Positions 1 through 39,178 of a DNA stretch of 39,178 bases are shown here, piece after piece. The stretch covers positions 1 to 39,178 of the forward strand of contig CAYWJO010000033.1 of assembly GCA_964458565.1 (NCBI GenBank), in the 5' to 3' direction. This DNA is from an uncultured archaeon (lineage in GTDB: Archaea; Asgardarchaeota; Thorarchaeia; Thorarchaeales; Thorarchaeaceae). Every line of letters starts with the position of its first letter. Position 1 is the stretch's first letter. The position numbers were made by a program, and so were the translations under genes. Under the pieces are notes generated by a model. The model searched no databases and was not told the origin of the DNA. It worked only from the letters and a program-made list of their open reading frames with translations.

Positions 1-1461
1 GTAGAATCAGTGAATTCGATAATTAAAGCAGAAAGAGCTGTAAGAGGATTAAATGCTGTAATTGTTTTTGGTCAAGGTAAACGTATTAGATGGGAGGAAG
101 GACCTGCTAATCCTGGTTACGCAGGTGTAGCTGGTATCTTTGCTCAACTACTAGGCCAACGTGGACTATTTCCTATGGCTGTACTTTCAAGTGAGTTATA
201 TCTTCCTTGGACACAGAAAAATCAGGTTCCACGACGAATTGCAGATTTCATAAAAGAGGACATTATGAAGAATGAATTGGGCGATATTCTATTTAGGCTC
301 CTGACAATTGGGCTGGATCTTTCTTCAGAGAATAGTAGTAAGTTCAAAGAATTGTTTGATTCTGTTTTAATGAAATATGCCAATAAACTTACTTCAATAG
401 GAGCAGTAAGACCTGCAGAATTTGCGAGAGAAGTTCTTAAACCACTTAAAAAATCGTTGCCTAGATTAATAGAAAAAGATGACATTTCCAAACTTAGATC
501 AAGATTGAGTTTAGAAAATCGTCACATGCAGAAATGGATAACTGATTTCTACAATTATGGAATCATCGCAGCTCGCTTCGTGAACGCCCCCACAGCAGAA
601 TTATATCAAGCATCTGGTAAAAAAATGAAATTCTTTGTTGTTAAAATGCCTCAAGGAAAAATAAAGCAACTCCTGTATGATTTAGCTGGCCGAATAATCG
701 ATGCAGAAAACCTGGGAATCAATGTTATAGTTGTATCAAATTGGGCGAGAACTGGTTGGAATGTCATTAGACCAGATCTCCTCATAGATACAACAGCAAC
801 GCGAAATGTAACGGCATGGCAACAACTTCGAGGAAGAGCCATGAGAGCTACGGCAACTTGGGATAAAGAGTGTTATGAGGCTATGATGCGTCTCGCAGGT
901 TCAAGAATTGGAGAGCTTATTGAACAAACTAGTACCTTCAATGAAGTCGGTGAGAATCAGAATAAAAAAGAATATGAGCAATTGGACAAGGCTACTATCA
1001 ATTTATTCTTGCAGATTCATGACGAAGCTAGGCAATTAAGTAACTACAGTCCGAAGTACAATCTAACAAGAAAAATCATGCATGGGGACTTGAAACAATT
1101 TGTGGATGATGAGCGAGAACAACTTGTTATTGAAATGATGCTGGTCAAGAATAAGGTGACGCATATTTATGAACTTATCAAAGCATATGGAGGTTCAATC
1201 CAAATAAGACAAAATAGACAAACAAAGGTATGGAGTAGAATTGCTTCGATAGCTGCCAAACATTCCTCTGCGTATTCTGTCAATCCATTTTCAGGCAAAT
1301 ATTCCAAAGGTGAAGACCATGCACCTTTGGTTTATTACACAGACCCAAGAATATATTCACCAGAAAAATTGAAGGAATATTTAGTTTCAGAACTGAAAGG
1401 CTGCGATCCTAGGATTATACAAGGGTGGTTTGATGCTGTCGTTTCAGGAAGAGGTAACTAA
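1..1461 (+). CDS. Superfamily 2 helicase-like protein (ResIII/DEAD-type), C-terminal part; 5'-truncated by the window edge
   Basis: Frame is open from base 1 (gta gaa tca gtg...). Contains the motif V-like VIVVSNWARTGWN and motif VI QQLRGRAMR. Walker A/B motifs are not in the window. Confidence 0.65.
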   Translation, partial: VESVNSIIKAERAVRGLNAVIVFGQGKRIRWEEGPANPGYAGVAGIFAQLLGQRGLFPMAVLSSELYLPWTQKNQVPRRIADFIKEDIMKNELGDILFRLLTIGLDLSSENSSKFKELFDSVLMKYANKLTSIGAVRPAEFAREVLKPLKKSLPRLIEKDDISKLRSRLSLENRHMQKWITDFYNYGIIAARFVNAPTAELYQASGKKMKFFVVKMPQGKIKQLLYDLAGRIIDAENLGINVIVVSNWARTGWNVIRPDLLIDTTATRNVTAWQQLRGRAMRATATWDKECYEAMMRLAGSRIGELIEQTSTFNEVGENQNKKEYEQLDKATINLFLQIHDEARQLSNYSPKYNLTRKIMHGDLKQFVDDEREQLVIEMMLVKNKVTHIYELIKAYGGSIQIRQNRQTKVWSRIASIAAKHSSAYSVNPFSGKYSKGEDHAPLVYYTDPRIYSPEKLKEYLVSELKGCDPRIIQGWFDAVVSGRGN

Positions 1462-1502
1462 TATTTCGACAAATTGTATCAAGTACATGGACGGGAATAT
1501 CT

Positions 1503-3026
1503 TTGATCAATCTACCAAGTGCTCTTAAAAAAGAAGAATGGGAAAAAATCAGAGCATCAGTTCTAGAGATAAATGGTATTTTAGTGACTGATTCTAATGG
1601 TATCATTATTTGGGTCAATGATACATTTACTCGAATTACTGGTTACTCCCCTGAAGAAGTAATAGGGAAAAAAACCAGCCTTCTTAAATCTGGGTATCAT
1701 GATTTAGAATTTTACAAGGAAATCTGGGATACGATAAACTCTGGTATAGTATGGTCTGGAGTTTTGATAAATCGAAGAAAAGATGGAACGTATTACACAG
1801 AATTGATGTCTATAACTCCACTTAAAATGGAAGAAAGCAATAATGTCTATTTTATTGCAATGAAAAAGGATATGAAAGATATTCATGGTTGGGAAGATTC
1901 AGAAAAACAACAGAGTACAGTTCTCGAAAGCGTTGTTCCTTTGATGACTGAGCTGGAAGAAGCCAGAAGTAAAACGCATGCGATTCTCGAAGCAACTAAC
2001 GAGGCTATTATACTTCTTTCAGCTGATGATAGGATGTTATGGCTCAATAAGGCATTTGGTAGATTCTTCTCATTAATTACTCAAGATGCAATCGGTGATT
2101 TCTTTCATAACTTAAATTCCCATTGGGAGAGGGTCTTCGAGGATTCAACCAAAATGATCCAGATTCTCAATAATGCAAAGGAGAATCAACTTTCTGAGTA
2201 TCGAGAAGTAGTAACTCAAATTTGGCCACAGAAACGAGAGCTAGAAGTTTATTCCGCACCTGTAGAGAATGCAAGCAAAAATTACTTGGGACAACTCTTC
2301 GTGTTCCGTGATGTAACACGGGAACGAGAAGTAGAACGAATGAAATCTGAATTTGTATCTTTAGTATCGCACGAGTTTCGTACACCATTAACATCCATGA
2401 TTGGTTATACTGAAATTATGTTAGAAGGAGATGCTGGTGATCTCACTGATGAACAAACAGATTTTCTGAAAACTATTCTAAGAAATGCGAACAATCTTGC
2501 TGAAATTATTAACAGTCTTCTGATTGTTTCTAGACTTGAGGCAGGTGCAATCAAACTAAATACGTGCAAACTAGAGATGAATGAAATTGTAAATCACGCA
2601 GTTGAATTATTACGACCTCAGATGGATGCTAAGAAACTGAAATTGATAGTTAGTGTTCCTACAGATTTGAAAGCAGTGGAAGGCGATAGTCGATGGATCA
2701 ATGAAGTCATGCTTAATCTTTTGTCAAATGCTTGCAAATACACTCCCTCTGATGGGACAATTCGTATTTCAGCAAAAGAAAAAGATGGTTTTCTCTATAT
2801 CAAAATCACGGATTCTGGAATTGGAATGTCAACATATGAACAGGAGAAGTTATTTACAAAGTTCTACAGGGCAGAAAATCCTGAAACCATTAAAGCTGGG
2901 GGGACAGGCTTGGGGCTCTGGATATCTCGTTCTTTGGTTGAAATGCATGGGGGAGAAATCTTGGTAACCAGTTTACCCAGAAAGGGTTCCACTTTCACAA
3001 TCAAATTGCCAATCAAGCTGGACTGA
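1503..3026 (+). CDS. PAS-PAS sensor histidine kinase (HisKA + HATPase_c), cytoplasmic
   Basis: Two PAS folds (VNDTFTRITGYSPEEVIGK; NKAFGRFF...FRDVT), H-box SHEFRTPLT, N-box NLLSNACKY, G1 DSGIG, G2 GGTGLGL. No transmembrane segments seen. Confidence 0.95.
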   Translation: MINLPSALKKEEWEKIRASVLEINGILVTDSNGIIIWVNDTFTRITGYSPEEVIGKKTSLLKSGYHDLEFYKEIWDTINSGIVWSGVLINRRKDGTYYTELMSITPLKMEESNNVYFIAMKKDMKDIHGWEDSEKQQSTVLESVVPLMTELEEARSKTHAILEATNEAIILLSADDRMLWLNKAFGRFFSLITQDAIGDFFHNLNSHWERVFEDSTKMIQILNNAKENQLSEYREVVTQIWPQKRELEVYSAPVENASKNYLGQLFVFRDVTREREVERMKSEFVSLVSHEFRTPLTSMIGYTEIMLEGDAGDLTDEQTDFLKTILRNANNLAEIINSLLIVSRLEAGAIKLNTCKLEMNEIVNHAVELLRPQMDAKKLKLIVSVPTDLKAVEGDSRWINEVMLNLLSNACKYTPSDGTIRISAKEKDGFLYIKITDSGIGMSTYEQEKLFTKFYRAENPETIKAGGTGLGLWISRSLVEMHGGEILVTSLPRKGSTFTIKLPIKLD

Positions 3027-3370
3027 AAGCGATAACAGTCACTGTATCCTAGGTCAAGCGAGATGGGTGAGGAAGAAAAATAGCCTCTGGAGTGGGAGGA
3101 GAAATACGGAGGACTTGAAGAAACACCCTTGTAACCAGAAACTGGCTTAGGATAAAACGTATGTCCCTTTGATAGAGTTACTTCTGCCAACTGAATTGAT
3201 GGACGACAGCAACTGTTCATCAGTGATGGAATTCACTGAATCAATAGTGAGTAGGGTTTAATTTCTTAAGATTAACTTTCTAACCATTCTAACCATGGTC
3301 GAGATGCTTTGTATATGATAGGAAACCCTTTTCTTGGGCAAATATGTTGTTATGAGTTAAGTGACCAAAG

Positions 3371-5113
3371 ATGTTCTTTACGCGTTCCGAAAAATATCCC
3401 CTTGAACACATGATTGATGTTGCAGCTGGTCGAACCTATGCGGAAACAGTTCTTGAAAATGCAAATGTTGTGAATGTATTTACAGGTGAGATACAGAAAG
3501 GAGATATAGCAATCTATAGTGGTTTTATAGCTGGTATTGGAGATTACAAGGGGAATAGGGTCATCGACCTGAAAGGAAAATATGTAACCCCTGCATTCAT
3601 TGACGGACATGTTCACGTTGAATCCTCAATGGTCATGCCCATCCAATATGCTCGAGCAGTGGTACCCCATGGTACAGGTGCAGTAATTGCTGACCCACAT
3701 GAGATTGCTAATGTACTTGGTATGGAAGGTATCATGTACATGAGCAAATCGATGCGAGGTTCACCACTAGACTTCTTCATTATGCTGCCTTCTTGTGTGC
3801 CTTCAACTGATCTGGAAACCAATGGAGTGGCACTTGATTTTCTTGATCTCCGACCCTTGATGACAGAGCAAAATGTCCTTGGCTTGGCTGAAGCCATGAA
3901 CTATCCAGGAGTTGTGTTTAAGGATCCGGAGATTTTAGAAAAAATAAGAGTAGCTCTAGAGCATGGAAAAAGGATTGACGGTCACGCACCTGGGCTCGAT
4001 GGAACTGATCTCAACGCATATGCGGCGGCACGTATCACATCGGATCACGAATCTATAACCCTTGAAGAGGCAAAAAGAAAACTAGCAGTTGGAATGCAGA
4101 TTCACATTAGGGAAGGTTCAACAGCGAAGAACCTCAAAGCGCTCTCAAAGGCCATCCAACCTCATACAGCAATGTTTTGCAGTTTTGTTACTGATGACCG
4201 AAACACATTGGATTTGATAACCAAAGGTCACATTGATAGCATGATTAGAGATGCCATCTCATATGGTGTCGACCCCATACATGCTATTCAGGTAGCTACG
4301 ATTTCTACTGCAAGACACTATGGACTAAGGCATACAGGATCGATAGCACCTGGTCACTATGCGGATCTTGTTGTGTTAGATTCCATCGAGAAAGTAAACG
4401 TGGAAATGGTATTCAAGCATGGAACTCTTGTTGCAAGGGAAGGAAAGCTAACTGAGGAATTTGGCGTTGACCGACCAACAAGACTCCGACGCTCTGTTAA
4501 TATTCATTGGCTAGAACCCGGTGACTTCCAAGTCAAAGCTGAGGGAAACCTGATGAATGTTATCGGTTTGATTCCAAATCAGATTATTACTGACCGCTTG
4601 ATTGAGGAGACAAAAATAGTAGATGGACTTGCTGTGCCAGATATAGATAGAGACATTGCAAAGATTGCGATTATTGAACGGCATAATGCAACTCCTCCAC
4701 AAGCTTTTGGTTTTGTGAAAGGTACCGGGATCAAAGAAGGAGCAATGGTATCGTCCATTGCCCATGATAGCCACAATATCGTTGTTGTAGCGACAAATGA
4801 TCATGATCTTGTTGCTGCAGCTGTTCAAATAGTTCGTATGCAAGGTGGAATTGCGATTGTTCGTGATGGCAAAGTCCTTGAGTCCTTACCCCTGCCAATT
4901 GCTGGACTAATGTCTGAACAACCAATTGAATTTGTAAGTGAAAAACTCACGTCTCTGAAAGCAGCAGCTAGGGAGATTGGGAGTGAATTAGAGGAACCCT
5001 TTATGGCAATGGCTTTCCTCTCACTACCCGTGATTCCGAAGCTTAAGATAACCGATCTTGGATTGATTGATGTCGAACGATTCCGTAAAATTGGTTTATT
5101 CGAGGTAGAATAA
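3371..5113 (+). CDS. ade: Adenine deaminase
   Basis: DGHVHVESS, DPHEIANVLG, EAMNYPG, DGHAP, SDHES, IREGS, TDD, SIAHDSHN and FLSLPVIP motifs of AdeC. Confidence 0.96.
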   Translation: MFFTRSEKYPLEHMIDVAAGRTYAETVLENANVVNVFTGEIQKGDIAIYSGFIAGIGDYKGNRVIDLKGKYVTPAFIDGHVHVESSMVMPIQYARAVVPHGTGAVIADPHEIANVLGMEGIMYMSKSMRGSPLDFFIMLPSCVPSTDLETNGVALDFLDLRPLMTEQNVLGLAEAMNYPGVVFKDPEILEKIRVALEHGKRIDGHAPGLDGTDLNAYAAARITSDHESITLEEAKRKLAVGMQIHIREGSTAKNLKALSKAIQPHTAMFCSFVTDDRNTLDLITKGHIDSMIRDAISYGVDPIHAIQVATISTARHYGLRHTGSIAPGHYADLVVLDSIEKVNVEMVFKHGTLVAREGKLTEEFGVDRPTRLRRSVNIHWLEPGDFQVKAEGNLMNVIGLIPNQIITDRLIEETKIVDGLAVPDIDRDIAKIAIIERHNATPPQAFGFVKGTGIKEGAMVSSIAHDSHNIVVVATNDHDLVAAAVQIVRMQGGIAIVRDGKVLESLPLPIAGLMSEQPIEFVSEKLTSLKAAAREIGSELEEPFMAMAFLSLPVIPKLKITDLGLIDVERFRKIGLFEVE

Positions 5114-5200
5114 TAGACCCGAATTAGCATTGGTTGTCATAATACTCATAAGGAGTTATTGTCAGCCCTGCTGATGATGTGCATATAGGGATCTACAAAC

Positions 5201-5377
5201 TTGTCTGAGATACCAATGCCAGGAGATTATGGACATCCCGAATCTCGTCCTACTAAACAGGATGGGGTTTGCAATGAATGCTGTGAAGGTACTTGCAGAG
5301 CGATAGGTATTTGCATTTTCATTTTAGTCATGATATTCCTATTTTATTATCTGGTTGTGGGTATATCATTCTTCTAA
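5201..5377 (+). CDS. Cys-rich tail-anchored microprotein, array copy 1 (58 aa; TTG start; not in ORF track)
   Basis: Manual translation: MSEIPMPGDYGHPESRPTKQDGVCNECCEGTCRAIGICIFILVMIFLFYYLVVGISFF*. Paralogous to the three following ORFs. Confidence 0.85.
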   Translation: MSEIPMPGDYGHPESRPTKQDGVCNECCEGTCRAIGICIFILVMIFLFYYLVVGISFF

Positions 5378-5455
5378 GACTTAATCCACGATAACGATAT
5401 TAATAAGAATGACTTCATCACACCAGAGCAAAGTCCAAGAGAGAGAGAAAGAACT

Positions 5456-5629
5456 ATGTCAGAAATACCAATGCCAGGGGATTACGGTACATCCGAACCC
5501 CGAGGACCTCAGCAAAAGGGATTCTGCGAACAATGTTTTGAAGGCTCATGTAAACTAATCTTAGCCTGTATTTTCATGATTTTAATATTTTACATCTTCA
5601 TGGCGATCATGTTTGGATCAATCTTTTAG
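5456..5629 (+). CDS. Cys-rich tail-anchored microprotein, array copy 2 (57 aa; not in ORF track)
   Basis: Manual translation: MSEIPMPGDYGTSEPRGPQQKGFCEQCFEGSCKLILACIFMILIFYIFMAIMFGSIF*. Confidence 0.88.
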   Translation: MSEIPMPGDYGTSEPRGPQQKGFCEQCFEGSCKLILACIFMILIFYIFMAIMFGSIF

Positions 5630-5640
5630 AGATGGAGTTC

Positions 5641-5705
5641 CATAAGCCTATTAAGATAGAATGCAACTAGAAGAATCTAGAGTTAAAACTATCCTTCTTG
5701 AGGGA
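5641..5705 (+). promoter_or_regulatory. Putative promoter unit for copy 3 (TATA-like TATTAA 5649-5654, inverted repeat CTAGA-agaa-TCTAG 5667-5680, SD-like GAGGGA); duplicated at ~5900-5964 for copy 4
   Basis: Elements read directly. TATTAA also precedes copy 2 (5398-5403). Function is inferred. Confidence 0.5.
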
Positions 5706-5714
5706 ATGAGAGAT

Positions 5715-5888
5715 ATGTCAGAGATACCAATGCCAGGGGATTACGGTACATCTGAATCCAGAGGTCCTCAACAGGATGGATTCTGCAGTCAGTGTTGTGA
5801 AGTTTCATGTAAAGCGGTCTTAGCTTGTATTTTCATAATTGTTGTGATATTCATCTTTTTGATGATCTTGCTTGGATCACCCTTTTAG
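5715..5888 (+). CDS. Cys-rich tail-anchored microprotein, array copy 3 (57 aa)
   Basis: MSEIPMPGDYGTSESRGPQQDGFCSQCCEVSCKAVLACIFIIVVIFIFLMILLGSPF*. Start moved from 5661 to 5715 by alignment with the paralogs and the upstream GAGGGA. Confidence 0.88.
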   Translation: MSEIPMPGDYGTSESRGPQQDGFCSQCCEVSCKAVLACIFIIVVIFIFLMILLGSPF

Positions 5889-5973
5889 AGATGGATTTCC
5901 ATAAGCCTATTAAGATAGAATGTAACTAGAAGAATCTAGAGTTAGAAATATCCTTCTTGAGGGAATGAGATAT

Positions 5974-6165
5974 ATGTCTGAGATACCAATGCCAGGAGAT
6001 TATGGTCAATCGCAACCGCCACAACCTGCGCAGAAAGGATTCTGTAGTAGTGTATGTGAATGGTCCTGTAAGGGATTAGCAATATGTTGTATCGTGATTG
6101 TTGTCATATTTCTGATATTTTTCACGATAGTTCTCAATAGCTTTCCATTTAGTATCTTCTACTAG
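5974..6165 (+). CDS. Cys-rich tail-anchored microprotein, array copy 4 (63 aa)
   Basis: MSEIPMPGDYGQSQPPQPAQKGFCSSVCEWSCKGLAICCIVIVVIFLIFFTIVLNSFPFSIFY*. Start moved from 5965 to 5974 by paralog alignment. Confidence 0.88.
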   Translation: MSEIPMPGDYGQSQPPQPAQKGFCSSVCEWSCKGLAICCIVIVVIFLIFFTIVLNSFPFSIFY

Positions 6166-6232
6166 CAGAATTAATCCAATGCATTGCGTCGCGTTTATAA
6201 CATGACATCAATTATTATTTGATATGTAACAA

Positions 6233-6916
6233 ATGGGGCAGAGATACCCTTTGACCGAATCGGATGAAGACAGCAATAATAAATCGGTTCAACTTGACGA
6301 TGGAGGTTTTATTGAACGAGTTGTGCGAGCTCTTGAGTTGACTGAGGGCGTTGAAATTGCACGCAGATATCTTGCAATGAATGCTTTTGATGGAGCACTT
6401 ACAATGTTGGGTCTCCTACTAGGTGGTCTCCTTACAATGGATCCGGCTCATCCTCAACTTGTCTTCAATTCAATTCTTCTTGCTGCTGTTGGTACAAGCG
6501 TAGCTATGGCAGTTTCTGGATTTAGTGGTTCATATCTCGCTGAATCTGCTGAGCGAGAGAGAGAAGTAGATGAGATTGGCAAAGCAATGCTCTCTGACAT
6601 GAGTGAATCAATGTATGCAAAAGCTACTAGAACCACTTCTGTTGTAGTCGCAATAGTTGATGGTTTATCTCCCGCAATCGCAGCATTCATCATTATTATA
6701 CCATTGATGTTTGTTCCATCTGGAATTCTAAATCCCTTTGTATCATTTTACATGGCTATCGTCATTTGCATGATGCTACTCTTCACTTTGGGGCTCTTTC
6801 TAGGACGAGTATCAGGAAAGAGTATGCTTGGATATGGAGCGAAGACTCTGTTTGCAGGAATTGTGACAGCATTACTTATGCTCCTGATATCATTTCTGAC
6901 AAGTGCTGAGGTCTAG
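6233..6916 (+). CDS. VIT1/CCC1 family membrane protein (Fe2+/Mn2+ transporter family)
   Basis: ARRY..MNAFDGALT in the first TM, SGFSGSYLAESAERE motif, about 5 TM helices. The start could instead be the TTG at 6251. Confidence 0.85.
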   Translation: MGQRYPLTESDEDSNNKSVQLDDGGFIERVVRALELTEGVEIARRYLAMNAFDGALTMLGLLLGGLLTMDPAHPQLVFNSILLAAVGTSVAMAVSGFSGSYLAESAEREREVDEIGKAMLSDMSESMYAKATRTTSVVVAIVDGLSPAIAAFIIIIPLMFVPSGILNPFVSFYMAIVICMMLLFTLGLFLGRVSGKSMLGYGAKTLFAGIVTALLMLLISFLTSAEV

Positions 6917-6918
6917 AA

Positions 6919-7905
6919 ATGTCAGTCAATCTACCTCGTGCTGGAATTGCATTTCTCCCAACACCAATGCATCCACTAAGAAATCTCGCGGAATCACTGG
7001 GATTTCGGGAGCTTTGGATTAAGCGTGATGACTTGACTGGATTGACCTTTGGTGGAAATAAGTCCAGAAAATTGGAGTATCTCATCGGAGATGCAATAGA
7101 ACAAGGAGTAGATACAGTAGTTACCGTTGGAGGTGTACAGAGTAACCATTGCCGTCAAACCGCAGAATTTGCAGCATCAGCAGGTTTGAGATGCATCTTA
7201 TTACTAGGAGGAGCAGAGCCTGATGTGGCAGATGGTAATCTACTGCTGGATAAGCTATACGGAGCAGAGGTCACATTCTTCCCTGATGAAACAGCGTTTG
7301 AGATAAATGACCGTCTTGATTCAATATCTGAGACTCTGAGAGACCAAGGATTTAATCCATACTCAATTCCTATTGGCGCTTCTAATGCGTTAGGGTGCAT
7401 GGCATATGCTCTTGCAGTTGAAGAAGTAAAAGAACAGCTTAAGAAAAAGAGAATTGATATTGGAAGAATAATCGTTGCTGAAGGTACTGGTGGAACACAC
7501 GCAGGGATCTTGGCTGGGGTGGAAAAATTCAATCTTGAATGTGAAGTTATTGGTGTTGGGGTTATGGAGTCATCTGAAGAATCAATTAACAGAGTTATTC
7601 ATTTACTTCAACTTATGACCGAGCAATATGGGGATTATTTTGGTGAGATGGAACCTGAGATTCTAGTTATGGATAAATTTCAGGGAGACGGTTATGGAAT
7701 TCTCGATGATGCTACACGGACTGCGATTGAGATGTTTGCTAAGATGGAAGGCATCATTCTCGACCCTGTCTATACAGGAAAAGCCGGCCTTGCATTGATT
7801 CAATTGGCTATCGCAGGTGATATAGATACGGATGTCCCAACCCTATTCTGGCATACAGGTGGAATTCCCTCCATCTTCCCAGAAACATCATCCTTCTTCA
7901 TTTAG
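6919..7905 (+). CDS. D-cysteine desulfhydrase / ACC deaminase family PLP enzyme
   Basis: PTP, KRDD, GGNKSRKLEY, QSNH, GTGGT, LDPVYTGK and HTGG motifs. Confidence 0.92.
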   Translation: MSVNLPRAGIAFLPTPMHPLRNLAESLGFRELWIKRDDLTGLTFGGNKSRKLEYLIGDAIEQGVDTVVTVGGVQSNHCRQTAEFAASAGLRCILLLGGAEPDVADGNLLLDKLYGAEVTFFPDETAFEINDRLDSISETLRDQGFNPYSIPIGASNALGCMAYALAVEEVKEQLKKKRIDIGRIIVAEGTGGTHAGILAGVEKFNLECEVIGVGVMESSEESINRVIHLLQLMTEQYGDYFGEMEPEILVMDKFQGDGYGILDDATRTAIEMFAKMEGIILDPVYTGKAGLALIQLAIAGDIDTDVPTLFWHTGGIPSIFPETSSFFI

Positions 7906-8132
7906 AGCTTCCTCACAACCCAAGGAATATCATTAAAACGATAATAAATAAACAATCAATGGTACTGAATATTTGAATCTACCAAATCATCAAAGATAAA
8001 GAGGTCACTGATATTATTCAAGAGAACATACAACATACCAATGGTGATGAACGAACAGTGAATCGTGAAAATAGTGTTGCTTTAATACCCAGTTACAATA
8101 CATCCACCTGAGTAGGCACAGGGGGTCACTCA

Positions 8133-9110
8133 TTGTCGAAGAAGAGGAGTAAGCAAACAACAAAACAATCTCGGGGGAAAATGAAAGAACATAGTCCTAT
8201 GGAATTCTATGAAGCTTTCGGTAAACAATTAGATGTAGCTTCAAGAGAGAAGGTGACTATGGTCATCAAAGAGCAATACAAGGATGCTTTTGACGTTCTA
8301 CAAGATTGTGAGAATGCACGGCTCATCCCAGGGATAATCGGCCCACCCGGAATTGGCAAGACCTTGCTTTTACGAGCATACGCCGAAAAGAGCGGAAGAA
8401 ACTTTGAATGGCTTACAGGTGATGAGGGGATTCGTCCAAGCCATCTGATAGGCTCATTTAACCCTGCACTCGTTCTAAATCAAGGATTTACATTGGAGTC
8501 ATTTGAACCAGGACCTCTATTGAAGTCAATGGTTTATGGTGGTGTTTTCGGACTCAACGAGTGTAATAGACTCCCTGAATATGTTCAAAACTCACTCTTA
8601 GAACCGTTTGAGGAACTTACTGTCAATGTTCAACGTCTTGGTCGTATTAGAGCACATGATGAGTTCTTTCCAGTCATTACTCAAAATCCAGAAGAAATGG
8701 CAGGTGCTCATAGATTGTCAGAAGCACTAAGAGACCGCATCCGGGTGTGGATAAGGTTAGGATATCCAAGAAAATCTACAGAGATGGAAATTGTGAAGGT
8801 GAACTGTCCTGAATACAAACTCTCAGATCAGACACTAGAGAGTGTATATGGGTTAGTATCAGCTACTAGAGTAAGTACAGACATCGAGATTCCAGCGTCA
8901 ATAAGAGCAGGAATTTCCATAGCTCGATTAGCTTCTGAAATGGCCAAGAGAGAAGGAAAGAAGGAAGTAGATCATTCAACCATCTCTACAGCTGCATCAT
9001 ATGTATTGACCGGGGCACTTCGCTTTAGACCGGGTGTTGATCCCGAACCTGCAGTGACACGACTCATCCGTACGGCACTAGGTTCAGGTAGAACATCTGG
9101 AGCTGAATAA
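8133..9110 (+). CDS. MoxR-family AAA+ ATPase (CoxD/GvpN-like)
   Basis: Walker A GPPGIGKT, FEPGPL, Walker B variant GLNECNR, sensor TQNP, LSEALRDR, lid motif PASIR. Confidence 0.9.
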   Translation: MSKKRSKQTTKQSRGKMKEHSPMEFYEAFGKQLDVASREKVTMVIKEQYKDAFDVLQDCENARLIPGIIGPPGIGKTLLLRAYAEKSGRNFEWLTGDEGIRPSHLIGSFNPALVLNQGFTLESFEPGPLLKSMVYGGVFGLNECNRLPEYVQNSLLEPFEELTVNVQRLGRIRAHDEFFPVITQNPEEMAGAHRLSEALRDRIRVWIRLGYPRKSTEMEIVKVNCPEYKLSDQTLESVYGLVSATRVSTDIEIPASIRAGISIARLASEMAKREGKKEVDHSTISTAASYVLTGALRFRPGVDPEPAVTRLIRTALGSGRTSGAE

Positions 9111-9111
9111 T

Positions 9112-11655
9112 GTGACCTCTACACCATCACCAATTCCTAGCAGTGTCGTCCCCTTCGCCTACGAATTTGTGAAACGCATGCGAGTTAATGAAGAAGTCAA
9201 GATTAAACCAAGTGTCAGGCAAACACAAGCAATTCCACAGCTATTATCTGCCAAATATTTTAGGAATGGCAGATTGACCCTTGATGACTTCATTGATGCT
9301 GCAGTTCATACAACATATCCTTCCGACCAAGAAATTGCTCGAAAAATTGCGGAGGATATTATCTTAGGCACTGAGAAAACGAGCATAACACTGGAAGCTC
9401 AACAACCGGATGTAAAACAGAAATCACCAGAACAAATGGATGCACTTCAGAGAGTGATGGAGCAAATACGAAAGGAGCAAGAACTTGCAAAGACTATTGT
9501 AAAAGATAAGGTGGAAGCAGGTTATGAGTATCTCCAGAGTTGGAAGGACCGAAGCGATAAGACTCTGTATGAGACTGCTAGAGATTATCTCAATGATGGA
9601 GATATTGTTCTCAGGGGTTTATCAAATGATGAAGAATTAAGACAGGAAGCATCCTCAGAACTATTGGACAGAATTGGCAATCTTACATCAAACGATATCA
9701 AAAATGCAGCCACCCTGGATATATTGGATAGCATATGTGAGCAAGGAAATGCAGCAGAGCAATTAGCAGCGAAAGCGTTACGAGAGTCAATACAAAAAGA
9801 CACGCAGTCGAAAGATAATGAATCACATAGCGCAGAAGACATCGTTAAAGAATTCGAAGAACTAGCTCAGAGAGACCCTTCAACAGCCGCAAGATCATTG
9901 AAGCAAATGGAAGAGTTGAAGGTTCCAGATGAGGAAACATTAGAGAAGCTTGATGAAATTCTTCAAGAGACCCTTTCAAATCTTAGCGAAGCAACAGATT
10001 ATGCTAGAGAGTTAGGTCGTACTCCAGATAATATCGATAGACACATTGAGCAGGCACCACAAGAGTATTCTTTGAGTGATGCAAGGGAGTTTACTGATAG
10101 CATTGAGAAGAGTACTGGAAAAAAACACTCCCATGACTTGTTAGATGAATATGATCAACAATATGATGATGGTGCTTCTGAAAATGTAGATATGCGTCAG
10201 CTTGCAGACTACCCTAATGGAGGGAACTCATGGGAGAGCTTATTGCAGAAGGAAACTGAGGACATTATTGACAGATCTCAGGCACGTTCTTCACCATCTG
10301 ATTATCTTAAACAAAAACTGCGAGAACAAATGGCTCTTAAACAAAATCTACCAAATAATCAGACACGTCAATCTTGGCAAAATTCTGCAGATAGTATAGC
10401 AAATGCTGCAATTAAGTCAACCCCTACTAAATTGGATCTGAGAAAAACTGTACGTTTCTGTAATGCGTCTGGAGCATCCTCAGATATTGAAACGATAAGA
10501 GAAACCGGACAAAACCTAGGGATGTCTGAAGACGAGATTTTAGAGCTTCTTAATCCATCATTTAAGGTAATAAAAAAACTGCTACAAGCAGGCGTGAATG
10601 ATTTTGATAGATTACACAATCTAATTGCAGGTGCTGGGCTCTCACAAAATCAGTTGAGAGAATTAGCAGACCTTGCAAATCAGACAGATAATAGTCAGGC
10701 TTTGGGTGCAATAGCTCACGAGGACTTTGCAGCTGCCTTGGGAATGTCAACGAGTTATAGAGGAAGTCAACAGGGTGGTATTGACCAAGCACGGGCAGAC
10801 AAGGTGATGGGTGGCCTTCTTGGAGGGCCAGCAAATAATATCATTAAAATCTGGTACAGCTATCGTGATGAAATACCTCCGGATTTAAAAGAGAAACTAC
10901 GAAGAATCGCCAAGCGTTTACTTATAGATTTAGGAATGAGATATGCCAAGCATATAATGGGCACATCAATGTTAGGAGGAATAATGCAATCGACAACTGT
11001 GAGACCATTTCGTATTGGTGATGAAATTGACCTTATTGACCTTGAGGAAACAATAGATTCATTGCTTTCGCAAGGAAGAAGCAATTTCGAAACTCTAGAA
11101 CCCGAAGACTTTCTTATACGAGAGACCTACCAGGGTCATAGGGCATTCTTTTGGGCATTAGATAAGAGTGGCTCAATGGATACTCCTGAAAAACTTGGAA
11201 TGTTATCAATATCAGTCATGGCAGGTCTGTATGGTGTGCAGAAAGATGATTTCGGGGTGCTTCTTTTTGATCATGAAACTCATGTTGTGAAGGAAATCGC
11301 AAATAGAAATGTGTCCGTTGAAAAAGTCGCGGCTGATTTACTGGATGTTAGAGCATCTGGTGGCACCGGAGCATCCAAATCCATGACAATGGCACTTGAG
11401 AACTTCAAGGAGACCCGAGCGAAAGAGAAGATATTCATACTCAACACTGACATGTATCTAAGTGATCAAATTCAATGTGAACAACTTGCTCAAGAAATCA
11501 AACAAAACGATATCAGAATGATTATACTTGTGCCAAAGACATCATATAACTTCAGAGCAGCAGAAACAATGGCTAAGAAAGCGCACGGAGTTGTTCTAGA
11601 TATTAATTCGATTGAGGAACTCCCAGAAAAATTACTTCGAATTACGAATTATTAA
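9112..11655 (+). CDS. Large VWA-domain protein (MoxR partner; CoxE/ChlD-like C-terminus)
   Basis: C-terminal IDLEETI pre-VWA motif, MIDAS DKSGS, SGGT, NTD. Long acidic helical middle. Starts 1 nt after the AAA stop. Confidence 0.88.
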   Translation: MTSTPSPIPSSVVPFAYEFVKRMRVNEEVKIKPSVRQTQAIPQLLSAKYFRNGRLTLDDFIDAAVHTTYPSDQEIARKIAEDIILGTEKTSITLEAQQPDVKQKSPEQMDALQRVMEQIRKEQELAKTIVKDKVEAGYEYLQSWKDRSDKTLYETARDYLNDGDIVLRGLSNDEELRQEASSELLDRIGNLTSNDIKNAATLDILDSICEQGNAAEQLAAKALRESIQKDTQSKDNESHSAEDIVKEFEELAQRDPSTAARSLKQMEELKVPDEETLEKLDEILQETLSNLSEATDYARELGRTPDNIDRHIEQAPQEYSLSDAREFTDSIEKSTGKKHSHDLLDEYDQQYDDGASENVDMRQLADYPNGGNSWESLLQKETEDIIDRSQARSSPSDYLKQKLREQMALKQNLPNNQTRQSWQNSADSIANAAIKSTPTKLDLRKTVRFCNASGASSDIETIRETGQNLGMSEDEILELLNPSFKVIKKLLQAGVNDFDRLHNLIAGAGLSQNQLRELADLANQTDNSQALGAIAHEDFAAALGMSTSYRGSQQGGIDQARADKVMGGLLGGPANNIIKIWYSYRDEIPPDLKEKLRRIAKRLLIDLGMRYAKHIMGTSMLGGIMQSTTVRPFRIGDEIDLIDLEETIDSLLSQGRSNFETLEPEDFLIRETYQGHRAFFWALDKSGSMDTPEKLGMLSISVMAGLYGVQKDDFGVLLFDHETHVVKEIANRNVSVEKVAADLLDVRASGGTGASKSMTMALENFKETRAKEKIFILNTDMYLSDQIQCEQLAQEIKQNDIRMIILVPKTSYNFRAAETMAKKAHGVVLDINSIEELPEKLLRITNY

Positions 11656-11681
11656 TTATTTGAAATCTGCAAAGCCTTTTA

Positions 11682-12428
11682 CTAGTCATCCGTTGTTGGT
11701 GAATCAAATCCAGATTTATGTTGCAAGGTCTTATCTTTTACCTCGCTCACCCAAAAACAATAAGCGCAGAGATATTCATCAGACCCAACATCAAGCCATT
11801 TTCTTGCAAATAAGGCTCTCATTACACGCATGTATCTATAGAACAGAGAACCTGGGGGATGTAATTCCACGATGCAATTGAGTTGATAGCCAGTATATTC
11901 CTTTTTTCTACAGTCATACCAATTGAATCCAAGAGCAGCTCTTGGATCATGTAGGATGTTCTGATATGTTGATAATCCGTACAGTTCCATTGCACCTAGA
12001 CGTAGAGGATCCATTTTGGATTCATCCACATGTAACTTTCTATAGATTGATTTTGCATCCTCTATTATATCCTGGAAATTCTTCCCTTGTAATGACAAAA
12101 GTTCACCTTCGAGATTATCAACTTGTCTCTCTAGTTCATGATCATTCAATGTCAACCGAATGAATTTTGGAGCAATATTGAGTCTGAATGGTGAGCCTTG
12201 GAGGTATGTGACAACATCTGATTTGTGAACAGATGATTTAGCTATTGATAGTGAAACATCTGTTTCCTCTGTTGGTTCATCAGCTAAGTTTGCAATTGCT
12301 TGATACAAACGATGAGGGATATTGTTGAGTGGAAAGAATGTTGTAACTCCGTTTCGTTTGACCTCAATTCTTCTCATATCCCGATCGATGAAAAGGGTAT
12401 AATTTTGACCAAGCTCCACTATTGTCAT
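11682..12428 (-). CDS. Hypothetical protein with Cys-containing C-terminal region (C..C..CAYC)
   Basis: 248-aa ORF with SD-like GAGGA upstream. Family not recognised. Confidence 0.7.
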   Translation of the reverse strand: MTIVELGQNYTLFIDRDMRRIEVKRNGVTTFFPLNNIPHRLYQAIANLADEPTEETDVSLSIAKSSVHKSDVVTYLQGSPFRLNIAPKFIRLTLNDHELERQVDNLEGELLSLQGKNFQDIIEDAKSIYRKLHVDESKMDPLRLGAMELYGLSTYQNILHDPRAALGFNWYDCRKKEYTGYQLNCIVELHPPGSLFYRYMRVMRALFARKWLDVGSDEYLCAYCFWVSEVKDKTLQHKSGFDSPTTDD

Positions 12429-12546
12429 AACTACATCCTCGAAATAGCATTATTCACTAATCACTTATACCAATAAGCATATCCTGTATTATATAGTAGA
12501 CACATCTTTATTGTCCGGATACCAAAAAGTTGTAGGTGCCCATTAG

Positions 12547-12828
12547 ATGTATGAAACCTTCGAGATAGACTCACAAGCTGAGTTAATCAAAAGTAGTGAA
12601 CAATTCGCTGGAGTTGATACTAGGAAGGTTCTCGTTTTCATTGACCATGATAACAAAGTCATTTATCTTTGGAGAGGTAAGAAGGCCGACCTTTTCAAGA
12701 AACTTATGGGTACACGCGTAATCGCCAAATTGAGCCACAATTATCCCGATTATCGTATTCGTCCAATAGGTGAAGGTTCAGAACCTGCAGCATTTCTCAC
12801 CTTGATTGGAGCGAAACGCTTTGAATAA
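12547..12828 (+). CDS. Single-domain gelsolin-like protein (Asgard ProGel/1DGel type)
   Basis: VLVFIDHDNKVIYLWRGKKA and IGEGSEPAAFL match the gelsolin repeat consensus (hhhDxxxxxhahWxG...hxEGxEPxxF). SD AGGTG upstream. Confidence 0.85.
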   Translation: MYETFEIDSQAELIKSSEQFAGVDTRKVLVFIDHDNKVIYLWRGKKADLFKKLMGTRVIAKLSHNYPDYRIRPIGEGSEPAAFLTLIGAKRFE

Positions 12829-12857
12829 TCTAAATCCTAATACGAAGATGGAAAGTA

Positions 12858-13151
12858 ATGAGAAGCATTGATGGAAGAGCCTATCTCCATTGGATTCGCA
12901 ATATACGCCCAGGATTAATCTCTAGAACAACAATCATCAGAATGCTTGATGAAACGGAATGGAAGAGTGTATCTGAACTTTCCAAGTCACTTGATGTCAC
13001 TTCTGAAACCATTCGATATCATTTGTTGAATATGTTGAAAGAGAATTTGGTCGAAAGAGAACCTGATGGTCATGGTTGGCGACTTAGCGATATTGACCAA
13101 CCATCTTTAACTGATTTTATAGAGCAAAAATCTCGAAAATCCAAAGGATGA
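12858..13151 (+). CDS. Winged helix-turn-helix protein (ArsR-like) with PIP-box-like tail
   Basis: SVSELSKSLDVTSETIRYHLLNMLKENLVER HTH plus wing GWRL; tail QPSLTDFI. Confidence 0.85.
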   Translation: MRSIDGRAYLHWIRNIRPGLISRTTIIRMLDETEWKSVSELSKSLDVTSETIRYHLLNMLKENLVEREPDGHGWRLSDIDQPSLTDFIEQKSRKSKG

Positions 13152-13225
13152 TATATCAATCTTCTTGAAAACATGCAAAATCTCTATAGGTAGGATGTAA
13201 GAAGTATAGCCTGTTGAGAATAAAA

Positions 13226-13636
13226 ATGAATAAAGAAGAGTTATTCGAGTTCAGTAAGAAATGGCTCAAAGCATGGACGGGTAACAAACCCGAGGACCTT
13301 ATTCAATTCTATGCAGAAGATGCGTTGTATATTGATCCGGCTAATAGGAAGGGGCTAAAAGGGCATGAACAGATTCTCACCTATTTTAAGAAATTACTTG
13401 CATACTATGAGGAATGGGTATGGGAACCGATTGAAGTTTTTCCAATAAATGCAGGTTTTATCCTGAAATGGAAATGTACAATCCCTGTGGATCAAGAAAT
13501 CATAGATGAGATTGGAATTGACATAGTGGAACTCAAGGGCGATATGATATCTAGAAATGAAGTATATTTCGACAGAACTAGCCTTATGGCGGCAGTAAAG
13601 AAGAGAAAGGGACCGATGCGATTAGCAAATCTTTGA
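13226..13636 (+). CDS. SnoaL/NTF2-like fold protein
   Basis: WLKAW..FYAEDALYIDP..GLKG..GIDIVEL..ISRNEVYFD pattern. ATG at 13226 preferred over TTG at 13214. Confidence 0.85.
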   Translation: MNKEELFEFSKKWLKAWTGNKPEDLIQFYAEDALYIDPANRKGLKGHEQILTYFKKLLAYYEEWVWEPIEVFPINAGFILKWKCTIPVDQEIIDEIGIDIVELKGDMISRNEVYFDRTSLMAAVKKRKGPMRLANL

Positions 13637-13680
13637 CATCACATCAACCAACTAATTATCCTAAATCAGATGAGATTTGA

Positions 13681-14235
13681 TCACTCAAAATAGAGAAAAC
13701 GTGAGCTATGACTTGGAAGATCAGATTGAACAAGGCTCAGTTTTGCATCTGTGAATATTCTTGGTTGTCTCATCTCATTGATCCCTGTCACAAATACAAT
13801 TCTGGAAAAAACCCATTCGTCACGTAACCAATTTTGTATGCTGCGGAAAACCCTGATATCCAAATCATCTGCAATTCTTGACTGACGCACCCAAAATCTA
13901 ACAGATGTTTCATAATGCTTACTTTGTAGTAGTGGAGGAAGTGGACGGAAGTATAGACATCCCAGACATATTGTTTCTTCAGGGTTCATGATAGTGAATG
14001 TGAACTCTCTTCTCTCATTGTGGTCTTGCTCATGTCTACTAAGATCCTCAAGGTTTTCTTCTTTCGTGAAATTATCTATGGGCCAATCACTATTTGATAT
14101 ACTACGAAGCATTTCTTTGCTTTCCATTACAGCCTCATAATCCAAATCAACATCCGTGGTTCTTAGAGGTCTAAATACATACTCATCTGTTCGGAGTTCT
14201 TCTGGAACAGCTGCATCATCAGGATAGAAGCTCAT
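13681..14235 (-). CDS. GNAT/RimJ-like N-acetyltransferase family protein
   Basis: FRPL..DVDLDYEAVMES, WP..T.EENL.DL.RH, FTFT..CLGCLY, VRFWVR pattern. Confidence 0.7.
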   Translation of the reverse strand: MSFYPDDAAVPEELRTDEYVFRPLRTTDVDLDYEAVMESKEMLRSISNSDWPIDNFTKEENLEDLSRHEQDHNERREFTFTIMNPEETICLGCLYFRPLPPLLQSKHYETSVRFWVRQSRIADDLDIRVFRSIQNWLRDEWVFSRIVFVTGINEMRQPRIFTDAKLSLVQSDLPSHSSRFLYFE

Positions 14236-14371
14236 ATCGTTTTACAAAACAAGATTACACAAATACATAATGTTCTAGGTAGAAGAAAGTACCACCTATT
14301 ATTGGTGATAGCCAGATAAGAATAGCTATATGCATCAATTAAAAGGTGCGCTGTAGAATTCTTGTGACTAG

Positions 14372-15376
14372 ATGAAGATGGGAATAAAGCACAAATTCAT
14401 GAAAAATGTCATCATGAGAATTGGTTTACCTAGGATCAAACGAATGATAATGAAACAGAGGTCGCTATTTGAGAGATCAGGAATTCTTCGTCCAACATCG
14501 GATTCTCCCACAAGGTTTGAGATACCTCTTGAGGCGATGAATCTATTTCAAGAGCGAGACGATATTGAAATGAGACACATTTTCCCCATTAGACGCCTTC
14601 TATCAATAATGAAGAACATTCATCTCTCTGTTGATTCAATTGAAGATAATCCATCAGTTCCTTCTTCAGATACTTCTCCAGAGTTTTTAAAACAACTTCA
14701 GGATTTCTCCCAAAGTAAAGGAATAAGCCAATTAGGATTCGTTAAGTTACCACAAAATCTCATCTTTCAAAAATTTGGAGTTTTATATGATAATGCCATC
14801 ATTCTTGCGATGGAGATGAGTAAAGAGAAGATTGACCAAGCCCCAAGCCAAGTAACCATGAATATGGTGTTTGGGACATATGATGAATTAGGTAAAGTAG
14901 CTAACAAAATTGCTGAGTTTCTCAGAGAACATGGGTATGCTGCACAGGCAGACCATCCACTTGGTGGACTAGTTCTATTTCCCCCTCTTGCTCAGAAAGC
15001 TGGAATTGGCTGGGTTGGAAAACACGGTCTCCTGATAACCCGGGATTTTGGTCCCAGAGTGAGGTTAGCAGCTGTGTATACGAGCATTGAGAATCTTTCA
15101 TTCGCGAATTCAAACGACTATGAATGGATTGCTGAATATTGCAAAATTTGCGGGATATGCATCAAGCAGTGTCCACCAAAAGCAATACTGGAAGAGTCTA
15201 TCCTGCATGATACAGGTCGAAGAACCGATATCTCTCAACAAGATTGCTTCGAATACTTCGCACAATACTATGGATGCTCGGTGTGTGTTAAGGTATGTCC
15301 ATTCTCCGATGGTGTTGATGCTTATGAGCGATTAAAGAAAGTGGTTGAGAAGAGAAAATTAGCAAAGACGAATTAA
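14372..15376 (+). CDS. QueG/reductive dehalogenase superfamily 2x[4Fe-4S] (probably corrinoid-binding) protein
   Basis: AQKAGIGWVGKHGLLITRDFGPRVRLAAV, CKICGICIKQCP and C..GCSVCVKVCPF. No Tat signal. Confidence 0.85.
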   Translation: MKMGIKHKFMKNVIMRIGLPRIKRMIMKQRSLFERSGILRPTSDSPTRFEIPLEAMNLFQERDDIEMRHIFPIRRLLSIMKNIHLSVDSIEDNPSVPSSDTSPEFLKQLQDFSQSKGISQLGFVKLPQNLIFQKFGVLYDNAIILAMEMSKEKIDQAPSQVTMNMVFGTYDELGKVANKIAEFLREHGYAAQADHPLGGLVLFPPLAQKAGIGWVGKHGLLITRDFGPRVRLAAVYTSIENLSFANSNDYEWIAEYCKICGICIKQCPPKAILEESILHDTGRRTDISQQDCFEYFAQYYGCSVCVKVCPFSDGVDAYERLKKVVEKRKLAKTN

Positions 15377-15636
15377 ATTGAATTAGTGAATTAGGTAAGG
15401 CTTCATTTCCACATACACCTTTCGAATTAAATCTACAGGAGAAATTATTTGGTTAGAAAGTTTCCGTGAACTTTCGGTTATTAACATTGGATTTTCGATA
15501 TAAACAGTGATTTCCAGTTATCACAAGTCAGATGATAACTTAGCGAAAATCATTTTACTTTGCGGAATACTATGATTGGGAATGATTTCTATCTCTCAAA
15601 AAGAATTGCTGAGTTCGTTGAGTTTCCATCAGAAGA

Positions 15637-15783
15637 TTATCCAGCGATGACTAACACCAGAAAGATAGTAACGGCAACAAGCATTAAAATAAAACTACCA
15701 CAAATCCATGGTAGAGAGTAAGCTTTACCTTTTTTAAGATAACCCGAACTATCGTAATCCAGGGTAGGCTTTCCGTAAGTCAT
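15637..15783 (-). CDS. Small (48 aa) single-pass C-terminally anchored membrane protein; not in ORF track
   Basis: Manual translation MTYGKPTLDYDSSGYLKKGKAYSLPWICGSFILMLVAVTIFLVLVIAG*. A strong TATA (TTTTATATA) lies ~25-35 nt upstream on the minus strand. Confidence 0.6.
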   Translation of the reverse strand: MTYGKPTLDYDSSGYLKKGKAYSLPWICGSFILMLVAVTIFLVLVIAG

Positions 15784-16031
15784 AATATTCAAAAATTGAG
15801 GAAGAGCCTATATATAAAATGAATGGTAAGATTGGCTTTCAATCCCTCTGTCACATACTTACTCACCATGATGTTTGATTCCTATAGAATCTATTAGATG
15901 TCAGTTTAGTTTCTCTTTGTACCCGTCCAAAGATGATATTGCCCAAGGTTCTTCAATGTCAAATACACACACCCTTGTACAGATCATACAAACATGCTGT
16001 ATTTATCAATCACGTTCACCCTTAATGTCCC

Positions 16032-16670
16032 ATGAAAAAGGATCCTAAGGATATCGTAAGAGATGGATATGATAGGATAGCTGAACAGTATGATAATGAT
16101 AAATATAGGTCTCATTTCAGTGATGAAGCAGAGCTCGATGAGTTCATGAGTCTTGTAAAACCAGGTGGTCATGTCTTAGATGCTGGTTGTGGTTCTGGTA
16201 GACGAGTTGCACGAGTTCTTGTTGATAATGGGTTTCAAGTAACAGGGATCGATATTTCTCAGAAGATGATTGATCTAGCTAAACATCTCGGACCTGAAGC
16301 GACCTTTGAAGTTGGAGATATGACCGCATTAAATTTTGAGGATGACTCATTTGATGGCATTGTCTCAACATATGCAGTCTTTCATGTACCAAGAACGAAG
16401 CATTTCAGTCTCTTCCTAGATTTTCATCGTATTCTCAGGAAGGGAGGTGCTCTCTTATTCAGCGTTGGAGTTCGTTCAGAAGGTACTGATGGAGTGTGGG
16501 AGTGGGATGAGTTCCAATCTGTACCTATGTACTGGAGTTACCATGGTCCAGAGAAGAGTATTGAACTACTCAAATCTGCAGATTTTGAGATCATTTTCGC
16601 GAGGAATGTTGAAACTCAAATTCAAACTGAAACTGAAACTCATTTCTGGATTCTTGCAAGAACAAAGTAA
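16032..16670 (+). CDS. Class I SAM-dependent methyltransferase
   Basis: VLDAGCGSG motif I, GIDIS, GDM, SFDG, RILRKGG. Confidence 0.93.
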   Translation: MKKDPKDIVRDGYDRIAEQYDNDKYRSHFSDEAELDEFMSLVKPGGHVLDAGCGSGRRVARVLVDNGFQVTGIDISQKMIDLAKHLGPEATFEVGDMTALNFEDDSFDGIVSTYAVFHVPRTKHFSLFLDFHRILRKGGALLFSVGVRSEGTDGVWEWDEFQSVPMYWSYHGPEKSIELLKSADFEIIFARNVETQIQTETETHFWILARTK

Positions 16671-16764
16671 TACGACTTACAGACTCTGACCAACCTGAGA
16701 AATCGCAGGATAACAAGGGGTTAATTGTAGTTTCTCAGGATAAGAAAGTTAACCAGTTGGATCG

Positions 16765-17220
16765 CTAGTATTGTTCACAGATTGAACGCAGTTCAGTTAT
16801 TTGCTGTTTCTCCTCATTTGCTAAATATTCGAATAACCTACTTACAAGCTCAGATTTTGAACGAGTAGATAATCGCAGATATAGAGTATAGGTCTTGATA
16901 CTTTTCTCTAGCACTTCATTACAAATGAATATTCGAGGGTCTGTTGTGTTCCGTGAGGGGCTGATAGGAGTTGAATCAGGTATTGAACCAGAGTCAGCCT
17001 CTGTAAGCGTTTCAATCTCATCAAGTATCCCTGTTGCCATCATATGGACAATCTTCTCAACGGCTCGAGATTCTGATTCTGCGAGATTGTATAAGAGTGT
17101 CTTTACCTCAACCATTTTTGCATTATTTGCCAAATTTAGTAGAAATTCATGTTGCGATTTCGCTGCGTTAAGGGCTAGTTTCAACATTGGTTTTAGGGGG
17201 TCAATTGCAATCAAAGTCAA
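16765..17220 (-). CDS. Ferritin-like/rubrerythrin-fold protein with degenerate metal ligands
   Basis: Two-fold helical repeat (LLYNLAESE / LFEYLANEEKQQ; EKSIKTYTLY). The canonical ExxH histidines are missing. Confidence 0.6.
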   Translation of the reverse strand: MTLIAIDPLKPMLKLALNAAKSQHEFLLNLANNAKMVEVKTLLYNLAESESRAVEKIVHMMATGILDEIETLTEADSGSIPDSTPISPSRNTTDPRIFICNEVLEKSIKTYTLYLRLSTRSKSELVSRLFEYLANEEKQQITELRSICEQY

Positions 17221-17371
17221 TCAATAAAAACTGCTAGAATTTGAAGATAGTGTTTTCTATCATGAATTCAGCTTGGGTCGATAGTTAATAATTTGATTCA
17301 ATTCTTCAAACAGATTAATTTCTAAGGTGGATTGTATATAGCATATGAAACAGAGGAGGCTTTGAGATATT

Positions 17372-18181
17372 ATGTCATTATCCACAAAAATTGGAATTTT
17401 GTTATTCTGGATATTGGTCGTTGTGTTTTATGCCCTAACCATTTTAGCAGTTTCAATATCAGCGCCAGTCGGTCTAATCGGTGTTTTTGTGACTTTTATC
17501 TTTGTAATTCTACATGGATCAAGACTCTATGGATTGAGAAATACTGTCATCTTTATACTAATCACATTCGTAATATCATGGTCTCTTGAGTCCCTTAGTA
17601 TTGCCACGGGATTTCCATTTGGCTATTATTTCTACACAGGACTTGGGAAAATTGGAGAAGTCCCATGGATTATAATGCCTGCATACCTAGGAACTGGTTA
17701 CCTCTCTTGGGTGATTGCTCACACACTCCTTGACAACTACAACCAGGAAGTTAAGGGGAAAAATGTGATTCTCATCCCGATGATTGCATCATTTGTAATG
17801 GTTATGTGGGATTTATGTACGGATCCTATACTATCGACCATCAAAGGAGAGTGGGTTTGGCCAACTGGAGGATACTATTTTGGGGTTCCAATGAGCAATT
17901 TCTTTGGTTGGTTTTTCACAGTTTTCTCAATCTATCTTGTATTCGCACTCTTTCTCTCAAGATTCCGAGTAGATCAAGATGTGACATGGTCAAAGAGCAA
18001 ATCATTCTGGTTGGTTGTTCCACTCATGTATTTCGGTCTAGCCATACAATTCATCCTATCACCATTCTTCACCACAACTAATCCGACAATATATTGGTCT
18101 ATATTCCTGATTTCAATCTACACGATGGTATTCGTAAGCATCATTTCGTTGTTGCATATCAATCAGAAGTTCAATAAGTAA
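17372..18181 (+). CDS. CruF-like carotenoid biosynthesis membrane protein family
   Basis: TGFPFGYY, VPW, MWDLCTDP, WVW..G.YFGVP.SNFFGW motifs; about 7-8 TM helices. Confidence 0.85.
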   Translation: MSLSTKIGILLFWILVVVFYALTILAVSISAPVGLIGVFVTFIFVILHGSRLYGLRNTVIFILITFVISWSLESLSIATGFPFGYYFYTGLGKIGEVPWIIMPAYLGTGYLSWVIAHTLLDNYNQEVKGKNVILIPMIASFVMVMWDLCTDPILSTIKGEWVWPTGGYYFGVPMSNFFGWFFTVFSIYLVFALFLSRFRVDQDVTWSKSKSFWLVVPLMYFGLAIQFILSPFFTTTNPTIYWSIFLISIYTMVFVSIISLLHINQKFNK

Positions 18182-18267
18182 TGATTCGGGTGATGATTTC
18201 AATCACGGATGAAACTGATGCTGAGAGATTATCTAAAGATGCATTTCGACGTTTATCAACACCACAT

Positions 18268-18375
18268 TGTGCACGTATTGTACAAAATACTGATAGCATA
18301 TGGGGAGCTGTTCTTGCTCATGCAATTGCAGATATATGCTTCTTGATTGCAGTTTTTGGTGGATTAGGTTCGTAG
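18268..18375 (+). pseudogene. C-terminal remnant of a CPBP/Abi (CAAX protease-like) family gene
   Basis: IVQNTDSIWGAVLAHAIADI matches the final HxxxD/N motif of CPBP proteins. The EExxxR motif and most TMs are absent. Confidence 0.5.
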
Positions 18376-18414
18376 ATTTATATTGTAGTTTCGAATTAGA
18401 AATACGAGGACAAA

Positions 18415-18936
18415 ATGAAGAAACTCGGTATCTCGCATATAATCGCAATATCCCTCGTAACTATGATAATATGCACAATAAATTGTAATGCTGCTGAGGC
18501 ACCAACAATTTCACAGGATGGTAACAATCCGATTATAATTCTACCTTTTGAAGAGGGAACTGAGATAGCTCTGGCGGTTTACCAAGATTTTCAAGATTCA
18601 TTTGTATACGACCCAGAAGTAGAGGTTCAAGATCCTGACGGAATTACTGTTGTAATATTCATGTATAGGCCTCTAGGAAACGATTCATGGCACTCAATTG
18701 TAGGAAGTCTAATTGAAGGAACAGATACAAATGGTACATACAGAGGTGCATTCTCATGGTTCGAAACAGGAGTTGAGTTCAAGGTTTCAGCTACAGATTC
18801 ACTTGGTTATACAACAATCTCAGGATCGATATTCTATCTAATTGACCCGTTTGCAATTCATCCAGGAATCATGTTCGTGGCAGCTCTTCCGATTATAGTC
18901 ATTGCTGCACTTTGGTTACGCAGGAGTAGATCATAA
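18415..18936 (+). CDS. Secreted beta-rich (Ig-like) protein with C-terminal membrane anchor
   Basis: Signal peptide MKKLGI...CNA; VQDPDGI..V...FKVSATDSLG pattern; C-terminal TM followed by RRSRS. Confidence 0.75.
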   Translation: MKKLGISHIIAISLVTMIICTINCNAAEAPTISQDGNNPIIILPFEEGTEIALAVYQDFQDSFVYDPEVEVQDPDGITVVIFMYRPLGNDSWHSIVGSLIEGTDTNGTYRGAFSWFETGVEFKVSATDSLGYTTISGSIFYLIDPFAIHPGIMFVAALPIIVIAALWLRRSRS

Positions 18937-19863
18937 CTCATGTAGCTTCATCGCATTTTCCATATATATTTTTGACAGTGCTGATTCAGGAATGTTGAGG
19001 CCATTGATGAAAGTACCACCGGTAGCAATGGTATCGGTATCTACAAAGGGTAATGGAACGTTTCGAACATCGGTTTCGAGAAGTAGGCGTAGAGCTAAGA
19101 AACGACCATCATAGTAATTGTACTCTAGTGTTCTTGCAACACAATCGGTCGCGAATAAGATACTATCCTGATGCTTAATGATCAGCCTTCGTGCACGCTC
19201 AGGATCTTTACCAAGTTCTCGAGACATCCAGCGTGCCGAACTGATATCGACTCTCAGGTTTTTGTAAGTACTTAGCATACGGTCTAAATTATCTAATCGA
19301 TGAGGTTCGGGTTGAGCTGCAAAATGAGCAACCTGAAGTTTTAAGTTAGGACTCTTCTGGAGTCTTTGTTCTAATGCATTGATGTGTTCTTCCTTCGTGC
19401 CATACGACGCAACGTCAGAGTATCTTGTTGCAAAATAGGTGTCAGGGTCTCCGATGTGCATTATAGTCGGTATTCCGTAATCACTCAGGGTTTCAAAGAA
19501 GGAGTCGTAGACTTCGCTATTAACCGGGGGAACCGAGTCCTTACCTGCTAATCGATCAATCCAAAATGGAGCAAAGTGAACCTTCGCAACGCCATAGCCT
19601 TGGGTCTGAAGTCGTTCGATTTCAGGAATGATTTTATCCATTGTTTCAGAGAATAATATCCATCCACTGAAATATTTCGCGAAAATGAATTTGCAAGGAT
19701 AGCGATCAGAAATCCCCTTGATGTTGCTTCCATGAACAATGAGTACTGTCTTCTCAACTCCATAGGACTCACTGATTTTGATGAAAAGGGGTAAGGCTTC
19801 ATCATCAACAACGTGAGTATGAGCATCAAAGATGGGTTCTGAATAAGTGAGTCTGGAGTCCAG
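18931..19863 (-). CDS. Amidohydrolase_2 family metal-dependent hydrolase (probable CTG start)
   Basis: The frame stays open 74 codons upstream of the track ATG (19641) and includes IFDAHTH. CTG at 19863 follows AGGTG and an in-frame TGA. Also VKVH-like AKVH, MHIGDP, VAHF and FATD motifs. Confidence 0.85.
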   Translation of the reverse strand: MDSRLTYSEPIFDAHTHVVDDEALPLFIKISESYGVEKTVLIVHGSNIKGISDRYPCKFIFAKYFSGWILFSETMDKIIPEIERLQTQGYGVAKVHFAPFWIDRLAGKDSVPPVNSEVYDSFFETLSDYGIPTIMHIGDPDTYFATRYSDVASYGTKEEHINALEQRLQKSPNLKLQVAHFAAQPEPHRLDNLDRMLSTYKNLRVDISSARWMSRELGKDPERARRLIIKHQDSILFATDCVARTLEYNYYDGRFLALRLLLETDVRNVPLPFVDTDTIATGGTFINGLNIPESALSKIYMENAMKLHEL

Positions 19864-19994
19864 TTGTCACACCTACTTTTCTCATAGATGAACTGTAGAA
19901 AACTCTGTTTGTTGTGGTATAAATGAAAGACAAACCTTTTTCAGGCAATGTGTACACAAAAGCACAACCACATAGGTGGAGGAGAATATTAACA

Positions 19995-20660
19995 ATGAAA
20001 CGCGTGCCACTAGTACTGGCTACAATTGCAATTCTGTGTCTCTTTATGATTTCTCCAGTTGCAGCAGCAAATAACCAAGGTCTATCTTGGGCAGTTGCAA
20101 GTGGGGATCGTTTTAATTTTACTGTAACCACTGAAATTCCAGGTGAAGATGCTGTCAATGAAGGCTTTTATTATCTTATTGATGCAAATCCTGGAACTAT
20201 ACCCGACGATATGACAGTTTGGGCTCAGATTCCAACTATTTCAGCAGATACATTTTGGACAAATGGTTCAACCGCCTCACTTGGTTTGATAGGCGCTGAT
20301 AAATTAGCGGTACCAATAGGTAATTGGACTCTTCTTTCAGCTCTTGCAGAAGATCTGACATATCCTGGATATGAAGATATCAACGATGCAGCATATTGGG
20401 GTTATAAAGCTAGAACCGTGTTCTTCATCCCTGAGATTCAAATGAGATTGGAAGTCAAGTGGTTGAAGTCAGATGGATTCATATCCGTTGTTGACGTTTC
20501 ATTTTGGAATACAACTTCGGATTCTGAATATGGAACATTCAAAATAGCTAGACAAGGTGGGGACATTATGGCTCTCATCATGGACAACATCCTCTACATT
20601 GGTATTGGTGTTGGCATAATAGTGATCATAGGTGCAGTTGTCTGCATGCGAAGGAAATAA
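19995..20660 (+). CDS. Secreted/surface protein with C-terminal TM anchor
   Basis: SD GGAGGAG before ATG 19995; signal peptide MKRVPLVL...PVAA; N-glycosylation sequons (NFT, NGS, NWT, NTT); C-terminal TM followed by MRRK. Confidence 0.8.
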   Translation: MKRVPLVLATIAILCLFMISPVAAANNQGLSWAVASGDRFNFTVTTEIPGEDAVNEGFYYLIDANPGTIPDDMTVWAQIPTISADTFWTNGSTASLGLIGADKLAVPIGNWTLLSALAEDLTYPGYEDINDAAYWGYKARTVFFIPEIQMRLEVKWLKSDGFISVVDVSFWNTTSDSEYGTFKIARQGGDIMALIMDNILYIGIGVGIIVIIGAVVCMRRK

Positions 20661-20668
20661 GAATAACA

Positions 20669-20696
20669 GGGGCTTTCGCCCCAACTTCCTTTTTTT
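20669..20696 (+). terminator. Hairpin plus T-run terminator between convergent genes
   Basis: GGGGC-TTTC-GCCCC followed by ...ttttttt. Confidence 0.65.
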
Positions 20697-22023
20697 ATTC
20701 TAAACGGGACCAGAGATTCTTAGCTGATTCTCTTGATATACCGGATATAACCTCGTCTGGCATGAGCGTCAACTTGCGATTCTCAACAACAACTCGACCA
20801 TTGACGATAGTATGCTTCACATCTCTTCCTTTGAATGTATTAACAAGATGTCCTATTATTGATGATTTAGTAATGGGTGTGGGCACATTGGTACTATCCA
20901 GAAGCACAATATCTGCTAATTTTCCCCGCTCTAGACTGCCAATTTTATCTTGAAGGCCATAACATTTTGCCCCATTTATTGTTGCCATGCGGAATATATC
21001 ATCGGGTTCGATGATGCTTGGGTTTCTTGTTGCCAATCTATGCTGAATATACGCGACTCTCATGTTCTCAAACGGATCATATATCCAGCCATCATTCCCA
21101 ATACCTACATTGATACCAAGTTCAAGCATTTCTGGTACCGGAGCAGTCCCAACAGCATTGAGCATATTTGACATTGGATTATGAGCAACTGATGCGCCTC
21201 TTTCCGCAATAATCTCAAGTTCGCGTCGATTCAAATGGACACAATGGGCTAAAACTGTTCTTGGACCTACTGCACCAAGTCGGTCAAGGCGTTCGACTGT
21301 CCGCTCTCCATACTTCTCCAGATTGTGATATAGATCAACGAGACCTTCAGAAGCGTGAATTGTCAAATGCATCCCGAGTGTGCTAGCTTCTCTTACAGCA
21401 CGTTCGATTAATTCATCAGACACTGTGAATGAGGCGTGAATGCTCATCATGATATTGGTGAAACACTCTGATACCTGACATCTACGTGCATATGATACTG
21501 CTTCATCTAGTCCACGAGACCCTTCTTCAATAGAATGCCTTTCAGTTATTTCGAATGCTAACATTGAGCGAATACCCACACTCTCAGTAGCTTTCATAAT
21601 TGTTTCAAGACTCCCTTCAATTGAATTTGGACCTGAATAGGTATCTGCGAAGAATGTAGAACCATTCCGGAGCATATCTGCAGACGCAGATAATGCACTT
21701 GCCTTAGCATCTTCAAGGGTTAGAGCCTCATCAACAGGCCACCAGACACGTTGCAGAATCTGAGCAAAATCTGTAGGAGGTTCAATATTTAGACTCGCAC
21801 CCCTTAAAAGAATACCATATAGATGAGTGTGTGCTGTTATTAATCCAGGAATGACCACATCACCATCAGCATTGATTACCTTATCAGCTGAGCGACTTGA
21901 TTGTCCTTGACCAAGTTCAACTATCTTGTTGCCTTCAATATAGAGAAAACCATTAGAAAATATTGTCCCCTGTTCATTGCCGGTAACAATGAACGCATTT
22001 TCAATTAATACACTGTTCACCAA
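20695..22023 (-). CDS. Amidohydrolase, SsnA / MTA-SAH deaminase-like
   Basis: PGLITAHTHLY, HASFT, IHASE, LAHCVH, HNPMSN, GND, GKLADIV. Confidence 0.9.
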   Translation of the reverse strand: MVNSVLIENAFIVTGNEQGTIFSNGFLYIEGNKIVELGQGQSSRSADKVINADGDVVIPGLITAHTHLYGILLRGASLNIEPPTDFAQILQRVWWPVDEALTLEDAKASALSASADMLRNGSTFFADTYSGPNSIEGSLETIMKATESVGIRSMLAFEITERHSIEEGSRGLDEAVSYARRCQVSECFTNIMMSIHASFTVSDELIERAVREASTLGMHLTIHASEGLVDLYHNLEKYGERTVERLDRLGAVGPRTVLAHCVHLNRRELEIIAERGASVAHNPMSNMLNAVGTAPVPEMLELGINVGIGNDGWIYDPFENMRVAYIQHRLATRNPSIIEPDDIFRMATINGAKCYGLQDKIGSLERGKLADIVLLDSTNVPTPITKSSIIGHLVNTFKGRDVKHTIVNGRVVVENRKLTLMPDEVISGISRESAKNLWSRLE

Positions 22024-22072
22024 TATTCGAACCTCAGATTAGCATATACAAGGAGAGAGATTAGTGTTTTCG

Positions 22073-23536
22073 TTAAAAATCAATATCAACATAGCTGATT
22101 GTACCTTTACTAGAACGGTAAATAGTACCCTCTTTTTCTAGCTGTGTGATAATATCCTTAAAATCAGATTCTGAGAATCCTTGTTCCAAAGCACGATTTT
22201 TGAGTTCACTAAGTTGAACGTCCTTTCCTGATTCTGTAGAAACTTGTTTGAGAAGGAGAATGAGCTGATCCGCTATCGACATAGAATCATCATATGAATC
22301 AGTGGATGTTATCTCAGATATGACCGAATCAACTGAAACATCAGTACTTTCCACTTCTTTCTTCGCACTTAGCAAAGCTGCCATTAAATCAAGTTTAGCA
22401 CCTGCGTCTGTTGATGGAGTTTCTTTTTCTTGAGTCGATTCAATATCAGATAGACTAACTCCCTCAAATTCTGAATCCTCATCTTCATTCATAACTGGTA
22501 TTGGATCCATTTTTTCTATCGAAACACCCAACCACTTGGAATCGATGTCTTCGTTTTTTGAAGCAGCTCTAAGAAGATGGCTTCGATATTTCTTTTCTAT
22601 GCGTTTGCGTTGATCTTCCAGATGAGTACCGTCGCACTCAACAGCGCCTAATGTGAGGAGTATACGTTCTGCGAAATTCCGGATTGCAATTCTTGAATCC
22701 GTAAGAATATAACTAAGTATCTTAAAGACTGCAGAAAATCGAGATTCTTTGATGTTAAGGTGCTCAAGAAACCTCCTTTTCACCTGCCAATCAGTGTCCG
22801 CTATAATTTCCATTACTAGACCGCTGGATGACGTTATACCAACCCGACCAATCGCCTCTGCAACAAGAGCACGATTTTTCCAATCACTACTACTTAGAAA
22901 TGGTGCTAGAAGTCTTACCGTACTTGAATCAACAATTTCACTGAGAAACGGCAATAAATCTATGCGGTCCTTCGCAGCTTGTACCGTAAGCAATTTTATG
23001 ATCTTTATCTGGTCATTCTCTGGATATGATTTAATATTGGGTAGAGAACCAGGTTTTATGTCCGCTATTCGATTCTTAATCAATTTACGAATCCAATTTA
23101 ATCCATGTTTTCCAAAGTAAGACATGATTCCAACAACAGTAGGTTGATGTTCGTTTCCTAATTTGTCTAGAACAGAAATCCAAAGAGCCTGCTCCTCTTT
23201 TGAATAGGGTGCACCATAAATTGAAAAACGCTCTTCAATTGCATGCAGAACTTGTTCTCGTTCAGCGGGATTGATTTCCTTCAATTCATCAAATAGGGCA
23301 TCGATGTAAGTTCCGAAAGCATTTTGACCTGCAAGTCTGAAAACAAGTTTTCTAATGAATGGGTCCTCCGCAGTTAGAAGGGACATTGCCTTTGGGAGAA
23401 GAGACCTAGCTATTCCTTGTTCTACAAGTGAACCTCCAGCAGAGTACATTATCTGCATGTCAGGAGAATCTAAATTGCGAGCGATACTGGCTAGTTTCTT
23501 TATCTCTGCAAGTTCAGGATGTTTTATCCTTGACAA
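22073..23536 (-). CDS. HEAT/alpha-solenoid repeat protein with acidic linker and C-terminal winged helix
   Basis: HEAT-like units (LTAEDPFIRK; FLSSSDWKNRALVAEAIG; IIADTDWQVKR; ILTDSRIAIRNFAERIL). C-terminus LSELKNRALEQGFSESDFKDIITQLEKEGTIY resembles MCM/RPA32 C-terminal WH. Confidence 0.75.
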   Translation of the reverse strand: MSRIKHPELAEIKKLASIARNLDSPDMQIMYSAGGSLVEQGIARSLLPKAMSLLTAEDPFIRKLVFRLAGQNAFGTYIDALFDELKEINPAEREQVLHAIEERFSIYGAPYSKEEQALWISVLDKLGNEHQPTVVGIMSYFGKHGLNWIRKLIKNRIADIKPGSLPNIKSYPENDQIKIIKLLTVQAAKDRIDLLPFLSEIVDSSTVRLLAPFLSSSDWKNRALVAEAIGRVGITSSSGLVMEIIADTDWQVKRRFLEHLNIKESRFSAVFKILSYILTDSRIAIRNFAERILLTLGAVECDGTHLEDQRKRIEKKYRSHLLRAASKNEDIDSKWLGVSIEKMDPIPVMNEDEDSEFEGVSLSDIESTQEKETPSTDAGAKLDLMAALLSAKKEVESTDVSVDSVISEITSTDSYDDSMSIADQLILLLKQVSTESGKDVQLSELKNRALEQGFSESDFKDIITQLEKEGTIYRSSKGTISYVDIDF

Positions 23537-24433
23537 TTATTTCTTCCACCCACTCTTCATTTTCTTCTTTTCGCGTCTCTTTGCAGCTCTTTCGCGAGGT
23601 TTTGATTTGGATTTGGTTTGCGGTTCTTCGAAAAATTCAGTTAATGGCTTTTGCACACCCTCTATTTCCTTCTCTTTCTCCCTTTCATGGGGTATTTCAA
23701 TATCTTCAACAGGTTTACCGTTGAGTGTGACTTGTTCTGTAGGACCTGTCGAGATTTCAACATCACTACTTTCAAGTTCTAATTCCACTAGTGTTAGATC
23801 TAATGCTTCCTGAAGCGTTGTGAAGCGTGGATCTGTACTCGTCAGTTCATCTTCAGATATTCCTTGTTCACGTAGTAACTTGCGTCCAATCTTAGATCGA
23901 TGGAGTTTCTTGAGCAGAAGGTATTCAGTTCCCTTTCTGTTCTCAATTTCTGGCCGACCCCTCCTAAATACCTCAATCTGAGATTCGACCAAGTCAGCTA
24001 CCAAGTATGAAAAACCGTCATGCTCAAGACCTTTTGCATCTAAATGATAAACATCCAACTTTGATATCAACCGCGAAATGAGCATCGAGCAATGGGACCG
24101 TATCTTTCGTCTTGCTTCTTTCCATGATTTTTGTTTTGTAAAAATCTCAATCAATTCTTCAGTTGGAACATCAAGAGCTAAGCTAAGGGAGAGCATATCG
24201 AGTGCACCAAAAAAAGAATCTCGAACTAACATCAGGTTTTTAGGTTTCTCATCATCTTCAATTACATCATCAAGAATTGAATGGATTCTATGCCAAGGGT
24301 GAAGTTTCTTGTCTTGAAAGAAGGTGGTTAGCGACTTAGTAATTCCAAAAATATCACCCCGTCGACTAAGCTCAAGGGTATTTTGTAGGAATTTCAAATC
24401 CGATTTCCTTACAGATATACCCTTTTTAGGCAG
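23537..24433 (-). CDS. Hypothetical protein with C-terminal PIP box and basic tail (probable CTG start at 24433)
   Basis: QKPLTEFF at 23630-23653. The frame extends 12 codons upstream of the track TTG to CTG CCT AAA, preceded by AGGAGA. The stop abuts the next start (TAA-TTG). Confidence 0.75.
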   Translation of the reverse strand: MPKKGISVRKSDLKFLQNTLELSRRGDIFGITKSLTTFFQDKKLHPWHRIHSILDDVIEDDEKPKNLMLVRDSFFGALDMLSLSLALDVPTEELIEIFTKQKSWKEARRKIRSHCSMLISRLISKLDVYHLDAKGLEHDGFSYLVADLVESQIEVFRRGRPEIENRKGTEYLLLKKLHRSKIGRKLLREQGISEDELTSTDPRFTTLQEALDLTLVELELESSDVEISTGPTEQVTLNGKPVEDIEIPHEREKEKEIEGVQKPLTEFFEEPQTKSKSKPRERAAKRREKKKMKSGWKK

Positions 24434-24785
24434 TAGAAGTCATCTCCTTAACTGTTAGTTACTCACAATTCTATCGTTAATGCTTTTCTATGATTGTGTT
24501 ATTGATTTAACGAAATCTAGGATTTAATGTTATCAAGATATCTGAATTTAAATTTGGTATGATTTGAATCATTTGAGAGATTATTTTACAATATGAGAAA
24601 TCATGAACATGAATTGATAATACCGAAGACACCTTATTTTGTGAAAACCGGGTATTGGATGAGAGACCTCTCGAGAAAAAATATGGAATTAGTGACTTTT
24701 ATCACCAGAAAATAACAACCATTATTAATAATATGCAAATTTCGATATTAAATTCCAATAAAAACAAGAATAGAGGAGTAATAGA

Positions 24786-25913
24786 ATGTATTCTGAAATT
24801 ACTTCTGAATTAATATCAGAGAGCTGGCCAACACTTAGTTCGATGACTTATTTGAATACAGCCTCAACAGGAATACCAACAGAACAATCCATTGAGGGAA
24901 TGATTGAATATATGAGGGCTCGGACTGAAGGTAGATGGAGTTACACTAATACAGAAGATCTATACAGGGATATTAGAGAATATCTTGCTCATCTCTTAGG
25001 AGGAGATGCCAGTGAATATGCATTCATACCAAGCACATCTGTTGGAATCAATTCATTTGCGTATGCAATCGATTATCCTCCCAATTCAAACATTGTGATA
25101 TGCGATCTTGAGTTTCCATCAAATTATATTCCTTGGCAAAATCTCTGTAAACATCAAGGTATAGAATTGAGAGTTGCAAAATCAGTGAATGGCGCAGCTC
25201 CAATTGATAGTTTTCTAGGTCTTATTGATGAAAATACACGAGTTGTTGCAGTAAGTCATGTACAATTCAGTACAGGTTACAAAAGTGATTTGAAATCTCT
25301 TTCCAATGCAATTCATGCACAGAATGGGTATCTAGTTGCGGATATCATTCAATCAGCAGGTGTCATTGATTTTGATCTTACGAAGGAGAATGTCGATTTC
25401 GCTGCTTCTCAAGCTACCAAATGGTTAGCAGGACCAATAGGGGCAGGTTTCATCTTTGCAAGTAGGAGAATTTGGAAGGATCTTCATCCAAAATTCGTAG
25501 GCTGGAAGAGTGTCAAGAACCACCGAGATTTCGGTTTCTTTGAAAGAGAATTGTTAGACGATACATCCATGTTTCATGCAGGTTCCCCTCCAATGGCGAT
25601 TTATGCTGGATTCCGTGAATCGCTCAAGATCCTCCTTAGCATAGATGGAAAGCAGAGAGAGAAGAAAGCAATTGAGAATGCAAACTACCTCAAGAAACGC
25701 TTAACTGAGGAAAACATAAACCACTATGATTTTGGGATTAATAATAGCTCACCTATTATATCTGCTAGACCTGACGGAATTGACAACCTAGAAGAGACTC
25801 TTAGAAAAGATAGAATCTATTGTTCCGTTAGGTACGGTAGATTGAGGATATCTCCTCATTTCTATAACAATTTTGAAGAAATTGATATCTTAATTGATAA
25901 GTTAAAATCATAA
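24786..25913 (+). CDS. Class V PLP aminotransferase / cysteine desulfurase-like enzyme
   Basis: YLNTAS, EFPSN, VSHVQ, DIIQSAG, KWLAGP, RISPHFYN. The SufS/IscS catalytic-Cys loop is not recognisable. Confidence 0.9.
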   Translation: MYSEITSELISESWPTLSSMTYLNTASTGIPTEQSIEGMIEYMRARTEGRWSYTNTEDLYRDIREYLAHLLGGDASEYAFIPSTSVGINSFAYAIDYPPNSNIVICDLEFPSNYIPWQNLCKHQGIELRVAKSVNGAAPIDSFLGLIDENTRVVAVSHVQFSTGYKSDLKSLSNAIHAQNGYLVADIIQSAGVIDFDLTKENVDFAASQATKWLAGPIGAGFIFASRRIWKDLHPKFVGWKSVKNHRDFGFFERELLDDTSMFHAGSPPMAIYAGFRESLKILLSIDGKQREKKAIENANYLKKRLTEENINHYDFGINNSSPIISARPDGIDNLEETLRKDRIYCSVRYGRLRISPHFYNNFEEIDILIDKLKS

Positions 25914-25980
25914 GAAGATACCAGTAGATAACTAAAGATTCCACCTAACACCTCGAATAGTATAAGTATGTAGCTGGATT

Positions 25981-26940
25981 CTAACCAAGAGCACCTCGGA
26001 TTCTAGCATGTTCATTCTTGAATCTGACTTCTATAAATGAGTTTAATTCACCATATTCAGGATTATTGAGTTTCGGTTCAAGAACTGTTTTGAATTCCCA
26101 GCTTCCATCGTCAATTGGCCGCATCTGTACTAAACCAATACCAAAACGTTTTGCCTCTGTGAGTATATACTCTGCATTTGAGTCACTTCGCAAGAAATCC
26201 TCATCTTGAACCCATTCAAAAACAAGGTACGATCTATGGCAAACGACCATCATCGATGCAGCTTCGTAAACAGCGGAGAGGGTCAAATCCCCATATTTCT
26301 TAACCTCTATTGTTATTAATTCGAGAATATTTCCGGGTACAAAATCATAATTCATGATTGTGAGTATGGATAGATCTGGAATACTGGTAATACCTATTCT
26401 AGGGTATTGTTTTGCAGTAATCTCAGAGATATACAGATTCGGAGGGGAAGGTTCGTAATTGCGCTTCCATTTCCTATCAAAATATGCCTTCACAGGATCG
26501 TATAATTCTGATTCATCAGCCACACCAAGTTCAGCATCGCTATCATAAAGAATACCATTATCATTTCCTTCTTGAACACGTGCTGTACGACCGTATCTAC
26601 CACGACCGATAACTACCATACCCTCATCTATCATTTCTGCTTGTATTGCGGCGAATTCTTCTGGTGTCATGCTAAGTGGTTCGTAAATTTTATTGTTTGA
26701 AACAAACGAACCGTCACGCGGCAGTCTAGCTAAAATTTGTTGTTTTTTGGTTCCTGTTCGTCTGATAGGTCCTCCTCGACCACGACCTATTTGAGCTAAT
26801 CCGAGATCAACAAGTTCCTTCTTCGCTCGTGTATATCCAGGATCACGTAGTCCACTTAGTTTCCTTAATCGGCGATCTGTAATATAATCCAAAGACGGAG
26901 GAAGATGTTTCTCAAGTATCTGAGCACTTTCTGACAACAA
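25981..26940 (-). CDS. Tandem winged-helix + PD-(D/E)xK nuclease-like protein
   Basis: Two repeats ending GRGRGG / GRGRYG; C-terminal ESELY..PDL..IEVK..YEA..HRSYLV..GIGL restriction-endonuclease-like pattern. Confidence 0.65.
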   Translation of the reverse strand: MLSESAQILEKHLPPSLDYITDRRLRKLSGLRDPGYTRAKKELVDLGLAQIGRGRGGPIRRTGTKKQQILARLPRDGSFVSNNKIYEPLSMTPEEFAAIQAEMIDEGMVVIGRGRYGRTARVQEGNDNGILYDSDAELGVADESELYDPVKAYFDRKWKRNYEPSPPNLYISEITAKQYPRIGITSIPDLSILTIMNYDFVPGNILELITIEVKKYGDLTLSAVYEAASMMVVCHRSYLVFEWVQDEDFLRSDSNAEYILTEAKRFGIGLVQMRPIDDGSWEFKTVLEPKLNNPEYGELNSFIEVRFKNEHARIRGALG

Positions 26941-27085
26941 TAAATAACACCACTCATTAATTCATTCACTAAAAGATTCACCATATGAATTTTACTTATT
27001 TCTTTCAAACAATTATTTCTGGTAATTTTACGAATACTTTTTAATATTTGAGAATTTCGAATACAAATCTACTCTAACTCAAATG

Positions 27086-28408
27086 TTAGAAGAGTCTATC
27101 TAGTTTGATTTTTTCAATATTGGTTATGTTTTTTATCAACTCCTCAACTTTTCCAGCACTCATATGCTTGGAAGCTGACCTCCTGAAATTTGCTTCGACC
27201 TCTTTATCTGTTAAAGAAGGAAATTCATCTCCTTCTATTTGGTGTTTCCTACCATCTATCGTGGTAATAACAACTTTGTTGTAAAAGCCTTCATACGATT
27301 CTTCAGTTTTCACGTCCACAATCTTCGCAAGCTCTTTCACTTCATTATCTTGGTAATGGTTTACAGTTTCAACAGACACATCACCAAAAACCAAACCAAT
27401 CGCAGTTGCACATGGTAATGATTTGTAAGCTTGGGTTTTATTGAGATAAGGTCCAAAATCAAGAATACTGGAGCTCAGAGGTCCTTTTGTTACTCGATTT
27501 CCAGCAAGAATTTCTACACTAACTATTTCTTTGAATGGAATCTCATTCTCTTTTGCTAGGAAAATGATGTTATGGATTACGGGTAGAATGGTTGTGATTA
27601 CTGAGTAGGCCTTGAGTGATACGTCTGGTACAGAATATCGACTGCCTAATGAATCCATAAACTGATTGATATTATCAGGTTGTTGTCCACAATATGCATG
27701 AAAGAATCCACGGTCACCTTCAAATGAGAATCTTGCTCCGTCAGAACCAGATCTTGCTAGAAGTGCTGAAATAACACCATTCTGTGCTGCAAGACCACTA
27801 GCAAATAACCACTCAGAAGTGCCTTCTAGCCAACACTGCATTAAGCCTGAAGCCATATTTACAGAATTAGCTAAAGTATAAACAGTTTCTTTCTGGTTCA
27901 ATCCTAGAGCATGAGCACTAGTTGCAGCTGCACCAAGAACGCCATAAATTGTGGTACCTCTCCAACCTCTGGAACCAGAATAACTCATACATAAATCCCC
28001 AATTTTAATATTAACTTCATAACCTGCGATTATGGCAGATAATATTGTCTTTCCCTCAATGGATTCTTCTTCACCCAAAGCAAAACCTGCTGGTATTGTA
28101 TGAGGACCCGGATGAAGCCCTTTGTATGTGTCTTCTTGCTGAATACTGTGCATCAATACAGCATTCGCAAAGGCAGCGGAGATTGCTGAGGTTTTTTTTG
28201 GCTGTCCTAGAATTGTTGCATTACCTTCTGCACGATGATATTGATTTACCAATTTCAAAGCGATTTGTGAATCGGTTTCATTGATACCTGAATAACCCGT
28301 ATGAAGGTGATGCAGGATAAGACTTTTCGTCTTTCTACGAACATCAATTGGGATTTCAGCAAATTCCAGATTTGACACGAATTCTGATAGTGATTCAATA
28401 ATCGTCAT
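27086..28408 (-). CDS. MmgE/PrpD family protein
   Basis: AAFANAVLMH..EDT..HPG, GYEV, RGWRGT, G.AAQNG, FEGDRGF. Confidence 0.9.
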   Translation of the reverse strand: MTIIESLSEFVSNLEFAEIPIDVRRKTKSLILHHLHTGYSGINETDSQIALKLVNQYHRAEGNATILGQPKKTSAISAAFANAVLMHSIQQEDTYKGLHPGPHTIPAGFALGEEESIEGKTILSAIIAGYEVNIKIGDLCMSYSGSRGWRGTTIYGVLGAAATSAHALGLNQKETVYTLANSVNMASGLMQCWLEGTSEWLFASGLAAQNGVISALLARSGSDGARFSFEGDRGFFHAYCGQQPDNINQFMDSLGSRYSVPDVSLKAYSVITTILPVIHNIIFLAKENEIPFKEIVSVEILAGNRVTKGPLSSSILDFGPYLNKTQAYKSLPCATAIGLVFGDVSVETVNHYQDNEVKELAKIVDVKTEESYEGFYNKVVITTIDGRKHQIEGDEFPSLTDKEVEANFRRSASKHMSAGKVEELIKNITNIEKIKLDRLF

Positions 28409-28426
28409 TTTTACACCTCAAAATCA

Positions 28427-29224
28427 TTATACAAGGCTTAATCCGGATGGACTTCCAAGGGATCTTATAACTGAGCCATAGATGGATGCCAGAGTGAAGT
28501 CGCCAGTTACTCCCTTTATCACGGATGATCTTTTTATCTCAAGGAGGGCACCACCTCCTCTAGCTGTAATATGTTGCAGGGCATCGTTGGAGTTAGGATC
28601 AGTAATCAAGATCGATCTAGTATCATCAAATCCCAGACATGACATCGCTACAACTGCATGTGCATTAACATTTCTAGGAAACATAGAGCAAATACCGCGA
28701 GTAGGTCCATCATAGAGTGTTGTTTTTTCTTTGATATCAGATGGATCCCATTTATCGGTAAACGAGAAGTCGATATTTCGAGGATTTTTAATTGTAATAA
28801 TTTGAACCTCTTCCAAAGTTGACCGCGCATCGAAAAGACCATCCATCCCTAGAATTGCGCCATGGGGGATGAAATACCTTGTCTTGAATTCCGTACATAT
28901 ATTTTGGATACGCTCGTGAAGTTTCTTATCAGATAATGCAGTTACAGAGAGTATCATCATGTTAGTGTTTTCTAAAACTTGTGGAGCAAGATGTTGTACT
29001 ACACGAAAATCAGCTGCCTCTACAACCAAATCTACATCGCTTTCTAACATTTCATCTTCTTTACTAAGAACAAGGGAACTATCTAGAGCTAAGGTTTTTG
29101 ATTTATCAGGTTCAAAAACACAAGCGACTTCGATCTGTGGGTTCATCAGAGTCTGTTCAAGAATATAAGATCCAATTCTACCAAAACCAAGTAGACCAAT
29201 CGTATTTGTCATTAATTTCACCAA
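28427..29224 (-). CDS. Aspartate dehydrogenase (NadX)-like protein
   Basis: GFGRIG Rossmann motif, DLVVEAA, PHGAILGMD, K.P, FPRNVNA. Confidence 0.85.
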   Translation of the reverse strand: MVKLMTNTIGLLGFGRIGSYILEQTLMNPQIEVACVFEPDKSKTLALDSSLVLSKEDEMLESDVDLVVEAADFRVVQHLAPQVLENTNMMILSVTALSDKKLHERIQNICTEFKTRYFIPHGAILGMDGLFDARSTLEEVQIITIKNPRNIDFSFTDKWDPSDIKEKTTLYDGPTRGICSMFPRNVNAHAVVAMSCLGFDDTRSILITDPNSNDALQHITARGGGALLEIKRSSVIKGVTGDFTLASIYGSVIRSLGSPSGLSLV

Positions 29225-29302
29225 GAATTGTTGATATTATTGATAGTGCATAAAATAATAACAGCAATAAATTGTTTTTTATTTTTAATTTCATGTTTAT
29301 TT

Positions 29303-30598
29303 CTATTTATGAATAATATTTTCGAATATTGAGAGAACTCGATCAATTACATCTGTTTCTGTTATTAGAGGAGGACAAATACGAACAACGTTTTGATAAA
29401 CACCCGCTGGAAATACAAGCAGTCCATTCTTCACAGCTTTTTGGATTACCTCTTCAGTAAGTACTGGATTGGGTTTTTTATTTTCTTTATCCTTCACCAA
29501 TTCTATTCCAAGAAGATACCCTTTCCCTCTGATATCTCCTATAGTTGGTATTTCTCCTGCAAGATCCTCTAAACAAGATTTGAAGTATGCTCCATTTTTA
29601 GCAACTTTATCTAGAAGGTCAGATTCTTCAATTGATTCAATATTGGCAATACTTGCAGCGGCTGCAATAGGATTCCCAGAAAAGGTTCCACCACCGCGGA
29701 AGTTCTTCATAATTTCATCACTCGAAATAATTGCTCCTAGAGTGAGACCTGCTGCAATAGGTTTTGCCAAATACAATAAATCGACTTCAACATCCCAATG
29801 CTCTATGGCAAACATTTTACCTGTTCTACCAAAACCAGTTGTAACCTCATCTATCGCAATTAAAATGCCATATTCATTACATAATTCTCTCAATCCCTTC
29901 AGATAACCATCTGGCAACGCGATTACGCCCCCGTGAACTTGAATTGGTTCTAGAAAGATAGCTGCTACTTTGTCGGGTGGGATTGCTTTTGTTTCAAATT
30001 GGTATCGAACAAAATCTAGACAGCTAAATTGACAATTTGGGTATGTTTCATTAAACAAGCAACGATAACAATATGGATATGGTATATAATAGGTTCCAGA
30101 AACATTGGGAACTCCATACTTACGACCATGGGGAGACGTGTTTAAAGACAATGCGCCAAGGGATGTTTGGCCATGAAAACAACCGAAAGAACACATAACC
30201 AATTCTCGCTTAGTGTATTGCTTTACAAGATTAAGGGTTAATTCAGTAGCTTCTGAACCCGTATTGCAGAATCCAATCTTTGAATTCTTAAAATATGATG
30301 GAGAAATGAGTTTCAATTTTTCTGCAAGACGAATTCGTGTGTCATTAGGCACCCAGCCGAATGAAGCAAGACCAGTTAAATCAATCTGATTCTTTACTGC
30401 TTCAAGAACCTTCTGAGGGGAATGACCCAGATTAGAAGTTTGGCCTCCTGAGGTGAAATCAAGATATTTATTCCCATCAATATCAATAATGTAAAGTCCA
30501 TCAGTCTGATGAACCACAAGATTAGGAAATCGATACTTTCTCGCAATCGAGTTCACATCTCGTCGTACCCAATCTGTAGAATTATTTGACTCGCTCAT
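29303..30598 (-). CDS. Class III PLP aminotransferase (GabT-like)
   Basis: DGNKYLDF, TGSEA, FHGQT, EPIQ, DEVTTGFGRTG, AK, GTFSGNP. Confidence 0.93.
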   Translation of the reverse strand: MSESNNSTDWVRRDVNSIARKYRFPNLVVHQTDGLYIIDIDGNKYLDFTSGGQTSNLGHSPQKVLEAVKNQIDLTGLASFGWVPNDTRIRLAEKLKLISPSYFKNSKIGFCNTGSEATELTLNLVKQYTKRELVMCSFGCFHGQTSLGALSLNTSPHGRKYGVPNVSGTYYIPYPYCYRCLFNETYPNCQFSCLDFVRYQFETKAIPPDKVAAIFLEPIQVHGGVIALPDGYLKGLRELCNEYGILIAIDEVTTGFGRTGKMFAIEHWDVEVDLLYLAKPIAAGLTLGAIISSDEIMKNFRGGGTFSGNPIAAAASIANIESIEESDLLDKVAKNGAYFKSCLEDLAGEIPTIGDIRGKGYLLGIELVKDKENKKPNPVLTEEVIQKAVKNGLLVFPAGVYQNVVRICPPLITETDVIDRVLSIFENIIHK

Positions 30599-30630
30599 TT
30601 CAAAATTCGCCCTGGTATATTAAAAAATAT

Positions 30631-30673
30631 GAAAAAAGTGGGGGGGAATGGCGCTGGAGAGGCGCGCCATTCC
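30631..30673 (-). terminator. GC-rich hairpin with T-tract downstream of the SBP gene
   Basis: Perfect 10-bp stem GGAATGGCGC / GCGCCATTCC (30645-30673), followed on the minus strand by cccccacttttttc. Confidence 0.7.
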
Positions 30674-30683
30674 TTAGGATGAT

Positions 30684-32297
30684 TTATGGTGTAAATACAA
30701 CATCTTCATAATGGACATCGTAGCGGAGGACACCATAAACTGCGCCGGACACATCAGCCCTAGTGAATTGATACTGCACTTCTCGCCATAAGAAGATGTT
30801 AGGAACCCATTCATTCCAGAGGTCTTGGAGCTCATCAAGAATTTCCAATTTTCTTGTGTCATTGGTTGTTCCAGCTGCTTCTTGGATTAGAGTATCGACA
30901 TATGGATAGAGACCAACCATATCGCCCTCTAAGATTTCAGAATATCCTGTACCAAAGCCACCTGATGACATAAATGGAGTTGCCCAATTATCCGTTGATG
31001 GATAATCTGCAGTCCATGCCCATATCATCGTCTCCTGTGTTGATGTATACTTGAATGCATCTTTGAAAGCTCCATATTCAGCTGTGTGAATAGTCACATC
31101 AAAACCAGCATCATCAGCATATTCTGCAATCAAAGCAGCAACATCGGGTTCAGTGACACCATAATGAGTTGGTGTTATCCAGAGATCTACTGCGATTGGA
31201 GCAGTTAAACCAGCAGCTGCAATAAGTTCCAATGCCTTTGTCGCATTGTATTCATACGTGGCTGCTTGTTTATATCCAATATACTCAGGAGGAAGGAAGC
31301 TGTATAGTCTTTCTCCCATTCCATCAAGAACAACACTTACGATTTGATCATATGGAATTGCATACGCAAAAGCTTGACGTAGGGATTTATTCGGGAAGTG
31401 ATCCCAAACAGTTCCATTCATTTCAAATGTAAGCCATCTGCACGATGAAGCTGCACTCATATCATGAGAAACCAAATTAGTATTCGCTAGAAGACTTTCA
31501 TAGTCCACCAGATTGAATCTTCCATCAGTAGCATCTATGTCACCCTGCTCAATCGCGAGTTTCATGGTGCTTGGATCTGATAATTGAACAAAGACTAATT
31601 CATCTATTTGAATTTCTTCACCAGCTTCTAACTGCCACCAATCCTGATTTGCTTCCATCACGACCTCATTATCGATGATTTTACTTACAAATTTGAAGGG
31701 TCCAGTTCCAATCGGATGATTTACATCATCATCACCATACTTTTCTGTAGCAGTCGGACTTGGAATCATTGTTGCTATGTGAGCAAGCATTCCTCTAAAG
31801 TCAGAATTTGCAAAGTTAAGTGTGAATTTCACTGTATAGGTACTGATGACTTCAGTCTTGTTCAGTAACGCCTCCGTGAAAATGTAAGTCATTCCACGAT
31901 TTACATCGAACATTCTATCGAAGTGATCCTTCACACAAGATGCATTAAATGGCGTTCCATCATGGAAAGTAATTCCTTGCCTAAGTGTGAATGTATATTC
32001 CAGACCATCCGCTGACACTGTACCCATATCTGTTGCAAGAACTGGTTCGAGTACAAGAGTAGTACCCACGTAACCAAATAAAGCTTCAAACATCTGGTTA
32101 ACAATCGGATCATCGCCACCTGACACATATTGTGGGTGTGCTACACGTCCTATTGCCAATGTCGTTCCAACTGTAAAATTAACCTTTTCAGTCGGAGTAG
32201 TTGTTGTACCAGCCATAGATGCAAAGTAGACCAATCCACCGCTCATGCCGATAATAACAACCACAAGGATAGCAATAACTGCATTTTTCTTATCCAA
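30684..32297 (-). CDS. ABC transporter substrate-binding protein, family 5 (DppA/OppA-like), N-terminally anchored
   Basis: N-terminal TM plus Thr-rich linker; LEPVLA..YTFTLRQGITFHDGTPFNA; PIGTGPF; LRQAFAYAI. Confidence 0.95.
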   Translation of the reverse strand: MDKKNAVIAILVVVIIGMSGGLVYFASMAGTTTTPTEKVNFTVGTTLAIGRVAHPQYVSGGDDPIVNQMFEALFGYVGTTLVLEPVLATDMGTVSADGLEYTFTLRQGITFHDGTPFNASCVKDHFDRMFDVNRGMTYIFTEALLNKTEVISTYTVKFTLNFANSDFRGMLAHIATMIPSPTATEKYGDDDVNHPIGTGPFKFVSKIIDNEVVMEANQDWWQLEAGEEIQIDELVFVQLSDPSTMKLAIEQGDIDATDGRFNLVDYESLLANTNLVSHDMSAASSCRWLTFEMNGTVWDHFPNKSLRQAFAYAIPYDQIVSVVLDGMGERLYSFLPPEYIGYKQAATYEYNATKALELIAAAGLTAPIAVDLWITPTHYGVTEPDVAALIAEYADDAGFDVTIHTAEYGAFKDAFKYTSTQETMIWAWTADYPSTDNWATPFMSSGGFGTGYSEILEGDMVGLYPYVDTLIQEAAGTTNDTRKLEILDELQDLWNEWVPNIFLWREVQYQFTRADVSGAVYGVLRYDVHYEDVVFTP

Positions 32298-32495
32298 TTT
32301 TGCCGTCTCCTCTGTTAATTAAATTAATATCGAATTATTACAAATTGCAATATAAAAGCATATCGGGAAAATGAAAAAATCGTATTAAATATTAATTATA
32401 TCCTATTTTTTTTGTTAATAATCTCAGAAACTAAGATTTTTTATGTAGCTTTGTTTAATTTTCAAGTTGTACGACAGCATAAGAGGAAAATGATA

Positions 32496-33503
32496 ATGGG
32501 TTTCAAAAGATATATAGCTTTCCGATTATTGACAATGGCCGCAGTTGTATTCATAATGTTGACAATTGTCTTTTTTGCAATACATATTATCCCTGGAGAT
32601 CCAGTGTCTAATATGGTTGGAGAAAATGCAAGCGAAGAGTATATAGACGCCATTAGACATGAATTAGGACTTGACAAACCTTTGATACTACAGTATCTAG
32701 ATTATATGAGCGGCGTATTTACAGGAAATTTAGGTAAATCAATTGTCTTAGACACAAGTGTAAGCGAACTAATTTGGCAACGTGCTGGAGTAACAATCCA
32801 GTTATCAATTTTTGCATGGACAATTTCAGTTATTTTAGGAGTCGCAATTGGAAGGTTCTCCGCTCAAAAACCAGGAAATATATCAGACCACTCTATTCGC
32901 CTTGTCACCTTGTTTTTGTATGCAATACCTGTTTATGTTTTAGGAATATTATGTCAATTGATATTTGGAGTATATCTAAATTGGTTACCAATATTTGGAA
33001 CGCACAGTCCCAGAATTCGACCACCAAATATCACAGGTTTGATATTGGTGGACATGTTAATAGTTGGCAATATCCCAGGATTCGTGGATGCATTCCTGCA
33101 TTTTCTGCTTCCATCATTGGTTCTTTCAGCTAGTTATGTTGCTGTAACAATTCGTTTAACACGGTCTGAAACCGTAAAATCACTCAAGAGGACCTACTGT
33201 CTATTGGCGGAAGCTAAGGGACTAGATAGAAAAACAATAACAGTAAAGCATGCCTTTCGGAATGCTTTGCTACCAGTTGTCACTCTAATTGGGATGCAGG
33301 CTGGCTCATTATTGACAGGATCAGTACTAATTGAAACTGTGTTTTCTTTGAATGGTCTTGGATCCTTATTGTTCACAGCTGCTTCAATGAGAGATTATAT
33401 TCTCACACAAGGAGTTGTCACGATTTTCGTATTAATTACATCCTTCATTGGATTGCTGATTGATATATCATACTATTTTCTCGATCCAAGAGTGAGATAT
33501 TAG
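32496..33503 (+). CDS. Peptide/nickel ABC transporter permease (DppB-like)
   Basis: IPGDP, LGLDKPL..QY, GNLG.S, AEAKGL..KHAFRNALLP, IETVF, RDY. Start 32490 or 32496 after GAGGA. Confidence 0.95.
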   Translation: MGFKRYIAFRLLTMAAVVFIMLTIVFFAIHIIPGDPVSNMVGENASEEYIDAIRHELGLDKPLILQYLDYMSGVFTGNLGKSIVLDTSVSELIWQRAGVTIQLSIFAWTISVILGVAIGRFSAQKPGNISDHSIRLVTLFLYAIPVYVLGILCQLIFGVYLNWLPIFGTHSPRIRPPNITGLILVDMLIVGNIPGFVDAFLHFLLPSLVLSASYVAVTIRLTRSETVKSLKRTYCLLAEAKGLDRKTITVKHAFRNALLPVVTLIGMQAGSLLTGSVLIETVFSLNGLGSLLFTAASMRDYILTQGVVTIFVLITSFIGLLIDISYYFLDPRVRY

Positions 33504-33505
33504 GA

Positions 33506-34438
33506 GTGATGATGATGAATACAACTGATGTTACCTTAAAACCCAATGAAAGAATCAAAAATGTGTTTTCCAAAATATATAGGAGAATTAAGTCCGGTTA
33601 TGGAAAAATCAATACATTAACACGTAATGAACGTATAACCTTTCTTCTAGGTCTCGGTATGGTTTTATTTTTGATATTCCTCGCAGTTTTTGCGGACTTG
33701 ATTGCACCTTTCGATCCATATCACATTCATGAGGAATATACTCATGAGCCGCCAAGTTTTTCATGGTTTTTGGGTACAGATTCACTAGGACGTGATGTTC
33801 TTAGTAGAGTAATTTATGGAGCTCGCATTTCACTATTAGTAGGACTAGCGTCTGTCTTTATTGCTACAGCTATAGGAGCTACTCTTGGAGTTATAACAGG
33901 TTATCTTGGAGGAAATATTGACCGCTTGATTACACTCCCTATGGACGCGTTATATTCATTTCCAGCCTTTCTAACGGCGCTACTGATTACAGTTGCTCTT
34001 GGAGGAGGCCTTCTCTATACTGCAATCGCTGTTGCAATTGGACTTCTACCAAGATTCTATCGTACTGTCAGAAGTGCTGCTATATCCATTAAGGAAGAGG
34101 AATTTGTGGAAGCTGAGATTTCCATAGGAGCTAGCGATTATTATATTATTTTCAAGCATATCTTTCCACTCACCTTGAATGTTCTTGTTGTTGTCATTAC
34201 TGTAAGCATTGCCACAGCTATTCTAAGTATTGCAGGTCTTGGTTTTCTAGGACTTGGAGTACCACCACCTATACCTGAATGGGGTTCAGATTTAGCAGCA
34301 GGGCGGCCAAATATTCTATCCGGAATTTGGTGGACCACAATGGGTCCCGCTATTTTCATTTTCATAACAGTGCTTGGGTTCAACCTTGTGGGAGAAGGAA
34401 TGAACAAGATATATGGAGCAGCACTGGAGGAGATCTAG
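33506..34438 (+). CDS. Peptide/nickel ABC transporter permease (DppC-like)
   Basis: LGTDSLGRDVLSRVIYGARISL, EFVEA..GAS, LGFLGLG..PEWG. Confidence 0.95.
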   Translation: MMMMNTTDVTLKPNERIKNVFSKIYRRIKSGYGKINTLTRNERITFLLGLGMVLFLIFLAVFADLIAPFDPYHIHEEYTHEPPSFSWFLGTDSLGRDVLSRVIYGARISLLVGLASVFIATAIGATLGVITGYLGGNIDRLITLPMDALYSFPAFLTALLITVALGGGLLYTAIAVAIGLLPRFYRTVRSAAISIKEEEFVEAEISIGASDYYIIFKHIFPLTLNVLVVVITVSIATAILSIAGLGFLGLGVPPPIPEWGSDLAAGRPNILSGIWWTTMGPAIFIFITVLGFNLVGEGMNKIYGAALEEI

Positions 34439-34440
34439 AA

Positions 34441-35406
34441 ATGACGTATATTCTTGATGTGAAGGATCTCTATACGATTTACTCAACACCTGTTGGTGAT
34501 GTGAAAGCCGTAGATGGATGTTCTATTAACCTCAAGAAGGGAGAAACCTTGGGGATTGCTGGAGAATCTGGTTGTGGGAAAACCACCTTCGCATTATCGA
34601 TTTTAAGACTGATACAACCTCCACATAAGGTCGTTAAAGGATCTGTTATCTATAAGGAAAAGGATATTCTAAATATACCAATTAAAGAATTTAGAAAGTT
34701 TAGATGGAAGGATCTTTCTCTTGTACTTCAGCAATCAATGTATGCACTGAATCCGATGATACGAATTGTTGATCAGATGATTGAACCGCTCCTACTAGAC
34801 AAGATTGATCGAGAAACAGCAATAGAACGTGCAAAATATCTCCTAGAACTGGTAGGGATTGAATCAACTAGAATTACCTGTTATCCTCATGAGTTCAGCG
34901 GTGGTATGAAGCAACGTGTTCTGATTGCCCTTTCTCTAATGTCTGAACCCAAAATTGTAATCCTTGATGAACCAACAACAGCTCTTGATGTAGTAGTCCA
35001 GCATATGATTTTGAAGCTTATAGATGATTTGAAAACAAAATTTGACCTATCTGTAATCTGGATAACACATGATTTGGCGGTATTAGCAGAACTTTGCGAT
35101 AGGATTGCAATTATGTATGCAGGAAGAATTGTGGAAACAGGAACATCCCTTGAAGTAATCTTAGATCCCAAACATCCCTATACAAAGGGTCTGCTTGAAT
35201 CATTTCCAACTATTGATCAACTTGACAAGAAACTAACCGCAATAAAAGGATCCCCACCCGATTTAATCACCCCACCATCCGGGTGCGCGTTTCACCCCAG
35301 ATGTCAATTTGCAGATGAGAAATGTATGAAAGAACGTCCTCACAATGAAGAAATTGAAGGACGCGATAGAGGATACATTGAATGTCACCATTGGAGGGAC
35401 TTGTAA
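34441..35406 (+). CDS. Peptide ABC transporter ATPase (DppD/OppD-like)
   Basis: GESGCGKT, FSGGMKQR, DEPTTALD, HPYT, GCAFHPRC. Start reassigned to ATG 34441 after GGAGG. Confidence 0.95.
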   Translation: MTYILDVKDLYTIYSTPVGDVKAVDGCSINLKKGETLGIAGESGCGKTTFALSILRLIQPPHKVVKGSVIYKEKDILNIPIKEFRKFRWKDLSLVLQQSMYALNPMIRIVDQMIEPLLLDKIDRETAIERAKYLLELVGIESTRITCYPHEFSGGMKQRVLIALSLMSEPKIVILDEPTTALDVVVQHMILKLIDDLKTKFDLSVIWITHDLAVLAELCDRIAIMYAGRIVETGTSLEVILDPKHPYTKGLLESFPTIDQLDKKLTAIKGSPPDLITPPSGCAFHPRCQFADEKCMKERPHNEEIEGRDRGYIECHHWRDL

Positions 35407-35407
35407 G

Positions 35408-36454
35408 ATGGCCTCTGATAAAAGTATCATTGAGACGGATAATATTAAGAAATTCTTTCCTCTAAAACAGGGTTTGTCAATTACTAATCGAGCAGTAGCA
35501 TATATTCATGCAGTAGATGGGGTAGATGTCAGTATTCCCGATGAGGAAGTACTAGGAATAGTGGGTGAAAGTGGGTGTGGAAAGACAACTCTAGGAAAGA
35601 TGTTAATTCGGCTCTTAGAACCAACTGATGGAAAATTATTGTATAAGGGAGAAGACATCACGCATTTATCAAACAAACAAATGAAGAAATATCGAAGTGA
35701 TATGCAGATGATATTTCAAGACCCATTTTCAAGTCTACCTGTCAGATACACCGCAAGCCAAATTCTTTGTGAACCACTTAACATACACAAACGTGTTTCG
35801 ACAAATGAAGAAGCAATTGACAAAGCCTCTCAATTACTTGAGGATGTCGGTTTAACACCAACCGATGTATTTCTGCAAAAGCATCCTAATGAATTAAGTG
35901 GAGGGCAAAGACAGAGGCTTTGCATAGCTAGAGCAATTGCCCTTAAACCCAAGTTCATTGTGGCTGATGAACCAGTTTCTATGTTAGATCTATCTGTCAG
36001 AGCAGGTGTTCTCAATCTTATCAAAGATCTTAAGGATGAATATGGACTCACATTGATGCTCATCACTCATGATCTTGCTAGTGCTCAATACATGTGTAAT
36101 ATGATTTCAATCATGTACATTGGAAATATTGTTGAAATGGGACGAGGAAAGGAAATTTTACAAACGCCATACCATCCTTATACAATGTTACTAAAGGCTG
36201 CTTTACCAACTCTTGATCCACGTACAAAACACCATCAGAAGACTTTACCTGGAGAAGGAGATTTGCCAAATCCATTGGATCTCCCAACAGGCTGCAGATT
36301 TCATACCAGATGTATATTTGCAAAAACGGAATGCAAACGAGATATTCCTGAACTTCGAGAATATGGAAGAAGACAAATCTCCTGCCATGGTGTAGGAGAT
36401 TGGATTGATCCTGAAGCTTTAGCTGCTGAATTGGAGGTTTCCCCTATTGAGTGA
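35408..36454 (+). CDS. Peptide ABC transporter ATPase (DppF/OppF-like)
   Basis: GESGCGKT, LSGGQRQR, DEPVSMLD, HPYT, GCRFHTRC. Start reassigned to ATG 35408. Confidence 0.95.
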   Translation: MASDKSIIETDNIKKFFPLKQGLSITNRAVAYIHAVDGVDVSIPDEEVLGIVGESGCGKTTLGKMLIRLLEPTDGKLLYKGEDITHLSNKQMKKYRSDMQMIFQDPFSSLPVRYTASQILCEPLNIHKRVSTNEEAIDKASQLLEDVGLTPTDVFLQKHPNELSGGQRQRLCIARAIALKPKFIVADEPVSMLDLSVRAGVLNLIKDLKDEYGLTLMLITHDLASAQYMCNMISIMYIGNIVEMGRGKEILQTPYHPYTMLLKAALPTLDPRTKHHQKTLPGEGDLPNPLDLPTGCRFHTRCIFAKTECKRDIPELREYGRRQISCHGVGDWIDPEALAAELEVSPIE

Positions 36455-36917
36455 TGAACCGTATAAAGAAAATAAAATTCCTAATCATTGGCCTACAGCT
36501 GAAAAGAGATCCGTCGTAGGAGATATGGTTGCCATTTCAGGTTTAAGACTTTACAATCGAGGAACCGATTTGATGTATCCACGAAGTCGTTCATTCCCAA
36601 AGGGGACTATCGTTGAAATCACACTCACTGATGAGGAAGATGTGAATCCAGGAGATAGGATAAATTCTGTTCTTTACATTGGTTTTTTTGAAGTGACAAT
36701 AGGTGGAATCATTGTGGTCGGTGAATTAGTGAGGATAAACGGGAATGAAATAGGTTCAGTTGCAGGTTTCAGTGATGTTCATGAACCTAATCACTTGAAT
36801 CTTTTGATTATGGGCAACAAAGACACAGTTGAACAATTCATGAAAGATGTTGAAGATTCGAGTATAGTGAAAACTGGGATTCATCTGAACCACAAGATTA
36901 TGTTTGGTAATAAATAG
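36447..36917 (+). CDS. Conserved hypothetical beta-barrel protein (resembles DUF6917)
   Basis: YIGFFEV..GGIIVVG..IG.VAGF.D.H.PNHLN pattern; overlaps the dppF stop. Confidence 0.55.
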   Translation: MSDEPYKENKIPNHWPTAEKRSVVGDMVAISGLRLYNRGTDLMYPRSRSFPKGTIVEITLTDEEDVNPGDRINSVLYIGFFEVTIGGIIVVGELVRINGNEIGSVAGFSDVHEPNHLNLLIMGNKDTVEQFMKDVEDSSIVKTGIHLNHKIMFGNK

Positions 36918-36926
36918 GAAGGATGT

Positions 36927-38012
36927 TTGTTCATGAGTAGAGAATTCCCTTTAATTGAAGTAGAAGGAACCCCTAATAGCATAGGATTACAATATGGAGA
37001 GAAATGCCGCCCTTTGATACAAAGAAGATTACAGGTTATGAAACAATTATTTCAGAACGGTGATTTATTTGATTTCAAATTCGAAAAAGCTATAGAATGT
37101 TCTCAGAAATTTCTACCATTCATTCAAAAATACAACCCTGAGTTCATTGAAGAGATGAATGCATTAGCTGATGGGGCTGAATTAGATAAAAACGACATTC
37201 TCTTCTTAAATGTTCTATACGAGTTCTTCTCAAGAAAGATACCTGGTGTATGGGATAGATGCACCACACTGTTTGTGAAACCTGATGTAACATCTGACGG
37301 AATCACAATCATCGGACAAAATGACGATTGGAATGAAATGTTTAGAGAGTTTATGATCCTCCTGAAGATACGTCAGAAATCAAAGCCAGATATTATACAG
37401 CTCTGCGATGCTGGTACAATAGGAGGAAATGGGATTAATAACTCAGGGATTGCGCTTTGTGCAAATTCAATTATTTCAGGTGGCTGGTCTTTTGAAGGAG
37501 TTCCACATCTTCTAATTAAGCGAGGAATTCTAAATAGCCAGAATTTAGCTGATTCTATTGCAGCTATTACATCTGTTCCGAGATGTTCATCACACAATTT
37601 TCTCTTGGCTCATTCTGATGGAGAGGGGATTGATATTGAAGCGACACCAACTCAATGTAATTTTATTTTTCCAGAAGAAGGATTCATTACACATTCCAAT
37701 CACTTTGTCAGTCAAAATCCTCATATCCATGACTATAAGGTATTGAGATCACCAGACACTCTTCTCAGAAAACAAAGGGCTGATACAATTCTTAATGAAG
37801 AGAAAGGACGAATTTCACTTAGTACGATTAAACGAGTATTCACTGATCATTTTAGCAAGCCCCATTCTGTGTGTAGACACCCAAATTCTCAGACACCACC
37901 CATCAATCAAATGCAAACCAATGCTTCAATGATAGTTGATATGACAAATCGTGAATTGCATCTATCTAATGGACCCCCATGCATAAATGAATATAATATT
38001 TACGAGATTTAA
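36927..38012 (+). CDS. Peptidase C45 family Ntn-hydrolase (AAT-like)
   Basis: EGTP..IG.QYG, EEM.ALA.GA, autoprocessing site R|CTT, GQNDDW, GINNSG, HSNHF, SVCRH. Confidence 0.9.
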   Translation: MFMSREFPLIEVEGTPNSIGLQYGEKCRPLIQRRLQVMKQLFQNGDLFDFKFEKAIECSQKFLPFIQKYNPEFIEEMNALADGAELDKNDILFLNVLYEFFSRKIPGVWDRCTTLFVKPDVTSDGITIIGQNDDWNEMFREFMILLKIRQKSKPDIIQLCDAGTIGGNGINNSGIALCANSIISGGWSFEGVPHLLIKRGILNSQNLADSIAAITSVPRCSSHNFLLAHSDGEGIDIEATPTQCNFIFPEEGFITHSNHFVSQNPHIHDYKVLRSPDTLLRKQRADTILNEEKGRISLSTIKRVFTDHFSKPHSVCRHPNSQTPPINQMQTNASMIVDMTNRELHLSNGPPCINEYNIYEI

Positions 38013-38093
38013 TTTCACATTATTAATAATAAACAATATTTATTGGGAGGAATAATATCTATTTTATTAAAATAAAATAAAGGAGAATTATTA

Positions 38094-39178
38094 ATGGCTT
38101 CAGATTTACACAAATTCCGAGGAACGCACCTTGAAATCGGTGTTCAGCACGGCAAAGCACTGGCTTCAATTATCAAAGATTCTGTAATTCCATTTGTTGA
38201 CGGTGATTATGCTGAGTCAAAAATTTCAGAAAGTGAAATCAAGAAAATTACGAAAAAATATGAAGAACTAATCGGGAAGCAATATCCAGAAATAATGGAC
38301 GAAACAAGAGGTATAGCAGAGGGTTCAGGAATAAGTTATGAAAAAGCATTATCCATCTTGCTTTTCTGGGAAATACGAGATACAGTGTCACATTCATTTC
38401 CTGAGTGCTCTTCATTCGTTGCAACAGGAGATGCAACTCATGATGGAAATCCAATTGCAACTCAAAATTCGGATTGGCCTTTAACTATGATAGGACGTGG
38501 TTTGGGACAAACGTTCCACATAGAACCTCAAGGACGTTATAGTTTCATTGGCCGTGGGTTGGCCGGTAATCTTGGAAGACCTTCGGTTATCGGATTCAAT
38601 GAAAAAGGACTAGCATTTGTTGGATCAGGTATAAGGCAGCTGCAAGGAGCAGGATTCGGTTTTCCATCTCTAACAGCAACCAGAATAGGGTTGGAAACTT
38701 GTGAAACGGTTGATGAATTCGTATCACTTTGTAGAAGCATTCCTAGCTGGTCACATGCAGGTGAAAATGTGGATGTGCTTGATCGAGAGGGAAATGTTGC
38801 AAGAATTAGTTTCACTACAAAACGGATTATGACAATTCAAACCAAAGATCACTTTGTAGTATCAACAAACCATTATCATAATAAAGAGATGAGGTATTTT
38901 GGTCCCCCTTCAAGAGAAGTTTACTCGTCTTCATATGATCGATATGCTAGAATTGTGAAACTCCTATGGGATAATTATGGTAAACTGGATCTAAACAAAG
39001 TTATGGAAATAATGAGTGACCACGAATTTGGAGATAAACCTCCAGAAGGAGTAAGATCAGTTTGCAGGCATGGTGAGAAGAATCAAACACTCACAAATAT
39101 GATACAGTTACCTCATAAACGGGAATTTTGGATATCTGATGGTACACCCTGTAAAAAGAACTACCATAAATTCAAACT
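38094..39178 (+). CDS. Second peptidase C45 family Ntn-hydrolase; 3'-truncated by the window edge; not in ORF track
   Basis: ATG 38094 after AGGAG: MASDLHKFRGTHLEIGVQHG...E|CSSF..QNSDW..GFNEKG..STNHY..SVCRH..WISDGTPC. Open to the end of the window. Confidence 0.9.
   Translation, partial: MASDLHKFRGTHLEIGVQHGKALASIIKDSVIPFVDGDYAESKISESEIKKITKKYEELIGKQYPEIMDETRGIAEGSGISYEKALSILLFWEIRDTVSHSFPECSSFVATGDATHDGNPIATQNSDWPLTMIGRGLGQTFHIEPQGRYSFIGRGLAGNLGRPSVIGFNEKGLAFVGSGIRQLQGAGFGFPSLTATRIGLETCETVDEFVSLCRSIPSWSHAGENVDVLDREGNVARISFTTKRIMTIQTKDHFVVSTNHYHNKEMRYFGPPSREVYSSSYDRYARIVKLLWDNYGKLDLNKVMEIMSDHEFGDKPPEGVRSVCRHGEKNQTLTNMIQLPHKREFWISDGTPCKKNYHKFK

Follow-up and report, generated by a model that had tools for sequence, protein, structure and literature searches.

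The window, a stretch of 39,178 nucleotides from an uncultured archaeon of the family Thorarchaeaceae, carries an array of four paralogous small ORFs on one strand, with start-to-start distances of 255, 259 and 259 bp (Table 1). All four products, termed here copies A to D, have the same N-terminus, MSEIPMPGDYG, and the last residue is F or Y in each of them. Invariant columns of their alignment include Q20, G22, C24, E29, C32 and C38. The ORF translations and the alignment thus agree with the initial annotation, which had described a four-paralogue array with an invariant 11-aa head, a Cys cluster and a C-terminal transmembrane (TM) helix. The copies at the array position of copy A in L054 and L055 start with ATG. 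In a search within the genome, the paralogs find each other at E-values from 1e-14 to 1e-36. The region 4900–6500 has no match in Rfam at E <= 1.

Table 1. Genes and sequence elements in and around the microprotein array (positions are those of the window).
Feature	Positions	Strand	Details
Junction left by the lost zinc-finger operon, with the promoter-like region of copy A	5114–5200	+	CTCATAAG at 5145–5152
Copy A	5201–5377	+	58 aa; TTG start; SD-like TAGGGA ~13 nt upstream
Copy B	5456–5629	+	57 aa
Spacer IG1, promoter/5'UTR-like region of copy C	5630–5714	+	94% identical to IG2
Copy C	5715–5888	+	57 aa; start extended to the upstream ATG at 5661 in the ORF list
Spacer IG2, promoter/5'UTR-like region of copy D	5889–5973	+	
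Copy D	5974–6165	+	63 aa; alternative ATG at 5965
Gap between copy D and VIT1	6166–6232	+	TATA-like TTTATAA at 6194–6200
VIT1 / TIGR00267-family membrane transporter	6233–6916	+	Pfam VIT1 E 1.4e-7; NCBIfam TIGR00267 E 1.8e-21

The four ORFs are real, old and selectively maintained paralogues. They are read as genes because the 11-aa head has accumulated no amino acid change among the copies (of 6.7 synonymous sites up to 5 differ, against 0 non-synonymous differences), and because dN/dS is 0.2–0.5 for codons 12–46, with dS ranging from 0.6 to saturation. For copy A compared with copies C and D, dN/dS is 0.16. The cross-matches between paralogs, this selection pattern and the presence of orthologues in related genomes together show that the array is not a chance occurrence.

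Locus history and the neighboring genes

In related genomes the small gene is present in a single copy, flanked on one side by a divergent two-gene operon of zinc-finger membrane proteins and on the other side by VIT1. The segment that corresponds to positions 5114–5200 spans about 2.5 kb in these relatives and contains two genes on the minus strand, encoding proteins of 294 aa and approximately 440–500 aa. The lineage studied here has lost the operon and carries the small gene in two to four copies, the arrangement being the same in three independent assemblies. The array reflects an expansion specific to this lineage, and the expansion coincides with the loss of the neighboring two-gene operon. 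Copy D is probably the ancestral copy: when the head is disregarded, its nearest counterparts are the last members of the arrays in other assemblies (L054c, 58%; P0004, 46%) and the gene of genus g12, which is single-copy (L005, 52%). Copy C, compared in the same way, is closest to copy B and to L054a (57–63% identity).

The spacers IG1 and IG2 are 94% identical, whereas the flanking genes differ at 41–62% of synonymous sites, and two blocks of IG1 are also retained in L054. Most genera have a motif of the CTCATAAG type 55–65 nt ahead of the small gene, and in 12 of the 13 relatives examined the gap between the small gene and VIT1 retains a motif that follows the pattern AATCCATTAATTTATAAC. 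The conservation of the latter motif suggests that VIT1 is probably transcribed from its own promoter. VIT1 and each of the small genes have promoter-like elements of their own.

The annotated neighbors are histidine kinases, an adenine deaminase, VIT1, a D-cysteine desulfhydrase-family enzyme, an AAA ATPase and a large unassigned protein. The position of the transporter raises the possibility that the microproteins are metal-handling accessories of VIT1. Through their cysteines they would trap or sense a metal at the inner face of the membrane, be it Fe, Mn or another thiophilic one, and either hand it to the exporter or regulate the exporter, as small bacterial transporter modulators do. In more than 30 loci representing at least eight genera the small gene precedes VIT1 on the same strand at a distance of 60–120 bp, the conserved Cys cluster is placed on the cytoplasmic side, and a D-cysteine desulfhydrase-family gene follows VIT1. 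However, synteny across Thorarchaeaceae extends over the entire region (about 12 kb), so that adjacency alone says little, and the gap contains a conserved TATA-like element belonging to VIT1 itself. The co-occurrence is also inconsistent. Genus g4 has the zinc-finger gene and VIT1 but lacks a small gene in the interval. Conversely, the adjacent VIT1 orthologue is missing from some genomes that have the small gene, two of g7 and one of g13 (in G006, G031 and G012 the only VIT paralogue, 48–50% identical, is encoded elsewhere). Moreover, the head of the microproteins is common to proteins encoded at unrelated loci (see below). We consider a VIT1-specific role possible but unlikely.

The microproteins could alternatively be partners or substrates of the divergently encoded zinc-finger membrane protein, which would bind to the head and regulate the peptide. 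In 35 of the 39 fetched loci the two genes are arranged head-to-head, approximately 150–200 bp apart, and the loss of the operon in the present lineage coincides with the expansion of the small gene. On the other hand, the zinc-finger gene occurs in 33 of 36 Thorarchaeaceae genomes and the small gene in only 15 of the 36. Neither of the zinc-finger neighbor genes was found in the genome studied here; nonetheless, all four copies are under purifying selection and their heads are exact. The zinc-finger protein has weak similarity to B-box, FYVE and IBR-like domains, all of the Pfam matches being below the curated cut-offs. The zinc-finger region had no match better than E = 0.17 in a sequence search of the PDB, and the large neighbor retrieved from the ESM Atlas its own Thorarchaeota cluster only. 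A dedicated partnership of this kind appears distinctly improbable.

Protein architecture, topology and taxonomic range

The family consensus starts with the tag M-[ST]-E-I-P-M-P-x-D-Y, which is followed by a disordered linker, rich in P and Q or acidic, that ends in a conserved K/E-G. The hydrophobic stretch begins at residue 26–27 and extends up to 0–8 residues from the C-terminus. For copy B, AF2 predicts residues 1–22 to be disordered and residues 23–56 to form one helix (mean pLDDT 78). In this continuous helix four to six cysteines occupy one face of the first two to three turns, and the remainder would be the membrane anchor. The majority of the cysteines (24, 27/28, 32) lie on the turns that precede the membrane part, and one or two (38, 41) inside it. 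Both the number and the spacing of cysteines depend on the lineage, with C-x2-CC-x3-C here and CC-x2-CC-x-C in most relatives. In an alignment of 37 orthologues P7 and C24 are invariant, and M1, E3, P5, Y10, G22 and C28 are conserved in at least 90% of the sequences.

The microproteins have a lone TM helix at the extreme C-terminus and no signal peptide, and they are too short for co-translational targeting, as is characteristic of tail-anchored proteins. The C-terminal hydrophobic stretch and the predicted helix 23–56 are consistent with the earlier assignment of the four peptides as tail-anchored proteins devoid of signal peptides. We infer that the N-terminus resides in the cytoplasm, since K/R residues precede the TM helix and the homologous long paralogues, which also have K/R ahead of their TM helix, carry their ectodomain, a Thr-rich stalk with a jelly-roll domain, behind it. 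The genome also encodes a Get3/ArsA-type ATPase, which is a candidate factor for tail-anchor insertion. Its gene adjoins a tagged 4-TM gene in this genome only, such an adjacency not being seen among 16 relatives.

The composite structure of the peptides could also be that of precursors with a cleaved leader. The head and the linker would be removed after the conserved glycine, releasing a Cys-rich hydrophobic peptide of about 35 residues, which might resemble a RiPP or a pilin or be secreted and act on membranes. A conserved N-terminal part is indeed joined to a more variable Cys-rich C-terminal part, and diverged copies form tandem arrays. Cleavage after G22 is conceivable because this residue is almost invariant and is preceded by a mostly charged residue. 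However, no maturase, peptidase (leader peptidase included) or exporter is encoded within 10 kb, and the annotation of the neighbors agrees with the initial remark that a RiPP maturase is not adjacent. The same head is present on PspC-domain and 4-TM proteins, which are not peptide precursors. About ten polar or Cys residues separate G22 from the hydrophobic stretch, whereas class III signal peptides have none in between; accordingly, the microproteins do not have the arrangement of class III signal peptides, and they do not match Pilin_N. In the long paralogues the glycine is followed by Arg or Lys. Taken together, processing of this type is improbable.

The microproteins constitute an undescribed family found only in Thorarchaeaceae. 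Orthologues were identified in 15 of the 36 genomes sampled from this family, and about half of its genera have no copy of the small gene, which is therefore dispensable. Beyond Thorarchaeaceae there was a single marginal match (E 0.004) with a stop codon inside. An exhaustive profile search of 1.84 billion cluster representatives produced 19 matches. Of the 17 that were read, all were Thor-type microproteins or long paralogues except P0023, a compositional match only (CC plus TM); P0020 (2194 aa), outside the 17, is likewise a weak or unexplained match. In an ESM Atlas look-alike search with copy B every score was at most 0.79. Our survey of the literature on CYSTM in archaea, tail-anchored proteins of Thorarchaeota and small proteins of Asgard archaea found nothing relevant.

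The N-terminal head as a shared tag

The head is not confined to the microproteins. It is found on at least three other architectures, namely type II proteins of about 190 aa with a jelly-roll ectodomain behind the TM helix, a 4-TM family, and a protein with a PspC domain (E 2.9e-25 across residues 18–74). In these proteins the tag occupies the extreme N-terminus, 10–30 residues before the first TM helix. The genome contains eight ORFs that begin with the motif, and in all eight a TM helix starts at residue 16–38; reversed and scrambled control motifs gave 0, 0 and 1 ORFs in the same genome. At the DNA level, the pattern of the head is present in 34 of 59 Thorarchaeaceae genomes, and the control patterns had no matches in this search (one control-pattern match had been obtained in an earlier search of 41 genomes). 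The tag occurs in genera g1, g2, g3, g6, g7, g10, g12 and g13, whereas g4, g5, g8, g9 and g14–16 are negative for it. Outside Thorarchaeaceae the pattern occurs in 6 of 191 genomes and in none of these cases on a membrane protein. Hence, among the 250 sampled Asgard genomes, the motif marks membrane proteins in Thorarchaeaceae only.

Since the motif has an identical position on unrelated membrane proteins of one lineage, the tag is most likely a portable recognition signal with one common cytoplasmic reader. The initial annotation had offered three readings of the peptides, and the one that invoked a constant cytoplasmic docking head came closest. The part of it that did not hold is that the head is a private motif for one partner, as the same head is carried by unrelated membrane proteins.

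The motif is short, and common descent of the N-terminal segment, instead of a common reader, could explain a part of the sharing.

One candidate reader was checked. A Sec23/24-like protein is encoded at G000:C11:34759-35361, and its distribution does not track the tag: such Sec23_trunk-like proteins occur in genera that have no tag and were not found in g13, and the candidate was rejected. The genome has no match to the WW domain; the control genomes were likewise empty, which makes this result uninformative.

In a profile–profile comparison the head and linker of the microproteins align with the N-terminal end of the ~190-aa family (probability 98%, E 2.2e-13). The microproteins could thus be decoys, minimal tagged anchors that compete for the reader of the tag or pair with the TM helices of larger tagged proteins and thereby tune the localisation or abundance of the latter. 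Besides this homology, such a role would fit the increased copy number in the present lineage and the exact heads of the microproteins, as opposed to the drifted heads of the three long paralogues of the same genome. At the same time, G012, G023 and G031 are among several genomes that encode microproteins and lack the ~190-aa paralogue at E <= 1e-5, and a simple decoy would not need a conserved Cys cluster. We regard the decoy model as quite unlikely.

Proposed function and relation to known systems

Our leading, still tentative, reading is that the microproteins are tail-anchored proteins with a cytoplasmic N-terminus that carry a cytoplasmic, probably metal-binding, Cys stripe and are marked by a general recognition tag. 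The tag would be bound by one common cytoplasmic factor that acts in sorting, insertion, anchoring or turnover. The microproteins would be the smallest of the tagged anchors, with the juxtamembrane Cys stripe as their cytoplasmic payload. The stripe is predicted most likely to bind metal or to bridge the helices of an oligomer. These two roles are suggested by the reducing environment of the cytoplasm and by the fact that no DHHC palmitoyltransferase was found in the genome. Metal binding itself we infer from chemistry alone.

An extended version of this model, a speculation that we consider possible but unlikely, is that M-[TSA]-E-[IV]-P-x-[PA] would be a new cytoplasmic sorting or recognition signal of an Asgard lineage, a short linear motif marking otherwise unrelated membrane proteins with a cytoplasmic N-terminus for one dedicated reader. 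The microproteins would then serve this signal as minimal clients or adaptors, amplified in dosage.

Interest in Asgard archaea stems in part from possible traces of a eukaryote-like organisation of membranes, yet very little is known of how their membrane proteins are sorted or recognised. A head of 7–11 residues that is kept exact by strong purifying selection and is found on at least four unrelated membrane-protein architectures within one family offers a handle on this question. The microproteins add an undescribed Cys-rich tail-anchored family with a clear locus history, in which an operon was lost and a gene multiplied, and this makes the family a convenient case for asking if peptides of this kind bind metal at the membrane.

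In overall layout the microproteins resemble the eukaryotic CYSTM proteins (PF12734), which are small, have no signal peptide, and combine a low-complexity N-terminus rich in P, Q, G and Y with cysteines that lie next to or within a C-terminal TM helix. This likeness had led to the suggestion of a prokaryotic CYSTM-like family, which the profile searches did not uphold. The CYSTM profile did not match any of the four peptides at E <= 1 and gave nothing at E <= 10 against the whole genome; among 21 family members only one had a Pfam match to CYSTM, at E = 8.1; and no CYSTM protein was recognised among the 17 matches read from the exhaustive profile search. The N-terminal part of the microproteins is homologous to lineage-specific archaeal proteins instead. 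Furthermore, most of the cysteines here are located just before the membrane part, and the invariant N-terminal motif does not occur in CYSTM. At the sequence level homology to CYSTM is largely refuted, and we hold it to be extremely improbable.

Several small membrane proteins, such as MntS, KdpF, AcrZ and MgtS, modulate transporters. Like the microproteins, they are single-helix proteins of fewer than 70 aa whose genes adjoin that of a transporter. In contrast to them, the genes studied here appear to have promoters separate from that of the adjacent VIT1 and co-occur with it inconsistently, and there is no homology between the two groups. The MicroProtein concept comes from plant and animal regulators that are derived from larger paralogues. 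The Thor peptides likewise match the N-terminal head–linker–TM module of a larger paralogous family; they differ in having an additional conserved Cys cluster and in that their co-occurrence with the larger family is not strict.

The tag itself can be compared with YSIRK-G/S, KxYKxGKxW and ESPR, the N-region motifs of signal peptides common to unrelated proteins, and with the C-terminal sorting tags PGF-CTERM (with archaeosortase), PEP-CTERM and LPXTG. Its sequence resembles none of them, and we know of no processing or recognition enzyme for the Thor head. In common with these systems, it is a short lineage-confined motif that has a fixed position beside a hydrophobic helix and is attached to unrelated domains. 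Unlike them, it precedes the signal-anchor or tail-anchor helices of proteins with a cytoplasmic N-terminus, rather than cleaved secretion signals. In its logic the proposed head signal would be analogous to the cargo-sorting motifs of eukaryotes and to sortase-type tag systems.

The four small genes and their family

Copies A–D, the four tandem small genes, have start-to-start periods of 255, 259 and 259 bp. All four proteins begin with MSEIPMPGDYG (the head, or tag), share the invariant residues Q20, G22, C24, E29, C32 and C38, and finish with a hydrophobic stretch extending up to the last residue, F or Y. Re-inspection and alignment of the ORFs confirmed the initial annotation of a four-copy array with this head, these cysteines and a hydrophobic C-terminus. 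In paralog comparisons, the 6.7 synonymous sites of the 11-codon head have 1–5 changes and its non-synonymous sites none; for codons 12–46, dN/dS is 0.2–0.5, with dS from 0.6 to saturation. Thus, the copies are old, and the constraint acts on the protein rather than on the DNA. Shine-Dalgarno-like purine blocks lie 8–15 nt upstream of each start, in the window and in relatives alike, and no Rfam family was matched at the array region. Copies A–D are genuine genes.

When searched with a profile of the four peptides, 15 of the 36 genomes sampled from the same taxonomic family had one or two copies, and the remainder of the phylum sample gave a single marginal match. Loci from the species-representative collection are labelled Candidatus Thorarchaeota, or in a few cases Promethearchaeota or Hermodarchaeota. 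An HMM built from a 37-sequence alignment, run exhaustively against 1.84 billion cluster representatives, gave only 19 matches. Among orthologs, P7 and C24 are invariant, at least 90% of sequences retain M1, E3, P5, Y10, G22 and C28, and the typical cysteine pattern of relatives is CC-x2-CC-x-C. In P0012 (94 aa), a protein from the representatives search, the Cys-rich segment is tandemly duplicated, with EEGCCERCCTCS present twice. No Pfam family covering the small proteins was matched, and literature searches turned up no account of the family, which agrees with its earlier reading as unrecognized. The small proteins are a genuine, undescribed, lineage-restricted family, the function of which is only predicted.

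Features of the window, of other contigs (C) of this genome (G000) and of the syntenic locus in relatives
Feature	Location	Strand	Remarks
CTCATAAG-type motif	5145-5152		window; upstream of copy A
Copy A	5201-5377	same as B–D	TTG start, 58 aa
Copy B	5456-5629	same as A, C, D	57 aa
Copy C	5715-5888	same as A, B, D	57 aa
Copy D	5974-6165	same as A–C	63 aa
Adenine deaminase	gene 1 of relatives' locus	+	synteny
294-aa protein	gene 2 of relatives' locus	-	B-box-like
~440-500-aa membrane protein	gene 3 of relatives' locus	-	4-bp overlap with 294-aa gene; zinc-ribbon/B-box-like region
Small gene	gene 4 of relatives' locus	+	~150-200 bp from gene 3, head-to-head
VIT1	gene 5 of relatives' locus	+	synteny
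D-cysteine desulfhydrase-family enzyme	gene 6 of relatives' locus	+	followed by AAA ATPase and further genes
~190-207-aa type II membrane protein	G000:C16:114-677		drifted head, C-terminal jelly-roll ectodomain
~190-207-aa type II membrane protein	G000:C16:1136-1699		drifted head, C-terminal jelly-roll ectodomain
~190-207-aa type II membrane protein	G000:C52:2244-2864		drifted head, C-terminal jelly-roll ectodomain
Four-TM family member	G000:C1:30224-30631
Four-TM family member	G000:C27:2004-2366	-
Four-TM family member	G000:C1:66907-67341
Head-bearing PspC-domain protein	G000:C48:16549-16770	-

Locus history and promoter-like signals

In the fetched loci, relatives keep the entire neighborhood in synteny. 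The window lacks both minus-strand genes: 5113 is the last position of the deaminase gene and 5201 the first of copy A, and comparison of 5114-5200 with relative L031:3485-5871 shows the two-gene operon to be missing. Neither protein was found in the whole 93%-complete assembly. Both have weak, sub-threshold similarity to B-box, FYVE and IBR-type zinc fingers. The large zinc-finger membrane protein (P0006, L005:1-1314, minus strand) is present in 33/36 genomes of the family and appears to be specific to Thorarchaeota. It combines N-terminal TM helices and a C-terminal TM hairpin with a Cys-rich cytoplasmic region, the FYVE, B-box and IBR matches of which are all sub-threshold; the sister family carries a 34%-identical relative.

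The arrangement of the deaminase followed by small genes recurs in three independent assemblies, where the tandem copies number 3, at least 2 and 2; the JGI contig among them also continues into VIT1. When the head is left aside, copy D clusters with the final array member of these assemblies and with single-copy orthologs, and copies B and C cluster with L054a from a related genome; hence the array is older than these lineages. Copy D is probably the ancestral copy. The small genes form a tandem pair in G210, a genome of another genus, and in genus g4 the ~200 bp between the zinc-finger gene and VIT1 hold no small gene.

In most genera, a CTCATAAG-type motif precedes the small gene by 55–65 nt. 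The spacers before copies C (5630-5714) and D (5889-5973) are 94% identical; the genes they separate differ at 41–62% of synonymous sites. Two blocks of these spacers are retained in L054. Constraint on promoter and 5'UTR elements, together with a degree of gene conversion, would account for this. In places the spacers look like the conserved promoter region that precedes VIT1 in relatives, which suggests that the duplication unit took that promoter along. Between the small gene and VIT1, a motif of the form AATCCATTAATTTATAAC is conserved (TTTATAA at 6194-6200 in the window), which makes a separate VIT1 promoter probable.

An N-terminal tag shared by membrane proteins

The profile search also found ~190-aa proteins consisting of the head, a P-rich linker, K/R-G, a TM helix and a 130-aa domain. 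Profile-profile comparison with the microproteins gave a probability of 98% (E = 2.2e-13) over head and linker. The additional domain is modelled as a jelly-roll beta sandwich (pLDDT ~90), and its structural matches are generic, with weak scores. The same ectodomain occurs without the head in ~585-aa proteins of relatives.

A degenerate DNA pattern encoding the head located further architectures that bear it. One is a multi-copy family of proteins of 120–145 aa with four TM helices, which reaches 8 copies per genome and matches nothing in Pfam. Only some paralogs carry the head; the headless ones, which this genome has as well, begin directly at an RPLG motif before TM1. A Get3/ArsA-family ATPase gene (G000:C1:30727-31692) lies directly 3' of a head-bearing four-TM gene, probably by coincidence, because none of 16 relatives showed this adjacency. 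In genus g10 (L095:408-1064, L110:348-1013), a head-bearing four-TM gene is tail-to-tail with a gene for a ~220-aa protein, which has no Pfam match and an N-terminus that is VIT1-like by eye only. Another architecture is a 74-aa PspC-domain protein (E = 2.9e-25), whose 17-residue N-terminal extension starts with MSEIPTPG.

The motif [TSA]-E-[IV]-P-[MLIVFT]-[PA] opens eight ORFs of this genome, all eight with a TM helix beginning at residue 16–38; reversed and scrambled control motifs gave 0, 0 and 1 ORFs. Of the 250 phylum genomes sampled, 34 of the 59 from Thorarchaeaceae contain the head DNA pattern, as do 6 of the 191 others, where it lies in ribosomal protein S27e or short non-membrane frames. 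Control patterns gave no matches in this search and one in an earlier search of 41 genomes. Given the several architectures and this range, the head is, at the sequence level, a portable N-terminal element of predicted N-in membrane proteins, restricted to Thorarchaeaceae. A rival view takes the small proteins for microProtein decoys of the larger tagged proteins.

The head had been proposed as a constant docking motif for one partner. Its constancy holds in A–D, but it cannot be private to a partner encoded at this locus, because it is exact where the zinc-finger neighbors were not found in the genome, it sits on proteins at unrelated loci, and the small gene survives loss of the adjacent VIT1 ortholog. 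These findings bear on two rivals, that the small proteins are clients of the zinc-finger protein, or possibly a VIT1 accessory. The VIT1 link is supported mainly by synteny; genomes without the adjacent ortholog keep the small gene and have only a 48–50% identical VIT1 paralog elsewhere. A Sec23/24-like tag reader was rejected, as its distribution does not follow the tag: of the family's 16 sampled genera, 15 have Sec23_trunk-like proteins, and none was found in g13. In this genome the domain (44.8 bits, cut-off 27; G000:C11:34759-35361) lies inside a 549-aa ORF.

Predicted structure and chemistry

In an AF2 model based on the 37-sequence alignment (mean pLDDT 78), residues 1–22 are disordered and 23–56 form a single helix. 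By helical geometry, residues 24, 27, 28, 32 and 38 would lie within a ~140-degree arc, with the polar E25, Q26, E29 and K33 opposite. A rival reading makes head and linker a leader cleaved after G22. Read as tagged proteins, the microproteins would be minimal tail-anchors, their own feature being a cytoplasmic cysteine stripe. The most plausible chemistry of this predicted stripe would be metal coordination, or metal- or thiol-mediated helix pairing, since no DHHC enzyme was detectable in the genome and the cytoplasm is reducing. A Get3/ArsA-type ATPase encoded in the genome could be the inserter of these proteins.

The initial annotation also raised kinship with CYSTM proteins. Homology of this kind is not supported: one of 21 members matched at E = 8.1, and the CYSTM profile gave nothing at E <= 10 against the genome. 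The shared N-terminal tag is the main new result, and as a property of the family it is of more interest than the CYSTM-like layout.

Follow-up and report, generated by a model that had tools for sequence, protein, structure and literature searches.

A lineage-specific gene pair of the Thorarchaeaceae, encoding a protein with a PIP-like motif and a HEAT-repeat protein with an MCM-type winged helix, as a candidate PCNA-tethered complex

Two adjacent genes on the minus strand of the window, the whole analysed stretch of 39,178 nucleotides from an archaeon of the Thorarchaeaceae, encode proteins (P1 and P2) that probably form a lineage-specific complex associated with DNA or the replisome. We give an even chance to the reading in which P1 and P2 constitute a DNA-bound complex that is tethered to PCNA and is specific to the lineage of the Thorarchaeaceae. 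The link to DNA and the replisome gains support from a motif in P1 that resembles those of known clamp clients, from an MCM-type winged helix in P2, and from the appearance of (HhH)2 domains at the same gene junction in two related genera. The features of the locus are the following (coordinates within the window):

20695..22023, minus strand: SsnA-like amidohydrolase (Amidohydro_1, NF005540), a conserved downstream neighbour whose membership in the module is doubtful
22073..23536, minus strand: P2 gene, 487 aa, with a TTG start immediately after the P1 stop
22076..22285, minus strand: C-terminal MCM-type winged helix of P2 (residues 418-487), from structural and profile matches
22286..22501, minus strand: acidic disordered linker of P2 (residues 346-417) with the conserved short motifs D-P-I-P and E-G-V-S-L-x-D
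22352..22402, minus strand: isolated amphipathic helix in the P2 linker (residues 379-395, K-L-D-L-M-A-A-L-L-S-A-K-K), from the AF2 model
22502..23536, minus strand: HEAT/ARM-type solenoid of P2 (residues ~1-345; PF13646, AF2 pLDDT ~90)
23537..24397, minus strand: P1 gene, 286 aa, TTG start, with a frame that stays open to 24439
23540..23629, minus strand: basic tail of P1 (residues 257-286, net charge +10), likely a non-specific DNA-binding element
23630..23653, minus strand: PIP-like motif QKPLTEFF of P1 (residues 249-256), in a disordered segment
23717..23740, minus strand: conserved motif T-E-Q-V-T-L-N-G in the P1 tail (residues 220-227)
23756..24397, minus strand: folded N-terminal domain of P1 (residues 1-214), helices and a small beta-hairpin

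All features that a sequence-only reading of this DNA had described were recovered at their positions on the minus strand, among them the direct abutment of the P1 stop codon TAA (23537-23539) and the TTG start of P2 (23534-23536). Position 24433, at which the interval given by that reading ends, is an in-frame CTG. Translation of P2 from the abutting TTG gives an N-terminus that lines up with the conserved one of its orthologs, which makes this start credible. Of 15 related loci, 9 have the two open reading frames directly adjoining or sharing 1-4 nt.

P1 and P2 are both confined to a single GTDB family of the Thorarchaeota, the Thorarchaeaceae, and no sequence relatives of either were found outside it. 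For P1, an exhaustive HMMER search (1.84 billion representative sequences) yielded only 39 close representatives, and those with a named source all derive from Thorarchaeota; full-length relatives of P2 occur only in the GTDB family of the window. The linkage of the two genes, on which the earlier proposal of a two-protein module depended, was checked and proved complete: in each of the ~60 genomes in which both were found in full, they lie side by side on the same strand.

The N-terminal domain of P1 is modelled with high confidence (AF2 pLDDT ~96 for residues 1-210), and its fold is without a recognisable relative that could hint at an activity. P1 matched no family in Pfam, NCBIfam or PADLOC, Foldseek gave no match at E<=0.001 in the PDB and BFVD, and no relative was present among the PDB sequences. 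A wide structural search (VIA) reached a top Z of 4.5, scores in the ESM Atlas did not exceed 0.81, and the P1 profile, when run to find longer proteins, retrieved none, which is weak evidence. HEAT-containing paralogs of ~415 aa have a domain that is homologous to P1 residues 59-189 (hhalign probability 96.9, E 2e-10, 125 columns). These thorarchaeal paralogs, of which the genome has its own copy (G000:C5:43002-44255), consist of a P1-like core domain followed by HEAT repeats and show the same taxonomic restriction as P1 and P2. Unlike the pair, they form one chain and have neither a PIP-like tail nor a winged helix. The possibility that P1 and P2 are a split form of this paralog was considered and rejected, since only the P1-like domain is common to both and the HEAT parts share no specific similarity.

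Two conserved elements stand out in the tail of P1. In the first, at residues 220-227, Q222 and G227 are invariant and T220 and T224 are conserved to at least 90%; the AF2 model gives this stretch a moderate pLDDT and beta-bridges, and it is kept even in orthologs without a PIP. The second is QKPLTEFF, at residues 249-256, which does match the PIP consensus exactly, as the sequence-only reading had pointed out. Its setting is also as that reading had described it: the tail is disordered (pLDDT mostly <60, in the 40s and 50s, from residue ~231 onwards, and <50 at 236-239 and 253-283), the 25 residues upstream of the motif carry a net charge of -4, and the 30 residues downstream, which bring the chain to its C-terminus, carry +10. 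The net charge of this basic tail lies between +6 and +21 in 31 of 34 orthologs; it is the charge that is conserved, not the sequence.

A single match to the strict PIP pattern does not exceed chance in this genome, where 46 matches were found in 3457 ORFs against 42 expected from shuffled sequences, so that the significance of the P1 motif derives from its conservation only. That conservation, which the sequence-only reading had left to be checked, is considerable: Q-x-x-L-T-[ED]-[FY]-[ILV] is found in 34 of 37 P1 orthologs, with Q249 conserved to 92% and L252 to 95%, compared with 15-35% in the flanking columns. The motif is thus a conserved island within an otherwise variable disordered tail. 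Position 5 is T in 32 of 34 sequences and position 6 is E or D, likewise in 32 of 34. An aromatic residue at position 8 occurs only in the P1 of the window; the family has an aliphatic residue there, and its consensus therefore fits the archaeal Q-x-x-L-x-x-F-x and not the strict eukaryotic Q-x-x-[ILM]-x-x-[FY]-[FY]. The motif is missing or degenerate in one genome (G323), in one genus (g10) and in 3 of the 37 representatives, and its loss in some orthologs indicates that docking on the clamp is not indispensable. A PIP degron of the Cdt1/p21/Set8 type, which has T-D at positions 5-6 together with a basic residue at +4, does not fit the P1 of the window, which carries T-E and has Q260 at +4. 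Several P1 orthologs have K at +3 or +4 after the motif.

The genome encodes one PCNA (G000:C5:124985-125296), and the style of the P1 motif matches that of the PIPs of known clamp clients in the same genome: QTSLTDFF at the C-terminus of PolD DP2, QTRLTDF at the C-terminus of Nre, QSSLDDFF in Fen1, QVLLTQFY in the Y-family polymerase and QPSLEDFI at the N-terminus of PolB. The archaeal consensus QxxLxxFx and these client sites have been described (PMC7776575). Like the archaeal PIP-box clients (PolD DP2, Fen1, Nre, RNase HII and the family-Y polymerase), P1 carries a short Q-x-x-L-x-x-F-x in a disordered terminal segment. It differs from them in having no recognisable enzymatic or known domain, in that the motif is not terminal but is followed by the basic tail, and in that some orthologs are devoid of it.

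The HEAT-like repeats reported earlier for P2 were confirmed by a match to HEAT_2 (PF13646; 28.4 bits at a cut-off of 27.7), which recurs in 40 of 44 family members, and by a solenoid of helical hairpins over residues 1-330 in the AF2 model. A conserved patch of P2 lies at residues 88-135. No specific family was found for this solenoid among its matches, which are those of generic ARM/HEAT proteins. Its description as eukaryote-like finds no support: the repeats are of the ordinary prokaryotic HEAT_2/PBS type and the structural matches are generic with a high rmsd. The restriction of both families to one family of Thorarchaeota, with no relatives elsewhere, likewise leaves that description unsupported.

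The acidic linker that follows has a pLDDT <50 at residues 353-377 and 396-413, with G359, L362 and D364 conserved to at least 90%. Between these low-confidence segments AF2 places a helix at residues 379-395, in line with the isolated helix noted from the sequence, and L384, A387 and L388 within it are invariant in 44 sequences. An NCBIfam MCM match over residues 373-482 had hinted that this helix corresponds to the one preceding the winged helix in MCM; this was rejected, as hhalign and BLAST support the winged helix only.

The C-terminal domain had been likened to the winged helices of MCM or RPA32, and its best match is to the former. Residues 418-483 superimpose on the MCM winged helix of M. 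thermautotrophicus (2ma3) with Z 10.3 and an rmsd of 1.4 A over 66 residues, 2m45 gives Z 9.4 and is matched by the family profile at E 7e-4, and the C-terminus of the MCM of the same genome is matched by hhalign at E 1e-4. Matches to MCM_C, MCM8 WHD or RPA_C occur in 10-11 of 44 P2 members (11 of 44 at E<=0.01). The score of the window's P2 against PF21100 is 14.3 bits, below the Pfam gathering cut-off of 27, and that against the RPA32 C-terminal winged helix (PF08784) is 19.9 bits, below 22.6; the domain upstream is a HEAT solenoid and not an OB fold. The winged helices of MCM (PF21100/PF21120) and P2 share the same fold, with a profile similarity that is weak but consistent. In P2 this domain is joined via an acidic linker to a HEAT solenoid, whereas in MCM it is joined to an AAA+ helicase; no MCM or AAA+ helicase domain was found in P2, and the genome encodes its MCM elsewhere, on contig C5.

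The related genera differ in what is encoded at the junction of the two genes. In one genus (g15) the basic tail of P1 is replaced by an (HhH)2 domain at the end of P1, and the same holds for P0104. In another genus (g10) P1 has neither PIP nor tail, and an (HhH)2 domain with a basic stretch is found instead at the N-terminus of P2. The occurrence of a DNA-binding module at one genomic junction, on either protein, suggests that P1 and P2 act as one unit.

From these features we infer PCNA binding, DNA binding, a contact between P1 and P2 and a biological role, possibly at the replisome. The folded domain of P1 would form the core of the structure and is presumably what contacts P2. Its flexible tail would present a peptide for PCNA binding, Q-x-x-L-T-[ED]-[FY]-h, followed by the K/R-rich stretch, which may bind DNA non-specifically, and together these two elements would hold the complex in place on clamp-loaded DNA. 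The HEAT solenoid of P2 would then serve as a docking platform, and the MCM-derived winged helix, on its long acidic tether, could bind to DNA or to an additional protein. The recruitment of an alpha-solenoid scaffold to clamp-loaded DNA by a PIP-type peptide is described for the cohesin loader Scc2/NIPBL (PMC10497406). With such PCNA-recruited HEAT proteins P1/P2 would share the concept and no homology, and unlike the eukaryotic PCNA-recruited HEAT proteins and adaptors, the pair has its peptide and its solenoid on two separate, translationally coupled proteins. A bolder version of the PCNA-tethered complex, which we regard as unlikely, makes it a replisome coupling hub specific to the Thorarchaeaceae, in which P1 sits on PCNA and DNA, and P2, through an MCM-derived "decoy" winged helix, connects clamp-loaded DNA with the helicase or the origin machinery. 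The winged helix would engage a factor that normally reads the C-terminus of MCM, and the linker helix may bind the winged helix of P2, as RPA32C binds helical peptides. The likeness of such a hub to eukaryotic Ctf4 or to fork-protection hubs would be one of function, not of ancestry.

Counted against a PCNA tether were the PIP match at chance level, the motif losses, the metabolic neighbourhood and the lack of an informative relative of P1. Positions 5 and 6 of the motif, being tighter than a PIP needs, were counted likewise and may point to a different receptor; so was position 8, aromatic in the copy of the window alone. A possible, though distinctly less probable, explanation is that P1:P2 is associated with DNA or chromatin, but that Q-x-x-L-T-[ED]-[FY]-h docks on a lineage-specific partner other than the clamp, be it P2 itself (through its winged helix or the groove of its HEAT solenoid) or a different protein, its resemblance to a PIP being a convergence on a short amphipathic 3-10/helical motif. 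Solenoids often bind extended or short helical peptides, and P2 has generic matches to peptide-binding ARM proteins. The loss or degeneration of the motif in g10 and G323, which have kept the gene pair together with a DNA-binding element, the fixation of T and E/D and the chance frequency of strict matches are all in line with such a peptide. However, T-D or T-E at positions 5-6 is also present in PolD DP2 and Nre of the same genome, the disordered, near-terminal and basic-flanked placement is typical of clamp ligands, and no positive evidence points to another receptor.

The neighbourhood bears on a quite unlikely alternative, in which P1/P2 is the regulatory or sensor module of an SsnA-like amidohydrolase operon and has no role at the replisome; the winged helix of P2 would be the DNA-binding domain of a transcription factor and the HEAT repeats would sense a ligand or partner. 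No replication genes were found near P1/P2, either in the window or at 12 related loci; the surroundings are metabolic. In 12 of 13 loci, drawn from different genera, P2 is followed by the amidohydrolase, with gene order and strand conserved. The spacer between P2 and the amidohydrolase is short (49 nt), without an oligo-T run and with a Shine-Dalgarno-like GAGG. Archaeal regulators often contain winged helices, and domains of the Crp/GntR type are among the weaker matches of the P2 winged helix; its top matches, however, are MCM C-terminal domains and not regulators. The gene order might simply be inherited within a single family, the pair persists without an adjoining amidohydrolase in G323, and this alternative leaves unexplained the PIP-like motif, the basic tail and the (HhH)2 swaps, which point to non-specific DNA binding. 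Finally, a homolog of kleisin-HAWK-like or fork-protection-like (Timeless-Tipin-type) complexes, in other words a genuine eukaryotic signature, is extremely improbable. The combination of a small partner and an alpha-solenoid is superficially similar, and condensin, Pds5 and importin solenoids are among the structural matches of P2 (Z 9-11). These matches are nevertheless generic, with an rmsd of 6-13 A, and no better than those to designed repeat proteins; the repeats are of the prokaryotic HEAT_2 type, sequence relatives are absent beyond one archaeal family, and P1 shows neither kleisin winged helices nor another known fold. Family and fold searches, which may miss a distant relationship, did not assign P1 to the kleisins, and a scan of the genes neighbouring P1/P2 showed no SMC gene.

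Should the motif of P1 indeed bind PCNA, P1 would be a clamp client not described before, its core domain having no recognisable relative in Pfam, BFVD or the PDB, and its partner scaffold would re-use the winged helix of MCM. The PCNA-tethered complex would then be an example of how the replisome or chromatin toolkit of archaea has been elaborated in one lineage of the Asgard archaea, the group closest to the eukaryotes. Its importance is limited by the restriction to one family of uncultured organisms and by the lack of evidence for eukaryotic ancestry. The interchange of basic tail, PIP and (HhH)2 at one gene junction would provide a clean natural experiment in the swapping of DNA-tethering modules. 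An in-frame read-through fusion of P1 and P2 was rejected as a conserved feature of that junction, since the overlaps in other genomes are out of frame; in the window itself, the two genes lie in the same frame across one TAA.

The gene of the PIP-motif protein (P1), that of the adjoining HEAT/winged-helix (WH) protein (P2) and the gene that follows them are laid out in the window as follows:

23537-24397, minus strand: P1, 286 aa; the TTG at 24397 is the first ATG/GTG/TTG in the frame, which stays open as far as 24439
22073-23536, minus strand: P2, 487 aa, with a TTG start
20695-22023, minus strand: SsnA-like amidohydrolase, directly downstream of P2

The features named in the sequence-only reading (PIP motif, acidic and basic flanks, abutting start, HEAT repeats, isolated helix and WH) are all present. 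The P1 stop codon TAA directly abuts the P2 start TTG, and this start is credible because the first 25 residues of P2 from that TTG line up with an N-terminal block conserved in 43 orthologs. In 9 of the 15 loci inspected, the two ORFs either abut or share 1-4 nt. In the window they also lie in one reading frame (22073-24439, a 788-aa frame with a single TAA), which is probably a coincidence, as the overlaps in other genomes are out of frame. The proposed linkage holds throughout: P1 and P2 are adjacent and on the same strand, with P1 first, in every genome from which both were recovered whole. The pair forms a fixed cassette, passed on vertically and arranged as in translational coupling.

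The genome to which the window belongs, as contig C33, has a size of 3.7 Mb and a completeness of 93%. In profile searches with P1 and P2 of 400 genomes of the phylum, the full-length proteins were confined to the GTDB family of the window. That family is represented by 85 further genomes: 82 of them gave a P2 match at E<=0.001 (some 70 with full-length or contig-truncated orthologs, the remainder with weak matches to the winged helix only), and P1 was found in 66. No full-length P1 or P2 was found in the approximately 315 other Asgard genomes; the matches beyond the family covered the winged helix only, mostly in MCM-sized frames. An exhaustive HMMER search of 1.84 billion proteins yielded only 39 representatives related to P1, and the homologs of P1 and P2 that carry a source name are assigned to Candidatus Thorarchaeota.

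The PIP-like motif of P1 (PIP, PCNA-interacting peptide), QKPLTEFF, occupies residues 249-256, between an acidic stretch (net -4) and a +10 tail. Genome-wide, the strict PIP pattern gave 46 matches in 3457 ORFs, versus 42 after shuffling, so that a lone match carries little weight and it is conservation that matters. Two conserved islands stand out from the variable background of the P1 tail: T-E-Q-V-T-L-N-G (residues 220-227) and Q-x-x-L-T-[ED]-[FY]-[ILV]. The latter is present in 34 of 37 P1 representatives, with Q at 92% and L at 95%, whereas the flanking columns show 15-35% identity. At position 8, an aromatic residue is peculiar to the P1 of the window; with I, L or V as the norm there, the family motif fits the archaeal consensus QxxLxxFx (PMC7776575) and not the strict eukaryotic one. 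The P1 motif is indistinguishable in kind from the motifs of established clamp (PCNA) clients in the same genome, the positions of which are listed as PIP sites in a review (PMC7776575):

PolD DP2, C-terminal end: QTSLTDFF
Nre, C-terminal end: QTRLTDF
Fen1, C-terminal end: QSSLDDFF
family-Y polymerase, C-terminal end: QVLLTQFY
RNase HII, C-terminal end: QSRLDRF
PolB, near the N-terminus: QPSLEDFI

The genome contains one PCNA gene.

The tail behind the motif spans 20-50 residues in 31 of 34 orthologs, with a net charge of +6 to +21 and no conserved sequence. In genus g15 (L009, L038, P0104) the motif is retained and a tandem helix-hairpin-helix domain, (HhH)2, replaces the basic tail (HHH_5, E 2.9e-10). 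In genus g10 (L036, P0047) P1 ends shortly past the T-x-Q-x-T-L-x-G island, without motif or tail, and it is P2 that carries (HhH)2 at its start, ahead of a basic stretch (HHH_5, E 1.9e-14). The P1/P2 junction therefore always holds a putative non-specific DNA-binding module, whether before or after the stop codon. The interchange argues that the tail would serve in DNA contact, and the placement of the module on either side argues that P1 and P2 may act as a single unit. The clamp motif is also missing or degenerate in genome G323, which together with genus g10 shows that it is dispensable in some lineages.

The HEAT_2 repeats of P2 score barely over the Pfam cut-off; AlphaFold2, run on monomers throughout, models residues 1-345 as a regular solenoid (pLDDT ~90). 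The suggestion that this solenoid is eukaryote-like found no support, since its structural matches are generic (designed armadillo proteins, importins, PP2A-A-like effectors and Integrator/condensin subunits, rmsd 6-13 A) and its language-model neighbours are prokaryotic HEAT_2 proteins. The acidic, disordered linker (346-417) contains conserved short motifs and an invariant L-x-x-A-L helix core, with the isolated helix (379-395) modelled between two low-confidence acidic segments. The C-terminal winged helix (418-483) superposes on the C-terminal domain of M. thermautotrophicus MCM, the top small domain among the structural matches listed (1.4 A over 66 residues, Z 10.3). The P2 family profile matches the WH of S. 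solfataricus MCM (E 7e-4) and the MCM C-terminus of the window's own genome (E 1e-4). As the P2 winged helix of the window scores under the Pfam gathering thresholds for MCM_C and RPA_C, we call it MCM-type by predicted fold, not a certified family member.

The folded part of P1 (residues 1-210, pLDDT ~96 in a model run with 37 sequences) is built of nine helices and a beta-hairpin, with a long helix at its C-terminal end. Starting at about residue 231, most positions have a pLDDT under 60 (in the 40s-50s), and those at 236-239 and 253-283 fall under 50. Foldseek gave no match to the folded part at E<=0.001 in PDB or BFVD, and scanning 48,161 chains by a method independent of Foldseek gave a best Z of 4.5, far under the noise level for helical proteins. 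P1 matched nothing in Pfam, NCBIfam, PDB sequences, PADLOC or the ESM Atlas, and no longer relatives were found by profile search, which is weak evidence of absence. The sole relatives detected are paralogs inside the same archaeal family: P1 residues 59-189 align (hhalign probability 96.9, E 2e-10) to a domain of ~415-aa proteins, in which HEAT repeats come next. These are restricted to the window's GTDB family (72 of 85 genomes), and the genome's own copy is:

G000:C5:43002-44255 (L019:1453-2709), minus strand: P1-like domain at residues ~90-215, then HEAT repeats

The HEAT part of this paralog has no specific likeness to P2. Weaker matches to the P1-like domain occur in ~690-aa HEAT and 705-aa LRR proteins of relatives (L006, L005), so it looks like a lineage-specific domain repeatedly joined to solenoids.

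The best-supported model, to which we give an even chance, is a P1:P2 complex on DNA that the P1 tail would hold to PCNA; P2 would serve as a platform and bring in a flexibly tethered MCM-type winged helix. The data show the anatomy, the conservation, the linkage, the module swaps and a motif of one kind with those of known clients, whereas each physical interaction in the model, like its biological role, is inferred. The dispensability of the motif tempers this model, and docking of the peptide on P2 or on some other partner in place of PCNA is a less probable alternative. Homology of the pair to eukaryotic kleisin/HAWK or Timeless/Tipin pairs is disfavoured by all searches and very improbable.

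Alternatively, the pair might serve to regulate the amidohydrolase encoded downstream. The window neighbours are metabolic (the SsnA-like and a second amidohydrolase, an aminotransferase, MmgE/PrpD and others), and all but one of the 12 loci compared from other genera show the same order, P1-P2-SsnA-like gene. Nearly every genus of the family has, behind the pair, the SsnA-like gene, an oppositely oriented gene for a small membrane protein and one for an Amidohydro_2 protein (window, L007-L018). The 49-nt spacer behind P2 lacks an oligo-T run, so that co-transcription with the SsnA-like gene is possible. However, these genomes are all of one family, and in G323 the pair stands without the amidohydrolase; we therefore treat it as inherited synteny rather than functional evidence, and consider such a regulatory role unlikely. 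A 319-aa protein without Pfam or NCBIfam match is encoded nearby (25981-26940, minus strand).

Several non-Thor Asgard families contain stand-alone proteins of ~141-156 aa with an N-terminal Cys4 zinc ribbon and an MCM-like winged helix (L023-L027; e.g. G004:C1:2582838-2583305), matched by the C-terminal part of the P2 profile. The MCM gene of the window's genome is a 1228-aa open frame (G000:C5:92356-96039), in which the MCM Pfam domain falls into two matches ~1.5 kb apart, which suggests a putative intein insertion; behind it lie the genes for the small and large subunits of RFC (C5:96838-99069). A 314-aa DUF2797 protein (G000:C56:2095-3039, L030) ends in the PIP-like QAGLEEFF, in the style of Fen1 and PolD here, and is a candidate unrecognised PCNA client. 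Finally, a 688-aa protein without Pfam family (G000:C2:28212-30278, L033) carries QKRIARFF at residues 16-23, its gene lying ~3.7 kb upstream of that of a family-B polymerase (C2:33999-36809).
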